A stretch of DNA of 64,000 nt, from UHGV virus genome UHGV-0222911; one strand, 5' to 3'. The notes beneath the pieces are model-generated. The model searched no databases and was not told where the DNA came from. It saw only the letters and a program-made list of their open reading frames with translations. The position numbers and the translations under genes were made by a program. The first letter of the stretch is position 1. Every line of letters starts with the position of its first letter. This document shows positions 1-64,000 of the stretch, in pieces. Source of the stretch: a virus.

Positions 1-951
1 TCAATGTTAAAAATCTTTGTAGTTGGCTTACCAAATGGCTTGATTTCATATGTCTGCATCTCACCGTTACGTACCTGCTGACGATACTTTGTCTTAGGGT
101 ACTTGGTAATTCTCTTCAGTCCATCTGCGTGACCAAATGCTTCAACATACTCATTCCAAGCTTTTGCAAACTCTTCTCCAGTGACTTTACCTTTGGTCTT
201 AATAGTTGGAGGAAGATGTGGTTCAACTTCTGAAGCAAGCTCATTAGTCAACTTGTCAAGTTCCTTTACATGGAACTCCATAAGCTCTTTATCAGCTTTC
301 CAACCATTGATAGCTTGTTGACTCATCCAGAAAGATGTTTCTTTAGCTCGCATATAGGTTTCATAAGTGTCTATGCCACACTTCTTTAGCTTGAGATACT
401 CATTATCCAGTGCGCGTTTAGTTTTGGCGTTAATACGGATATCTTCCACAACACGAGTGAAGATTTCTGCATTCCACACACCCCAATGTTCAATCTCTGG
501 TTTACGGACACCAACACGAGCACCCCATGCAGCCAAGCCATGAGCACCTTTATAGCCTTTTGGAGTTGGTCTATCCATCCACTGAACACGAGACTGGATA
601 AGAGAATCCTGAAAGAAATTACTCCACGGCTTACACTTTGGATTATCAAAGTTCCATAAATCAGGTGCAATGTGATTGAAAACCCACCAGTCATAACCCA
701 GACCATTATGGATGCAAAGTCGTTTTGCCTTTAACGCAAACTCAATACCTTCACGCAAACCACCCTTGATGTACTTGGTGTATTTGTGACCGAGGATAGG
801 CTCATCTGTAAAGACCCATACAGGTGGCTCTTCATCGTCAGATTTATAGTCTGCGAAAGCCATTACGTGCACTTTAGTGAACTCAAGGAGTAAACCATCA
901 GTTTCTGTATCACCAACTAAATGTAAGTTTTTAAAATCTACGTTTTCCATT
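1..951 (-). CDS. DNA polymerase, family A (T7 gp5-like), N-terminal 3'-5' exonuclease domain; gene continues beyond window start
   Basis: Own translation of minus strand from ATG at 949-951 (MENVDFKNLHLVGDTETDGL...) stays open to position 1; Exo I-like VGDTETDG and Exo II-like HNGLGYDW motifs; absent from ORF track because truncated. Confidence 0.6.
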
Positions 952-1010
952 TTTACTCCCTCTAAAATCATTAACCTCATACATTACTGCAAAAAATTAT
1001 AAAAAGCAAG

Positions 1011-1075
1011 TTGACAATGTACTTGACAAGGTGTTAATCTTTGCGAAGTGGGTTTTTACTTAAAAGGTTACTTAA
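1011..1075 (+). promoter_or_regulatory. Conserved promoter/operator element with tandem TTGACAA boxes (copy 1)
   Basis: TTGACAATGTACTTGACAAGGTGT then ACTTAAAAGGTTAC; near-identical element at 46537-46600; sits at divergent junction between minus-strand polymerase and plus-strand genes. Confidence 0.4.
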
Positions 1076-1207
1076 CAGTTTAACTATACAGATACTTTAA
1101 AACTCTTAAAAGATTATTTAATAGCTTTTAAAAAGTTTTAAAGTATAACGTATAGAATACGTTAAGATAAAAGATTAAAACTTAATAGTTACTTAAAAGA
1201 GGCTTAC

Positions 1208-1630
1208 ATGCAGAAAATGTTTGTTCACCCAGACATAGCTGACTTTGTTAGAGCTTTGCAGAAGTTGGAAGAACTTGACATTGCTGCTCAACGGGAATAT
1301 GCTCACCATCACAGGAGAATGGTTGATATACAACATGAAATAGAGTTGTCTGAAAACTATGAAGATGACTTAAAATGCTCTGTATTTGAGCATATGAAAG
1401 ATGTTGCTACAGCTAGACGTAAAGCTAAAGACACAGTTGCTTTACTAGATTCTCTTAAAAAGAGGTTGCAAAGTGGTACAGACCTGTGTAATCTAGCATC
1501 ACTGATTAATGATGTTGAAACTTCTTGGGATAGACATTACTATCCACGTTCTGAAAAGACACTTGACTTTTCTTCATCCGAAAACTTAAAATGTTCTAGA
1601 AAGAAACTTAACCAACTGAGAGAGAAATAA
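1208..1630 (+). CDS. hypothetical protein
   Basis: 140 aa ORF, first gene after divergent promoter region; no recognisable motif. Confidence 0.4.
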   Translation: MQKMFVHPDIADFVRALQKLEELDIAAQREYAHHHRRMVDIQHEIELSENYEDDLKCSVFEHMKDVATARRKAKDTVALLDSLKKRLQSGTDLCNLASLINDVETSWDRHYYPRSEKTLDFSSSENLKCSRKKLNQLREK

Positions 1631-1631
1631 T

Positions 1632-2444
1632 ATGAATACTACTGTAGACCAGATGCTTGAAGAAAAAGGTATTGACGAAGCTTTCTTAATCAATGCCGTA
1701 GAAAGCATGGCTATGATTCTTCGTGGAAACAACTACACAGAACAGTTTATGCCTGCAAGCTATAACCTGCCTAAAGACAAGTCTGATAACGGTGCTTTTG
1801 CAGAACAGGTTAATATGATGCTGTGTGACAAAACACTTGCTTTAGCATCTATTGTTGTAGGTGTTGATGCTCTTGCAGAGTTCATTTTTTATGAGATGCA
1901 GAAAAATGACTATATTGCCATGACCTCTGAAGAAAAAGACTCACTATTGCTCTTAGATAATAATGAGCTAGTTGACCTGTTAATTTCGTCAACGAGTGCT
2001 GTTATGGCTGCTCTTGAGAAGCGCATGGAAGAGAAGCTGTCACGATATGAAAAACTTGATTGGGGTGTAGAAGAGTTAAACCCACGAATCAAAGAGATTA
2101 TCCAGCAAACTAAAGATTCTTTAGAAGAAGCTGTGAAAGATGATTCTGTAGCTGATGTAGAACCACTACAGGTGAAGGTTGCTCTGATGATTCCAGCTAT
2201 TTCTACAATGATGAATATCGTTGCACTAATCCAACTTTCTCAGATGTTGGGAGTAACCATTGAGTTCGTTGAGGAAATGACTGGCGGTGTGAGTATGCAA
2301 GCAATCAATGATGTTTTGGTAAGCATCGGTGCTTCAATCATTGAAGAGAAGCTTCGCATTAACTTCGGTGATGATTTTGTTAAGCAAATCTCAGCTATGG
2401 CTGAAAAAGAACACTCACAGATTAATACTGACCAACTGCACTAA
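1632..2444 (+). CDS. hypothetical protein
   Basis: 270 aa ORF, start 2 nt after previous stop; no recognisable motif. Confidence 0.45.
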   Translation: MNTTVDQMLEEKGIDEAFLINAVESMAMILRGNNYTEQFMPASYNLPKDKSDNGAFAEQVNMMLCDKTLALASIVVGVDALAEFIFYEMQKNDYIAMTSEEKDSLLLLDNNELVDLLISSTSAVMAALEKRMEEKLSRYEKLDWGVEELNPRIKEIIQQTKDSLEEAVKDDSVADVEPLQVKVALMIPAISTMMNIVALIQLSQMLGVTIEFVEEMTGGVSMQAINDVLVSIGASIIEEKLRINFGDDFVKQISAMAEKEHSQINTDQLH

Positions 2445-2506
2445 GTCTTTATAAAAACTTACAAGCCTCCTTAGTTGGGGGCTTTTTAGTAATTAAGGGA
2501 GATAGA

Positions 2507-3250
2507 ATGAGTAATATTATCGCATTTACTGGAAAGGCACGTTCTGGAAAAGACACCTCATGTTCTATTGTTAAGAATATTCTAGAAGATGAGTATGGCT
2601 ACAATGTTGCAGTAATGGCCTATGCAGACAACCTTAAACTCTCTGCATCAAGGATATTTGACTTGACTTGGAATGACCTGTACGGTGAAACTAAAGAGAC
2701 TCCACAGGTTTTTGATTTATCATACTCTGAACTGATGTTCAAGGTCACAGAAGCTATGGAGTTTACCTTCAGAGGTGAACGTTATCATACGGACTTCAAA
2801 CTCATGTCAGAGTTAACCGGACGATTAATTATGGAACTGAAGAAGGTTGCTAAACCGACTCTATTAACACGTCTGGGATTTAGTAAAAAGTATAAATTTT
2901 CATCAAGACAGATTCAACAGATTTGGGGCACTGAAGTTATCCGTAAAGTTATGGGTGACAAATTCTGGGCTAAAGACCTCGAAAAACGAATGGCAAATTT
3001 CTTTGACGTTTGCTCACTTAAGAATCAAGATGGTGTTGTTTTAATCAGTGACTTAAGGTTTGACTCTGAAGCTGAGTGGTTGAGCAGATTTGCACACCAA
3101 ATTATTGAAGTAAAAAGAGACAATGTGGATAAGGTTTCGTCACATGTTTCAGAAAATGGGATTTCTACCAAATATGCGCGTGACATTATTCATAATAATG
3201 GTACTCTTGCAGACCTTGAAAGCAAGCTAAGAGCTATCCTGAAAATTTAA
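2507..3250 (+). CDS. P-loop nucleotide kinase, deoxynucleoside monophosphate kinase-like
   Basis: N-terminal Walker A AFTGKARSGKDT, 247 aa; resembles phage dNMP kinase N-termini (recalled); RBS AGGGAGA upstream. Confidence 0.5.
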   Translation: MSNIIAFTGKARSGKDTSCSIVKNILEDEYGYNVAVMAYADNLKLSASRIFDLTWNDLYGETKETPQVFDLSYSELMFKVTEAMEFTFRGERYHTDFKLMSELTGRLIMELKKVAKPTLLTRLGFSKKYKFSSRQIQQIWGTEVIRKVMGDKFWAKDLEKRMANFFDVCSLKNQDGVVLISDLRFDSEAEWLSRFAHQIIEVKRDNVDKVSSHVSENGISTKYARDIIHNNGTLADLESKLRAILKI

Positions 3251-3258
3251 AAGAGAGA

Positions 3259-3459
3259 ATGAAGATGAGAGTAAAAGATAATTTTAAAGTTATTGACCAT
3301 CGTTTAGTGGAACTCTCATCTCTTTCCAATGAGGTAATGATTGAACGTCTTAAAAGAGTTGAATCACGAAGGAAAGAGATTGCAGATGAGATTCATGAAC
3401 TTGACAAGATTGAAAATGGATTGAAGGCAGAACTACAACGAAGAGGTGCTAATGTCTAA
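3259..3459 (+). CDS. hypothetical protein
   Basis: 66 aa ORF, overlaps primase-helicase start by 14 nt. Confidence 0.3.
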   Translation: MKMRVKDNFKVIDHRLVELSSLSNEVMIERLKRVESRRKEIADEIHELDKIENGLKAELQRRGANV

Positions 3460-5437
3460 AGGTCGTAAATTGAAAGAGGCTGGTCAGTTTGTTGGTCATT
3501 GCGCATGTCCACGTTGTGGTTCATCAGATGCTGGTTCAATCTACCACCATGACGATGATTCATATTCGATGACTTGCTTTAGTTGTAATAAAGGTTTTCC
3601 AGAGTGGGATTTTGATAAAGGACAAATTGTGAGCACTTATTCTACTGGTTCAGATAATAAAAACCGTACTTTCCGTGGAATGGATTTAGACGATGTAAAA
3701 GAAAACCTTGAAGCAATGGACTTGAAAGACAGGAAGATTCCTGCAAAAGTTCTTGAGCGTCTCGGTATCAAGGTTGACATTGACAGTGACGGTGAAATTG
3801 ATGCACATTTCTATCCGACTTACAAACGTAATGAAGATGGCAAACTAGAACATGTCGGCTACCGTGTTCGTCACCGTTACCCAGAAGACCATCCAAAAGA
3901 ACACCTACGTGGTAAGCTAAAAGACTTCTCAGGTGGTGTTGGAGACATTAAAGGTGAACTGGCAATGTTCGGTTCATGGATTGCTCCAGAAGGTGGTAAC
4001 CGTCTATTCATCTGGGAAGGTGAGATGGAATGTGCGACAGCAATCTATATGACTTCTCTTGCGATTAAGGACAAGTCTCGTCGTAAGAATTACTGTCACG
4101 TATCTGTTCCATCGGGTGCAAACATTAAGTCTATCAAAGACAACTATCAGTACATCACATCATTTGATGAGATTTACTTGTGCTTTGATAACGATGAAGC
4201 AGGTGCTAAAGCTACCAAAGAGGCTGCTGGTATCTTACCTATTGAGAAGGTTCGTTTGTTCCAGTATCCAGAAGGTGTAAAAGACCTTAATGAATGGTGG
4301 ACAAAGTTCTATAAAGAGAAAGATACAGTTCTGGAAGGATTTAAGCAGCGTATCTACAACGCACCTCGTTATTGCCCTGCTGGTATCAAGAACTTTGCAG
4401 ATGGTTTTGAGGCAATGAAGAATCGTGGTCAGATTCCTTTGATTCCTTTCCCAGAATCTTTCGGGGATTTGAACAGACTAACTTACGGTGGTTATGGTTT
4501 AGGAGAGATTACAACTCTGGCAGCACCATCTTCAGTAGGTAAATCAGCTTACACTCGTGAGATGATTTACACTGCTTGGAAAGAAACTGATTATAATATC
4601 GGTGTAATTCCTGTAGAAGATACTTACGAAGAGCTTATGGAAATGCTCTGTGCAATCCACCTGAGCAAGCAGATTTCTGAGATTCCTTATGACGAACGTG
4701 ATTGGGATGAACTAAAAGGGGCACACGCCGAGCTTTCAAAAGGTCGTCGCATCCATATCGTTGACCATCAAGGGGCAATTGACCAAGATAACCTGCTGGA
4801 GTTTGTTGACTATCTTGTTAATAGTTTAGACTGTAAGATTATCATTCTTGACCCTATTACGTTGGCTCTGTCACGTTCTGATACGGATGAAGAGGAAGTC
4901 TTGTCTGAACTACTGCGTCGTTGCAAACGCTACCAGTATGCACAGGTGAACGTCTGTCACGTTCGTAAGAGTGCAGGTGGTCAGAAAGCTAACTCTGAAG
5001 GTGGAGATATCTCTGAAGAGGACATTAAAGGTTCTGGTGCGTATTTCCAGATTTCCATGAACAACATTCTGTTAATGCGTAACAAGGTTGACCCAGACCC
5101 TGTTAAGAAAAACTTGACAAAAATCAAGTTAACTAAGTGTCGTCGTCATGGTAAGTCAACAGGTATTGCTGGTCATACTTGGTACAATCCAGACACAGGA
5201 CGTCTTATCAAAGCTTCTGGATGTGGTGTTGACATTGATGGTGCAGCAGAAAATATCCGTCAACAGTTTGGTATTGGTGAAGCTGAAGACCATTATGACG
5301 ACTCTTTACCTCATTATGAGGATGAAGTGTTTGACCGTGAGACTGGTGAAGTCTATACTGAAGAACAGCGTCAAAGCTCAATGATTCCACCTGTATTAAG
5401 CGAGGATGCAGATGACTGCCCATTCGAAACTGAGTGA
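3446..5437 (+). CDS. bifunctional primase-helicase (T7 gp4-like)
   Basis: Zinc-ribbon CPRCGSSD...CFSCNKG at N-terminus; Toprim-like LCFDNDEAG; Walker A LAAPSSVGKSAY, Walker B IIILDPIT, arginine finger region CHVRK; 663 aa. Confidence 0.8.
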   Translation: MLMSKGRKLKEAGQFVGHCACPRCGSSDAGSIYHHDDDSYSMTCFSCNKGFPEWDFDKGQIVSTYSTGSDNKNRTFRGMDLDDVKENLEAMDLKDRKIPAKVLERLGIKVDIDSDGEIDAHFYPTYKRNEDGKLEHVGYRVRHRYPEDHPKEHLRGKLKDFSGGVGDIKGELAMFGSWIAPEGGNRLFIWEGEMECATAIYMTSLAIKDKSRRKNYCHVSVPSGANIKSIKDNYQYITSFDEIYLCFDNDEAGAKATKEAAGILPIEKVRLFQYPEGVKDLNEWWTKFYKEKDTVLEGFKQRIYNAPRYCPAGIKNFADGFEAMKNRGQIPLIPFPESFGDLNRLTYGGYGLGEITTLAAPSSVGKSAYTREMIYTAWKETDYNIGVIPVEDTYEELMEMLCAIHLSKQISEIPYDERDWDELKGAHAELSKGRRIHIVDHQGAIDQDNLLEFVDYLVNSLDCKIIILDPITLALSRSDTDEEEVLSELLRRCKRYQYAQVNVCHVRKSAGGQKANSEGGDISEEDIKGSGAYFQISMNNILLMRNKVDPDPVKKNLTKIKLTKCRRHGKSTGIAGHTWYNPDTGRLIKASGCGVDIDGAAENIRQQFGIGEAEDHYDDSLPHYEDEVFDRETGEVYTEEQRQSSMIPPVLSEDADDCPFETE

Positions 5438-5543
5438 TAGTTATAAAAGAGAGGGGTTTATACCCTTCTTTGAAGAAAAAAGTTTAAATGAATTTCAGGA
5501 AGAGTGTTTGACAAAGGTTGATAGGTTCTATAGAATGCTCTAC

Positions 5544-5693
5544 ATGAAATGTGATGGAGGCGTTGAGGTAGAAGAAAAGTTCCATCACAGCATAATCACA
5601 GTCACTATTACTATACCTAAACATAATATTGGTTGGCTGTTTGTAATAAAAGAAAATGTGTTTGAATATCAAGTATATCGGAGAATATCATGA
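5544..5693 (+). CDS. hypothetical small protein
   Basis: ATG after a TTGACA-17bp-TATAGA promoter-like site at 5509-5535; the track ORF 5406..5693 overlaps the primase 3' end, so trimmed to the internal ATG. Confidence 0.25.
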   Translation: MKCDGGVEVEEKFHHSIITVTITIPKHNIGWLFVIKENVFEYQVYRRIS

Positions 5694-5838
5694 AACACTC
5701 TAAAGCATTTGAAAAAGTTTTTGGGGATTCCTTAAAAGCCACTGCTGGAAAACCAGCAAAATACTATGAAGAGAAGCGTGTAAGAACTGGAAAAACTGCA
5801 CGTAAAGCAGCTTCTAAAGATAAGCACAACTTCCAGTA
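5690..5838 (+). CDS. hypothetical small basic protein (49 aa)
   Basis: ATGA start-stop overlap with upstream ORF; MKHSKAFEKVFGDSLKATAGKPAKYYEEKR...; below ORF-track length cutoff. Confidence 0.25.
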
Positions 5839-5911
5839 ATTAATGTTTGACAATAGAGTATCAACAAATTAGAATTGGTACTCTTCATAAATTGAGATAG
5901 AGGTTTAAATA

Positions 5912-6769
5912 ATGTCTAAAGTTGTTAAAATGAAAGCTCCGGTAGAGAAGTACAATGGTACTGAACGTCAAACTCTGCGTTACCTTCTGAAAGATGTTTG
6001 GTTTTATTACCTGAACACTTCACCACGTCCGGGGAAAGGTAAATCCATTGATAAGAAATTCCCAGGCAAAGACTGTAACTACAGTGTTTCAATTCTGGCA
6101 GAAGATGGTAACAAACTGTTTAAAGAGTTTACTAAGTCTAAGAAAAACCCAGAAGGTTGGGATAAAGTTACTACTGAAGCAGTTGATGCAGATGACTTCG
6201 AAGAGAAGTTTGGTTGCAAACCACCATTTGAAGCAGACACTTACTACATCTTGAAAGTAAGTCGTGCAGCAGCTTATAAAGATGGTGCTGTGTGGACAGC
6301 TAAACAGTCATTCCCTGTAATGCTGATTGAAGAAGTAAATGGTAAGCGTGTAGCTGTTAAACAGCCGATGAAGAAAATCAAAGCTCAAGCATCTGACAAA
6401 CATGAAGATGACAAGAACTATGATGTAATTCATCCAGATATTGCAGTCGGTAATGGTTCTTTTGGTAGTGTGATTCTTTCTACTCACTTCTACACTTTTG
6501 AGAACAATGTCCTGACAAAACCTATTCAGGAACAGTTTATCATTGACACCCTTGTACCTTACACTGGTGGTAACGGTGCTAACGGTGAACCTGAACTGGA
6601 TGAAGACGAACTGGCTATGCTTGGTCTTGACGGCGTTGAAGATAACGGCGAAATCACTGAAGAAGATGCAAAAGACCACAAACCTTCGAATGATTCTGAT
6701 GATGGTGACGATGAAGACTTGCCAGACCCAGACGACGAAGAAGATGAAGACTTCGATACAGAAGACTAA
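5912..6769 (+). CDS. putative single-stranded DNA-binding protein (gp2.5-like) with acidic C-terminal tail
   Basis: 285 aa; C-terminus DDGDDEDLPDPDDEEDEDFDTED (acidic tail with aromatic residue as in T7-type SSBs); sits between helicase and exonuclease; TTGACA/TAGAAT promoter-like upstream. Confidence 0.4.
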   Translation: MSKVVKMKAPVEKYNGTERQTLRYLLKDVWFYYLNTSPRPGKGKSIDKKFPGKDCNYSVSILAEDGNKLFKEFTKSKKNPEGWDKVTTEAVDADDFEEKFGCKPPFEADTYYILKVSRAAAYKDGAVWTAKQSFPVMLIEEVNGKRVAVKQPMKKIKAQASDKHEDDKNYDVIHPDIAVGNGSFGSVILSTHFYTFENNVLTKPIQEQFIIDTLVPYTGGNGANGEPELDEDELAMLGLDGVEDNGEITEEDAKDHKPSNDSDDGDDEDLPDPDDEEDEDFDTED

Positions 6770-6832
6770 TCTTTAAAAAGTTACTTTAAAGCCCTGTACT
6801 TAGTATGGGGCTTTTTCATATGGAGAGTCACA

Positions 6833-7873
6833 ATGGAGAAGTACACGCTAACAAAACTTCCCGATTCAGTTACACATGTCTTTATTGACTCTGATAGTAT
6901 TGCCTATAAAGGTGCTTGTGTAGTTGAGAAAGCAAAATATAAGTATGTCAATAAACTCACAGCAGAAGAATCTGAACCATTTGATAATGCAAAAGATGCG
7001 GCAAGATGGTTAGCAGACCAGAGAATCCTTGTGGAAGAACTTGGCCTGACATTTGATGAAGATGAATGGGAAAGACAGACTTGGAAAGAAGCTAAGAGTG
7101 AAAAAGAAGCTATCATGGCTACTCAGCAGGTTCTTCAGGAATGGCTTAAGGTTGTTGGTAAAGAAAGAACTTGGGTAGGTTACTTAACAGAGAAGGGTGT
7201 ACATAAACATAAAGACATTAAAGGTCTTGAGCACCAATATCAAGGTAACCGTAAAGAGGCTGTCACACCAACACACTTAGTTGCTTGTCGCGAATATCTT
7301 CTGTCAAGACCAGAGTTTAAACTCTTAAAGGGTGGCTTCGAAGCCGATTCCATCGTAATTGCTAAAGCTGAAAAGATGGGTAAGAAGGCTGCTCTTATGA
7401 GTATTGACAAAGACCTTCGACAAGCTGAAGGTACTTATTGTATTGATATGACTTATGAAAAGTCACCACTAATTTTTATTGCTGACAATAATGTTGGTGA
7501 TATCTGGGATTGTCCTATCAAATCAAAACCAAAAGCTGCAAAAACAGTTGGTGTAGGTTTTAAATTTTTGTGTTATCAGGCTGTTGCTGGAGATAATGCA
7601 GACAACTACTTCGGCCTTAAAGGTGCTGGAAAAGTAGCTGTGATGAATGCTTTAGAGGGTAAAGAGACCTATAAAGAGTGTCTTGATGCTATCTATGAAC
7701 TCTATGCTAAAAAAGAGTCTTACACCTATGTGTCATGGGATGGACAGACTGTTACCAAAACACCATTAGAGTTAATGGAACAACATTTCTGGATAGCATA
7801 TCAAGAGAGAAATCCAAAAGATAATTTCTCTTTTAAGAAATATAATTGGGAGCCGTGTATGAATGAAGATTAA
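6833..7873 (+). CDS. 5'-3' exonuclease (T7 gp6-like / FEN-like)
   Basis: 346 aa; N-terminal VFIDSDSIAYKGA and central SIDKDLRQ...DNADNYFGLKGAGKV resemble gp6 exonuclease motifs (recalled); terminator-like hairpin precedes gene. Confidence 0.55.
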   Translation: MEKYTLTKLPDSVTHVFIDSDSIAYKGACVVEKAKYKYVNKLTAEESEPFDNAKDAARWLADQRILVEELGLTFDEDEWERQTWKEAKSEKEAIMATQQVLQEWLKVVGKERTWVGYLTEKGVHKHKDIKGLEHQYQGNRKEAVTPTHLVACREYLLSRPEFKLLKGGFEADSIVIAKAEKMGKKAALMSIDKDLRQAEGTYCIDMTYEKSPLIFIADNNVGDIWDCPIKSKPKAAKTVGVGFKFLCYQAVAGDNADNYFGLKGAGKVAVMNALEGKETYKECLDAIYELYAKKESYTYVSWDGQTVTKTPLELMEQHFWIAYQERNPKDNFSFKKYNWEPCMNED

Positions 7874-8360
7874 AGGATTTGGCAATTGTCCCACCTATGG
7901 TCATTGGGTATCTTTGTGTGGGGAAGTTGACCCCACTAAACATTTTGGTTTTGTCTATTTAGTATACTGTAAGAAAACCGGACAATATTATATCGGAAAG
8001 AAACAACTTAATAGTGTGACCAAAAGAAAAGTTGCTGGCAAGACTCGGAAGAAGGTAGTCACTAAGGAAAGTGATTGGATGACTTATGAGACTTCTTCTG
8101 AGTATATTAAAAAAGATATTGAGAGCTTTGGAAAAGAATTTTTTGACTTTTACATTATCCAGACCTACTGCACAAAAGGTGGGCTAGTTTATGGTGAAGC
8201 AAACCTTCAACATAAATTCGATGTAATGACAAAAAGGATTGACTCTAAGCTCAGACTCTTCTACAATGCCAATATTGCAGCAATTAAGTTTATTACTAAA
8301 GAAACTTATGAAGATGCTGAAAAAAGAATCCATAAGGTAATGAAAGCAAATTGTGCTTGA
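7863..8360 (+). CDS. GIY-YIG-like protein (possible homing endonuclease)
   Basis: FVYLVYCKKTGQYYIGKK matches GIY-(10)-YIG spacing; 165 aa. Confidence 0.3.
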   Translation: MKIKGFGNCPTYGHWVSLCGEVDPTKHFGFVYLVYCKKTGQYYIGKKQLNSVTKRKVAGKTRKKVVTKESDWMTYETSSEYIKKDIESFGKEFFDFYIIQTYCTKGGLVYGEANLQHKFDVMTKRIDSKLRLFYNANIAAIKFITKETYEDAEKRIHKVMKANCA

Positions 8361-8366
8361 TAACTA

Positions 8367-8630
8367 TTGAGAGAGAATAAAATGTTTAACAAAAGTAAAG
8401 CTGTGAGTCATGTAGCAAAAGTTGACAGCAAGATTGAAGAACTTGGGCGCATTCTTGCAAATGCCAGAGAGTCAATAATTAGAGAAGTTGAAGCTGTTGA
8501 ATCTCAAATGCAGCACCTAATGCTTAAACGTCAAGAGCTACGTGAGCATCTGGAATATATTGAAACACGAGAGCTAAAGGTTAACAGATATTTTAAGGAG
8601 TCCAAATGTTTAACTCAAGAGAATCAGTAA
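8367..8630 (+). CDS. hypothetical protein
   Basis: 87 aa, coiled-coil-like composition. Confidence 0.3.
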   Translation: MRENKMFNKSKAVSHVAKVDSKIEELGRILANARESIIREVEAVESQMQHLMLKRQELREHLEYIETRELKVNRYFKESKCLTQENQ

Positions 8631-9361
8631 AAAACTGGAATCTTCGTTGTGGGAACACTCAAAAGCAACCTTACAGTAATGAGTATTGGGAATCTTTGAA
8701 ATCTCAATCTCTATGTATGCTTGAAGAAGCAAAAGAGCTTGTAAAAGCAATTGAAGAGAAAGACCCCATTGAGACACTTGATGCTCAGGCAGATTTGCAA
8801 TATGTCCTTGACGGTTTGATTTACCTGTCACAACATGACCATAATGGTGCTATGGAAGCTGTTTGCCATAATAATGACCTGAAGTATACAGACGACTATG
8901 AAGAAGCTTTAAAGCGTCTTGCAGATATTGAGAAGCGTACTGGTCAAGAGTGTATCATCAGAATGTCAGTAGTTGATGGTAAAGAGTGGTATGCGATTGT
9001 TCGTGCAGCCGATGGGAAGATTATGAAGCAATCAAATCTCCCTAAAGTACAGCTTGGTGAATACATTGTAGAGCTTGAAAGCCAAGAACTTTTTGTGGTA
9101 GTATCTGAGACATGCGTTATCTGCAAAGGTATTGTATGTAGCTTAAAGGATTTGGGTGTAGATGGTTTTGTAGAAGTTAATCCAATTACCTCTAAAGCAG
9201 ATAAAGATTTCTGTAAAGAGAATGGACTATGGATTGCAGATATTGTCTACTATGATGGTGAGCAGTTCCATGTAACCTCATACCCGAAACTGAATTATGA
9301 TGCTAATAACCTGAAGTGCTGGTTAAAAGGGGTTGGTTATAATGGATTCACAGAACATTAA
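8606..9361 (+). CDS. hypothetical protein with MazG-like NTP pyrophosphohydrolase N-terminal domain
   Basis: LEEAKELVKAIEEKDPIETLDAQADLQYVLDGL resembles the MazG/HisE EExxE...D motif pair; 251 aa. Confidence 0.3.
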   Translation: MFNSRESVKNWNLRCGNTQKQPYSNEYWESLKSQSLCMLEEAKELVKAIEEKDPIETLDAQADLQYVLDGLIYLSQHDHNGAMEAVCHNNDLKYTDDYEEALKRLADIEKRTGQECIIRMSVVDGKEWYAIVRAADGKIMKQSNLPKVQLGEYIVELESQELFVVVSETCVICKGIVCSLKDLGVDGFVEVNPITSKADKDFCKENGLWIADIVYYDGEQFHVTSYPKLNYDANNLKCWLKGVGYNGFTEH

Positions 9362-9665
9362 TAAAGAAGGTGTGGCTCAGAAGAGCCACTTCTCAAACTA
9401 CAATATTTCTATGACGGTGTTTATGAATGACCCGTTACTTGAGAAGTATGGTGAGACTCCAGATACACTTCTGGATAATGAACAAGTTTTAAAAGCAGTC
9501 CTGTACAAATACGGGATTGATATTGAGAAAGAGTATTCTTTTGAAATCTGTCAACACAGGAATACTTTTGGTAAAGTTGTAATGGCTCCACTCTTCATGG
9601 GTGTAGAAAGAACTGACTATGGTTGGTTATATCTAAAAAGAAACTTGGAGAAATACCGTGTCTAA
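9333..9665 (+). CDS. hypothetical protein
   Basis: 110 aa ORF in compact same-strand array. Confidence 0.3.
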   Translation: MVIMDSQNINKEGVAQKSHFSNYNISMTVFMNDPLLEKYGETPDTLLDNEQVLKAVLYKYGIDIEKEYSFEICQHRNTFGKVVMAPLFMGVERTDYGWLYLKRNLEKYRV

Positions 9666-9990
9666 AGCAAAAAAGTTATCTTATGATGACATTATCTCAG
9701 GTGCTAAACTAGGTGTTGATAGTATCGGACAAGATGTTAAGCACGGAGACACAGTTATGTACTGTGACGACCGAAGAGGCAGAAGTGCAATCTTGTTTGG
9801 AAGAGTTGTTTGCAAGATGCGAGGTAATTACGTTGTTGAAGACATGAATGTGGATGTCACAAAACAGCTTGAAATAATTATGAATAGTAATATATCATGG
9901 TTCGTCAATTGTATGCACACTTCGTCAGTCACAAAGGTAAGTGATAAGTTTTACGATATGTGGCAGAATGAGCAAATTTTCAAGATTTAA
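9658..9990 (+). CDS. hypothetical protein
   Basis: 110 aa ORF; followed by hairpin terminator at 9996-10020. Confidence 0.3.
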   Translation: MSKAKKLSYDDIISGAKLGVDSIGQDVKHGDTVMYCDDRRGRSAILFGRVVCKMRGNYVVEDMNVDVTKQLEIIMNSNISWFVNCMHTSSVTKVSDKFYDMWQNEQIFKI

Positions 9991-9995
9991 ACTAG

Positions 9996-10020
9996 GGAGC
10001 CTCTTCGGAGGCTCTTCTCA
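9996..10020 (+). terminator. rho-independent terminator-like hairpin
   Basis: GGAGCCTC-TTCG-GAGGCTC followed by TTCTC. Confidence 0.45.
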
Positions 10021-10036
10021 TCTGTAGGATTCAAAA

Positions 10037-12271
10037 ATGATTAAGACAATTAAAAAATCAAACGGTACAGTAGTAAGCTTTGACCCAGAAAGACTGAATA
10101 AGTGGGCATCATGGGCAGATAAGCGTGGAATTATCTGGTCAGAAGTCACTATGGAAGCTATGAAGCGTGTCTATGAAGGTTGCACTACAAAAGAGATGCA
10201 CCAAGCTATGATTGATGTTTGTGTTGATAAACAAACTCAAGAGTACTCAGACATGGCTGGACGGCTACTTCTGGGTATTATCTACAAAGAAGCCTTTGGA
10301 GGCTTTACTAAGGTTCCTACGCTGGTTACCTTCGTTAAAAATATGGAGAGAGCAGGACTTTGGGAGAAGATGGATTATTCACAGGAAGAACTTGAATACC
10401 TGCAAGGCTACATCGTGCACTCAAAAGATATCTCTTACGGCTATGCAGTGTTGAAACAGTTCAGAGATAAATATGGTATCCGTGATATTAAAACGGGAAG
10501 ACTTTTTGAGTCACCACAATTTATGTTTATGGGTATGGCTATGAAAGCCTTTGAGAAGCAACCAAAGCACCGTAGACTGCAAGATGTTATTAAGCTGTAC
10601 ACTTACCTATCTGACCTGAAGATTAATGCTCCTACACCTTATCTGAATGGTTTACGTGCTACTAAGTCAGGTTATGCGTCATGCTGTTTGATTAAGGCAA
10701 ATGATACTGCTGAGTCACTTGGTATTGCTGCAAAGGTTGCTTATGATATGACTACGAAGCAAGCTGGTATTGGTATGCTGATGGAGACCCGTACTATTGG
10801 TGATGGTATCCGTCAAAACACTATCGAACACATGGGTAAACTACCTTATTACAAGCTTGTACGTTCATCTGTAGAGGCAAATAAACAGAAGAGTCGTGGT
10901 GGTTCAGCTAACAACTTCTACACCGCTCTAGACCCGCAGATTGAAGATTTACTACGTTTGAAGCACCCTACAACGGTTCCTTCTAAACGTATTAACGAGA
11001 TGGACTACTCATTTGGTACAAATGATTATTTCTGGCAGTGTGTTCAGTATGATACAGATTGGTTGCTATTCTCTTACAAAGATGCACCAAAACTTTATGA
11101 TATGTTCTACACCGCATCTGCTGATGAGTTTGCTATGGCAGTTGGTCACGCAGTACATGCAGGTGTTAAGCACAGACGAGTAAAGGCTCGTGAAATTGCT
11201 AAACTGTTTATCCAGCAGCGTTATGCAACAGGTCGTGTGTACCCATTCTTCACAAACAATGCAAACACACATACACCATTTAAAGAACCTTTGAAGATGT
11301 CAAATCTTTGTATGGAAATTGTATTGCCAGTATATGGCTTTGAGAAGGAGACAGACCTTTACAGAGACGATGCTGTGAAAGAGGATGGTGAGGTAGCTCT
11401 TTGCTTCCTAGCTAGTTTGGTTGCAGGGAGAATTTCAGAAGATGAATACGCTGACGTTGCTTATTATGCTCTTGCAATGGTTGATTCCGTTATTGACCTT
11501 ATGGATTATCCGTATCCGTCGATGCGTAACCATGTTCAGAAGCGTCGTTCTGTTGGGATTGGCCTTACAAATGTGGCTCATTACCTTGCGAAAAACTACG
11601 TGAACTATTCTTCAAGAGCAGGTAAGACGAAGCTTCATGAGCTTGCTGAAATGCACTCTTACTACTTACACGAAGCTTCTTTAAGACTTGCTAAAGAACG
11701 TGGTGTACCTGAGTATATGCAGTTCACTAAGTATCCTGAAGGATGGGTTCCTCCAAAGACAGCTAACAAGAAGATTGATGAGAAGCATGATGCAAAACTA
11801 AGATATGATTGGGATGACTTAGCACAACGTATCAAAGAAAATGGTGGCATCCGTAACTCTGTATTAGAAGCTTACATGCCTAACGAGAGTTCTTCGCTGG
11901 CGACTAATACAACTAACGGCTTGTACCCAATTCGTGACTTTATTTTAACTAAAAAGTCTGCAACTGGTAACGTACTGTTTATTGTTCCAGATTATGAAGA
12001 GTTGAAGTATGTCTATGAAATTGCTTGGAATATTGACACCTTTGACCTGATTGATTGTTATGCAATTGTTCAAAAGTTCACTGGTCAAGCTATCTCTTCA
12101 GATTTCTATGTTGACTACGCAAAAGCTAAGAAGGTATCATTGGCTCAAGCTTTGAAGTACATGATTTATGCCAACTCGGTAGGTATGAAAACCATGTACT
12201 ACCTTAACAGTCGCATTGGTGTAGGTAAATCTGCACTGCAAGATGCTTATTGCGAGGGTTGTGGTGTTTAG
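10037..12271 (+). CDS. nrdA: ribonucleoside-diphosphate reductase large subunit (class Ia)
   Basis: 744 aa; N-terminal ATP-cone-like region, catalytic-site NLCMEIVLP, overall RNR alpha length and composition. Confidence 0.9.
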   Translation: MIKTIKKSNGTVVSFDPERLNKWASWADKRGIIWSEVTMEAMKRVYEGCTTKEMHQAMIDVCVDKQTQEYSDMAGRLLLGIIYKEAFGGFTKVPTLVTFVKNMERAGLWEKMDYSQEELEYLQGYIVHSKDISYGYAVLKQFRDKYGIRDIKTGRLFESPQFMFMGMAMKAFEKQPKHRRLQDVIKLYTYLSDLKINAPTPYLNGLRATKSGYASCCLIKANDTAESLGIAAKVAYDMTTKQAGIGMLMETRTIGDGIRQNTIEHMGKLPYYKLVRSSVEANKQKSRGGSANNFYTALDPQIEDLLRLKHPTTVPSKRINEMDYSFGTNDYFWQCVQYDTDWLLFSYKDAPKLYDMFYTASADEFAMAVGHAVHAGVKHRRVKAREIAKLFIQQRYATGRVYPFFTNNANTHTPFKEPLKMSNLCMEIVLPVYGFEKETDLYRDDAVKEDGEVALCFLASLVAGRISEDEYADVAYYALAMVDSVIDLMDYPYPSMRNHVQKRRSVGIGLTNVAHYLAKNYVNYSSRAGKTKLHELAEMHSYYLHEASLRLAKERGVPEYMQFTKYPEGWVPPKTANKKIDEKHDAKLRYDWDDLAQRIKENGGIRNSVLEAYMPNESSSLATNTTNGLYPIRDFILTKKSATGNVLFIVPDYEELKYVYEIAWNIDTFDLIDCYAIVQKFTGQAISSDFYVDYAKAKKVSLAQALKYMIYANSVGMKTMYYLNSRIGVGKSALQDAYCEGCGV

Positions 12272-12326
12272 TTTTAACAACTATGAGGGTCGTAAAAGAC
12301 CCTCTAAAAATAACTTTGGAGAGACC

Positions 12327-12584
12327 ATGAAAGATTTAATAGAAAAACATGAGCGACCAATATACCTGCTCTACAAACCCCGCAAAACATTGTACTATGT
12401 GAGTAGCACAGGTATCATGATAAAGCAGAATGATGACTTATGGGTCACTGGAGCCTCTTACATCTCTACAGCAGATGGTAAAATCTACGCAAGACCTTAT
12501 GAGATGTTTAACAAAGAAAATTGGGAAGTTTTAGACAGAAAACAAGCCTTAGAAATGATAAAGAAAGGAGAAATCACACTATGA
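12327..12584 (+). CDS. hypothetical protein
   Basis: Track ORF 12243..12584 trimmed to ATG after the nrdA terminator hairpin (12283-12310) with GGAGAG RBS; overlaps nrdB start. Confidence 0.3.
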   Translation: MKDLIEKHERPIYLLYKPRKTLYYVSSTGIMIKQNDDLWVTGASYISTADGKIYARPYEMFNKENWEVLDRKQALEMIKKGEITL

Positions 12585-13654
12585 TTAACCAGCACCCAAT
12601 CTTTTTAGGTGGTGAGAGAAAAACTTTTGACTCACTTAATAAGCACTACCCAAAAATCTTTGAACTTTATAAACAACAAAAAGCACAAGACTGGTCAGAA
12701 GATGAGTTCCCTTTTGAACAATCACGTCTTGATTTTGAGAGTGTCCCAGCATCAATGTCAGGTGTAATGCTTGAGATTCTTAAGTGGCAATGGGAAGCAG
12801 ATACTCAAGTTGCTAAGAGCTTGGCATTTGCCTTTGCACCCTTTATCTCTGATGACATCTATGCAACTGCAATTATGAAGCAGTCTGAGATTGAAAACCT
12901 ACACGCTCTTACTTACTCAGAGATTGTAAGGCAATGTATTAAAAACCCTGAAACAATCTTAGATGAGATTAACCAGAATGTTGCTGTACAAGACCGATTA
13001 AAAACTGTGAATCGTGTTCTTGAAGAATTGCTGGATGAAGGTATAAACTATCGACTGAGTTATGTCCGTGACTCACTTCTGGACAAAGACCCTTTACACT
13101 TCCATAAAGTGATTCTGAAAGGTCTATTTGCAGTGACTGCACTGGAAGGTATATCTTTTATGGCATCCTTTGCATGTACTTTTGCACTTGATGCTCAAGA
13201 TAAATTTCAGGGTATTGCTCAAGCTGTCCAGAAAATTATGCTTGATGAAATCCTTCACACTAAAATTGATATTGAAGTTTTAAAAGAAACTTTAAGAGAT
13301 GATGAGTGGCAAAAAGCTTTCCAACAAATTCTTCCAGAGATTAAAGTAATCTTAGATGAAGTAGTTGAAAGTGAAGAAAAATGGTCGTATTATATCTTCT
13401 CCGAAGGACGTGCTGTAGTTGGTTTAAATACAAAGCTTCTTCATGAGTGGGTTTACTATAATGCTGCCCCACTGTATGATATGTTTGGCATTCCCAGAGA
13501 TTTTGTAGCTCCTAAAGAACCACCTTTGAAGTATATGATTAAGAAGATGGAAATTGATAAAGAGCAGAATGCTAATCAGGAGCAACAGAACGGTGCGTAT
13601 TTATTGAATACTGTTGTAGATGATTTGAATAGTGGATTTTTAGAGGTTCCTTAA
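12581..13654 (+). CDS. nrdB: ribonucleoside-diphosphate reductase small subunit (class Ia)
   Basis: Start moved to ATG with AAGGAG RBS (MINQHPIFLGG); di-iron/tyrosyl-radical type helices incl. EGISFMASFA and DEILH; follows nrdA. Confidence 0.85.
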   Translation: MINQHPIFLGGERKTFDSLNKHYPKIFELYKQQKAQDWSEDEFPFEQSRLDFESVPASMSGVMLEILKWQWEADTQVAKSLAFAFAPFISDDIYATAIMKQSEIENLHALTYSEIVRQCIKNPETILDEINQNVAVQDRLKTVNRVLEELLDEGINYRLSYVRDSLLDKDPLHFHKVILKGLFAVTALEGISFMASFACTFALDAQDKFQGIAQAVQKIMLDEILHTKIDIEVLKETLRDDEWQKAFQQILPEIKVILDEVVESEEKWSYYIFSEGRAVVGLNTKLLHEWVYYNAAPLYDMFGIPRDFVAPKEPPLKYMIKKMEIDKEQNANQEQQNGAYLLNTVVDDLNSGFLEVP

Positions 13655-13896
13655 TGACTTATATAATTTACTCCAAAACCGGATGCCCTCAGTGTGAGAC
13701 TGCAAAGAATTTTGCGAAAGCTCGTGGTATTGGCCATGTTGTGAGAATGTTAGGGCAGGATTATGAACTGTCAGACCTGATGGATATTGCACAGATGCCA
13801 GTTCGTCAGATGCCATTCATCATGAAAACTGACGGTCAAAACTTAAAACCTGTTGGAACGCTACAGAATTTTATGGCAGAGGTGAATAATGCTTAA
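13654..13896 (+). CDS. glutaredoxin/NrdH-like redoxin
   Basis: 80 aa with CPQC active-site motif near N-terminus, immediately after nrdB. Confidence 0.6.
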   Translation: MTYIIYSKTGCPQCETAKNFAKARGIGHVVRMLGQDYELSDLMDIAQMPVRQMPFIMKTDGQNLKPVGTLQNFMAEVNNA

Positions 13897-14095
13897 ACGC
13901 CTTTGGGAAGGTTTGGTTGTTGATGCACCAGCCATTGTGATTGGTATGCTTGTTGTTAACCTATTTACTGATTTTGAACAAGGTTCATTGTTTGGAGCCA
14001 TGCTATTATGGGTTATCTTTGAAATATTAGAGATACAGCTAGGCATCACTGAAAAACTAAGAAAACTCGTTTCAAAGTTTTCTAAAAAGATTTAA
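13889..14095 (+). CDS. hypothetical small membrane protein
   Basis: 68 aa, hydrophobic stretch AIVIGMLVVNLF and LLWVIFEILEI. Confidence 0.25.
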   Translation: MLKRLWEGLVVDAPAIVIGMLVVNLFTDFEQGSLFGAMLLWVIFEILEIQLGITEKLRKLVSKFSKKI

Positions 14096-14101
14096 AATGA
14101 A

Positions 14102-14125
14102 AGGGTCTCTTCGGAGACCTTTTTA
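14102..14125 (+). terminator. rho-independent terminator-like hairpin
   Basis: AGGGTCTC-TTCG-GAGACCT followed by TTTTT. Confidence 0.45.
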
Positions 14126-14143
14126 GCATGTAAAGGGGCAATA

Positions 14144-16288
14144 ATGAACAAAGTACAGATTATTAAAAAGAATGGCTCACTTGAAGAACCTGATATCAAA
14201 AAAGTTTTAGCAGCAGTAACTAAGTCAGCTAACAGGGTTGGGTATAGAGAACTTCCACCAGATGTTACCCAAGCTCTTGAGTCAGCATTTATGAGGATTC
14301 TGGTAAAGTCCACTAAGCAGAATAATTTACTAATTTCGGTAAATGATATTCACAGTATTGTTGAGGGTGCTTTGGCAGAAGTCAATCACGAGATTTATGA
14401 GTCTTACTCAACATATAGAAATTACCGTAAAGAGGTTGCTCAAAATTGGGATGAACTCTACCAGAAGACTAAAGATACACTCTTCTTAGGTGACCGTGAA
14501 AATGCTAACTTTGACAGCAGTTTAATTTCTACGAAAGGTTCAATTATCCGTGGTTACCTGACTAAAGAAATCTTTAAACAGTATCATCTAACACCAGAGG
14601 AACTTGAAGCCATTGAGAAAGGCTTTATCTATATCCATGATTTAAGAGACCTGATTTTTGGTGGTATTAACTGTTGCCTGTTTGACATTGGTAAAGTACT
14701 AAAAGGTGGCTTTGAAATGTCCGGCATTGAGTACTGTGAACCTAAATCTGTACTGTCAGCGTTGCAGGTTATTGGTGACGTAGTACTTTCAGCAACTGCA
14801 CAGCAATTTGGTGGTTTTACTTTAGCAGAGATTGATAAGGTACTTGTACCGTATGCTAAGAAGTCTCTACGCTATCATGCTGAGAAAGCATCATCTTATG
14901 GTATTCCTAAAGAGCATTACCACAATTATGTAATGGAGCAGTTACAAATTGAACTGACTCAAGGTTTTCAGTCACTTGAGATGAAACTAAATACCGTACC
15001 TTGTAGCCGTGGTGATTTTGCATTCACAACTTTAACATTTGGTTTACTTGACTCAGATATGTCTAATGAGGATAATCGACTACAATACATGATTGCAAGT
15101 ACTCTCCTAGATGTTCGTATGAATGGACAAGGCAAGAGTAAAAAACCTGTTGTATTCCCTAAACTGGTTTATATTTATGACCAGAAGAGACATGATGAGA
15201 ATATCTGTCAAGGTCACCTGTACAGTAAAGCTATTGAGTGTTGCTCTAAAGCAATGTACCCAGATTTCTTAAGTGTGTCTGGTCATGGTGCTGTAGCAGA
15301 GGCTTTTGAGCGTTCTGGTAAGGTAATTTCACCGATGGGTTGCAGAGCCTTCTTATCTCCATATTTTAATGAGGATGGGGAAGAGTTTTACGTTGGTCGT
15401 GCTAACATTGGTGCTGTATCTTTGAACTTGCCAATGATTTACCAGTACTCTAAAGAGAATGGTTTAGATTTCTGGAAAGAGCTTGATAAGTACCTAGAGA
15501 TGATTCGCAACTTCCACAAGAAACGCTACGAAATGATTGCTAATATGCCAGCAAGTTCTAACCCTCTTGCGTTCACACAAGGTGGTCTGTACAAAGGTAC
15601 TAAGAAACCTACTGATAAGGTTGGTTGGGATATCGTGAAGTCCTTCACAGCTTCTTTTGGGGTTACTGCACTTGATGAGTTATCTGTTCTTGCTGAAGGT
15701 AAACGACTTCATGAAGTTGGAAGCTATAGTTTTGCATATGATGTTCTGGCATACATCAACATGAAAACCGAAGAGTTTAAAAATGAAGATGGCTTCTTAT
15801 ATGCCGTCTATGGTACTCCAGCAGAATCACTTTGTGGAACTCAACTAAAACAGTTCAGAGATATGTTTGGCGTTATCAAAGGCGTTTCTGACAAGGAATA
15901 CTTTACAAACAGTTTCCATATGAATGTTGCAGCAGACATCTCACCATTTGAGAAGCAGGACTTAGAAGAGCCATTCTTCCATATCTGTAGAGGCGGTAGA
16001 ATCCAGTATGTAAGAGTAGCTAACCCAGAAAACTTATCAGCACTTAAAAGTTGTATTACAAGAGGGATGTTGAAAGGTTTCTATCAGGGACTTAACTTTG
16101 ACTTAGCAATCTGTGAACATTGTGGTAACAGACCAAAGGCTGATGTTGAAGAATGTGAGGTTTGCCATTCACACGATATCTCTGTGATTAACAGGGTGTG
16201 CGGGTACTTGTCATTCACAAAAATTAAAGGTCAGTCTCGAATGAATGACGCTAAGATGGCAGAAATTAAGGATAGGGTTTCTATGTAG
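14144..16288 (+). CDS. nrdD: anaerobic ribonucleoside-triphosphate reductase
   Basis: 714 aa; C-terminal Zn-ribbon CEHCG...CEVC and glycyl-radical motif RVCGYLS. Confidence 0.9.
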   Translation: MNKVQIIKKNGSLEEPDIKKVLAAVTKSANRVGYRELPPDVTQALESAFMRILVKSTKQNNLLISVNDIHSIVEGALAEVNHEIYESYSTYRNYRKEVAQNWDELYQKTKDTLFLGDRENANFDSSLISTKGSIIRGYLTKEIFKQYHLTPEELEAIEKGFIYIHDLRDLIFGGINCCLFDIGKVLKGGFEMSGIEYCEPKSVLSALQVIGDVVLSATAQQFGGFTLAEIDKVLVPYAKKSLRYHAEKASSYGIPKEHYHNYVMEQLQIELTQGFQSLEMKLNTVPCSRGDFAFTTLTFGLLDSDMSNEDNRLQYMIASTLLDVRMNGQGKSKKPVVFPKLVYIYDQKRHDENICQGHLYSKAIECCSKAMYPDFLSVSGHGAVAEAFERSGKVISPMGCRAFLSPYFNEDGEEFYVGRANIGAVSLNLPMIYQYSKENGLDFWKELDKYLEMIRNFHKKRYEMIANMPASSNPLAFTQGGLYKGTKKPTDKVGWDIVKSFTASFGVTALDELSVLAEGKRLHEVGSYSFAYDVLAYINMKTEEFKNEDGFLYAVYGTPAESLCGTQLKQFRDMFGVIKGVSDKEYFTNSFHMNVAADISPFEKQDLEEPFFHICRGGRIQYVRVANPENLSALKSCITRGMLKGFYQGLNFDLAICEHCGNRPKADVEECEVCHSHDISVINRVCGYLSFTKIKGQSRMNDAKMAEIKDRVSM

Positions 16289-16295
16289 CATACAA

Positions 16296-16853
16296 ATGAA
16301 TTACGAACTAATATATAATGCAATTATTAAGAAGGCACATTCTGAAAGGGGTGTGCCTCTTACATACTACAAATGTCAAGGTAAGGGTTATGAAAGACAC
16401 CATATCATACCAGTATGTCTAGGTGGAGATAAAATTAGTGGAGATAATATTGCTTTGCTTACACCTAGAGAGCATTATATAGCTCATAAATTACTGGTTA
16501 AGATGTATCCAAACAATCATAAGTTATGGTTTGCATGGAACAGGTTAGCTCATGATGGCCTAGATAGGAAAATATCATCCAGAGACTATGAAAAGGTAAG
16601 AGCTTTGAACTCGAAAGCTTTATCTATTGTGAATAAAGGTAGGGTTTTCACTGAAGAACATCGAAGACGATTAGGAGAATCTCAAATAGGCAATACAAAA
16701 TCAAAAGGTTGTAAAAGGTCTATAGAAACAAGGAAGAAGATGTCAGAAGCCGGAAAAAAGCCAAAGAAAAAGAAAACTTGCCCTCATTGTGGTATGACTG
16801 GTGGTGCTGGTAACATGACTCGATATCATTTTGACAATTGTAAGAAAAAATAA
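16296..16853 (+). CDS. HNH homing endonuclease
   Basis: HHIIPVCLGGDKISGDNIALLTPREHYIAHK HNH motif; inserted between nrdD and nrdG; track ORF 16245.. trimmed to first ATG after nrdD stop. Confidence 0.6.
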   Translation: MNYELIYNAIIKKAHSERGVPLTYYKCQGKGYERHHIIPVCLGGDKISGDNIALLTPREHYIAHKLLVKMYPNNHKLWFAWNRLAHDGLDRKISSRDYEKVRALNSKALSIVNKGRVFTEEHRRRLGESQIGNTKSKGCKRSIETRKKMSEAGKKPKKKKTCPHCGMTGGAGNMTRYHFDNCKKK

Positions 16854-17017
16854 CCTTATGTAAAACTTGACATGGTGGTGTGAGTCTTGATAGGCTTACA
16901 TCACCTTTTTATTTGGATGTTAGATATGGCAGAGAGTATTATTGGGTTGTTCATAGGTTCTGTCTTACTAGGGTTCTTTTTAGGACTTTCTTATTGTGAA
17001 TTGAAAGGTAAGTTAAA

Positions 17018-17218
17018 ATGTTTAAGATATCAAAAGCGTTGATATACATACTCCATATTCTAGTCTTCTTCTTTGGGGTTAGTGTTATGGTATGGGGTTT
17101 TTCAGACCCACAATGGAGTTTCTCATATCATGGTCAGATGGATTTATGGTCATGCTTCAAACCATTTTTAGGGTTAGTCATAGCATTCAGTGCATTACCA
17201 ACTAAGGTGAAATTATGA
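17018..17218 (+). CDS. hypothetical small membrane protein
   Basis: 66 aa with two hydrophobic segments. Confidence 0.25.
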   Translation: MFKISKALIYILHILVFFFGVSVMVWGFSDPQWSFSYHGQMDLWSCFKPFLGLVIAFSALPTKVKL

Positions 17219-17610
17219 TTAAGTTGAGCCAAAAACAGTTAGAGTGGATTAAAGATTATGCCTCAGAGTGTGGCTCTTGTGAAAAGAATCATGTAAGATA
17301 CTCAACATTCCACACGGTCTTCACATTGTATATCGGCGACAATGTTCTAAGTGATTCTGTAGAAGATGGTGTAGCATTGCCTAATGAATTGCTTGACAAA
17401 TTAGCTGTAGTCACTGGAACTTGGTCTGAAGAAGATGGTCACGAACTATCTGATGATGTTGTCTTCTACAGTCTTGAAAACATCATGAATCCAGAGTACA
17501 TTATGCTAATGACTTGCGCACAAGATTGTGTACCATTACAAAACTTCATTAAAGAGCACTGTGAAGAATTTATTACTAAACAGGTTCCTTGTCAGGTGGT
17601 GTTTGAATGA
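17215..17610 (+). CDS. hypothetical protein
   Basis: 131 aa, start overlaps previous stop (ATGA). Confidence 0.35.
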   Translation: MIKLSQKQLEWIKDYASECGSCEKNHVRYSTFHTVFTLYIGDNVLSDSVEDGVALPNELLDKLAVVTGTWSEEDGHELSDDVVFYSLENIMNPEYIMLMTCAQDCVPLQNFIKEHCEEFITKQVPCQVVFE

Positions 17611-17669
17611 GTAAAACAATTCGAAGAAAAGGTTTAAAGAACATTTATATTTATTGGTGAGGTAACTAG

Positions 17670-18155
17670 ATGAATTACATGGAGATTAGACCATTTGACA
17701 CGGCTAATGGTGAAGGGGTTCGTGTAAGCCTCTTCGTAGCTGGTTGTAAGCATCACTGTGAAGGCTGCTTTAACAGGGAGTCTTGGAAGTTTAATGCTGG
17801 TAAGGTATTTACTTATGCAAACCTCTACGGAATCATCCAGCTAATGGGTGATAATGCTGTCAGTGGTTTGTCAATACTTGGTGGAGAACCTCTGGATGAT
17901 AGAAATATTCAAGAGGTTACAGACATATGCAAACGTGTTAAAACTGTTTACCCAGAGAAGACTATATGGCTCTGGACAGGTTTTCAGTTACACGAAAAAA
18001 TTCACCTAGATGTAATGAAATATGTTGACGTGGTGATTGATGGTAAGTATGATTCATCTAAACCAACAGTTAAACCATATCGTGGTTCTGATAACCAAAA
18101 CCTCTGGAGAAAAGAGTATGGGTGGCAAGGCGATTGTCAATGGAGAGCCGAGTAA
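17670..18155 (+). CDS. nrdG: anaerobic RNR activating protein (radical SAM)
   Basis: CKHHCEGC (CxxxCxxC) radical-SAM cluster motif, 161 aa, downstream of nrdD. Confidence 0.8.
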   Translation: MNYMEIRPFDTANGEGVRVSLFVAGCKHHCEGCFNRESWKFNAGKVFTYANLYGIIQLMGDNAVSGLSILGGEPLDDRNIQEVTDICKRVKTVYPEKTIWLWTGFQLHEKIHLDVMKYVDVVIDGKYDSSKPTVKPYRGSDNQNLWRKEYGWQGDCQWRAE

Positions 18156-18279
18156 GTCTCGTCGTAAAGCAGGTTATCGGTAAAGGGCACTTTACAATGT
18201 TCTACAGAACAAACTTAACCGTTTGTGTCACTGAAAAAGAACTTAAAACATTTTGTGAAAAGATTGAGAGAGATATGAA

Positions 18280-18537
18280 ATGGGACTCTGGAATAGTTTT
18301 AAATCAAAAGTAAAAGCAGCACTAGCTTCATTAGGTATGCTCACTGGTGTTGATGTGACTCACCTTATGCAGAACTTCAAGATGGATGAGAAGCTGGCTA
18401 ATGAGATTATGAAAAGTATCTATGTAGGCCGTGGTAAAGGTGGTAAGAAACAAGCCCACCGTCCGTCTGGTGCAGCAGCTATTAAACGAGCAGCTAAGAA
18501 AGCTCGTAACCGTAAACGTAATAAGAAGGCTAAATAA
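18280..18537 (+). CDS. hypothetical protein with highly basic C-terminus
   Basis: 85 aa; C-terminal KRAAKKARNRKRNKKAK. Confidence 0.3.
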   Translation: MGLWNSFKSKVKAALASLGMLTGVDVTHLMQNFKMDEKLANEIMKSIYVGRGKGGKKQAHRPSGAAAIKRAAKKARNRKRNKKAK

Positions 18538-18539
18538 TC

Positions 18540-18860
18540 ATGAGCAAAGTTTATAACACTCGCAAATTACAGATTTTCGTACTGTGCCAGTTTATGGCTA
18601 AAGAATATAACTTCTACTATTGCGGCACAGGTTTTATTAGCGACGATGATGGTTCATACCTACCATTTAAAGAAGCTGTGAAGCTCTTTAATGAAGAGAA
18701 AAGCTCTAAGAAAGATATTGAAAAGGTTAAGCTAACCTATAGCAAGAAAGATAAGAAGATTATCTGCCTAGATAATTTTGTAAAAGTTACTGGAGAAGCA
18801 AAAGAGTTTATGGATGAGAGTGAGATTTCATTCACAAGCATCTTGAAAGTAGCTCAGTAA
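18540..18860 (+). CDS. hypothetical protein
   Basis: 106 aa ORF; followed by hairpin terminator 18873-18900. Confidence 0.3.
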   Translation: MSKVYNTRKLQIFVLCQFMAKEYNFYYCGTGFISDDDGSYLPFKEAVKLFNEEKSSKKDIEKVKLTYSKKDKKIICLDNFVKVTGEAKEFMDESEISFTSILKVAQ

Positions 18861-18872
18861 ACAGATACTATA

Positions 18873-18900
18873 AGGGAACTGTAAAGGTTCCCTTTTTATT
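18873..18900 (+). terminator. rho-independent terminator-like hairpin
   Basis: AGGGAAC-TGTAAA-GGTTCCC followed by TTTTTATTTT. Confidence 0.45.
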
Positions 18901-18911
18901 TTGGAGATAAC

Positions 18912-19427
18912 ATGTATCTGACAAATCTGAAACGTTCGGCTGCAATGTCAGTGCTAAGACTCAGCTTTGAGGAACGTCAAGAGTTCATTGACTCCCACCA
19001 ATACGACCATTCTAACTCCAATCACATGATTCTCTGGAATCGTGGCAGTACTCGTGAAAGAGCACTATTCCGCTATTACCCACACTACACCATAGACAAC
19101 CTGTATGAATGTTTTGTTGTGAAGAACACTATCACAGTACTCAACAAACTTTGCAGATACACAGGTAACCAGTCCTTCACATTAGGTCACCACAAACCTG
19201 TTACAAAAGGTGGTGAACATCACTGTGCAAACTGGTTTATCCAGACTAAACTTGATAACCAGAAGCAAGGTGATAGCCTTTTAAGCACCCCTAAGATGAC
19301 CTATGAAGAGCAAGAGAAATATATCAAAAATAATATGCCAGATGTGCTTGACAACAACTATACAGATTTGGCAATATCTCTCCTGTTGAAGTTCGAGACA
19401 GTTTATAGGGCAACTTATAATGGCTAA
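18912..19427 (+). CDS. HNH endonuclease-like protein
   Basis: GHHKPVTKGGEHHCANWFIQTKLDNQKQGD resembles HNH motif; 171 aa. Confidence 0.4.
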   Translation: MYLTNLKRSAAMSVLRLSFEERQEFIDSHQYDHSNSNHMILWNRGSTRERALFRYYPHYTIDNLYECFVVKNTITVLNKLCRYTGNQSFTLGHHKPVTKGGEHHCANWFIQTKLDNQKQGDSLLSTPKMTYEEQEKYIKNNMPDVLDNNYTDLAISLLLKFETVYRATYNG

Positions 19428-19698
19428 AGAAAAGTGGGAGATTTTACCATTAGTTAGCGAAGGTGGTAATGGTTGTGAGATGTACATGATACGAGGCCAT
19501 GTTCCAGAACCAATTGCACTTGAGATGATAAACAATTTTACAGATGGTTCTTACAAAGACTTAGGCGAACCAACTGTCAAGCAACAATGGGTTAAACCTG
19601 TACCAGACAGCACAGGCAACTGTAGTGTACTTTATCACGTTGTGGACCCTGCAAAATGCAAATCTGCAATGGCAGTAACAAACGTAACTTTTGATTGA
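19420..19698 (+). CDS. hypothetical protein
   Basis: 92 aa ORF. Confidence 0.3.
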   Translation: MAKEKWEILPLVSEGGNGCEMYMIRGHVPEPIALEMINNFTDGSYKDLGEPTVKQQWVKPVPDSTGNCSVLYHVVDPAKCKSAMAVTNVTFD

Positions 19699-19710
19699 GA
19701 GAGAAAAACT

Positions 19711-20592
19711 ATGAAAACATCTATCCGTGTTACAGTTCATTCACCAACTAAAGGAACTCATGAAGAAGAGTTTAACATCATCCAATTTCCTTCTGGTGAG
19801 ATTGGTGGACACTTTTCGCCAGAGTTTGTTGATTTTACTGCTTATGCAGCATCATCCATCAACAATGTGATTATGATTGTAAAAGGTTATGATAAGGACA
19901 CATTGTTTGCTGTGGCACTTGCTAAAGAAGCAATTGATGATTTAATTCCTCACGATTATGCTTTAAAGACTGTCATCTTTTACTACTTACCAAATGCACG
20001 ATATGACCGTCACATGTTTAAAGGCGACGCAGCAGCTTTAAAGGTTTTTGCTAAACAGATTAATGCAATGGGGTTTGGCGCAGTCTGTGCAGTTGACCCT
20101 CACAGCTATGTACCAGATAACCTGTTTAACTGCTTCCAGAGTATTCCTCAAAAGGAAATTGCAGTCCACTATGCAAATGACCCACTGATTGATTACTTAG
20201 TAGCCCCAGATGCAGGTGCTGCTAAGAAGATTGCAGAGACTGCTAAAGAGGTGGATAAACCATACATCACAATGTCTAAAGTGCGTAACCTTAAGACTGG
20301 TGAAATTACTGGTATGCGAATCCTTGATGATGTTGATTTGACAGATAAAACCGTTATGATTCTGGATGATATCTGTGATGGTGGTCGAACCTTCATAGAA
20401 GCAGCGAAACATCTTCGTGAAGCAGGTGCAAAACGTGTGGAACTTTATGTAACACATGGTATCTTCTCTAAAGATGTTGAAAACCTTCTTGACAATGGTA
20501 TCGACCATATTTACACTACAAACTCTTTAGGCGAAGCTAAAGACCGTGGCTTAACACATTACAGTCAAGTTACTGTAGCAAACCTTGATTGA
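19711..20592 (+). CDS. ribose-phosphate pyrophosphokinase-like enzyme (Prs family; candidate ADP-ribose pyrophosphate synthetase of an NAD+ reconstitution pathway)
   Basis: 293 aa; PRPP-binding motif VMILDDICDGGRTF; immediately upstream of a NAMPT-like gene. Confidence 0.65.
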   Translation: MKTSIRVTVHSPTKGTHEEEFNIIQFPSGEIGGHFSPEFVDFTAYAASSINNVIMIVKGYDKDTLFAVALAKEAIDDLIPHDYALKTVIFYYLPNARYDRHMFKGDAAALKVFAKQINAMGFGAVCAVDPHSYVPDNLFNCFQSIPQKEIAVHYANDPLIDYLVAPDAGAAKKIAETAKEVDKPYITMSKVRNLKTGEITGMRILDDVDLTDKTVMILDDICDGGRTFIEAAKHLREAGAKRVELYVTHGIFSKDVENLLDNGIDHIYTTNSLGEAKDRGLTHYSQVTVANLD

Positions 20593-20601
20593 AAGTTTAT
20601 A

Positions 20602-20621
20602 GGGGCTTAAAAGCCCCATTT
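20602..20621 (+). terminator. hairpin between the two NAD-pathway genes
   Basis: GGGGCTT-AAA-AGCCCC followed by ATTTT. Confidence 0.3.
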
Positions 20622-20637
20622 TGAGAGAGATTAAAAG

Positions 20638-22419
20638 ATGACTAAATCACTTTATGCAGTACCAGCAGGTTTAAATGCAGATGCTTACAAATCTGGTCAT
20701 GTTTACCAGTATCCTAGCGCAACAGAGTACTTGATGTTCAATCTGACACCACGTAGCGACAAATGGTTTAACAGCCCTTTAGCAATTGACGGTGTAGTGG
20801 CTTTTGGTATTCAACGTTTTGTTAAAGATTACTTGATAGACCACTGGAATGCCACTTTCTTTGAACGTGATAAAAAAGAAGCCATTGATGAAATCTTAGA
20901 AGTCATGAATGGTGTTCTGGGTAAAGATGCTATCGGTCGAGAGCATTGGGAAGCACTTCACGACTTAGGTTATCTACCAGTTGAAGTATACGCTGTAGAA
21001 GAAGGCACAGTTGTTCCAATGCGTGTCCCGATGATTGTCTTTCATAACACTGTTTCAGGTTTTCATTGGGTAGCAGGTTATCTGGAAGATGCTTTCTCTG
21101 CTGAAATTTGGAAGGCTTGCACCATTGCAACTATTGCATTGCATTACAAACGCATCTGTAAGAAGTGGGCTGACCTTACTTGTGACAATGACTTACATTT
21201 ACCTTATCAGTGCCATGATTTTGCTATGCGTGGTATGTCCGGCTTTACTGATGACGCATTTAACGCTGTAGGTCACTTAACCAGCTTTAAAGGGACTGAT
21301 AGCTTCCCTGCTGTATACACGGCTAAACGAATCTATGGACAGTCCTACCCAATCTCTGATATTGGTAGCTCTGTACCAGCCACTGAGCACTCTGTAATGT
21401 GTGCAAACATTGCTTGGGAAGGTGGTAACGAGTTAATTGAAGAAGAAAGACGCTTTAAAGGTGAGTTACAAACCTTCCGTCGTTTCTTAACAGAAACTTA
21501 CCCAACTGGTATTGCAAGTGTTGTTTCAGATACTTATAACTTCTGGAGAACTGTATCAGTCATATTACCAGAACTCCGTAAAGAGATTATGGAACGTAAT
21601 GGCAAACTGGTAATTCGTCCTGATTCTGGAGACCCTGTACATATTGTCACAGGATACAAAGCAATCCATTTAGAGTGTGCTAAAAAGGCTTATTATGAAC
21701 ACTTAAGCAAGCTGGAAGCCAGTGACACAATGTTGAATGCTGTTCTGAACATGAAGCTTGAAAACATCAATTATGGTATTGCTGGATGGCTACTGTCAGA
21801 AGGCTACGAAATGGTTGTTGACAGAGAAGACTTTGAAGTTGCTGATACAGTGCTGTTGAAAAACGCTTATATGGTTGGTTCTGCAAACGTTGTAACACGT
21901 CCTGTAGCGGAGATTGATGGAGCTATCAAGACACTGTATAACATCTTTGGAGGAACTATCAACTCTAAAGGTTTTAAAGTACTGGATGAGCATATCGGGC
22001 TTATTTATGGCGACTCTATCACGTTGGAACGTGCAAACGAAATACTGAAGCGTTTGTATGAAATGGGTTTTGCAAGCTCTAACGTAGTGTTTGGTGTAGG
22101 TTCTTACACTTACCAGTACATGACTCGTGACACCTTTGCATTTGCTGTCAAAGCAACTCTTGGAAGCATTGGTGGTAAAGAGATTATGCTTGCAAAAGAC
22201 CCTAAAACAGATAGTGGTGTTAAGAAGTCTGCTTTTGGTGGTGTAGCACCTATGTGGGATGGTGAAAATCTGAAAGCTGTAGATGGCTATGGGTTCCAGA
22301 GCTTTGCAGATGCACTTGAACACCCAGCTTGTGCTTTACGTCTAGTCTTTAGCGACTCTGAGCAGTTCGGCTACACGACTCTTGGTGATATTCGAAATAA
22401 TATTGACAAGCAGCTTTAA
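20638..22419 (+). CDS. nicotinamide phosphoribosyltransferase-like enzyme (NAMPT/NadV family)
   Basis: 593 aa; N-terminus MTKSLYAVPAGLNADAYKSGH and overall length typical of NAMPT-family proteins (recalled). Confidence 0.75.
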   Translation: MTKSLYAVPAGLNADAYKSGHVYQYPSATEYLMFNLTPRSDKWFNSPLAIDGVVAFGIQRFVKDYLIDHWNATFFERDKKEAIDEILEVMNGVLGKDAIGREHWEALHDLGYLPVEVYAVEEGTVVPMRVPMIVFHNTVSGFHWVAGYLEDAFSAEIWKACTIATIALHYKRICKKWADLTCDNDLHLPYQCHDFAMRGMSGFTDDAFNAVGHLTSFKGTDSFPAVYTAKRIYGQSYPISDIGSSVPATEHSVMCANIAWEGGNELIEEERRFKGELQTFRRFLTETYPTGIASVVSDTYNFWRTVSVILPELRKEIMERNGKLVIRPDSGDPVHIVTGYKAIHLECAKKAYYEHLSKLEASDTMLNAVLNMKLENINYGIAGWLLSEGYEMVVDREDFEVADTVLLKNAYMVGSANVVTRPVAEIDGAIKTLYNIFGGTINSKGFKVLDEHIGLIYGDSITLERANEILKRLYEMGFASSNVVFGVGSYTYQYMTRDTFAFAVKATLGSIGGKEIMLAKDPKTDSGVKKSAFGGVAPMWDGENLKAVDGYGFQSFADALEHPACALRLVFSDSEQFGYTTLGDIRNNIDKQL

Positions 22420-22432
22420 AAGTATATGATAA

Positions 22433-22455
22433 GAGGCTCCTACGGGAGCCTTTTT
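22433..22455 (+). terminator. rho-independent terminator-like hairpin
   Basis: GAGGCTCC-TACG-GGAGCC followed by TTTTT. Confidence 0.45.
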
Positions 22456-22472
22456 AATTTCTGGAGAAGATT

Positions 22473-22808
22473 ATGAAAATCAAAGAGATGAACATCAACA
22501 TCGTCTTAGAAGAACGTTGGGAGAACATTAAGAAGCCTGAAAATGGTCATAAGTTCCTTAACAAAATTTTAGTAGCAGCTAAAGAAGAACTGACTGGTAA
22601 GATTGCAGCAGCAATCACAATAAAGGTCTGTGTAAAAGGTCTTCCAGACAATCACCAATTTGCACTTGACGAGTTTAAAGAAAGCTTCTACAATCCAAAC
22701 AAACAGATGCTTGAAAGTAACTTTGCAGTGTCTACAAGTATCGTCCATGACAGAAGCTTTATCCTTTACAAGAATATGAGAGGTGAGTCATGCAAGCATA
22801 TTGGATAG
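22473..22808 (+). CDS. hypothetical protein
   Basis: 111 aa ORF. Confidence 0.3.
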   Translation: MKIKEMNINIVLEERWENIKKPENGHKFLNKILVAAKEELTGKIAAAITIKVCVKGLPDNHQFALDEFKESFYNPNKQMLESNFAVSTSIVHDRSFILYKNMRGESCKHIG

Positions 22809-22965
22809 AAATTTTGCTGTCACTTGGTAGTGTAGCAGTATTTGTTTACCTCCTTTGTAAGTACTTTGCAGAGCACAAAAAATGTGACTACTGTAATGGA
22901 GAGGGGTACATAAGGGCAGGATGTTGCCCTATGTGTGGTGGTTCTGGTAAAATGTTTAACAAGTA
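22789..22965 (+). CDS. hypothetical small membrane-anchored zinc-ribbon protein (58 aa)
   Basis: Own translation: MQAYWIEILLSLGSVAVFVYLLCKYFAEHKKCDYCNGEGYIRAGCCPMCGGSGKMFNK; one TM helix plus CxxC...CxxC; below track cutoff. Confidence 0.25.
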
Positions 22966-22994
22966 ATTTAACAGTAAACTAAGAGGAAAGTATT

Positions 22995-25361
22995 ATGCGC
23001 ATGGTAAATGACCACGCAGAAGTGATTAAGAGTTCAACTTCTTTAGAGACGTCTCAAGCACAGATTACAATGACACCTGAGATGTTCAGCCTTTTGAGTT
23101 CTGGTGTATATACCTTTAAAGAAAGGGCAGTGATTCGTGAACTGTCATGTAATGCAGTAGATGCTCAGAAAGAAGCTGGAAAAGAAAACATCCCGTTCCA
23201 TGTGCATTTACCTACTCGATTTGAGCCTTACTTTGAAGTCCGTGACTTTGGAACTGGTTTAACCCATGACAAAGTAATGAGTTTGTATCTGAACTACGGT
23301 GCTTCTACGAAGAATGACTCTAATGACTACATTGGTGCAATGGGTATCGGCTCAAAGTCACCGTTTGCAATTGCTCAGTCATTCACAGTATCTAGCTATG
23401 TTGATGGTGTTGTTAATAAGTACTCTGTTTACCTTGAGAATGGTATCCCTCAAGTAACTAAGCTTACTACTAACCAAACAAATGAACCTAATGGTTTAGC
23501 GGTACGTGTGGCAGTTGCTGACCACCGTATCTCAAAGTTCTTTGAAGAAGCTGGGAATGTGTACTCATACTTCACTGTAAAACCAGAAAGTAATATTGAG
23601 TACGACGATGTATTAGCAGATATGAACGTCATTGCCCGTGAAGAAGGTGTTTATGATGCCATGATTCATAAGCAAAGCTGGCGTTCTAGTGGTAACAGGA
23701 CAGAGTTTAATGTGGTGATGGGTAATATTGCCTATCCAGTGAACATGGAAGCATTACTTGGTGATGATTTCTTCAAAGTCTTGCCAGAGTTTTTCCGTAG
23801 GAGCGTAGACCTTGTAAACATCTACATGCCTATTGGTTCAGTTGCTATAGCAGCTTCTCGTGAAGCATTGCAGATGAATGACACGACAAAAAATGTTATC
23901 ATTGAGGCTACTAAAAAGATAACTGAAGCCATTACAAAGGATGTTATCAAGAAAGTTAATAGCCAACCTACACTCATGGATGCTGCACAGGCTTATGCAG
24001 AGTTACGTTTGAACTCACGAGAGATGTTTAATGCTGTGTGTCCAAAGCTAGAGTGGGGAGGCGTTAAGCTTGATTCTCTGGAAGAAGAATTGTTAAACAT
24101 TCGTCGTGGAATTATCTACGCAGAAGACGGCTCAGTCATTTATGAACGTGACGGTAAAGGCAATATTAAGGTTGATAGGAACGGGAACAATATCCCTAAA
24201 GTAGATTATCTTTATGACCCAGTTGCTTATGTCAAGTTCAACTCTTTAGAGAGTAAGATTCGTGCAACAGCACTTTCCTACACTCAAGAGGCAAGCATGT
24301 TCAATATCTTTGGTGCAATGCGTAAAAGCCAAATTGAACAGTTTTTGTTCGTGATTAATGACCGTCGCAATAAAAACGGTACTGAGAAGACTGTAGGACG
24401 CAATCAAATTTTGCGTGGTGCATGTCGAGACTACGCCAGTGAGTCAAATCTGTTTCACAGATACAATGGTATTGTCTTTGTATTCTCTACAGAGAAAGAG
24501 CTAGATGACTTAATCAATCTGCACAAACTTGATAAAAGCTTGTTAAAGATTGTGAAGATGTCTGATAAGGAACATCACTATCAGCGTAAAGAAGCTGTAA
24601 GAGGTGTTGTAAAACTCTGGAAAGCTGTTCCAGCAGAAGGTGTAGCTTCCTATAAAGAGGTTTCAGAGGACTTTGATACAATTGAAGAACCTCAGCTTTA
24701 CATTAAGGCAGTTGGTGACACAGTTGACGGTGAATGTTTTTGCTCATCTCCAGAAGATGTAGCCAAGTCAGTTGCTAATGTTATAGGGAAGACAGTCTAT
24801 GTTTTCCGAAAAGCAAATTGGAAAAAGATACCAGAAGACTGGATTGAAGTAGACGAGAAACTCTTGAACGACAGCTTAACTGACGTTCACTGGATTAACC
24901 ATAACAGATATATGACACGTATCTATATGAATGGTGTCCTCGACCTTACAAGCAGTTGGATTATTGCCAGAAACTTTACGTTCAATAACAGGAAGATTTC
25001 TCGTGGCTATTGCTATTCACGAGACACAAACAAAACTATCTTCTTAGAAGGCAATGAAGATGCTGTTGAGGCAATGTTTGGTAAAATCCAATACGTTGCT
25101 GCACCGTTTGCATACACTTACACTATTAGTAGATTGCAAACTTTGAAAGAATGCCTTGACAATGATACAAAACTGTACAAGAAAATTAAGAAAGCTGGTG
25201 ACCGCATGGTCATTAAGGTGACAAACTACCTTTCAAAAAGAAAACAAGAAAACTTCTTGCTTTCACACTTAGATTGGAATAAAGTGTCACCCATCGAAGT
25301 GAGTAAGTTCTTAGGCTTTGATGTGAAGTGTGTTCCAGAAGGGACTACAATTTACGATTAA
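22995..25361 (+). CDS. rIIA: rIIA-like protein with GHKL (histidine-kinase-like) ATPase domain
   Basis: 788 aa; N-box IRELSCNAVDA, G1 box VRDFGTGL, G2 box GAMGIGSKSPF; followed by rIIB-like gene. Confidence 0.6.
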   Translation: MRMVNDHAEVIKSSTSLETSQAQITMTPEMFSLLSSGVYTFKERAVIRELSCNAVDAQKEAGKENIPFHVHLPTRFEPYFEVRDFGTGLTHDKVMSLYLNYGASTKNDSNDYIGAMGIGSKSPFAIAQSFTVSSYVDGVVNKYSVYLENGIPQVTKLTTNQTNEPNGLAVRVAVADHRISKFFEEAGNVYSYFTVKPESNIEYDDVLADMNVIAREEGVYDAMIHKQSWRSSGNRTEFNVVMGNIAYPVNMEALLGDDFFKVLPEFFRRSVDLVNIYMPIGSVAIAASREALQMNDTTKNVIIEATKKITEAITKDVIKKVNSQPTLMDAAQAYAELRLNSREMFNAVCPKLEWGGVKLDSLEEELLNIRRGIIYAEDGSVIYERDGKGNIKVDRNGNNIPKVDYLYDPVAYVKFNSLESKIRATALSYTQEASMFNIFGAMRKSQIEQFLFVINDRRNKNGTEKTVGRNQILRGACRDYASESNLFHRYNGIVFVFSTEKELDDLINLHKLDKSLLKIVKMSDKEHHYQRKEAVRGVVKLWKAVPAEGVASYKEVSEDFDTIEEPQLYIKAVGDTVDGECFCSSPEDVAKSVANVIGKTVYVFRKANWKKIPEDWIEVDEKLLNDSLTDVHWINHNRYMTRIYMNGVLDLTSSWIIARNFTFNNRKISRGYCYSRDTNKTIFLEGNEDAVEAMFGKIQYVAAPFAYTYTISRLQTLKECLDNDTKLYKKIKKAGDRMVIKVTNYLSKRKQENFLLSHLDWNKVSPIEVSKFLGFDVKCVPEGTTIYD

Positions 25362-25440
25362 AGTGTTTGACAAGGGGCTTCAAAGCCCCTTAGAATAGCC
25401 TTACAAAATGATTTATTAACTAACAAGAGAGAGTAATAAG

Positions 25441-26346
25441 ATGACTACTAAAACTAAAGCACAGATTGACGCAGAAATTTACGAACTGGTTAAAGAAGGT
25501 AAGCTGACTAAAACAGCTATTGCACAGAAGTTCAATACTTCAACCCGTTCAGTTGGTCGTGCTGTAGAGCGTCATGAAGCAACCTTAAAAGGTAAGAAGA
25601 AGGCGACTTCTACACCAGCTAAGAAGACCCTAAAACAAGTTGCTAAGTCAGTTAAAAAGAAAGCTGACAAACCAGTTGAAAAGGCCGTTAAAGACGCTGT
25701 ACAGAAAGCTCCAGTAAATAAACTGCATGAAGCTATGCAGAAAGATGACAAGATTGAGTACATGATTACTGGTGACTCTGTAATTATGACTTACGGTTCA
25801 GAATCTGAAATTGTTGAGTCTACTCATCCGAACTATCAAGAGATTGTAGTTCATGTTGTGAAAGGTGAGTTCAAGAAAGCATTTGAACTGATGAACATTC
25901 GTAAGTCTATCGAAAACTTCACTCAGGGTGCTATCACAATCAAAGGTGACAAGCTCTTCTACGGTGCTGTTGAGATGCGTTCTACTCTGGTTGACCGTAT
26001 TCTTCACATGATGAAAACTGGTGATAAAGGTTTTGAACGACTTGTAATGTTCTTCGAAAAACTGATGGAAAACCCATCTAAAGATTCTGTAGAACAACTT
26101 TGGGGATTTGTATCTCACCTTGATGTTGAAATTGATGAAGAAGGTTACATCATTGGTTGGAAGAAAGTCTCTACTCGTGAAGGCAAGCTGGTTGACTCTC
26201 ACACCTACAAAGTGCCTAATGATTTGGGTAACATTGTAGAGATGCCACGTTGGATGGTTGATAACAACCGTAACGTAACTTGCTCTCAAGGTCTTCATGT
26301 TGGCGCTTGGATTATGTTCGTTGCTTCTCAGGTGATACCATCCTGA
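25441..26346 (+). CDS. rIIB: rIIB-like protein, 5' portion (reading frame interrupted near 26302-26310)
   Basis: 301 aa ORF downstream of rIIA-like gene; C-terminal TCSQGLHV then frame is lost; continuation is in overlapping frame. Confidence 0.5.
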   Translation: MTTKTKAQIDAEIYELVKEGKLTKTAIAQKFNTSTRSVGRAVERHEATLKGKKKATSTPAKKTLKQVAKSVKKKADKPVEKAVKDAVQKAPVNKLHEAMQKDDKIEYMITGDSVIMTYGSESEIVESTHPNYQEIVVHVVKGEFKKAFELMNIRKSIENFTQGAITIKGDKLFYGAVEMRSTLVDRILHMMKTGDKGFERLVMFFEKLMENPSKDSVEQLWGFVSHLDVEIDEEGYIIGWKKVSTREGKLVDSHTYKVPNDLGNIVEMPRWMVDNNRNVTCSQGLHVGAWIMFVASQVIPS

Positions 26347-26549
26347 AGGTTCGTGTCCATCCACGAGATGTTGTATCCGTACCAACTGATTACAACGATA
26401 TGAAGATGCGTTCCTCTCGTTATGAAGTTGCAGCAATCGTTGATAATCAACGTAAAGTGCTGAAAGCATGGGATGGTAAGACTGAAGCTTTGCATGTCAT
26501 CGTTGGCACTGCTGGTGAACTTATCTCTCAACGTAAACGTGAAATCTAA
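26310..26549 (+). CDS. rIIB: rIIB-like protein, 3' portion in shifted frame
   Basis: Frame-0 translation DYVRCFSGDTILKVRVHPRDVVSVPTDYNDMKMR... continues the rIIB-like sequence; no ATG at its 5' end. Confidence 0.4.
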   Translation, partial: DYVRCFSGDTILKVRVHPRDVVSVPTDYNDMKMRSSRYEVAAIVDNQRKVLKAWDGKTEALHVIVGTAGELISQRKREI

Positions 26550-26564
26550 TAAGTAATTTCTTAA

Positions 26565-26590
26565 AAGGCTGCTTCGGCGGCCTTTTTTAT
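26565..26590 (+). terminator. rho-independent terminator-like hairpin
   Basis: AAGGCTGC-TTCG-GCGGCC followed by TTTTTTATTT. Confidence 0.45.
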
Positions 26591-26649
26591 TTGTATTTTG
26601 TGCAGAGTGCTGTATAATTGTTGTCACGATAAACTAAACAGGAGAACCA

Positions 26650-27198
26650 ATGAAGAAATTGATTCTAGGCTTGTGCTTAATGTTTACAGCACACTTATCT
26701 TATGCAGTTGACTGCCCAGAGCTATCAATTAGCCAAAAAGTTAACATGTTAAAAGCTTACCAGTATGGTGAGAATAATATGGGGAAAGGCTGGGGTATTA
26801 CTCTAGCAGCTATAGCCTTACAAGAGTCAGAGTTAGGTCTGAAGGTAGAGAATAAAAAGACCCACGACTATGGTATTTTCCAGAATCACTTGAAGACTGT
26901 TGTAAAGCGTAACAAAATTAGTCCTAATGTGGCTAAAAAGAAACTCTTAAAAGATTTTGACTATGCAGCAAAAGAGACACATAAAGAGCTTGAGTTTTGG
27001 ACTAAGGTACATGGTCACCCGAAGTCAAAGAAGACTTTACAAAAAGTTTTAGCATCATATAATGCTGGGTATTCGTACAAAATCCCTAAAGCTAAGAAAT
27101 ACTCTCAAGATGTCTATAACAATATGAAAGTTATCGCTCAATGTGAATTTGCAACAAACATTTCTAAGGTAAATCATGAAAAAATTAAGAAAGTCTGA
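26650..27198 (+). CDS. secreted lytic transglycosylase-like (SLT-domain) protein
   Basis: N-terminal signal peptide MKKLILGLCLMFTAHLSYA; SLT-like AIALQESELG ... DYGIFQN. Confidence 0.4.
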   Translation: MKKLILGLCLMFTAHLSYAVDCPELSISQKVNMLKAYQYGENNMGKGWGITLAAIALQESELGLKVENKKTHDYGIFQNHLKTVVKRNKISPNVAKKKLLKDFDYAAKETHKELEFWTKVHGHPKSKKTLQKVLASYNAGYSYKIPKAKKYSQDVYNNMKVIAQCEFATNISKVNHEKIKKV

Positions 27199-27871
27199 TG
27201 AAGTCCTGTGCCATGCTTATGACTTGCATCCTCATGAGTTAGGTCTTGATTCCTGTGTATGGACTCCAGAACAGTGCAGGGATTTTGAAGACACTGCAAG
27301 AGAAGTTGTATGTTCACTTGAAGAGTTCCACACATCAGAACCAATTGTGAACGTTGTGGACAAAGAGACTGGACAAACTATAGGTGTAAGGCGCGATAGT
27401 TTAGTCATAGTCAATAAAGACCTTGTAGAAAAAGGTAACCTCATCTTAGCAGATATTGATGGTGTTCTTACAAATTTTAATCACGAAGATTGCTCAACGG
27501 AATTGACTGATGGGTCATTCTCACAGTACACTAATCTTCTTGATTCTGTAAGAGCAAAGCCAACATATGTTTTCAACATTATTGATGCAATTGCAAATCA
27601 TGCAGCAGTTGGACTCTTGACAGCAAGAGGTGAATCTCAGAGAATACCTACTGAGATGTTTTTAAGGCACAATATAGAGCATGATTACTTGCTTTTTATG
27701 CGTGGTTTTGGAACTAACTCTATAAGTGCAGAAAGTTTAAAAGTGAGGATGATTCAGTCTTGCATTCTTCCTTATTTTAATATAGTATGCTTTATAGAAG
27801 ATACAGAGAATAATGTTCAGAAGGTAAACAGAATCCTTCCACACATTAAAACTATGTTAGTTAAACATTGA
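27176..27871 (+). CDS. HAD-superfamily phosphatase-like protein
   Basis: HAD motif I ILADIDGVLT; 231 aa. Confidence 0.35.
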   Translation: MKKLRKSDEVLCHAYDLHPHELGLDSCVWTPEQCRDFEDTAREVVCSLEEFHTSEPIVNVVDKETGQTIGVRRDSLVIVNKDLVEKGNLILADIDGVLTNFNHEDCSTELTDGSFSQYTNLLDSVRAKPTYVFNIIDAIANHAAVGLLTARGESQRIPTEMFLRHNIEHDYLLFMRGFGTNSISAESLKVRMIQSCILPYFNIVCFIEDTENNVQKVNRILPHIKTMLVKH

Positions 27872-28347
27872 GAGAAGAACTTATGAACAATATCATTACG
27901 GTAGCACTGGACGATACGGCAAACAAATCTGAAGTAGTTCGTAAAATGATTCAAGGTAACTTTGAAGGTAAAATTTTCCGTGCTGTTAATGTAAAAGCTG
28001 ATGGCAGTATTCGTGAATATCGTGCATTGTTGAATGTTAAGAAGCACGTAAAAGGTGCTGGTTCAACGACTGCACACAAAGAAAACCTGATGACTATCTA
28101 TGATATGGGTAAGGCTTCAGAGTTAGGTGCTGAAGGTATCGTTAAAGAAGGTGCTCCATATCGCTCTTTCAATCTGGAAACTACCCTTATGCTTTCCTTT
28201 ACGAGTGGTTCTAAAACAATCACTTATCTCTTTACTGATGCTGCAACGGTATCTGCTATTAAGGATAGCACTGTCAAAGCTGGCGTAGTTGCTGCTGCAA
28301 AAGCTTCTTCGATGGCTGCAAATATCCTTGCTAAAGTCCTCGGTTAA
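27868..28347 (+). CDS. hypothetical protein
   Basis: 159 aa ORF; hairpin terminator 28360-28381 follows. Confidence 0.3.
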   Translation: MREELMNNIITVALDDTANKSEVVRKMIQGNFEGKIFRAVNVKADGSIREYRALLNVKKHVKGAGSTTAHKENLMTIYDMGKASELGAEGIVKEGAPYRSFNLETTLMLSFTSGSKTITYLFTDAATVSAIKDSTVKAGVVAAAKASSMAANILAKVLG

Positions 28348-28359
28348 GGTTAAGATACA

Positions 28360-28381
28360 GGCTCCTTCGGGAGCCTTTTTC
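28360..28381 (+). terminator. rho-independent terminator-like hairpin
   Basis: GGCTCC-TTCG-GGAGCC followed by TTTTT. Confidence 0.45.
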
Positions 28382-28399
28382 ATTTCAGGAGATTGTTAA

Positions 28400-28747
28400 A
28401 TGACATTTAAAGAGTTCTGTCAAGCTACTTTCATAATTGTTTTCTTAGTTGGGGCAGGTGTCTGGGGAGGATACTCTTACAGAGACTACCAAGTTGCTGA
28501 AGCTGAGTTAAGCAATGAGAAACTAATAAGTATTGCTAAAGACGCTTATCAGGAAGGTTTAGCCACACTGAGCACCAATTACAAAAATGATTTGAAAGAT
28601 GTGCTTGCTAAGAATAAGCATACAAAAGAGGTACTAACATATGAAAAAACTAAGCCAGAGTTTTATAATGTTTGTGTTACTGATAATTATGTCAGGGTGT
28701 TCAACGAACAAAGTGAACAGTACATTCAAAAACTCCCAAGTAAGTGA
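28400..28747 (+). CDS. candidate i-spanin (Rz-like): N-terminal TM anchor plus periplasmic helical domain
   Basis: 115 aa; TM FIIVFLVGAGVWGGY then charged helical region; a lipoprotein ORF overlaps its 3' end out of frame. Confidence 0.3.
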   Translation: MTFKEFCQATFIIVFLVGAGVWGGYSYRDYQVAEAELSNEKLISIAKDAYQEGLATLSTNYKNDLKDVLAKNKHTKEVLTYEKTKPEFYNVCVTDNYVRVFNEQSEQYIQKLPSK

Positions 28748-28910
28748 GAGTGATAAGTACACTCAAGAAGATTCAAGATTCACTATCAAAGGTAATACTG
28801 GTAGTGATGTGGCAGCAGCCCTTGAGTTCTATCGTGATGGATTTTACCAGTGCACAATCAAAGCTAATAGCCTTATTGATATGATTTTATTAGGAAATAA
28901 ACAGCAATGA
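28641..28910 (+). CDS. candidate o-spanin (Rz1-like) lipoprotein, overlapping previous gene
   Basis: Signal peptide with lipobox-like IIMSGC; start embedded in 28400..28747 in a different frame. Confidence 0.3.
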   Translation: MKKLSQSFIMFVLLIIMSGCSTNKVNSTFKNSQVSESDKYTQEDSRFTIKGNTGSDVAAALEFYRDGFYQCTIKANSLIDMILLGNKQQ

Positions 28911-36904: not shown

Positions 36905-38560
36905 ACGTCTATGCAATAGCCCCTATACAAGCCTTTCCCTTTCCTTTCCAGAATCTATCCCGTACCTTAAAAGCAATAACTCTATAGCTTACTCTATAGC
37001 CCCTTATCAAATCAACTTAAATAAAAGCCAATAACCCCAGAAAGGGGATGGCCTACTAATTGGTATTGTTACCAATCCCCTAAACGCTCTATAAAGCTCT
37101 ATAACAGCCTTATCAACCTAACTTAAGGGATTGCATTAACCCACTCTAAAAAGCCCTTTATAAAGCTTCCTATAGCCTTAAAAGAATCTTATAAGGGTGT
37201 AAGCTTTATCATCTCGTTAGTTATCTTGTGAATAACTCAATAGCCCTTGATAGTCTCTAAAAAGTATGTTATAGGGGCTGTTAAGTTACTTTGAAGTTAC
37301 GTAAAAGAGGCTATAAAGTTACGTAAACGCTAGCCCCCTTAACATTTTCTTAACAATTTCTTAACAATCCCTACATAGTTATGCTTTTAAGGCACTTGTT
37401 AGAGACTTGTTAGCCCCTTGTTAAATCTCTGTTAAGACCACGTAAAAGCCTTGTAAGAGTCTTTGGCATAGCCTTTAAAGCTCCTATAAAGCCCTATAAA
37501 GAGGTGTCTGTATAGTTGGGGTGTAGTTACTAGGAAGAGACTTAAAAGAGCTTATAAGGGGCTATAGAGAGCTTTTAAGAGGTATGTTTAGAGAGTCACT
37601 AAAAGGGAAGGGAACAATAAGAAAAGAGTAGTGACCATGTTAATAGCTTGTTAAAAAGATTAAACACTTGTTAGGAACTTGTTAATTATCTAATTGGTAT
37701 TGTTACCAATCCCTAACAAAATAACTCTTTAAAATTAACTTGTTAGCTCTTGTTAGTCATCTGTTAAGATTCTGTAAAGTCTATGTATCAACTGTTAAGA
37801 AACTGTTACATCCTTGTTAGTTCTGTTAAGAATCTGTTAAGACCTTTGAAGAGTTGTTAAGAGGATGTAGTAGCTGTTAAGAGATTGTTAAGGATATTTT
37901 AAAATTTTGCAAAGTACTTGTAAGGGAGCTGTTAAGGGCTACCAAGCAGATATACATCTTCTACAGATATTTTTCAGTTCCTTCAAAGACCCTAAAAAAT
38001 GACTTGACAGTCCTATTTTATAAAAATTTTAAAATTCTGAATAATTACCTAGACAGTCTTTTAAAAATACAGGCATAAACAGGCTTATAAGATACCTTGT
38101 TAGTACCGTGTTAGACCTTGTGAGATAAGGTCTGTAAAGATATTCCTGTTAAGTTTGTTAAAACAGTCTATATAGAGGCTTAGTATTTCCTAGTGAACAC
38201 CTATAGAGAGTAACATAGCTAACCTAATGGGTTACTGTTAAGTAACACAGGTAACCTAGAGATTAAGAGGTGTATAGGAGCTTCTAAGAGGGTGTAGAGA
38301 GATGGTTAAGGTGATTGTATAGGTTGTTAAGAAGGCTTGTTAGAAGAGTGTTTAGAAGGGCTATACAGAGGGGCTATTAAGACCACTAGATAGATACTAA
38401 GATACTATATAGTACTATATAACTATATAGAGAGTAAGATTAAGAAGGTTGTTAAGAAGGATAGATATTTTATTCACATATGATGGTGACCCAGAGGTTG
38501 GGACAACCGATAAAATTTTATAAAAATTAAAAAGCCCCCAATTAAGGAGGCTCTTAAGAT
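36905..38560. repeat. 1.7 kb ORF-free region densely populated by YTGTTARG iterons and CTATARAG motifs, plus two copies of CTAATTGGTATTGTTACCAATCCC
   Basis: More than 25 copies of (C)TTGTTAG / CTGTTAAG, often in runs with 10-12 bp period (e.g. 37395-37436, 37739-37892); no ORF of 60 aa or more; lies between convergent gene blocks. Confidence 0.6.
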
Positions 38561-38563
38561 ATT

Positions 38564-39157
38564 TTAAATCAGTGTTTCCAGAACTGTCTTTAGTGATGAC
38601 TTGGTTGTCTGATAAAAATGAGTAAATCCATTGTTATTATCGAATACCTGCATCATGATATCATCTCCCTTGATTGGGTACACTCGGATATCATAGTGAA
38701 AACCATTAAAGACACAAGAACCACTACAGAATGCTCTAAAGTCATCCACTGAGATATACTCTTCATGACCTGTGATTTTTATACAAACACCTTTACTCGG
38801 TCTCTTAGGGTTGATATCTTCCATCACAGACATACTCTGTCCACCAAGAGATACCATAGTGACCACTTTACGGTTCTTCTGTTTAAAGTACATCTTAACT
38901 TTCTGCAAAGTGTCTTCATAGAACGGATACGACTTCTCTACAAAGATTCCTTCAAGTGGCTCTTTACCATTTTGAACCTCTCTGTAACCCCGTACTGCAA
39001 AGATAATTTGTTCTAACCTATTAAGGCTTTCTTCGTAGAGTGCTCCACGAATATCATTCCAGTCAAGGACTAGGTAGTTACCTTCAACTTCTTTTAAGTT
39101 ATCTTTTTCCATAGCTATCACACCATTATCGTAAAACTTGGTAAGCTGGAACTGCAA
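38564..39157 (-). CDS. hypothetical protein
   Basis: 197 aa ORF, first (3'-most) gene of minus-strand block; start may be the internal ATG at 39112. Confidence 0.35.
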   Translation of the reverse strand: MQFQLTKFYDNGVIAMEKDNLKEVEGNYLVLDWNDIRGALYEESLNRLEQIIFAVRGYREVQNGKEPLEGIFVEKSYPFYEDTLQKVKMYFKQKNRKVVTMVSLGGQSMSVMEDINPKRPSKGVCIKITGHEEYISVDDFRAFCSGSCVFNGFHYDIRVYPIKGDDIMMQVFDNNNGFTHFYQTTKSSLKTVLETLI

Positions 39158-39590
39158 ACTTGTTGCCGTTGTTCTTAATGAGGTCTTCTTCTGTTACTAA
39201 GAATGTAATCCCGCATAAGTGTGTGTAGTGGCTATCATACTCAAATATTTTAAATAAGTATTTACCATCATGATAAACAGACTCTACTACACCTTTTGCA
39301 ACAATCTTTCCAGTCTTGAAGTCTTTAAGGTGGTATACATTACCAACTTTAGGAACTGTTTTCATCTCAGGTTCTTTTAGCTTCTCACCAACTTCTACAT
39401 CACCTAGTAAGTTAGAACTTTCAAAAGCTATATGTTTCATATAAGCTTCTGAGCATTCCAAGATAAAGCAATGCACAAGAGCCTTAGCAGCATGTCTTGA
39501 ACAACTCAGCTTATCACAAATCTCTTTGTACATTTTATCTTTAGTTGAGTTGTTAAGCATTGCTTTTTGAACAACTACTTTAACTTTCAT
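39126..39590 (-). CDS. hypothetical protein
   Basis: 154 aa ORF. Confidence 0.35.
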   Translation of the reverse strand: MKVKVVVQKAMLNNSTKDKMYKEICDKLSCSRHAAKALVHCFILECSEAYMKHIAFESSNLLGDVEVGEKLKEPEMKTVPKVGNVYHLKDFKTGKIVAKGVVESVYHDGKYLFKIFEYDSHYTHLCGITFLVTEEDLIKNNGNKFAVPAYQVLR

Positions 39591-40008
39591 AAGCTCTCCG
39601 AATAACCCTATTAAGCATCTCTAAAGTCAGCTTTCCAGATTCTAAATGTGGCATAATGAGCTTTAAAGCTTCTTCAACATCATGCACAACATCTATTATA
39701 CCTTCTTCATAGGCTTCTACAAGGATATCTTTTACATTTTGTGATTTACCTTTTTGTGGTATCACTAGACGCATATCAAACCCATTTGCTTGAGGATGGT
39801 TCTTACCTTGCCAATAACCGTCTTTGTTAAAGCTGATGTAGTCACCATGATAAAAGTGTATACCATTAGCTTTAAACTTTTCCAACACAAGGCATTGAAT
39901 GGGGTATTCAGTATTCCAATCCCTAACTCCTATAGCCTTCACTGTTGCGATATACTTCTGTGTTTTTGCATCTATGATGTCAAGTTCTTGACCAGCTATG
40001 ATTTGCAT
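39580..40008 (-). CDS. hypothetical protein
   Basis: 142 aa ORF. Confidence 0.35.
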   Translation of the reverse strand: MQIIAGQELDIIDAKTQKYIATVKAIGVRDWNTEYPIQCLVLEKFKANGIHFYHGDYISFNKDGYWQGKNHPQANGFDMRLVIPQKGKSQNVKDILVEAYEEGIIDVVHDVEEALKLIMPHLESGKLTLEMLNRVIRRAYES

Positions 40009-40062
40009 ATTCGATACCTTCTAAGTTTCTACAAAGGGGCTATCAAGTAACCCCTCAAATTA

Positions 40063-40287
40063 CTACTCAGACTTTTCAGCCTTCTTATCGGATTTCTTAC
40101 TAGTCTTCTTCTCAGCTTTCTGTTCAGGTTCCTTCTCAGAAGTTGCCTTGATAACCATGTCAAGAAGCTCTGACAGGTCACTCTTCAGTAAAGTAACAGG
40201 CTGCTCATTGTAGAAGTTTTTGTCAAGATAAACTTTGAACTCTTCAATAGAAGGAAATCCAAAAATTGGTACAGGCGTCTTAATCAT
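40063..40287 (-). CDS. hypothetical protein with Lys-rich C-terminus
   Basis: 74 aa; C-terminal EQKAEKKTSKKSDKKAEKSE. Confidence 0.3.
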   Translation of the reverse strand: MIKTPVPIFGFPSIEEFKVYLDKNFYNEQPVTLLKSDLSELLDMVIKATSEKEPEQKAEKKTSKKSDKKAEKSE

Positions 40288-40363
40288 TACTTAGTCTCTC
40301 CATAGGCATCTTTCAAGATTGCCTTGTTAATCATTTCAGCGATTGCAAAACGAACACATACAG

Positions 40364-40867
40364 CTATAATTGTAGGTTGCATTCTTTACTTACCTCTTCA
40401 AGTTTAACCTCAGAGTCCTTGAGTCGCTTCTTATGAACTCTGAATCTTAGTAGTGAGATGATGATACCAACTAAAGGAACAACATACAAGTACCAAACAT
40501 CATACACCTTTGCAGTAACTTGTGTAATGGTTAAATCTTGAGCTATGGAACTAATTGCTGATACTGCCAGCAACGTTGCTAAGAAAAATGCCAGTACCAT
40601 CACAGTACTTAAACAACCTCTGGCATGGTGTTCATGCTTAATGCACTTATTTTTCTCGTCAACAACCCTGTTGTAGTCATTTGTAAAGTCTCTGTAGAAA
40701 GCTTTCAAGTATTCTTGACTGTAACCTTCAAAGCAACCTGTACCATACCAATAATCACCACCAAAATGTGCTATGATACCAGTATCTCCATTTGGTTTGG
40801 TTACTCTCAAAGAGGTGTGATGACGGGTATCTTGATAGTCTATTTTGTATCTTTCTTCGTAAATCAT
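40364..40867 (-). CDS. hypothetical membrane protein (two predicted TM helices)
   Basis: 167 aa; LSTVMVLAFFLATLLAVSAISSIA and VWYLYVVPLVGIIISLL followed by basic tail. Confidence 0.35.
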   Translation of the reverse strand: MIYEERYKIDYQDTRHHTSLRVTKPNGDTGIIAHFGGDYWYGTGCFEGYSQEYLKAFYRDFTNDYNRVVDEKNKCIKHEHHARGCLSTVMVLAFFLATLLAVSAISSIAQDLTITQVTAKVYDVWYLYVVPLVGIIISLLRFRVHKKRLKDSEVKLEEVSKECNLQL

Positions 40868-41082
40868 TTTTCAATCCCTCTCAATCGTTTGTTCCACTCA
40901 AGGTCAACAAGTCTTTGCAGGACTTTACCTCTAGGTGTTACACCTTTTAAATCTGCATCGTAACAATGGTAAAAATCACCTTCAGCATGTCTACCATAGC
41001 ATTTTCTGATGTTCTGACTCCTACGATACTGCTCTAATAGGGACAGTTTGTAGTAATCTTCAACTGTAGTTAGTTTTTTCAT
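40864..41082 (-). CDS. hypothetical protein
   Basis: 72 aa, start-stop overlap with neighbour. Confidence 0.3.
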   Translation of the reverse strand: MKKLTTVEDYYKLSLLEQYRRSQNIRKCYGRHAEGDFYHCYDADLKGVTPRGKVLQRLVDLEWNKRLRGIEK

Positions 41083-41165
41083 TCTTTCACCACGTATCTT
41101 CTCAAGAAACTAAAAAGGGAACTACCTCTCGATAGCTCCCATCATAGTTAATGTTGTATATTCGG

Positions 41166-41747
41166 TCAAGAGTATTTTTTAGGCAGTAATGCACTGCGCT
41201 TGTTGCTCTCTTCACTCAATAGTGCGATAAATTCATCACCTTTCCCTTTCCACGGGCTGAATGTAGGGATGTGCTCTCTGATAGCATCAATCACTGTTTT
41301 CAGGGCGTTGTTCTTTAACCACCAATCAGACACTGCCGAAGCTACAATGTAATAAGCACCATCATCTGTGAAGATTGGCTCAGAGATACATGGTGAAATC
41401 ATAGTGGTAATGATAGAGCCATTGTTCATGTAGTATGTTCTTTTTTCAACCTTATCAAGAAGCTTATGAAGGTCTGCAAAGAGACTCACCACCTCTTTAT
41501 GGTCAATATCTTTTTCAAGATTTGCTCTGTATTTCAATAGTGCAGCATCAACCTCTTTATCGTTGAATTTGAAGTATTGGACTTCTTCATTCACACATAC
41601 GCTGATGTTGTTGGTGTTTATCGTCAATTTGCACAGTTTGACTGGAGAGTTGATGTTGGTCTGGAAAAGTGCTACACAGCCTTCTACATTCCCGAAATGT
41701 TTGACTAATGTAACTTCTGGTTGGATGTGCTCATGTTCTTCTGACAT
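41166..41747 (-). CDS. hypothetical protein
   Basis: 193 aa ORF. Confidence 0.35.
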   Translation of the reverse strand: MSEEHEHIQPEVTLVKHFGNVEGCVALFQTNINSPVKLCKLTINTNNISVCVNEEVQYFKFNDKEVDAALLKYRANLEKDIDHKEVVSLFADLHKLLDKVEKRTYYMNNGSIITTMISPCISEPIFTDDGAYYIVASAVSDWWLKNNALKTVIDAIREHIPTFSPWKGKGDEFIALLSEESNKRSALLPKKYS

Positions 41748-42091
41748 TATAGTTTCCTCATTAAATACTTTTTAAGTTGTGTGTTAGGTTTCTCAAAAAC
41801 TTCTATAGAAGATATCTTGACAGATTCACCACGCATACCTGTATGTTTGAATATATAGTACTCTAACATCCCTATATACTTTGCTGGTAAGTCATGCTTG
41901 ACATACACCGTTACAGAATCTTCAAATTCAACAACCTTTGTACCATCTTTGTAGTTAAACTCTTTAGGATGGTTGTAGTTGTCGATATCGTACATTAAAA
42001 AGAGTCTTTTCCGTTGCATGTCGAGCTTGTTGGTTAAAGACTCTTTGATATCTGAGAAGTTTTTGTACACTGTGACATGGAGCTTACTCAT
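41747..42091 (-). CDS. hypothetical protein
   Basis: 114 aa ORF. Confidence 0.35.
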   Translation of the reverse strand: MSKLHVTVYKNFSDIKESLTNKLDMQRKRLFLMYDIDNYNHPKEFNYKDGTKVVEFEDSVTVYVKHDLPAKYIGMLEYYIFKHTGMRGESVKISSIEVFEKPNTQLKKYLMRKL

Positions 42092-42377
42092 CGTTAAACT
42101 CTCTGACGAAGAAATAATTGACTTTATTATTACCTACCATAAGGTCAAAGCAGGTATTCTCAAAAGGTTTGTTGTAGGCATCGTATGAAGTGTACGTATC
42201 AGCTACTTGTTTAGTATTTAGCTTTTTACTTGATGGGTTTAAGAGGCCACCATACAGCTTCTTGATAGCCTCTTCTACAACAGACCAGATAATTTCGTCA
42301 GTAATTTCTTCGTACAGGTCAAGTTCACGCTCTAGTGAGAAGTCACAAATAGGGAAGATAACCTGTACTTTACTCAT
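42084..42377 (-). CDS. hypothetical protein
   Basis: 97 aa ORF. Confidence 0.3.
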   Translation of the reverse strand: MSKVQVIFPICDFSLERELDLYEEITDEIIWSVVEEAIKKLYGGLLNPSSKKLNTKQVADTYTSYDAYNKPFENTCFDLMVGNNKVNYFFVREFNDE

Positions 42378-42772
42378 TAACGGATAACCTGTGTGACTTG
42401 AATTGCTTCAGTTACGGACAATTCACCTACTTTCTCTTCTTTGATAAAAGTGAAGGTGAGTTCAACAGGTTCTTGCTCTTCTTGCTCAACTGGAACACCA
42501 TTAAGCTCATCAAAGATTGATTGGGTAGTCCAGTCTTCCCCACCATCTGGATAGTGGATGGCATAAAGAGGAAACTCTAAATTATACCAAGCAAAAACAG
42601 GACAACCGTCTGCATCATCTCGGCATCTGTGGAGGTACGTATTTGTACCTTCAAAATGCAAATGAAGATTGCCATTCTTCTCAAATAGAAGAGCATCTCG
42701 CAGGTCTAGTTCCTCATTTTCGCTGTAACGACTGACATCAACTTTAACGTGGATATGACTGTTATTATTCAT
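42377..42772 (-). CDS. hypothetical protein
   Basis: 131 aa ORF. Confidence 0.35.
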   Translation of the reverse strand: MNNNSHIHVKVDVSRYSENEELDLRDALLFEKNGNLHLHFEGTNTYLHRCRDDADGCPVFAWYNLEFPLYAIHYPDGGEDWTTQSIFDELNGVPVEQEEQEPVELTFTFIKEEKVGELSVTEAIQVTQVIR

Positions 42773-43163
42773 AAAAACCTCTCTCTGCTTGTTCGATTTT
42801 TGCTCTTAAAGTTTCGCAATGCTGTAAATGGTGGTTAGCTTCTTGTTCATGTGTTGCTAACTGCCTTTCAAGAACAGTTTTATAGTAACCTGCAAGTTGC
42901 TCTTTTGTCAATGGGTGCTCTGAAATAATATCAAGTCCACTTTCACCAAGAGGATTGAATTGTCCATGCTCATTGACATTGTAAGTCTCAAACTTGAACA
43001 TACCATTGTTCACAGACTCAATAGGTGACAGTTCAACAAGCTCTACAGTAAACCGTGTATACACCTTGTCGCCTCTTGAAACTACATTGTTTCCAATGAT
43101 GCGTACAAGCGAACCATTGCGAGTGTATTTAAAAGTCCCAAAGTCACTAGCCCAAAGCTTCAT
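42765..43163 (-). CDS. hypothetical protein
   Basis: 132 aa ORF. Confidence 0.35.
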   Translation of the reverse strand: MKLWASDFGTFKYTRNGSLVRIIGNNVVSRGDKVYTRFTVELVELSPIESVNNGMFKFETYNVNEHGQFNPLGESGLDIISEHPLTKEQLAGYYKTVLERQLATHEQEANHHLQHCETLRAKIEQAERGFYE

Positions 43164-43175
43164 AGTTTTCTCCTT

Positions 43176-43205
43176 AGAAAATAAAAAAGGCTCCCGAAGG
43201 AGCCT
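43176..43205 (-). terminator. rho-independent terminator-like hairpin downstream of endolysin gene
   Basis: Minus-strand AGGCTCC-TTCG-GGAGCCT followed by TTTTTTATTTT. Confidence 0.45.
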
Positions 43206-43214
43206 ATGAAGATA

Positions 43215-43679
43215 TTACTTTGGGTATACACTGTCAAGATAAATGTCAGCTTCCATTCTACGTCTGTTTTTAAGACCGTTTGAGGTGACCTTCTTACCTT
43301 TGACTGTAACCTTGTTCCACCACTGCATAGCTTCTGCACAACCTACCTTATTACCAGCATTGTGGCGCTTGATAAATGTAGAATCCTGCATAGCTGTGAT
43401 ACCGATGTTGTATGTTTCACTTACAAGTGCATCGAACTCATTCTGAGAAGTTGGAACCTTGATAGCTTTGTTCACTGCTGCAACAAACTTTTCAACATCT
43501 GCGAGAAGATACTGTTCGGCTTGTTCAGCAGTAATTTTCATACCCATCTTAACAGGTTTCCCGTCAATACGGATTGTGCCATACCCAATTGTTGGGATTC
43601 CGGCAGAGTCTTCGTAAGCCTCTAGCTTCAGACCTTCAAAGAACTTAATGGCTTCTAAGCCTTTTCTTGAGAGTTGCAT
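43215..43679 (-). CDS. endolysin, phage lysozyme (GH24 muramidase-like)
   Basis: 154 aa; EGLKLEAYEDSAGIPTIGYG with catalytic Glu-Asp-Thr spacing typical of T4/lambda-type lysozymes (recalled). Confidence 0.65.
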   Translation of the reverse strand: MQLSRKGLEAIKFFEGLKLEAYEDSAGIPTIGYGTIRIDGKPVKMGMKITAEQAEQYLLADVEKFVAAVNKAIKVPTSQNEFDALVSETYNIGITAMQDSTFIKRHNAGNKVGCAEAMQWWNKVTVKGKKVTSNGLKNRRRMEADIYLDSVYPK

Positions 43680-45061
43680 TATGCCTCCCCTGTTGGGTTA
43701 ACTGTAACTGTTGCCGCATTAGATGTTACAGAGCCACCTGCACCAGTTACAACACAAGTGTAGCTTCCTGCATCAGCAGCGGTTGCACCTTCTTTGGTGT
43801 AAGTTGCAGTAGTTGCGTCTGGGATGTTTTCCTCACCCTTCTTCCACTGGTAGCCTGTTGCACCTGTTGCCACAACATTCAGCGTTAAGGTCTCACCTTC
43901 AGTGATTTCTTGATTGGTTGGCTGTTGAGTGATTACAGGAAGAGCATTCACAGTTACTACAGCAGCGTCAGAGACTACATCTCCACCTGCGCCAGTTACC
44001 GTGCATTTGTAAGACCCAGCATCAGCAGGTGTTACACCAGCTTTGGTAAAGGTTGCAGATTTTGCTTCCTCAATACTTACGTTATCTTTGCTCCACTGGT
44101 AGCCTGTTGCTCCAGTTGCAACGATGTTAAGAGTAAGTGTGCCACCCTCATTTACTGTTTTTGCAGTTGGCTGTTGAGTGATTACAGGAAGAGCATTCAC
44201 AGTAACTGTCGCTGCACTAGATGTGACTGAACCACCCGCACCAGTTACTACACAGGTATATGAGCCTGCATCTGTTGGTAGTGCGCCAGACTTGCTATAG
44301 GTAGCTTCTGTAGCTGAAGGGATGTCAGAGCCATCTTTCTTCCATTGGTAACCTGTTGCACCCGTTGCAGTAACCTCCAAGTTGATATTTCCACCCTCAT
44401 TGATGGTCTGACTAGAAGGTTGCTGTGTAATCACGGGTAGCGCATTAACAGTAACTGTTGCCGCATCTGATGTAACACTTGTCCCTGCCTCTCCAGATAC
44501 AACACAAGTGTATGAACCAGCGTCAGAAGGCACTACAGATTGTTTTGTATAAGTTGCAGAAGTGGCACTGGAGATGTCCTCGCCACCCTTCTTCCACTGA
44601 TATCCAGTGGCATTAGTTGCGATAACGCTTAGGGTAAGTGTGCCACCCTCATTAACTGTTTGGTTTGTCGGTTGCTGAGTGATTGCTGGTGGCTTAATAG
44701 CATCCTTCAACTTAGCATTCAACATTGAGAACGGTTTAACTCTTGCCAACCATTCACAATAAACTGTATCAACGTCTTTACCATTGATAATTGCGTATTG
44801 TAAATCCATGAAGAAGTCAGAAGTTCTCATCTGAGCACCGATACTGTAAAGCAAATCATCACTAAAAGGGACTTTGTAGTCTGGTTTGTAGTCAAACTTC
44901 TCAACCTCTGCGATATCAGCTTCAGGCCAATATGAACTATAGGTAAGTGGTAAAATAGCCTCTTGATATGTTCTAAAATCATATCTCTTACCAGCCTTTA
45001 CATTTGCAATGAAGCCCTTTACAAATTCTTTGAAGTCTGGATAAGTCTTTGCTTTAATCAT
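43679..45061 (-). CDS. protein with four tandem Ig-like domains and a unique N-terminal domain
   Basis: 460 aa; four repeats of about 90 aa each (ITQQPTNQTVNEGGTLTL...ATGYQWKK...DAGSYTCVVTGAGGSVTS...ATVTVNALPV); N-terminal domain paralogous to neighbouring 45058..45429 product. Confidence 0.5.
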   Translation of the reverse strand: MIKAKTYPDFKEFVKGFIANVKAGKRYDFRTYQEAILPLTYSSYWPEADIAEVEKFDYKPDYKVPFSDDLLYSIGAQMRTSDFFMDLQYAIINGKDVDTVYCEWLARVKPFSMLNAKLKDAIKPPAITQQPTNQTVNEGGTLTLSVIATNATGYQWKKGGEDISSATSATYTKQSVVPSDAGSYTCVVSGEAGTSVTSDAATVTVNALPVITQQPSSQTINEGGNINLEVTATGATGYQWKKDGSDIPSATEATYSKSGALPTDAGSYTCVVTGAGGSVTSSAATVTVNALPVITQQPTAKTVNEGGTLTLNIVATGATGYQWSKDNVSIEEAKSATFTKAGVTPADAGSYKCTVTGAGGDVVSDAAVVTVNALPVITQQPTNQEITEGETLTLNVVATGATGYQWKKGEENIPDATTATYTKEGATAADAGSYTCVVTGAGGSVTSNAATVTVNPTGEA

Positions 45062-45429
45062 TTCTTTTTAGCCTCTAAACGTGCGTTTAATCTGAAATAG
45101 CCTTTATGTTGTGGAGATACATCACCAACAACAATACCTTCAACTTTATAACCCTTACCAATTACATACTGGATATCCATAAGAAACGTACCAAGCCCAA
45201 CAATGTGGAACATTGGGTATAGTAACTTATCTGAATCTGGGAGTTTAATGTCTGGGTTATAGGTAGGTTGCTCGGCAGTTGGTGTAATATCCTCTTCAGG
45301 CCATCTACTCATTCTCCATGTTAAAGGTGATGAAATAACATCGTTAAGATTGTATTTTTCACCATTCTCCACGGAGCGGATATAGGATTGTAGGAAGCAA
45401 TAAAAGTCTTTTGCACTCTTAGCCTTCAT
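45058..45429 (-). CDS. hypothetical protein, paralog of the N-terminal domain of the Ig-repeat protein
   Basis: 123 aa; MKAKSAKDFYCFLQSYIRSVENGEKY aligns with MIKAKTYPDFKEFVKGFIANVKAGKRY of the neighbour. Confidence 0.4.
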   Translation of the reverse strand: MKAKSAKDFYCFLQSYIRSVENGEKYNLNDVISSPLTWRMSRWPEEDITPTAEQPTYNPDIKLPDSDKLLYPMFHIVGLGTFLMDIQYVIGKGYKVEGIVVGDVSPQHKGYFRLNARLEAKKK

Positions 45430-45476
45430 TAAATATCCTTATAAATAGATAAAGGGGCGTTAGCCCCTGTTTACAC

Positions 45477-46067
45477 TTAAGCTTTGGTCTTAAGTAGGTT
45501 CTTAAGCTTTTTGAGATTCATGCTCTCATCAAACTTAAAACCAAATCCATTGACATAATCAATGAACTCGGATTTCTTACTAAGTGATAGTGCGTAACTC
45601 ATATCGAAGTTATTACTTGTTTCTGCGTCTGGACTAGAGTTCACATCAAATGAAATTTCTGTAGGTTCTTGTTTGCTGCTTCTCATATTATCAATCAATA
45701 GACAGGTATAGTTTGCCGGATAGAAGTTAACACTCCCATCAACATACCCATACTTATTATTGTGAATGAGGCTGGAAAATACCTTAAGAAATGTTTCTGC
45801 GTCGTGGCATACAAGTTTGAATTGACTGCATTCACCAAGAGCCACTAAAGAGTAAGGGCTTTCACTATCAATGTCATAATTCGGATTTGATGTTGTAACC
45901 GTCACACGCATCAGGTTATTGGCGATAGTCTTCTGCTTAAAAGAATTTGGAACATAGTGAAGACCTCTGTCACACTGATTAACTAACTCTTTCAATAGGT
46001 CGTTTGCATATGGTGAATTAATTGATACAGAGCCATCACTATTGTAATTAAAACTTACTGTTAACAT
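45477..46067 (-). CDS. hypothetical protein
   Basis: 196 aa ORF. Confidence 0.35.
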   Translation of the reverse strand: MLTVSFNYNSDGSVSINSPYANDLLKELVNQCDRGLHYVPNSFKQKTIANNLMRVTVTTSNPNYDIDSESPYSLVALGECSQFKLVCHDAETFLKVFSSLIHNNKYGYVDGSVNFYPANYTCLLIDNMRSSKQEPTEISFDVNSSPDAETSNNFDMSYALSLSKKSEFIDYVNGFGFKFDESMNLKKLKNLLKTKA

Positions 46068-46294
46068 TTTTCAGTTCTCCTGCGATTTATAATTTTGCTG
46101 CAATAGAGAAACGAAGTAAACTCACTGGAAGAAACCATTAAGTGTTGTTCACTAGATTGAGCCATTGCCCTGAAATACATTCCAGTCAAAGCATCATAGT
46201 GACTATTCTTTCCAATTGAGGTTATATAGCCATGACTCTTTGCAGTTTGATATAAATCTATAATATCTGCGATTTCTAATTGGGAACTACACAT
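46061..46294 (-). CDS. hypothetical protein
   Basis: 77 aa ORF. Confidence 0.3.
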   Translation of the reverse strand: MCSSQLEIADIIDLYQTAKSHGYITSIGKNSHYDALTGMYFRAMAQSSEQHLMVSSSEFTSFLYCSKIINRRRTEKC

Positions 46295-46458
46295 AGATAA
46301 TCCTCTTGTCTTCTGTAATTTTGAAAGAACAGGTACAGACCAATTTCAGAGGATGAATAGTAGAGTAACTCTACCCTTTTTGATTCCTTACAGTGATTGG
46401 TATTTTTACCTTTCTTCGGGTTATTTGATTTTCTCATTAAGTCTCCTTTGTAGAACAA
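46276..46458 (-). CDS. hypothetical small protein
   Basis: 60 aa ORF at 5' end of minus-strand block. Confidence 0.2.
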   Translation of the reverse strand: MFYKGDLMRKSNNPKKGKNTNHCKESKRVELLYYSSSEIGLYLFFQNYRRQEDYLCVVPN

Positions 46459-46536
46459 GGCAGACCTACAGCTTTAAGTAAGATGGTACAGTAATCCATA
46501 CAACAAGTCAAGAACTATTGCAAGTTAAAAAAGTTG

Positions 46537-46600
46537 TTGACAAAGTACTTGACAAGGTGTAGGCTTATAAATACTTAGAAGATAACTTAAAAGGTTCCTC
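46537..46600 (+). promoter_or_regulatory. Conserved promoter/operator element with tandem TTGACAA boxes (copy 2)
   Basis: TTGACAAAGTACTTGACAAGGTGT ... AACTTAAAAGGTTCC; matches 1011-1075. Confidence 0.4.
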
Positions 46601-46686
46601 TAAAAAGGCTATTTAAACAGATATCTTTCTGGATATCTATCTTTTATCTTAAAAGCCTTTTAAGAGGTCTTATAAGAGGCATACCA

Positions 46687-47058
46687 ATGAAAAACAGAAC
46701 AAACAAAGGCCAGTTTAAAAAAGGCCAGTCTGGAAACCCATCTGGAAGACCAAAAGGCTCTCGTAACAAAAGCTCACTCGTAAAAGCTCAACTGACCATT
46801 GATAATTCTGCTGAGTTTGCTGCAAAGCTGTTTGAGGCGATTGTTACAAGGGACGCTGCTAAGCTTGCAGAGTTTGGGTTAAACACAGATGACGTAACCA
46901 TCAAGAGCATGATTGAGGTCGGTAAAACCATCTTTACTCACTCAGCAGGTGAGATGAAAGCACTTGCAGCAGACACTAAGAAAACCCCTGATAATGGCGG
47001 TCAGCCACAGACAGATAACAAACCAACGTTCTCTGCTGTAGCGACTCTCAAAAAATAA
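46687..47058 (+). CDS. hypothetical protein with N-terminal basic GNPxGRPKG motif
   Basis: 123 aa; KGQFKKGQSGNPSGRPKGSRNK. Confidence 0.35.
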   Translation: MKNRTNKGQFKKGQSGNPSGRPKGSRNKSSLVKAQLTIDNSAEFAAKLFEAIVTRDAAKLAEFGLNTDDVTIKSMIEVGKTIFTHSAGEMKALAADTKKTPDNGGQPQTDNKPTFSAVATLKK

Positions 47059-47138
47059 TTTTAAAAGGTGTTGACAGACTCTACAAAGTTGTTCTAAAGT
47101 CTGTCACATCAAACAACAATGAGAGAAGAGAGTAAAAT

Positions 47139-48554
47139 ATGAGCGAATTATTTAAACATGCGCACCTTCATGCAGGTCGAACTGAAAATGGTGCTGTAAA
47201 CCATACTTCATCAATGTCTGCTCTTGTAGACTTTTACAAAGCTGCTGGTTCTAGCCGTAGCAATGTAGAAATCTTACCAGACCTGTTCTACAAAGCTTTG
47301 CGTGAGGATGTTGATGTTGCAGTTCGTATTTTACTGCATATGCGAGATGTACGAGAAGGTATGGGTGAGCGTAAAGCTTTCCGAACTGTTTTAATTCAAG
47401 CAGTTGAAGATAAAGTTTTAGAACCTACACAGGTTCTTCGCATTATGGATAAGATTGCAGAGCTTGGTCGCTTTGATGACTTCAAAATCTTTGTAGGTAC
47501 TCGTTTCGAGACAGATGCCTTCAAACACTTAGAAGCAGCATTACTAGACCCTGCAACAGCAGGTTTGGCGGCTAAGTGGTTACCACGAGTCAAACCACGT
47601 CATAAGCAGTTTGTAAAACGTTTCTGCAAGTTTGCCAACTTGAGCGAGAAAGAGTACCGCACACTGTTGTCTGCACTATCTGATACAGTTGAGCAAAAAA
47701 TCTCTGCTAATGAGTTTGGTAAGATTGACTACAGTAAGATTCCTTCACTTGCTGCTGCACGCTACCAAAAACTGTTTAACCGTAAAGATGGAGAGCGATA
47801 CAAAGCTTACATCGAGTCCTTATCAAAGGGTGAGGCTAAGATTAATGCTGGTGCTGTTTACCCATACGATGTGATTAAATCTGTCAAGCATGGTAATGCA
47901 GATGTTGCTAATGAGCAGTGGAAAGCACTACCAAACTGGATGGCAGAAGGTGAAAACATCTTATGTATGTCTGATGTATCAAGTTCAATGTCTTGGGTGA
48001 ATTTTGGCTCCATTACTGCTCTGGATATTGGTGTATCACTTGCCTTGTATGTAGCAGAACGCAATACAGGCTGCTTTAAGAATGAGTTGATGGTTTATTC
48101 AACAAACCCTCACTTCATCGAACTGAGTGGTGATTTACGAAACCGTCATCGTCAGGTGATGCGACACGTTGAATATGGCTCAACTAACTTACAAGCAGCT
48201 TTTGACCGTATTCTTGAGGTAGGTAAGAGAAACAACTTGACTCAGAAAGATATGCCAAGTAAGCTTATCATCTTCTCTGATATGGAGTTCAATCAGGTTG
48301 ATGGTGCAAATGGTCGTACAAACTTTGAAGTAATTCGTAGTAAGTACAAAAAAGCTGGATACGAAATGCCACAACTAGTATTCTGGTACTTAGCAAACCG
48401 TAATGGTACTTGCGAAGTGTCTGTTAAGGATAACGGTGTAGCAATGGTATCAGGGTTCTCTCCAGCCACTTTAAAAGCTCTGCTCGGTGGTGAGAATTTT
48501 GACCCAATCAGCGTAATGCTCAAAGCAGTAATGATTGACCGTTACATCTGGTAA
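47139..48554 (+). CDS. vWA-domain protein with helical N-terminal domain (possible Ro60/TROVE-like architecture)
   Basis: 471 aa; MIDAS-type DVSSSM (DxSxS) with downstream GSTN and FSDMEF elements in the C-terminal half; N-terminal about 280 aa helical. Confidence 0.45.
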   Translation: MSELFKHAHLHAGRTENGAVNHTSSMSALVDFYKAAGSSRSNVEILPDLFYKALREDVDVAVRILLHMRDVREGMGERKAFRTVLIQAVEDKVLEPTQVLRIMDKIAELGRFDDFKIFVGTRFETDAFKHLEAALLDPATAGLAAKWLPRVKPRHKQFVKRFCKFANLSEKEYRTLLSALSDTVEQKISANEFGKIDYSKIPSLAAARYQKLFNRKDGERYKAYIESLSKGEAKINAGAVYPYDVIKSVKHGNADVANEQWKALPNWMAEGENILCMSDVSSSMSWVNFGSITALDIGVSLALYVAERNTGCFKNELMVYSTNPHFIELSGDLRNRHRQVMRHVEYGSTNLQAAFDRILEVGKRNNLTQKDMPSKLIIFSDMEFNQVDGANGRTNFEVIRSKYKKAGYEMPQLVFWYLANRNGTCEVSVKDNGVAMVSGFSPATLKALLGGENFDPISVMLKAVMIDRYIW

Positions 48555-48572
48555 AAAGTTTTAAAAGGGGTA

Positions 48573-48602
48573 TTGACAATGTGTTTAATACCCTTTAATA
48601 TG
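48573..48602 (+). promoter_or_regulatory. sigma70-like promoter upstream of tRNA cluster
   Basis: TTGACA-17-TTTAAT; second TTGACA at 48664. Confidence 0.35.
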
Positions 48603-48719
48603 TTCTACATAGAAACGAAATGAGAGCTTTTCTAAGATACTGAAAAATATTTTAAAAAAGTTCTTGACAACCACTAAAAAATAATGTTAAAGTGGTTACA
48701 TAGAGTTTGAAAAGTTTAT

Positions 48720-48796
48720 CTCTGTTTAGCTCAGCTTGGTAGAGCGTTCCGTTTGGGGCGGTAAGGCCGGAGGTTCAAGTCCTCCAACAGAGACCA
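48720..48796 (+). tRNA. tRNA-Pro (anticodon UGG)
   Basis: Cloverleaf parsed by eye: perfect 7-bp acceptor CTCTGTT/AACAGAG, D arm GCTC/GAGC, anticodon loop TTTGGGG, T loop TTCAAGT, CCA encoded. Confidence 0.7.
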
Positions 48797-48803
48797 AATT
48801 AAT

Positions 48804-48881
48804 GTTCCAGTAGACAAAATGGTAAAGTCACCACTCTTTCAAAGTGGATATTTGAGGGTTCAAATCCCTTCTGGAACGCCA
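48804..48881 (+). tRNA. tRNA-Glu (anticodon UUC)
   Basis: Acceptor GTTCCAG/CTGGAAC, anticodon stem CCACT/AGTGG loop CTTTCAA, T arm GAGGG-TTCAAAT-CCCTT, CCA. Confidence 0.65.
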
Positions 48882-48887
48882 GTTTTG

Positions 48888-48962
48888 ACAGAAGACCAAT
48901 TACAGCAAACTTAATCTTATTCATCTGAAGGTAAATCGGACAAAGAAGAGATTTGGTCTGGT
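48888..48962 (+). ncRNA. structured element family A, copy a (conserved stem ACAGAAGACCAAT...ATTTGGTCTGG)
   Basis: 5' ACAGAAGACCNNTTACAGCAA and 3' GGTCTGG conserved in 4 copies; ends are reverse-complementary. Confidence 0.4.
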
Positions 48963-48972
48963 CATTAAGAAT

Positions 48973-49049
48973 TGCGGGTATAGAGAAAGGGCGTCTCACA
49001 TGTCTCATTAGCATGGTATCGGCAGGTTCGACTCCTGCACCCGCCTCCA
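48973..49049 (+). tRNA. tRNA with anticodon CAU (Met or Ile2); irregular 5' half
   Basis: T arm GCAGG-TTCGACT-CCTGC, 3' acceptor ACCCGCC-T-CCA, anticodon stem CATGT/GCATG loop CTCATTA; 5' acceptor pairing imperfect by eye. Confidence 0.5.
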
Positions 49050-49056
49050 AATTTAC

Positions 49057-49120
49057 AGAAGACCGTTTACAGCAATATTTATTAAATTTTTAGCGGAAAA
49101 ATTGAAAGATACGGTCTGGT
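49057..49120 (+). ncRNA. structured element family A, copy b
   Basis: ACAGAAGACCGTTTACAGCAA ... ATACGGTCTGG with internal hairpin AATTTTT-AGCGG-AAAAATT. Confidence 0.4.
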
Positions 49121-49132
49121 AATACTAAACAT

Positions 49133-49209
49133 GGTTAGGAAGCACATAAGGTATGTGCGGTCGCCTGTTAAGCGAATGGCACAGGGTTCGAATCCCTGAC
49201 TAACCGCCA
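49133..49209 (+). tRNA. tRNA-Asn (anticodon GUU)
   Basis: Acceptor GGTTAGG/ACTAACC, D arm GCAC/GTGC, anticodon loop CTGTTAA, T arm CAGGG-TTCGAAT-CCCTG, CCA. Confidence 0.65.
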
Positions 49210-49278
49210 AATTTAGGAGAGAAGCGATTGCTCACCGATTTGTAAGGTGCAAGTCCTTAGCCTGAATAGAAATTAAAT

Positions 49279-49366
49279 GTGTCGTTATCCCGTAGATGGT
49301 AGCGGTGGGGACTGTAAATCCCTTGTCATTGAGACTCGGTAGGTTCGACTCCTACACGGCACACCA
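49279..49366 (+). tRNA. tRNA-Tyr (anticodon GUA), long variable arm
   Basis: Acceptor GTGTCGT/ACGGCAC, anticodon stem GGGGA/TCCCT loop CTGTAAA, 14-nt variable arm, T arm GTAGG-TTCGACT-CCTAC, CCA. Confidence 0.65.
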
Positions 49367-49371
49367 AGTAA

Positions 49372-49450
49372 AGGTTATGTAGTTTAATCTGGTTAAAATA
49401 CTCCCCTGTCACGGGAGATGATGAGGGTTCGAATCCCTTCGTAACCGCCA
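49372..49450 (+). tRNA. tRNA-Asp (anticodon GUC)
   Basis: Acceptor GGTTATG/CGTAACC, anticodon stem CTCCC/GGGAG loop CTGTCAC, T arm GAGGG-TTCGAAT-CCCTT, CCA. Confidence 0.7.
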
Positions 49451-49529
49451 AATTATAATAAGTATTTCAAAATGATGTTTTGAGAGGGCTATTTAGCCCC
49501 TCCCTTAAAGAGTTCTTACGAGTATTCTT

Positions 49530-49612
49530 TAAAGGAGCAGAAGACCAAATTCAGCAAGTTACTTAAAATTTCAAGCCAATTTAATTTTGAAAAATTTAAA
49601 ACTTGGTCTGGC
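49530..49612 (+). ncRNA. structured element family A, copy c
   Basis: GCAGAAGACCAAATTCAGCAA ... AACTTGGTCTGG. Confidence 0.4.
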
Positions 49613-49623
49613 TCAACAAATTT

Positions 49624-49756
49624 ACAGAAGACCGTTTACAGCAAACTTTAAACAATCTATTTCTCCGGTAAAGAAAAGGCGAAGGTTCGATTCCTTCACT
49701 CGGCAGATGTCGAGTTGGTGTAATGGTAGCACTTAAGATGATAAACAACGGTCTGG
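49624..49756 (+). ncRNA. structured element family A, copy d, enclosing a tRNA-like module (T arm then acceptor/D-arm-like segment)
   Basis: Outer stem CAGAAGACCGTT/AACGGTCTGG; inside GAAGG-TTCGATT-CCTTC + ACTCGGC followed by GTCGAGT-TG-GTGTAATGGTAGCAC (acceptor strands complementary but in 3'-then-5' order). Confidence 0.4.
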
Positions 49757-49900
49757 TAATTATCTTTGCAGATAAGTTATTAAGCTTACCTGTGAGTATG
49801 CGACCACAAAGGGTGAAAGGGTAAATTCTAGATTTAAACCCAACAAGGCACATCGCTACAGACCTTAAGCAAGTCTGGGTAGCTTATCTACAAAGATAAT
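49757..49900 (+). ncRNA. candidate structured RNA bounded by inverted repeats TATCTTTGCAGATAAG / CTTATCTACAAAGATA
   Basis: Terminal 16-nt arms reverse-complementary (1 mismatch); internal hairpins CAGACC-TTAAGCAA-GTCTG and palindrome TAAATTCTAGATTTA. Confidence 0.3.
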
Positions 49901-49905
49901 TTAAT

Positions 49906-49981
49906 GGAAGTGTAGCAGAATGGTGATGCGGCAGACTTTTAATCTGACAGGCGATGGGTTCGAATCCCTCCACTTCTACCA
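49906..49981 (+). tRNA. tRNA-Lys (anticodon UUU)
   Basis: Acceptor GGAAGTG/CACTTCT, anticodon loop CTTTTAA, T loop TTCGAAT, CCA; paralog of tRNA at 51982. Confidence 0.55.
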
Positions 49982-50060
49982 AATTCACCCTTAACTGAGA
50001 AACACCTGCGCGGCTGGAAACACCCACTCAACAGTTTCTCTAACTAGGGTACTTATTCTG

Positions 50061-50136
50061 GTTCAGTCGCAGATAAGGTAATGCAAGGGTCTCATAAGCC
50101 CTATGAATGTGGGTTCGATTCCCATCTGAACCTCCA
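50061..50136 (+). tRNA. tRNA with anticodon CAU (Met or Ile2)
   Basis: Perfect acceptor GGTTCAG/CTGAACC, anticodon stem AGGGT/GCCCT loop CTCATAA, T arm GTGGG-TTCGATT-CCCAT, CCA. Confidence 0.65.
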
Positions 50137-50137
50137 A

Positions 50138-50213
50138 GCTGGTATAGTTAAGAAGGTTATAACACTCCCCTGATAAGGGAACATCGGTGGTTCGATTCCA
50201 CCTACCAGTACCA
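50138..50213 (+). tRNA. tRNA-Ile (anticodon GAU)
   Basis: Acceptor GCTGGTA/TACCAGT, D arm GTTA/TAAC, anticodon loop CTGATAA, T arm GGTGG-TTCGATT-CCACC, CCA. Confidence 0.65.
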
Positions 50214-50228
50214 ATTTCAATAAAGTTG

Positions 50229-50258
50229 TTGACATTGAGATGTGACCACTTTATAGTA
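50229..50258 (+). promoter_or_regulatory. sigma70-like promoter inside tRNA cluster
   Basis: TTGACA-17-TATAGT. Confidence 0.4.
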
Positions 50259-50461
50259 ACCTTAGTTTTCGTTGCGTAGCGTCTATTTTGCAAATTTAAA
50301 ATAAATGCAAACGACAATGTTTTTCTGGCAGTAGCTTGATAGGCTAAACACCAGTGAGGTCTTCCAATCCCTCATCAAAGAATTTGGCGTACTCGCCCAC
50401 GGTATGATTAATAAGGTGGGCATCTTTAAGGGCTTTCTAAGAGAGTCTTTAAAGATAATTA

Positions 50462-50543
50462 CGGGGCGTATCTCAGCGGTCTTCTAAACCGCCGTTAACC
50501 GAGTAAGTGGAGTATGCGGGTTCGAGTCCTGCCGCCTCGACCA
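50462..50543 (+). tRNA. atypical tRNA-like gene (anticodon-like loop CTTCTAA = UCU, Arg?) immediately upstream of HNH gene
   Basis: Perfect 7-bp acceptor CGGGGCG/CGCCTCG, T arm GCGGG-TTCGAGT-CCTGC, CCA, hairpin GCGGT-CTTCTAA-ACCGC; no canonical D arm found by eye, 23-nt extra region. Confidence 0.35.
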
Positions 50544-50557
50544 ATTTTGGAGAAATC

Positions 50558-50905
50558 ATGAAAACTTGTATTAGGTGCAAACTTAGCAAGGATGAAAATG
50601 ATTTCTACATGAAAGATGGTAGGAGAACTCATTCATACTGTAAAAAGTGTGTTAATGAGCAAACCATAGAAAGACAAAGAGCACTTAAACTCTTAGCTAT
50701 TGAGTACAAAGGTGGGGTTTGTCATGATTGTGGTAAGAAGTATCATCCAGCAGTGTATGACTTCCATCATTTGAATCCTTCAGATAAAGATTTTAACATT
50801 GGTCATAGGAAAAGCCTTAAGTTCTCTCAAGAACTAAAAGATGAACTTGACAAATGTGTTTTGCTATGTTCAAATTGCCATAGGGTAAGACATGCAAAAT
50901 ATTAG
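50558..50905 (+). CDS. HNH endonuclease with N-terminal zinc-finger (inserted in tRNA cluster)
   Basis: Track ORF 50507.. overlaps tRNA; trimmed to MKTCIRCKL; HHLNPSDKDF...CVLLCSNCHRVRH HNH/Zn motif; paralog of 51134..51538. Confidence 0.55.
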   Translation: MKTCIRCKLSKDENDFYMKDGRRTHSYCKKCVNEQTIERQRALKLLAIEYKGGVCHDCGKKYHPAVYDFHHLNPSDKDFNIGHRKSLKFSQELKDELDKCVLLCSNCHRVRHAKY

Positions 50906-51048
50906 TTAGCAGATTACTTAGACGACCTTAGCGGGTCTTCCTGTAGGGAGGTGGTCTGTATCTCATGTTTTCCAGAACATGTAAATAATCTGAGAAGGGG
51001 CTTTACAGTGTTGAGATAATACGGTAAGCTTCGAATTATAGTTTTAAT

Positions 51049-51119
51049 AGGGGTGAGCTATGGCAGCAATAGAGTCTCCAAAATTCTTGATTAGAGTTCG
51101 AATCTCTACACCCATGCCA
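51049..51119 (+). tRNA. compact tRNA-like gene, anticodon loop CTCCAAA (CCA, Trp?)
   Basis: Acceptor AGGGGTG/CACCCAT (1 mismatch), anticodon stem AGAGT/ATTCT, T arm TAGAG-TTCGAAT-CTCTA, CCA; shortened D arm. Confidence 0.35.
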
Positions 51120-51133
51120 GAACAGGTGCTTGT

Positions 51134-51538
51134 ATGAAACTTTGTAGAAAATGTTCTCAAGAAAAGCCTTTAAGCTGCTTTCATAAAAGAGGTAATGGCT
51201 ATCAGTCTGCTTGCAAAGATTGTAAAGCTAAGTACTCAGCAAAGAGATACAAAGAAGACCCTACTTATAAAGCAAAAAGAAAAGTTAGGGCAAAATATGA
51301 CAAAAAGAGGAACAGAGAGTTCCTTAGTAGATATAAGAAGTTTTGCAAATGCAGAATATGTGGCGAATCTGAGCCAGTAGCTTTGGATTTTCATCACTTA
51401 GACCCTAAAGAGAAAGATTTTGCTCCAAGCAATCTTAAAACTTACTCTAGGGGCACTATTAAGCGTGAAGTCCGTAAGTGTGTTGTGCTTTGTTCAAACT
51501 GTCATAGGAAAGTTCATGCAGGACTGTTAAGTATTTAA
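51134..51538 (+). CDS. HNH endonuclease with N-terminal zinc-finger (inserted in tRNA cluster)
   Basis: 134 aa; CRKCSQEK...CKDCKAK and HHLDPKEKDF...CVVLCSNCHRKVH. Confidence 0.55.
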   Translation: MKLCRKCSQEKPLSCFHKRGNGYQSACKDCKAKYSAKRYKEDPTYKAKRKVRAKYDKKRNREFLSRYKKFCKCRICGESEPVALDFHHLDPKEKDFAPSNLKTYSRGTIKREVRKCVVLCSNCHRKVHAGLLSI

Positions 51539-51551
51539 CAGTCTTATTAGG

Positions 51552-51639
51552 GGTAGGTAGCGGCTAATGGTAGCCAAACTGTCTTGAAAACAGTTGCCAC
51601 TGTAGAGATACGGTGAGGGTTCGACTCCTTTACTTACCG
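51552..51639 (+). tRNA. tRNA-Ser (anticodon UGA), long variable arm
   Basis: Acceptor GGTAGGT/ACTTACC, D arm GGCT/AGCC, anticodon stem ACTGT/ACAGT loop CTTGAAA, 20-nt variable arm, T arm GAGGG-TTCGACT-CCTTT; CCA not fully encoded. Confidence 0.6.
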
Positions 51640-51796
51640 CCTAATAAGATTTAAAGCCAAGCTTCATTCGGATGTTGCTTTGGTATCCCTCGTGTATTGT
51701 CGTACACACTGATAAAGCACCTAGTAGGTGTCACGGAGAAGAGATAATATCAAGCTCTCCAAAGGTTCTAGTCACCGGATTAAACAAGACTATGCA

Positions 51797-51822
51797 AAGA
51801 CCTTTTTAGGTCTTTTTAGAGG
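51797..51822 (+). terminator. hairpin with T-runs inside tRNA cluster
   Basis: AGACC-TTTTTA-GGTCT followed by TTTTAG. Confidence 0.3.
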
Positions 51823-51896
51823 GCTTCTAAGGTTATTACAGCTTGTTGTGGAACCTTGTTGCTTAGGTTCTTAGAAGTTCTCTAAAAAGATTTAAT

Positions 51897-51974
51897 GGGA
51901 GATTGACGGTAATTGGTAAACCTACCATCCTTAGAAGTTGGTGTTTGAGGGTTCGAATCCCTTGTCTCCTACCA
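51897..51974 (+). tRNA. tRNA with anticodon UAG (Leu-type anticodon, short variable arm)
   Basis: Acceptor GGGAGAT/GTCTCCT, anticodon stem CCATC/GTTGG loop CTTAGAA, T arm GAGGG-TTCGAAT-CCCTT, CCA; D arm weak by eye. Confidence 0.45.
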
Positions 51975-51981
51975 AATTAAT

Positions 51982-52057
51982 GCAGGTGTAGCAAAATGGT
52001 TATGCGGCTGACTCTTAATCAGTAAGACGATGGGTTCAATTCCCTCCACCTGTACCA
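51982..52057 (+). tRNA. tRNA-Lys (anticodon CUU)
   Basis: Acceptor GCAGGTG/CACCTGT, anticodon loop CTCTTAA, T loop TTCAATT, CCA; paralog of tRNA at 49906. Confidence 0.55.
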
Positions 52058-52063
52058 AACAAT

Positions 52064-52139
52064 GGGGTCATAGTTTATATGGTTAAAATTCGAGTTTTGC
52101 AAACTTGGGAACTGAGTTCAATTCTCAGTGACTCCACCA
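52064..52139 (+). tRNA. tRNA-Ala (anticodon UGC)
   Basis: Acceptor GGGGTCA/TGACTCC, D arm GTTT/AAAT, anticodon stem CGAGT/ACTTG loop TTTGCAA, T arm CTGAG-TTCAATT-CTCAG, CCA. Confidence 0.7.
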
Positions 52140-52145
52140 ATTAGT

Positions 52146-52220
52146 GCATCCATAGTTTAAACGGGAAAATTACAGTCTTCCAAACTGAGGTTGAGGGTTC
52201 GATTCCCTCTGGATGCTCCA
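52146..52220 (+). tRNA. tRNA-Gly (anticodon UCC)
   Basis: Perfect acceptor GCATCCA/TGGATGC, anticodon loop CTTCCAA, T arm GAGGG-TTCGATT-CCCTC, CCA. Confidence 0.7.
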
Positions 52221-52227
52221 AATTAAT

Positions 52228-52304
52228 GCTGCTTTCGTATAATTGGCTATTACACATCCCTTGTAAGGATGGAAATGCAGGTTCGAGTCCTGTGAGCAGC
52301 ACCA
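52228..52304 (+). tRNA. tRNA-Thr (anticodon UGU)
   Basis: Acceptor GCTGCTT/GAGCAGC, anticodon stem CATCC/GGATG loop CTTGTAA, T arm GCAGG-TTCGAGT-CCTGT, CCA. Confidence 0.7.
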
Positions 52305-52305
52305 A

Positions 52306-52395
52306 TTCAGAGGTCAAGTGAAAGACCGCTGGTGTCAACTGAAGACCGTAACAAATTCCACGGAGTTGAGTTAGCGGCACAACTTCAGACCTCTT
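52306..52395 (+). ncRNA. structured element related to family A (contains TGAAGACCGTAACAAATTCC), flanked by CAGAGGTC / GACCTCT inverted repeat
   Basis: Lies between tRNA-Thr and tRNA-Val; no tRNA fold; shares GAAGACCGT core with family A. Confidence 0.3.
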
Positions 52396-52399
52396 TCAC

Positions 52400-52474
52400 A
52401 CTCGCTTAGTTTATATGGTAAAACATCACCCTTACAAGATGAAGAAAAAGGTTCAAGTCCTTTAGTGAGTACCA
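52400..52474 (+). tRNA. tRNA-Val (anticodon UAC)
   Basis: Acceptor ACTCGCT/AGTGAGT, D arm GTTT/AAAC, anticodon loop CTTACAA, T arm AAAGG-TTCAAGT-CCTTT, CCA. Confidence 0.7.
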
Positions 52475-52475
52475 T

Positions 52476-52553
52476 GTTCCAGTATCCCAATTGGCAGAGG
52501 ATGCAAGCTCAAACCTTGTATTAGTGACGGTTCGAATCCGTCTTGGAACACCA
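52476..52553 (+). tRNA. tRNA with anticodon CAA (Leu-type anticodon, short variable arm)
   Basis: Acceptor GTTCCAG/TTGGAAC, anticodon stem GCAAG/CTTGT loop CTCAAAC, T arm GACGG-TTCGAAT-CCGTC, CCA. Confidence 0.5.
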
Positions 52554-52569
52554 ATTTTAGGAGAACACT

Positions 52570-52677
52570 ATGATTAATAAATCAATTGCAAAAAAGTTTA
52601 TAGCGTCATTCAAAAACAGGCGTAAAAACAACTCTTGTGAAAAACTGTATGGTGTTCTTGTAGGTAAGCAGGATTAG
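52570..52677 (+). CDS. possible micro-ORF (35 aa) overlapping the 5' end of tRNA-Arg
   Basis: TAGGAGA RBS 5 nt upstream of ATG; MINKSIAKKFIASFKNRRKNNSCEKLYGVLVGKQD; below track cutoff; may be non-coding spacer. Confidence 0.15.
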   Translation: MINKSIAKKFIASFKNRRKNNSCEKLYGVLVGKQD

Positions 52678-52743
52678 TTCAAATGGATAGAGCAACAGTC
52701 TACGAAGCTGTTAATAGGGGTTCGAATCCCTTATCCTGCACCA
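52668..52743 (+). tRNA. tRNA-Arg (anticodon ACG)
   Basis: Perfect acceptor GCAGGAT/ATCCTGC, D arm GTTC/GAGC, anticodon stem ACAGT/GCTGT loop CTACGAA, T arm AGGGG-TTCGAAT-CCCTT, CCA. Confidence 0.7.
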
Positions 52744-52762
52744 ATTTAAAGAGGCTATTTAG

Positions 52763-53320
52763 ATGAGATATTTGAAGTATGCTTCATGGATTTTCTTAGC
52801 TTTGTTAGAGCCATTTGCAGCAATCTTAGCAGTTATCTTAGCACCTTTCGTAGTCCCATTCTACAGTGAGAAGAAAGGACACTTACCTTTCGGCTTCAGA
52901 TGGATGGAGACATATGACAACCCAATTGATGGTGATAAAGGGCATGTCGAACGATGGGCTAAGATTAGAAAGATTGGCAAGCTTGGTGTCTATATGCAGA
53001 GAGTCGGTTGGCTCTGGAGAAACAAAGCTTATAACTTCTCTTACCATGTATTAGGAAGAGATGTAAAAGATGTTACTAAGTGGAAAGGTAATATCAACGT
53101 AAGTTCTAACCCTGAAGATAATCAGACAGGTTATCTCCTAATGTGGAACAGTAATGCTTGGGGATTATTCGCTTTTATCCCATCAATTAAAGTCTTTGGT
53201 AAACAATTCTACTGGAGAATTTATGTTGGATGGAAGCTAAAAAGTGTTGTCCCAGAAGAAAGAGCATTCTCAAGGGAAAGAGTTATGTTGGCATTCTTTA
53301 TTCATCCACTAAGAAAGTAA
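52763..53320 (+). CDS. hypothetical membrane protein embedded in tRNA cluster
   Basis: 185 aa; N-terminal hydrophobic WIFLALLEPFAAILAVILAPFVVPF. Confidence 0.4.
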   Translation: MRYLKYASWIFLALLEPFAAILAVILAPFVVPFYSEKKGHLPFGFRWMETYDNPIDGDKGHVERWAKIRKIGKLGVYMQRVGWLWRNKAYNFSYHVLGRDVKDVTKWKGNINVSSNPEDNQTGYLLMWNSNAWGLFAFIPSIKVFGKQFYWRIYVGWKLKSVVPEERAFSRERVMLAFFIHPLRK

Positions 53321-53328
53321 AGATTTAA

Positions 53329-53404
53329 AGGGGATTAGTTTACAAGGTTAAAACCTCGGTCTTTGAAATCGAAGAAGTTGGTTCAATTCCAACATCCCCC
53401 GCCA
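53329..53404 (+). tRNA. tRNA-Gln (anticodon UUG)
   Basis: Acceptor AGGGGAT/ATCCCCC (1:72 unpaired), D arm GTTT/AAAC, anticodon stem TCGGT/ATCGA loop CTTTGAA, T arm GTTGG-TTCAATT-CCAAC, CCA. Confidence 0.65.
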
Positions 53405-53406
53405 AT

Positions 53407-53485
53407 GCTCCATTACTCCAATTGGTAGAGAGGCCAGACTTAAAATCTGTGTTATGTATCGGTTCGAATCCGATATGGAGTACCA
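53407..53485 (+). tRNA. tRNA with anticodon UAA (Leu-type anticodon, short variable arm)
   Basis: Acceptor GCTCCAT/ATGGAGT, anticodon loop CTTAAAA between CAGA/TCTG stem, T arm ATCGG-TTCGAAT-CCGAT, CCA. Confidence 0.5.
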
Positions 53486-53490
53486 AATTT

Positions 53491-53566
53491 AGCGGTATAG
53501 CATAACTGGCAATGCAGCAGTCTCTGAAGCTGTCTTATTAAGGTTCAAATCCTTATGCCGCTGCCA
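53491..53566 (+). tRNA. tRNA-Gln (anticodon CUG)
   Basis: Acceptor AGCGGTA/TGCCGCT, D arm GCAT/ATGC, anticodon stem GCAGT/GCTGT loop CTCTGAA, T arm TAAGG-TTCAAAT-CCTTA, CCA. Confidence 0.65.
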
Positions 53567-53597
53567 CTTCTAAGGGTTCTTACGAGAGTCCTTAAAT

Positions 53598-53673
53598 GTG
53601 GCCTTATCATAAATGGTAATGACCCATGCTGTGAACATGGTCTATACGGGTTCAAATCCCGTAGGTCACCCCA
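53598..53673 (+). tRNA. tRNA-His (anticodon GUG)
   Basis: Acceptor GTGGCCT/AGGTCAC, D arm TCAT/ATGA, anticodon stem CCATG/CATGG loop CTGTGAA, T arm ACGGG-TTCAAAT-CCCGT, CCA. Confidence 0.7.
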
Positions 53674-53679
53674 ATTTAT

Positions 53680-53755
53680 AGTCCAAGTAGCTTATATGGT
53701 TAAAGCGCGTGTCTGAAAAACATGAGAAGAGGGTTCAAATCCCACTGGACTACCA
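53680..53755 (+). tRNA. tRNA-Phe (anticodon GAA)
   Basis: Acceptor TAGTCCA/TGGACTA, D arm GCTT/AAGC, anticodon stem CGTGT/ACATG loop CTGAAAA, T arm GAGGG-TTCAAAT-CCCAC. Confidence 0.6.
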
Positions 53756-53771
53756 ATTTCAAAGGTGCTTA

Positions 53772-54458
53772 ATGAAAGAGATGACAGAACAAGGTAAGGA
53801 GATTTTTAATCTCTTAAAAACTGGTAAAGGGTTTTCTAACCCCCTTATTACTGGTGCAGCAGTTCTCGGTGGAACCGTAGCTGCCTCTACATCACTTGTA
53901 AGCTCTATTAGCTCTGTATCAGACCCTACAGTAAAGGATAAGCTTGTTGCTGCTGGACTTACAACAGTTCTGCTTAACAGCTTTACCACGAGTCTGACAA
54001 GCACTACATCAACTACCAAAACACTGACAGATTACGGTCAAAAGTCCATTGATGAGTTTTCATCACGTATGCAGGTAGCAAAAGGTTATTCTAATGTTAT
54101 GGGTGCAGCAGGTGAACAAGTTGGCTGTACACCATTTAGTGGTATTATGGGTGTTGCTACAGAGTATGGTCAAAAAGCTATTGATACGATTAATAGTGCA
54201 CTAGACGGTGTTAATGATGTATTAAGTGACTTACAAGACGCTATTGACAAAGGTCTTGATACTATTTCTGATTTAGCTAACCAAGCTGTTAGTAAGATTA
54301 ATGAAGGTATCTCGAAGATTACAGCTTATGCAGATGAAGTTGTGCAGATGATTGAAGAAGAAGCTGCCCTTATTGCAGAGTACCTTAAAACGAATATCAA
54401 TGGGTTCTTAGCAGGTATCTACCAGACTGGTTTGATGATGCTTGTAAAACTGGTGTAA
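53772..54458 (+). CDS. hypothetical Ser/Thr-rich protein with N-terminal hydrophobic region
   Basis: Track ORF 53709.. overlaps tRNA-Phe; trimmed to MKEMTEQGKEIF; 228 aa. Confidence 0.4.
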   Translation: MKEMTEQGKEIFNLLKTGKGFSNPLITGAAVLGGTVAASTSLVSSISSVSDPTVKDKLVAAGLTTVLLNSFTTSLTSTTSTTKTLTDYGQKSIDEFSSRMQVAKGYSNVMGAAGEQVGCTPFSGIMGVATEYGQKAIDTINSALDGVNDVLSDLQDAIDKGLDTISDLANQAVSKINEGISKITAYADEVVQMIEEEAALIAEYLKTNINGFLAGIYQTGLMMLVKLV

Positions 54459-54507
54459 TTGACACTATTGCAACACCAGAAATGAAGAACGCATTACAGA
54501 AATAAAT

Positions 54508-54600
54508 GGAAGATTAACCCTAAAAGGTAAGGGAGCAGTTTGCTAAACTGCCAGTAGCTGAGAAATCGGTGTACCAGTTCAAGTCTGGTATCTTCCTCCA
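54508..54600 (+). tRNA. tRNA-Ser (anticodon GCU), long variable arm
   Basis: Perfect acceptor GGAAGAT/ATCTTCC, anticodon stem GCAGT/ACTGC loop TTGCTAA, 21-nt variable arm, T arm ACCAG-TTCAAGT-CTGGT, CCA. Confidence 0.65.
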
Positions 54601-54604
54601 ATTT

Positions 54605-54680
54605 GAATCCGTGACAGAAATGGCTATGTGCCTGTCTGCAAAACAGGTTTATAAGGGTTCGAGTCCCTTCGGATTCTCCA
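54605..54680 (+). tRNA. tRNA-Cys (anticodon GCA)
   Basis: Perfect acceptor GAATCCG/CGGATTC, anticodon stem CCTGT/ACAGG loop CTGCAAA, T arm AAGGG-TTCGAGT-CCCTT, CCA. Confidence 0.7.
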
Positions 54681-54719
54681 AGTTATTTTACTCTCTCTCT
54701 CAATTAAAATAATAATAAT

Positions 54720-54779
54720 GCCCTGCTATAAGTATTCTTCCTTTCGCTACCGAAGAGTATTTTTAGACAGGGCTTTTTT
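54720..54779 (+). terminator. long imperfect hairpin plus T6 closing the tRNA cluster
   Basis: GCCCTG ... CAGGGC outer stem followed by TTTTTT. Confidence 0.4.
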
Positions 54780-54844
54780 ACAGAGTTATACTTTATAAGA
54801 AGTCTTATACAGTATGTCTCTGACGTACATTGTGGTTTCTCCTT

Positions 54845-54867
54845 GACGGTCTCTGTACCGTCTTTTT
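54845..54867 (+). terminator. second terminator-like hairpin
   Basis: GACGG-TCTCTGT-ACCGTC followed by TTTTTT. Confidence 0.4.
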
Positions 54868-54904
54868 TAAGGGGAAACATGGTTAACTATTTGGAGAAAA
54901 CATA

Positions 54905-55105
54905 ATGAGCGAGACCGTTTATAAAGAACTTTATGAAGCTAATAAGAAGCTAGAATTTATGCAGAATACTATCATGGCAATTGCAGACAGATTATCTGTA
55001 GCAACAGGTATTGATATTAAAGAAGCATCTATGGATGCACTTCTTGATGCTGTTGATGCAAAGTTCGAAGTTAAGAAAGAAGAGACTGCTACAGACTCTG
55101 AATAA
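54905..55105 (+). CDS. hypothetical small protein upstream of large terminase
   Basis: 66 aa; position immediately 5' of the terminase gene. Confidence 0.3.
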   Translation: MSETVYKELYEANKKLEFMQNTIMAIADRLSVATGIDIKEASMDALLDAVDAKFEVKKEETATDSE

Positions 55106-55111
55106 TTCTAT

Positions 55112-56728
55112 TTGCGGAGGCGCTTAATGGACTTAAATGCTGTTAAGCAGAAGCGAGTGGAAGATGTTAGGAAAGTCCTAGCTGGAGAGTTGGGGCTTTC
55201 TGATGAAGTAAAAGAAATTATCAAATCATTCGGTAAAGACCCCTCTAAATTCCTTCCAACTCAAATTCTGACTTTATTAAGATACACACCAGACCAAGTT
55301 AGACTTATCTTCAAATTGATGACTGATAAGAACTATGTAGCCCCTCAGCCGGGTTCTCAAGAGGTCTTTTTAAATACTAATGCTGACTTGGTTCTCTATG
55401 GTGGTGCTGCGGGTGCTGGTAAGACTGCTGCATTGTTAATGGACTCTTTAAGGTTTATTGATGACCCTAATTATAATGCTGTATATTTCCGTCGAAATAC
55501 AACACAGCTACAAGGTGGTTTGTGGCCTGCTGCAAAGAAACTATTTGGTAAGTTTGGTGGGGTTCCTCACGAGCAGAAGATGACTATCACATTCCCTTCT
55601 GGGGCAACTATCAAGTTTACCTATCTAGAGCTTGAAAAGCACGCTGAAGGTCATCAGGGTATTGAGTATTCAGCTATTTACTTTGACGAAGGTACTCACT
55701 TCTCTGCTTCACAGATTTCATACCTACAGACCCGTCTGCGTTCTGGTGCTGAAGGTGACTCATACATGAAGATTTCTATGAACCCAGATAGAGACCACTT
55801 CATTTATGATTGGGTAGAACCCTTCTTAGATGAAGAAGGTTACCCAGACCCTGAGAAGTGCGGTCGTATTCGTTGGTATGTTATGAATGATGGTGTGATG
55901 GTTTCTGATTGGGAAAGAGACAAGATTCTTGAAATGTTCCCTCTTGAGATTCCTCAGACATACACCTTCATCTCTGGTACGATTGATGATAACCCAATTC
56001 TTGACTTCTTAGAACCTAAATATCGTGGTAAGTTGGAAAACAACACACCTGTAAACGTTGCAAGACTTCGTTTCGGTAACTGGAAGGCTCGCGCAGAAGG
56101 TTCAAACTATTGGCAAAGACAATGGTGTGAGATTGTTGATTCACTCCCAGAAGATGTGTTTGATGTCAGAGCATGGGACTTAGCAGCAACTTTACCATCT
56201 GAGATTAACCCTAATCCAGACTGGACAGCGGGTGTTAAGATGGGTAAATCTAAAAAAGACGGTTGCTATTATATCATTGATGTAGTAAGATTTAGAGATA
56301 GACCCTCTGGAGTCGAAACACAAATTAATTTGACTGCTGAAAGTGACGGTAAGCGAACTGGTATTTTTATCCCTCAAGACCCAGGCGCTGCTGGTAAATC
56401 CTATGCAACATCCCTCATCAGGAAACTTGCCGAGAAAGGTTATCGCGCAAGAGCTAAACCAACAAATAAAGATAAAGTTACCCGCTTTGCGGGATTTTCT
56501 GCTGCTTCTGAAGCTGGACTTGTAAAAGTCTTGAGAGGTAGTTGGAACGAAGCTTACTTTCAAGAACTTGAAGGTTTTTGTGGTGATGGTAAAACTAAAG
56601 ATGACCAAGTGGATGCTACCAGTGATGCTTTCAACAGTCTTAACGAAGTTAAATTATTCAAGCCACCATCAATGGGTGCTCACACAGACTTAGTGAGAGG
56701 AAACCCATATGAGGGGCTTAGACGTTGA
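55112..56728 (+). CDS. terL: terminase large subunit
   Basis: 538 aa; Walker A LYGGAAGAGKT, Walker B-like IYFDEGTH; C-terminal nuclease-like region; followed by portal gene. Confidence 0.8.
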   Translation: MRRRLMDLNAVKQKRVEDVRKVLAGELGLSDEVKEIIKSFGKDPSKFLPTQILTLLRYTPDQVRLIFKLMTDKNYVAPQPGSQEVFLNTNADLVLYGGAAGAGKTAALLMDSLRFIDDPNYNAVYFRRNTTQLQGGLWPAAKKLFGKFGGVPHEQKMTITFPSGATIKFTYLELEKHAEGHQGIEYSAIYFDEGTHFSASQISYLQTRLRSGAEGDSYMKISMNPDRDHFIYDWVEPFLDEEGYPDPEKCGRIRWYVMNDGVMVSDWERDKILEMFPLEIPQTYTFISGTIDDNPILDFLEPKYRGKLENNTPVNVARLRFGNWKARAEGSNYWQRQWCEIVDSLPEDVFDVRAWDLAATLPSEINPNPDWTAGVKMGKSKKDGCYYIIDVVRFRDRPSGVETQINLTAESDGKRTGIFIPQDPGAAGKSYATSLIRKLAEKGYRARAKPTNKDKVTRFAGFSAASEAGLVKVLRGSWNEAYFQELEGFCGDGKTKDDQVDATSDAFNSLNEVKLFKPPSMGAHTDLVRGNPYEGLRR

Positions 56729-56735
56729 TAGCTAG

Positions 56736-58211
56736 GTGAGAAGAATGGCAGATATTACAGAAACACAAGAAAGCTTACCACCATTTAGAATGGGTGAAGT
56801 AGGTTCTTTGGGTCTGAAGGTTAAGAATGGAAGAATCTATGAAGAACCTCGTCAGGCACTAAGGTTCCCTGAAAGTATTAAAACTTTCCAATTAATGATG
56901 CGTGACCCTGCTGTAGCAGCATCTGTAAATATTATTAAGATGTTTGTCAGAAAAGTCAACTGGAGATTCGTACCTCCAAAGGGAAAAGAGCAAGACCCTA
57001 AAATGCTTGAAAGAGCAGACTTCTTTAATTCTTTAATGGATGACATGGAGCATGATTGGGCAGATTTTATTAACTCTGTAATGTCATTCTGCACTTATGG
57101 GTTCTGTGTTAACGAAAAGGTTTATAAGAAACGTCAGGGTAAAAAAGGAAAGTACCAGTCAAAATTTGATGATGGTCTAATTGGGTGGGCTAAATTACCA
57201 ATCAGAAACCAGTCAACGCTTGATAAGTGGTATTTTGACGAAGACTTTAGAAAAGTTACTGGTGTTAGACAGAATCTGAGAAATGTTTCACATATTGCTG
57301 GAGCAATCAATCTCGGAGAAAGACCACTAACAAGAAAACTTCCACGAGCTAAATTCATGCTGTTTAAGTATGATGATGAGTATGGTAACCCAGAAGGTCG
57401 TTCACCATTACTTAATGCTTATGTACCGTGGAAATATAAAGTACAGATTGAAGAGTATGAAGCTGTTGGTGTTTCAAGAGACTTAGTAGGTATGCCAAAG
57501 ATTGGTTTACCACCAGACTATCTGGATGAAAATGCAGAGCCTGAAAAGAAAGCTTTCGTACAATACTGCAAAACTGTTGTTAATGACATGATTGCTAATG
57601 ACAGAGCAGGTTTAATCTGGCCTAGATATATCGACCCAGAAACTAAAGAGGATATCTTTGAGTTCTCATTAGTTTCTAGACAGGGTGCTAAAGCATATGA
57701 TACAGGTTCTATCATTGACAGATATTCCAAGCAAATTATGATGGCATTTATGTCAGATGTTCTTGCTATGGGTCAGTCAAAATATGGTTCATTCTCTCTT
57801 GCAGATTCTAAGACAAGCCTATTAGCAATGTCAGTAGATATTCTGCTGAAGCAAATTAAGAACGTAATTAACCGTGATTTAGTTGCACAGACTTATGCTC
57901 TTAATATGTGGGATGATGAAGAACATGTACAAATCACATACGATGATATCGAAACTCCAGACCTTGAAGCAATTGGTTCTTATATTCAGAAGACTGTTGC
58001 AGTAGGTGCTTTGGAAGTTGACAAAGAGCTATCTAACAAACTTAGAGAGCATATTGGTCTTCCTCCTGCTGATGAGTCTCAGCCAGTATCTGAAAAGCTT
58101 TCTCCAAATAGCCAAAGCCGTTCAGGAGATGGTTATAAGACCGCTGGAGAAGGTACTGCAAAGACACCTTCAGCGAAAGACCCAAGCACAGCAAATAAGG
58201 CAAATAAATAA
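56736..58211 (+). CDS. portal protein
   Basis: 491 aa ORF immediately downstream of terL, upstream of protease/scaffold and capsid genes; call rests on gene order and size. Confidence 0.6.
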   Translation: MRRMADITETQESLPPFRMGEVGSLGLKVKNGRIYEEPRQALRFPESIKTFQLMMRDPAVAASVNIIKMFVRKVNWRFVPPKGKEQDPKMLERADFFNSLMDDMEHDWADFINSVMSFCTYGFCVNEKVYKKRQGKKGKYQSKFDDGLIGWAKLPIRNQSTLDKWYFDEDFRKVTGVRQNLRNVSHIAGAINLGERPLTRKLPRAKFMLFKYDDEYGNPEGRSPLLNAYVPWKYKVQIEEYEAVGVSRDLVGMPKIGLPPDYLDENAEPEKKAFVQYCKTVVNDMIANDRAGLIWPRYIDPETKEDIFEFSLVSRQGAKAYDTGSIIDRYSKQIMMAFMSDVLAMGQSKYGSFSLADSKTSLLAMSVDILLKQIKNVINRDLVAQTYALNMWDDEEHVQITYDDIETPDLEAIGSYIQKTVAVGALEVDKELSNKLREHIGLPPADESQPVSEKLSPNSQSRSGDGYKTAGEGTAKTPSAKDPSTANKANK

Positions 58212-58711
58212 TGGCTGAAGTTATCTCTATTTCAAATGCTACACGAGTGCATTCGTATAGGGGTGTCCTTATCATCACTGATAAGTTATCTGTAGAGGCT
58301 GGCTCAAGGGTCAGCCTTTCAGGTTATGTTAGTGATGGTGGAGTCTCTGACGTTTTCACTATTTGCAGGTTACTTGATGCACCAATGAGTGGAAAACCGT
58401 TTATTTCAGGAAATTGTAGTGAAATTGTTAAAATTCCATTTGACAGTTCATGCCTTTTGGGTGTAAAGTTATATAACTGCGAGAATAAACGTGTCAATGT
58501 TAATAGCATTGAAGCCGCTTTCATTACCCTCGATACTGCATTTCAATCCCCAATGACAGTTAACAAAGAAACAAACAGACTTGAATACATTTTTTCACAA
58601 AATGATTACAAAGTACTTGTCAAAGGTAAAGTATATGATATGATTGTAAATGTGGTAGATGAATCTGGTAACCATTCAACAGTCCTTAAACAAAAAGTAA
58701 GGTTTAATTAA
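58211..58711 (+). CDS. hypothetical head-module protein
   Basis: 166 aa, start overlaps portal stop (ATGA-type). Confidence 0.35.
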   Translation: MAEVISISNATRVHSYRGVLIITDKLSVEAGSRVSLSGYVSDGGVSDVFTICRLLDAPMSGKPFISGNCSEIVKIPFDSSCLLGVKLYNCENKRVNVNSIEAAFITLDTAFQSPMTVNKETNRLEYIFSQNDYKVLVKGKVYDMIVNVVDESGNHSTVLKQKVRFN

Positions 58712-59043
58712 TGGGAACATTAACTATTGATGGTAAGAATAAAATCCTCGCCACGCTAACCCCAACGACTATTATTTTACACAATGTAGACCCAACGGCA
58801 GACCCTACAGCAAATAAGGTTACTCAGCCAGTGGCTATTTATTTTTCTGAACCGGATAATGGCTTAATTGCCTCAGAAGACACAGTTAATATTACTGTTC
58901 CAGCTTCTGCAACGGTCTCACACTATAGCTTGTGGGATGCTAACGATAAATGCGTGGCAACTGGTGCTCTTAGCAAACCTCAATTCTTTGCTGAAGAAGG
59001 TATCTATGTTATCTCTTCAGTCTCTGTAGATTTAAACAAATAG
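58711..59043 (+). CDS. hypothetical head-module protein
   Basis: 110 aa. Confidence 0.35.
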   Translation: MGTLTIDGKNKILATLTPTTIILHNVDPTADPTANKVTQPVAIYFSEPDNGLIASEDTVNITVPASATVSHYSLWDANDKCVATGALSKPQFFAEEGIYVISSVSVDLNK

Positions 59044-59054
59044 GGTGAGTAAAA

Positions 59055-60401
59055 ATGAGTTCGAATATCTTCAGACTTGCTGATAGATTATTCAACCAAC
59101 CTTTACTAGCCACTGAATCATTAGCTCACTCAGCAGCAACTTATGTGAATAACAGATTGCTGGGTGATGTCCAAGCAGCAGTAAACTTTGATAAACCCAA
59201 AGGTGAAGCAAGAAGTCTTTTAAAAGTAAAAGATGATATTGCTATTATTCCTATTATGGGTGGCTTAACCCATCGTATGACATTCATTGATGCAATGTGT
59301 ACAGGTGGTTTAAGCTCTTATGAAGGTTTACGCAGAGGCTTTGACGAAGCTTTAGCAGATGAGTCAATTAAGACTATTGTTCTGCACATCGATTCTGGTG
59401 GTGGTGAAGCTTCAGGTTGCTTTGAATTAGCACGTCACATTATGGCTTCAAGAGGCCAAAAGAAAATTATTGCTTATGTAGATGAGTTCGCTTGTTCCGC
59501 TGCATATGCTCTTGCATCTTCTGCTGAAGAAATTATTGCATCACCAGATGCAGATGTTGGTTCTATCGGTGTAATCATGGTTCATCAGGAATTAACTAAG
59601 GCATTTGAAAAGAATGGCGTAACAATTAACGTCATCAAAGCTGGTGAGTTTAAAGGTATGGGTTCACCATTCCAAGCACTTTCAGAAGAAAGCAAAGAAA
59701 GACTTCAAAAGAGAATTAATGATACCTACGCAACCTTTACAGGTTTTGTAGCTGAATCACGTAATATCTCTGAAGAAGCTGTAAAGAATACTGAGGCGAA
59801 TGTTTATTCTGCTCAGGAAGCTCTTGAACTTGGTTTAATTAACTCAATCATGTCTCAAGATGATTTCTTAAATTACTTACAAGGTTCTGAAGAGGCTCCT
59901 GTAAGTTTAAACGTTAACAATTCAGGTGAAGAAATGACTGAACAAGAAAAGCAAGAACTAGAAGCTTTGCGTCTTCAGGTTGCTCAAATGAAAGCTAAAG
60001 AACAGGAAGCTGCTTTGTCAGATTTGACTAATAAGATTTCTGCTTCTGCTGAAGCTTTTGGATTTGATGCAAAAGAAGCTGCAACGACTATTTTAGGTGC
60101 TGGTCTTGATAACCCTCTGAGTGTTCTGTTTATGAATGCTATGGAAGGTGCTAACCAGAAACTTAATGAAACTATCGCGTCCCATGCTTCTGCAATGGAA
60201 GAAAAAGAATCAGAAATTACCAAGCTGAAAGAAACTGCTGGTGCTGTTCTTGAACATTCCAACGCTATGGAAGAAGTGGGTAATGACGGCGAAGCTGATT
60301 TAGTTGAAGAAGAAAAAGAACCAGCTAAGAATGCTTCCGAAGACACCGCTGAACAACGCAAACTGGCTCTCCAGAATGCTCTAAAATCTCTTATCAAATA
60401 A
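59055..60401 (+). CDS. prohead protease (S49/ClpP-like fold) fused to C-terminal scaffold-like coiled-coil domain
   Basis: 448 aa; IAIIPIMGGL...VLHIDSGGGEASG...IAYVDEFACSAAYALAS peptidase-like N-half; C-half Glu/Ala/Lys-rich helical. Confidence 0.55.
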   Translation: MSSNIFRLADRLFNQPLLATESLAHSAATYVNNRLLGDVQAAVNFDKPKGEARSLLKVKDDIAIIPIMGGLTHRMTFIDAMCTGGLSSYEGLRRGFDEALADESIKTIVLHIDSGGGEASGCFELARHIMASRGQKKIIAYVDEFACSAAYALASSAEEIIASPDADVGSIGVIMVHQELTKAFEKNGVTINVIKAGEFKGMGSPFQALSEESKERLQKRINDTYATFTGFVAESRNISEEAVKNTEANVYSAQEALELGLINSIMSQDDFLNYLQGSEEAPVSLNVNNSGEEMTEQEKQELEALRLQVAQMKAKEQEAALSDLTNKISASAEAFGFDAKEAATTILGAGLDNPLSVLFMNAMEGANQKLNETIASHASAMEEKESEITKLKETAGAVLEHSNAMEEVGNDGEADLVEEEKEPAKNASEDTAEQRKLALQNALKSLIK

Positions 60402-60412
60402 GGAACACAATA

Positions 60413-60790
60413 ATGGCATATCAAGGTTTTACTAAGTTAGGTAAAAGAGAACCTCTGAATGATATCATTCTTTGGGAACAGGTTACCCCAACAGGCCACT
60501 CTCGTAAAGAGTACACCCCACAGGCATCTACAGAATATCGTGTAGGTGAAGTTCTGAAAGCAGATGGTACTAAAGTTGCAGCAGGGGAAGAAGCTCAGGC
60601 TGATTCTGTATGTATCGTTAACTTTTATGCAGACCTGCAACTGTCTTACCACGGTCAGTTGAAAGTTGTTGGTATTTACCGTGACGCAGAACTGAAAGAC
60701 ATGCTGACTCTTGAGTCTGGTGTTAATGCCGAGAGCGTCAAGACAGCTCTGGCTGCTAAAGGTATTGATTTCGTACCAACTGGCCTGTAA
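60413..60790 (+). CDS. hypothetical head protein (possible decoration protein)
   Basis: 125 aa between protease/scaffold and major capsid genes. Confidence 0.35.
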   Translation: MAYQGFTKLGKREPLNDIILWEQVTPTGHSRKEYTPQASTEYRVGEVLKADGTKVAAGEEAQADSVCIVNFYADLQLSYHGQLKVVGIYRDAELKDMLTLESGVNAESVKTALAAKGIDFVPTGL

Positions 60791-60823
60791 TAACAATAAT
60801 AAGACATTCTGGAGAATTTTACA

Positions 60824-61930
60824 ATGTTGACTAATTCTGAAAAAAGCAGATTTTTCCTTGCTGACCTGACTGGTGAAGTCCAGTCTATCCCAAATACTTA
60901 TGGGTATATTTCCAACTTAGGTCTGTTCCGTTCAGCACCAATCACCCAAACTACTTTCCTTATGGACTTGACTGATTGGGATGTTAGCTTGCTTGATGCG
61001 GTAGACCGTGATAGCCGTAAAGCAGAGACTAGCGCACCTGAGCGTGTTCGTCAAATCAGCTTCCCAATGATGTACTTCAAAGAAGTTGAAAGCATTACTC
61101 CTGATGAAATTCAGGGTGTACGTCAGCCAGGCACTGCAAACGAACTGACTACTGAAGCTGTAGTACGTGCTAAGAAGCTGATGAAGATTCGTACCAAGTT
61201 CGATATTACTCGTGAGTTCCTGTTTATGCAAGCTCTGAAGGGTAAAGTTGTTGATGCTCGTGGTACTCTGTATGCTGACCTGTACAAGCAGTTCGACGTT
61301 GAGAAGAAGACTGTTTACTTCGACCTTGACAACCCTAATGCTGACATCGACGCTTCTATTGAAGAACTGCGTATGCACATGGAAGACGAAGCTAAGACTG
61401 GCACTGTAATCAACGGTGAAGAAATTCACGTAGTTGTTGACCGTGTATTCTTCAGCAAGCTGACTAAACACCCTAAGATTCGTGATGCCTATCTTGCACA
61501 GCAGACCCCACTGGCTTGGCAACAGATTACTGGTTCTCTGAGAACTGGTGGTACTGACGGCGTTCAGGCTCACATGAACACTTTCTACTACGGTGGTGTT
61601 AAGTTTGTCCAGTACAACGGTAAGTTCAAAGACAAGCGTGGTAAGGTTCATACTCTGGTGAGCATTGATGGTGCTGGTGCAGAGGTTGGTGTAGGACACG
61701 CTTTCCCTAACGTTTCTATGCTGGGTGAAGCAAACAACATCTTCGAAGTGGCTTATGGCCCATGCCCTAAGATGGGTTACGCAAATACACTTGGTCAGGA
61801 ACTGTATGTATTCGAATACGAAAAAGACCGTGATGAAGGTATTGACTTCGAAGCTCACTCTTACATGCTGCCATACTGTACTCGTCCTCAGTTGCTGGTA
61901 GACGTTCGTTCTGACGCTAAAGACGAATAA
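60824..61930 (+). CDS. major capsid protein
   Basis: 368 aa ORF in canonical position after protease/scaffold; strong RBS; long antisense ORF on opposite strand is consistent with highly expressed gene codon bias. Confidence 0.6.
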   Translation: MLTNSEKSRFFLADLTGEVQSIPNTYGYISNLGLFRSAPITQTTFLMDLTDWDVSLLDAVDRDSRKAETSAPERVRQISFPMMYFKEVESITPDEIQGVRQPGTANELTTEAVVRAKKLMKIRTKFDITREFLFMQALKGKVVDARGTLYADLYKQFDVEKKTVYFDLDNPNADIDASIEELRMHMEDEAKTGTVINGEEIHVVVDRVFFSKLTKHPKIRDAYLAQQTPLAWQQITGSLRTGGTDGVQAHMNTFYYGGVKFVQYNGKFKDKRGKVHTLVSIDGAGAEVGVGHAFPNVSMLGEANNIFEVAYGPCPKMGYANTLGQELYVFEYEKDRDEGIDFEAHSYMLPYCTRPQLLVDVRSDAKDE

Positions 61931-61951
61931 TATTCTTAAGGAGGGTTATGA

Positions 61952-62401
61952 ATGTGTTATACAGGCGACCCAGCCAATAACCCTCTTGATAGAGTAAGAA
62001 TCCTCTGCACAGACACCAATAATGATGAAATTCTTATTGAACAGTCTGTGCTAGAGTGGTTCTATCTAGAATCTGGAAAGGATGAAAAGAAAGCAGCCAT
62101 CAAAGCTCTTAAATATTTACTCTTTCAAGTAGCCAAGATGGGAGATGAGAAGGTTGGTGGTGTTTATTTACGTAACTCTTCCAGATTCAAATCTCTGAAA
62201 GCTGTTTATGACGACCTTGTTAAAAGCTCTGTTTCAGGACTACCCTATGCAGGTGGTATTAATCAGTGCGACATTGATATGCGTCGTCAAAATCCTTGCT
62301 CTGTCAAGAAATACACAGAATATGGTGATGCTGCCAGATACGAAGGCAGAGATTACTGCAACCGTGTTAATGGCGTATTTATTATCGAGCGAGATGAATA
62401 A
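61952..62401 (+). CDS. hypothetical head-tail module protein
   Basis: 149 aa. Confidence 0.35.
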   Translation: MCYTGDPANNPLDRVRILCTDTNNDEILIEQSVLEWFYLESGKDEKKAAIKALKYLLFQVAKMGDEKVGGVYLRNSSRFKSLKAVYDDLVKSSVSGLPYAGGINQCDIDMRRQNPCSVKKYTEYGDAARYEGRDYCNRVNGVFIIERDE

Positions 62402-62883
62402 TGGTTAAAAGGGTTATTCACCCCGCTAGAGCAAAATTAGTCGGGGCTATGAAGAACTTGCAAACGGCTAATGCTCAAGTTGGGTATTTTCAAGAACAAG
62501 GTCAACATAGCTCTGGTTTTTCTTATCCTGCTTTAATGTATTTACAAGAAGTTATTGGGGTTCCATCAGCTTCTGGTAAAGTATATCGTAGGTTGTTTGA
62601 AATCACTATGATGCTAAACAGACAGACCTTGTTAGAGCAGACTAAGAAGAATCTATATAAGCAACTTAGCAGTCTCAACACAGACCCTTCAAATACCTTA
62701 GAAGCATTTGCAAAGAATGCTCAAAAGGCAATTAAAAGAGGTTTTGGTAATTCTGCTATCCTCCCTCCTAACGCACCTTCCACAGTCAAGAAAAAAGGCT
62801 TTAATGCACCTCTTGTTGAGACAGGTGACTTAAGGGATAACCTTGCTTATAAAATTTCTACTAAGAAGGGTATTAAAAAATGA
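62401..62883 (+). CDS. hypothetical head-tail module protein
   Basis: 160 aa, ATGA overlap with upstream. Confidence 0.35.
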   Translation: MVKRVIHPARAKLVGAMKNLQTANAQVGYFQEQGQHSSGFSYPALMYLQEVIGVPSASGKVYRRLFEITMMLNRQTLLEQTKKNLYKQLSSLNTDPSNTLEAFAKNAQKAIKRGFGNSAILPPNAPSTVKKKGFNAPLVETGDLRDNLAYKISTKKGIKK

Positions 62884-63281
62884 GACTCTTAAACAGACAC
62901 AGCTTTGTAGTAAAGCGCAAAGTCTCTGAAGATGGTTATTACAATGATGATGGTGATTGGGTAGCTTCACAAGATGTTGTAGAGGTTAACTGTAAAGGTA
63001 ATATCCAGCCATATATCAAAGGTTCTGTAAAGAATGGTACACAGATTGCTTTACCGGAAGGTATTAGACTTACTGATACAAGAATCCTGTATACCACATA
63101 TAAGCTTAGAACTTCAGATGATGTAGAGTGGAATGAGTCTGACATTGTTATGATTGATGGTCATGAGTATGAAGTATTTATGACTATGGATTGGTCACAG
63201 CAATTAGCCCATACGTCCCATTATGAATATATCATTATTAGAAGGGATAAAATGAATGCAGTTAGAAACAGCAGAACTTGA
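62880..63281 (+). CDS. hypothetical head-tail module protein
   Basis: 133 aa. Confidence 0.35.
   Translation: MRLLNRHSFVVKRKVSEDGYYNDDGDWVASQDVVEVNCKGNIQPYIKGSVKNGTQIALPEGIRLTDTRILYTTYKLRTSDDVEWNESDIVMIDGHEYEVFMTMDWSQQLAHTSHYEYIIIRRDKMNAVRNSRT

Positions 63282-64000: not shown

What the first reader, a model, noticed from the sequence alone, without database searches (positions are those of the whole stretch)
50462..51538. Two paralogous Zn-finger HNH endonuclease genes inserted in the tRNA cluster, each directly preceded by an atypical tRNA-like gene
The HNH genes at 50558..50905 and 51134..51538 are paralogs (shared HHLxPxDKDF...CVxLCSNCHR). Each starts about 15 nt after a tRNA-like element (50462..50543 and 51049..51119) that has a perfect acceptor/T-arm/CCA but an irregular D-arm region (one has no recognisable D arm and a 23-nt extra segment; the other is compact at about 71 nt). 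Either homing-endonuclease insertion has remodelled adjacent tRNAs, or these are unusual but functional tRNAs (anticodon loops read as UCU Arg and CCA Trp, which would complete the set), or the tRNA-like structures act as processing or mobility signals for the endonuclease genes.
Basis: seen in the sequence. Interest (0 to 1): 0.55.

Follow-up and report, generated by a model that had tools for sequence, protein, structure and literature searches.

The report
Rewired arginine tRNA beside homing endonucleases
Beside two mobile endonuclease genes in this Felix-O1-like phage lies what looks like a working arginine tRNA whose D-arm pieces are encoded in swapped order; the design is conserved in more than a hundred phage sequences, is missed by gene finders, and departs from the cloverleaf layout said to hold for all known bacterial tRNAs.

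Summary
Two paralogous HNH genes (50558-50905, 51134-51538) each start 14 nt after a tRNA-like gene. The HNH genes did not make the tRNAs odd.

**HNH genes.** Both are sporadic mobile inserts, present in 26 and 22 of about 266 related phage records. HNH1 is a clean 356-bp indel. A sister phage has the identical upstream element without it.

**Element A (50462-50543).** It belongs to a phage-restricted family of at least 110 distinct sequences, found in Felixounavirus, T5-like, rV5-like, phi92-like and jumbo phages and many IMG/VR contigs.
- Every member carries an arginine anticodon: UCU, CCU, ACG or UCG.
- Acceptor, anticodon and T stems covary strongly.
- A 3-bp helix (11-13 with 40-42) encloses the anticodon arm. 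Its middle pair is Watson-Crick in 105 of 105 sequences, using all four pair types.
- The block after that helix, GNGU-AAYUGGA, reads like canonical positions 10-20: D-stem 5' strand, then a D loop with G18, G19 and A20.
- The gene order is therefore acceptor, [22-48], [10-21], T arm.
- It most likely decodes AGA/AGG, which make up 43% of Arg codons here.

**Element B.** This is a compact tRNA-Trp that travels with HNH2 as a 497-bp cassette.

No description was found in the open-access literature searched. No expression or charging data exist.

The parts
50229..50257 (+). Sigma-70-like promoter (TTGACA, 17 nt, TATAGT) upstream of element A, followed by a conserved leader of about 200 nt
   Evidence: Matches 11 of 12 consensus positions. 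The region is conserved in relatives. It is a consensus match only; function was not tested.
50462..50543 (+). Element A: non-cloverleaf ('block-swapped D-arm') tRNA-Arg(UCU), 79 nt plus encoded CCA
   Evidence: Rfam tRNA 31.7 bits with the D arm deleted. Family model R1 scores it 100.6 bits against 32 or less for canonical tRNAs. In the family alignment, 99.3% of cells are paired and the covariation score is 0.772 against 0.19 for shuffles.
50462..50468 (+). Acceptor stem, 5' strand (pairs with 50533-50539); followed by U8 A9 at 50469-50470
   Evidence: Six of the 7 pairs show changes on both sides across the family.
50471..50475 (+). U10 C11 U12 C13 A14, equivalent to the canonical D-stem 3' strand (22-25) plus position 26. 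C11-C13 pair with 50501-50503.
   Evidence: The 12:41 pair is UA 55, CG 22, AU 19, GC 9 and never non-Watson-Crick, with both positions free in the search pattern. It is among the top pairs of an unbiased mutual-information scan. The rival partner 49-51 breaks in every variant.
50476..50492 (+). Anticodon arm: 5-bp stem and loop CUUCUAA (anticodon UCU at 50483-50485)
   Evidence: All 5 pairs covary. The whole family carries only Arg anticodons.
50493..50500 (+). 8-nt linker CGUUAACC, in the place of a variable loop; 3-10 nt long in other family members, mostly 8, 5 or 4
50501..50515 (+). G40 A41 G42 U43 A44 A45 G46 U47 G48 G49 A50 G51 U52 A53 U54, equivalent to canonical positions 10-21 (D-stem 5' strand plus a D loop with A14, G18 G19, A20, A21) followed by a position-48-like U
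   Evidence: The motif matches the canonical tRNA-Arg D arm, for example GUUC-AAUUGGAUA in L003. With the blocks swapped back, sequences align end to end to an HMM of 58 canonical tRNA-Arg genes in 102 of 110 cases, against 3 of 110 with the block shuffled.
50516..50543 (+). T arm (GCGGG UUCGAGU CCUGC), acceptor 3' strand, discriminator A, and CCA
50548..50903 (+). 356-bp HNH1 insertion (boundaries +/-1 nt), absent from O157 typing phage 8, which otherwise has identical flanks
   Evidence: Alignment. HNH1 is present in only 26 phage records.
50558..50905 (+). HNH1 CDS, 115 aa: zinc-ribbon plus HNH endonuclease, with a GGAG ribosome-binding site 7 nt upstream
51043..51539 (+). 497-bp cassette (compact tRNA-Trp plus HNH2). 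In most Felixounaviruses this position holds an 85-nt Trp-like gene of different sequence.
   Evidence: Alignment with Alf5. Record counts are 22 to 23 for the cassette and 236 for the other allele.
51049..51119 (+). Element B: compact tRNA-Trp(CCA), 68 nt plus CCA, with a short or ambiguous D arm; private C->A at 51114
   Evidence: ARAGORN; Rfam 24.4 bits. The nearest relative outside the group is a 74-nt tRNA-Trp of Vibrio phage K566.
51134..51538 (+). HNH2 CDS, 134 aa, paralogue of HNH1

Best explanation
The window is the tRNA operon of a Felixounavirus, and two independent things are superimposed in it.

**(a) Element A.** This is most likely a working tRNA-Arg(UCU) of a non-cloverleaf architecture.
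- Compared with a normal tRNA-Arg, the block holding the D-stem 5' strand and D loop (canonical 10-21) lies after the block holding the D-stem 3' strand, anticodon arm and variable linker (canonical 22-48).
- The two D-stem strands still pair (shown by covariation). The secondary structure therefore becomes a three-way junction whose long arm is D-stem plus anticodon stem.
- The relocated AAYUGGA loop can still reach the T loop and present A20 to arginyl-tRNA synthetase (inferred).
- It supplies decoding of AGA/AGG, codons the phage uses heavily. No other phage tRNA in the window's tRNA cluster has the cognate UCU or CCU anticodon.

**(b) The HNH genes.** HNH1 and HNH2 are free-standing homing-endonuclease genes of one family that lodges in tRNA clusters.
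- HNH1 inserted 4 nt after the CCA of element A.
- HNH2 arrived together with its own compact tRNA-Trp allele and replaced the resident Trp-like gene.
- The oddity of the tRNAs is not a consequence of these insertions.

**Status of each step.** Shown: the family, its structure, its Arg-only anticodons, the indels and the sporadic distribution. Inferred: aminoacylation, ribosomal function, the 3D fold and endonuclease activity.
For: **Family and structure.**
- BLAST finds full-length copies at 83-90% identity in unrelated phage groups.
- Pattern scans give 43, 50 and more than 120 IMG/VR loci.
- Only two MAG contigs match among genomes of 185,579 species, and none of 5,426 E. coli genomes does.
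- In the 37-sequence alignment, 99.3% of cells are paired and 15 of 20 pairs show double changes.
- An unbiased mutual-information scan returns exactly these helices, including 12:41.
- The 12:41 pair is Watson-Crick in 105 of 105 sequences with four pair types.
- Model R1 gives 77-103 bits for members and 32 or less for canonical tRNAs.

**Arginine identity.**
- After swapping the blocks back, anticodons are UCU 87, ACG 11, CCU 10 and UCG 1.
- C35 and U/G36 are always present. The discriminator is A or G in 35 of 37 window-type sequences. GGA is invariant.
- The bacterial Arg identity set is A/G73, A20, C35 and U/G36 (PMC9976931).

**Decoding role.**
- A canonical tRNA-Arg(UCU) occupies the same locus in other Felixounaviruses.
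- Only 2 of 161 occurrences have a canonical Arg tRNA with the same anticodon in the held flanks.
- AGA plus AGG make up 43% of Arg codons in the window.
- The Felix O1 genome paper expected an AGA tRNA and found none (PMC3185647). Felix O1 does carry element A (L004:975-1053).

**Block swap.** Swapped-back sequences align full length to a canonical tRNA-Arg HMM in 102 of 110 cases (median 22.6 bits). Shuffled or reversed blocks give 3 and 0 of 110, and native sequences 0 of 110.

**Feasibility.** E. coli's translation machinery accepts an engineered D-arm-less tRNA (PMC11551756).

**HNH mobility.** Supported by the clean indels and by presence in 26 and 22 of about 266 records.
Against: - There is no expression, processing, aminoacylation or ribosome data for any family member.
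- The key helix is only 3 bp, and two of its pairs never vary.
- Nearest-neighbour energies slightly disfavour that helix (-22.5 versus -23.7 kcal/mol), and RNAalifold does not predict it.
- Equating A50 with A20 and G48G49 with G18G19 is an inference from motif and spacing. No covariation can test invariant positions.
- Most family members were retrieved with sequence patterns that fixed parts of the conserved motifs. Invariance of those positions is therefore partly by construction. Positions 8-14 and the 12:41 pair were unconstrained in the first two and in all three patterns respectively.
- The ARAGORN swap-back test is weak. It detects 109 of 110 swapped-back sequences but also 84 of 110 with a shuffled block.
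- Held flanks are short, so the non-redundancy count is a lower-quality estimate.
- The literature check covers open-access papers only.
Confidence: 0.7

Rival explanations
1. Homing-endonuclease insertion damaged or remodelled canonical tRNA genes, leaving irregular D-arm regions.
For: In this genome both atypical elements directly precede an HNH gene. Element B is found almost only together with HNH2. In several unrelated phages a different endonuclease gene sits 4-25 nt after a family member.
Against: Element A is identical in a genome without HNH1. It is conserved, with covarying stems, in more than 100 distinct sequences, most without any endonuclease neighbour. The HNH1 insertion starts 4 nt after the CCA and does not touch the gene. 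Element B is a whole-gene replacement and is related to a Vibrio phage tRNA-Trp.
Confidence: 0.04
2. Element A is a tRNA mimic that is not used in translation. It could be a decoy or sponge for a host tRNA-targeting defence nuclease, for ArgRS or for a modification enzyme, or an RNase P/RNase Z processing punctuation mark in the operon transcript.
For: Phage tRNAs are known to counter tRNA-cleaving defences and differ from host tRNAs around the D loop (PMC12475279; abstract of PMC13096335). The architecture is unusual enough that the ribosome or EF-Tu might not accept it. No functional data exist.
Against: The family keeps every feature needed for decoding: a 7-bp acceptor stem, CCA, the T loop, U33, a purine at 37 and the Arg identity set. 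It has diversified to four different Arg anticodons in the same scaffold. It replaces a canonical tRNA-Arg(UCU) rather than accompanying one. Codon demand for AGA is high. A processing mark would not need a conserved anticodon.
Confidence: 0.17
3. The tRNA-like elements serve mainly as expression or mobility signals for the endonuclease genes. Possible roles are a 5' processing site that frees the HNH mRNA, or the recognition site for homing.
For: A 14-nt spacing to the start codon, with a ribosome-binding site, is found in both cases. Of 80 IMG/VR relatives of these HNH genes, 55 lie within 1.2 kb of a tRNA. Of 9 with a same-strand tRNA 150 nt or less upstream, 6 follow a canonical tRNA-Arg(UCU), and 2 more follow a family member. 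Arg(UCU) makes up 10% of all nearby tRNAs.
Against: Most family members, and most Felixounavirus copies (about 117 records against 26 with HNH1), have no endonuclease gene. The element's conservation therefore cannot depend on the endonuclease. This can be a secondary use at most.
Confidence: 0.08
4. Both elements are decaying tRNA pseudogenes.
For: tRNAscan-based annotations label them 'tRNA-OTHER', 'Undet' or 'Pseudo'. The window copy of element B carries an acceptor-stem mismatch. A real tRNA remnant exists nearby at 49641-49705.
Against: Compensatory changes maintain every helix across deep divergence. Single-stranded core nucleotides are invariant while stems turn over completely.
Confidence: 0.02

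Closest known systems
Canonical phage tRNA-Arg(UCU), such as the allele at the same locus in E. coli O157 typing phage 15 (L003:890-966) and T4 tRNA-Arg (own knowledge)
   Same: Same anticodon loop (CUUCUAA), same genomic slot, same presumed job of decoding AGA for an AT-rich phage. Same identity nucleotides (A/G73, C35, U36, a GGA motif) and the same T loop.
   Different: The canonical gene has the order 8-9, D arm, 26, anticodon arm, variable loop. Element A has 8-9, D-stem 3' strand, 26, anticodon arm, linker, D-stem 5' strand, D loop. There is no D hairpin. The secondary structure is a three-way rather than a four-way junction.
Metazoan mitochondrial D-arm-lacking tRNA-Ser(AGY), and the engineered D-arm-less 'mini HisT' used by E. 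coli (PMC11551756)
   Same: No D hairpin between the acceptor and anticodon stems. These cases show that translation can use such RNAs, and mini HisT shows that E. coli's machinery tolerates it.
   Different: Those RNAs have lost the D arm and the D-T loop contact, and fold into a Y shape. Element A keeps both D-stem strands (paired, covarying) and a D-loop-like GG(A) motif, only in a different order. It is natural, cytosolic (it would act in the bacterial host cell) and phage-encoded.
Permuted and split tRNA genes (Cyanidioschyzon merolae permuted tRNAs, Nanoarchaeum split tRNAs; own knowledge)
   Same: tRNA segments are encoded in non-canonical order.
   Different: Those are rearranged only at the gene level and are processed into ordinary cloverleaf tRNAs. 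In the circular permutations the 3' half lies upstream of the 5' half, joined through the acceptor ends. Here the 5' and 3' acceptor strands sit at the normal ends. Restoring the canonical order would need two cuts and two ligations, so the mature RNA is expected to stay rearranged.
Free-standing homing endonucleases in phage tRNA clusters: T4 SegB (PMC2330249); HNH endonucleases of the T5 tRNA region (own knowledge)
   Same: A small endonuclease gene lies between tRNA genes. It is sporadic among close relatives, and adjacent tRNA sequence is co-inherited (the Trp plus HNH2 cassette).
   Different: SegB is a GIY-YIG enzyme, while these are zinc-ribbon plus HNH proteins (phrog_2255). Neither cleavage sites nor activity are known for the two genes here.

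Membership tests
tRNA (Rfam RF00005, cloverleaf) | 7-bp acceptor stem, discriminator and 3' CCA | tested here: met
   Element A: 7 pairs (one G.U), A73, encoded CCA. Six of the 7 pairs covary.
tRNA (Rfam RF00005, cloverleaf) | T arm: 5-bp stem and a 7-nt loop UUCRANY with G53-C61 | tested here: met
   GCGGG UUCGAGU CCUGC. G59-C67 (equivalent to G53-C61) is invariant.
tRNA (Rfam RF00005, cloverleaf) | Anticodon arm: 5-bp stem and a 7-nt loop with U33 and a purine at 37 | tested here: met
   GCGGU CUUCUAA ACCGC. All 5 pairs covary.
tRNA (Rfam RF00005, cloverleaf) | D-arm hairpin between positions 9 and 26 | tested here: not met
   Only 5 nt separate U8-A9 from the anticodon stem. The Rfam alignment deletes the D arm, and ARAGORN finds nothing (0 of 110 native sequences).
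tRNA (Rfam RF00005, cloverleaf) | Score at or above the Rfam gathering threshold | tested here: met
   Element A scores 31.7 against 29. Element B scores 24.4, which is below it.
Bacterial tRNA-Arg (identity set A/G73, A20, C35, U/G36; PMC9976931) | C35 and U36 or G36 | tested here: met
   All 109 classifiable members carry UCU, CCU, ACG or UCG.
Bacterial tRNA-Arg (identity set A/G73, A20, C35, U/G36; PMC9976931) | A or G at the discriminator position | tested here: met
   A73 in the window; A or G in 35 of 37 window-type sequences. Other subfamilies vary more.
Bacterial tRNA-Arg (identity set A/G73, A20, C35, U/G36; PMC9976931) | A20 in the D loop, directly after G18 G19 | tested here: inconclusive
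   An invariant UGGA is present (G48 G49 A50), but in a relocated loop. Whether ArgRS reads it as A20 cannot be decided from sequence.
Bacterial tRNA-Arg (identity set A/G73, A20, C35, U/G36; PMC9976931) | Aminoacylation with arginine | not testable with these tools
   Needs an in vitro ArgRS assay or an acid-gel Northern blot.
Mitochondrial-type D-arm-lacking tRNA | Loss of the D stem and of the D-loop/T-loop contact; short variable region | tested here: not met
   Both D-stem strands are present and pair. A GG-containing loop is retained, and the region after the anticodon arm is 23 nt long.
Circularly permuted tRNA gene (C. merolae type) | 3' half encoded upstream of the 5' half, with acceptor ends joined by a linker that is excised | tested here: not met
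   The acceptor 5' and 3' strands lie at the two ends of the gene, with CCA at the 3' end.
Free-standing HNH homing endonuclease | HNH (beta-beta-alpha-metal) motif | tested here: met
   phrog_2255 at E 6e-39 and 1.5e-45, with the HH...N...H pattern and CxxC pairs conserved. Pfam HNH is matched only below its cut-off.
Free-standing HNH homing endonuclease | Presence/absence polymorphism with precise boundaries among close relatives | tested here: met
   A 356-bp indel for HNH1 and a 497-bp cassette for HNH2. They occur in 26 and 22 of about 266 records.
Free-standing HNH homing endonuclease | Site-specific cleavage of the endonuclease-less allele and preferential inheritance in co-infection | not testable with these tools
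   Needs cleavage assays and mixed infections.

The most novel reading that the evidence does not exclude
Phages of enterobacteria and many uncultured phages use a natural, translationally active tRNA class that is not a cloverleaf. It is an arginine tRNA in which two adjacent blocks (10-21 and 22-48) are swapped. The D stem closes over the anticodon arm, giving a three-way junction, while the L-shape contacts and ArgRS recognition are kept. The design may have arisen by tandem duplication and partial deletion. It may persist because it escapes host tRNA-targeting nucleases, or homing endonucleases that recognise canonical tRNA-Arg genes.
Probability: 0.55. Interest if true: 0.92.

Novelty: new variant of a known kind. 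Interest (0 to 1): 0.85.

Why it matters
[quoted passage not shown] A natural tRNA with rearranged core topology that works with E. coli's ArgRS, EF-Tu, RNase P and ribosome would be a counter-example. It would also be a ready-made test of which parts of the tRNA core are topologically necessary.
- **Annotation.** The element is missed or labelled 'OTHER/Undet/Pseudo' in hundreds of phage genomes. Phage tRNA repertoires and codon-adaptation analyses are therefore systematically short of an AGA decoder. One example is the 'missing' AGA tRNA of Felix O1 (PMC3185647).
- **Defence and engineering.** It is a candidate for evasion of tRNA-directed antiphage defence and a possible orthogonal scaffold for tRNA engineering.
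- **The endonuclease part.** This is ordinary, but it gives clean natural examples of cassette-type homing next to tRNA genes.

Tried and rejected
- **Y RNA idea.** I considered that the 471-aa protein upstream of the cluster might be a Ro60-like protein, making element A a Y RNA. Pfam gives only DUF7788/DUF2828, and Rfam shows no Y RNA. The idea was dropped.
- **Alternative partner for C11-C13.** The second GAG (49-51) breaks in all three variants of the 37-sequence alignment, so it was rejected.
- **Hairpins within the 23-nt segment.** RNAfold proposes CCG/UGG and RNAalifold proposes C32-G40/G33-C39. Both rest on invariant bases and do not exist in the other subfamilies.
- **ARAGORN on swapped-back sequences.** It detected 109 of 110. 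Controls with a shuffled or reversed block were also mostly detected (84 and 105 of 110). The test therefore mainly measures spacing, and I replaced it with an HMM comparison.
- **First HMM attempt.** It failed because of stray characters in the ARAGORN output.
- **PDB sequence search with HNH2.** It gave only E about 0.4 matches to a nicking endonuclease.
- **Literature searches.** Six were aimed at a description of such a tRNA, including one for the conserved sequence itself, and none found one. One further search call failed on a short term.
- **Immunity polymorphisms.** I found no consistent polymorphism flanking the HNH1 insertion site. Any protection of the HNH1-bearing allele probably comes from the insertion splitting the site. 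This is an inference.
Full report
**What the window is**

The region from tRNA-Ile to tRNA-Ser matches 266 phage records, almost all Felixounavirus (Felix O1-like myoviruses of Escherichia, Salmonella and Shigella). Only Escherichia phage VpaE1_ev78 matches over the full length. ARAGORN finds 26 tRNA genes at 48720-54680, all on the + strand.

**Checking the observation**

- The two ORFs are real and paralogous: 33% identity, E 1e-15. Both match phrog_2255 'HNH endonuclease'. Pfam HNH models are matched only below threshold.
- Each ATG lies 14 nt after the CCA of a tRNA-like element.
- Element A (50462-50543) is not called by ARAGORN. The Rfam tRNA model scores it 31.7 bits (gathering score 29), with the D arm deleted and a 20-nt insertion after the anticodon arm.
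- Element B (51049-51119) is called tRNA-Trp(CCA) by ARAGORN but scores only 24.4 bits in Rfam, with a non-standard D stem.
- In this window B carries a private C->A change at 51114 that breaks the 2:71 pair. All relatives have C.

**The HNH genes are mobile, and they did not create the odd tRNAs**

An alignment of six genomes shows three things.
- O157 typing phage 8 has element A base for base but lacks HNH1. The difference is a clean 356-bp indel (50548-50903) starting 4 nt after the CCA.
- Typing phage 15 has, at the same place, a canonical 77-nt tRNA-Arg(UCU) of different sequence and no HNH1.
- Alf5 has HNH1 but, instead of the 497 bp holding element B and HNH2 (51043-51539), an unrelated 85-nt Trp-like gene.

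Counts in the phage collection:

| Feature | Records |
|---|---|
| HNH1 | 26 |
| HNH2 | 22 |
| Element B | 23, plus 3 distant Vibrio phages |
| Alf5-type Trp-like gene | 236 |
| Element A at 95% identity or more | about 117 |
| Canonical Arg allele | about 160, including other Ounavirinae |

Both HNH genes therefore behave as sporadic free-standing homing-endonuclease genes. HNH2 travels with its own tRNA-Trp allele.

**Element A belongs to a large family**

- BLAST with the 82 nt alone finds full-length matches at 83-90% identity in unrelated phages. These include T5-like Klebsiella and Serratia phages (Roth37, Kamaji), Vequintavirinae (Mydo, W70), phi92-like phages, Asteriusvirus jumbo phages (Ecwhy_1, SD-6_S16), Erwinia phage Ep030 and a Vibrio phage. 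Nearly all copies are unannotated or labelled 'tRNA-OTHER' or 'Undet'.
- Their alignment shows complete turnover of the three stems through compensating changes, while UAUCNCA (positions 8-14) and the 23-nt segment stay almost constant.
- The same motif matched 3 contigs among genomes of 185,579 bacterial and archaeal species. Two are real copies on MAG contigs and one is a chance match.
- It matched none of 5,426 complete E. coli genomes.

**Secondary structure**

- On 37 distinct window-type sequences I tested the structure acceptor / 11-13:40-42 / anticodon stem / T stem. It has 99.3% of cells paired, 15 of 20 pairs with double changes, and a covariation score of 0.772 against 0.19 for shuffles and 0.15 or less for slid partners.
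- The alternative partner 49-51 fails in every variant.
- In the larger set (104 distinct sequences), the middle pair of the short helix is U-A 55, C-G 22, A-U 19 and G-C 9, with no mismatch. Both positions were free in the search pattern.
- A mutual-information scan with no structure supplied returns exactly these helices, including 12:41, and no other long-range pair.
- A covariance model built from the family scores members at 77-103 bits and canonical tRNAs at 32 bits or less. A few diverged relatives score 50-68 bits.
- Weak points: two of the three pairs of the short helix are invariant, nearest-neighbour energy does not favour the helix, and RNAalifold does not predict it.

**It is an arginine tRNA**

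- Across all subfamilies (linker of 3-10 nt, mostly 8, 5 or 4) the anticodons are UCU 87, ACG 11, CCU 10 and UCG 1. No other amino acid appears.
- The bacterial arginine identity set is A/G73, A20, C35 and U/G36 (PMC9976931). C35 and U/G36 are always present. The discriminator is a purine in 35 of 37 window-type sequences. An invariant UGGA supplies a candidate G18-G19-A20.

**The block-swap reading**

- Positions 40-50 (G N G U A A Y U G G A) read like canonical positions 10-20. Compare GUUC-AAUUGGA in the canonical allele.
- Positions 10-14 (U C N C A) read like canonical 22-26. They are followed by the anticodon arm (27-43) and a linker in the place of the variable loop. The last two bases before the T stem (A, U) sit where A21 and U48 would.
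- The gene order is therefore acceptor, 8-9, [22-48], [10-21], T arm.
- When the two blocks are exchanged in silico, the sequences align end to end to an HMM of 58 canonical phage tRNA-Arg genes from the same loci in 102 of 110 cases (median 22.6 bits). The figures are 3 of 110 for a shuffled block, 0 of 110 for a reversed block and 0 of 110 for native sequences. The swapped-back version scores higher than the shuffled one in 107 of 110.
- ARAGORN detects 0 of 110 native and 109 of 110 swapped-back sequences, all as tRNA-Arg. It also accepts most shuffled controls, so that test mainly reflects spacing.
- My inference from known tRNA geometry is as follows. In a normal tRNA, the 3' end of the anticodon stem (position 43) stacks almost directly under position 10, and position 21 lies next to 48. 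The new connections 43-linker-10 and 21-49 should therefore be sterically easy. The usual contacts (U8-A14, G18/G19 with the T loop, A20 exposed) could be kept. This is not shown.

**Evidence that it decodes**

- A canonical tRNA-Arg(UCU) and element A are alternative occupants of one locus in Felixounavirus.
- Of 161 family occurrences in held loci, only 2 have a canonical Arg tRNA with the same anticodon nearby. Many have canonical Arg tRNAs with other anticodons.
- In the window, AGA and AGG are 34% and 9% of Arg codons, at 13.9 and 3.8 per 1000. The only other Arg tRNA in the cluster is ACG.
- The Felix O1 genome paper lists AGA as strongly over-used and remarks that a tRNA for it was expected but not found (PMC3185647). 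Felix O1 carries element A at L004:975-1053.
- No expression or charging data exist for any family member. A non-decoding mimic therefore remains possible (I give it about 0.17).

**Link to endonucleases**

- Immediately downstream of family members, different phages carry different endonuclease genes. These are HNH1 in Felixounavirus, NUMOD4 plus HNH_3 proteins in Roth37 and Kamaji, HNH_3 proteins in L039 and L045, and an HNH protein in L067. Two uncharacterised ORFs occupy the same position in L027 and L041. Most members have no endonuclease neighbour.
- Of 80 IMG/VR relatives of HNH1 and HNH2, 55 lie within 1.2 kb of a tRNA. Of the 9 with a same-strand tRNA 150 nt or less upstream, 6 follow a canonical tRNA-Arg(UCU), and 2 more follow a family member. 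Arg(UCU) is 10% of nearby tRNAs. Some of these loci are near-duplicates, so the evidence is moderate.
- This suggests the HNH1 lineage homes to the 3' flank of tRNA-Arg(UCU) genes.

**Comparison with what is known**

- The endonuclease part resembles T4 SegB and other free-standing homing endonucleases in phage tRNA clusters (PMC2330249) and is ordinary.
- Element A is a tRNA in every tested respect except the defining D hairpin.
- It differs from mitochondrial D-arm-less tRNAs, which have lost the stem and the loop contact.
- It differs from permuted or split tRNA genes, which are processed back into cloverleaves.
- Six of the literature searches, including one for the conserved sequence, looked for a description and found none. 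The library holds open-access papers only.

**Verdict**

I classify it as a new variant of a known kind, with high interest.

Noticed in passing
L005:1443-1527 (Alf5); same site as window 51043-51539: Most Felixounaviruses (236 records, almost all unannotated, missed by ARAGORN) carry a different atypical tRNA-Trp(CCA)-like gene here. It has a 9-nt connector GAUGUUAAG between the acceptor and D stems (normally 2 nt) and a conserved C31.A39 mismatch. Its D stem and anticodon stem covary in Sf17, Moogle and Wc4-1.
   Followed up: partly
window 50494-50498; L005 connector: The pentamer GUUAA occurs both in the 8-nt linker of element A (CGUUAAYC) and in the extra connector of the Alf5-type Trp-like gene (GAUGUUAAG). 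Both insertions would lie near the hinge of the tRNA. A shared structural or recognition role is possible.
   Followed up: no
window 51114: A private C->A substitution breaks the 2:71 acceptor pair of the compact tRNA-Trp. All 23 related records have C. It could be a real mutation or a sequencing error. It shifted ARAGORN's boundaries by 2 nt.
   Followed up: partly
window 49641-49705 and 49709-49732: The 455-nt gap between tRNA-Asp and tRNA-Lys holds tRNA remnants. One is a degenerate tRNA-like element with a good T arm but a mismatched acceptor stem (Rfam 24.7 bits). It is followed by a sequence resembling a tRNA 5' half, GUCGAGUUGGUGUAAUGGUAGCAC.
   Followed up: partly
window 50229-50461: A near-consensus sigma-70 promoter (TTGACA, 17 nt, TATAGT) is followed by a leader of about 200 nt, conserved across Felixounaviruses, that runs up to element A. 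Only weak sub-threshold tmRNA-like Rfam matches are found there.
   Followed up: no
L006:113-197 (Klebsiella phage Roth37): A second 'tRNA-OTHER' in the same T5-like phage has normal acceptor, D and T arms but about 20 extra nucleotides forming a hairpin in the anticodon region.
   Followed up: no
L029:1071-2090 approx.: An RNA ligase gene (PF09414 plus a PHA02142 OB domain) starts 38 nt downstream of a family member in an IMG/VR contig. This may relate to tRNA repair.
   Followed up: no
L068:1458-1540 and L068:2103-2179 (Neisseriaceae MAG contig): The contig holds two family members. One is interrupted right after the 5' strand of the T stem by unrelated sequence. The other is intact, with a 4-nt linker.
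   Followed up: no
L060:2689-2763; L065:13348-13426: Some contigs carry two members of the rearranged family with different anticodons or subtypes, for example ACG plus UCU in L060 and CCU plus a diverged UCU in L065.
   Followed up: partly
window 47139-48554: A 471-aa protein with DUF2828 and DUF7788 domains is encoded immediately upstream of the tRNA cluster. Its function is unknown.
   Followed up: no
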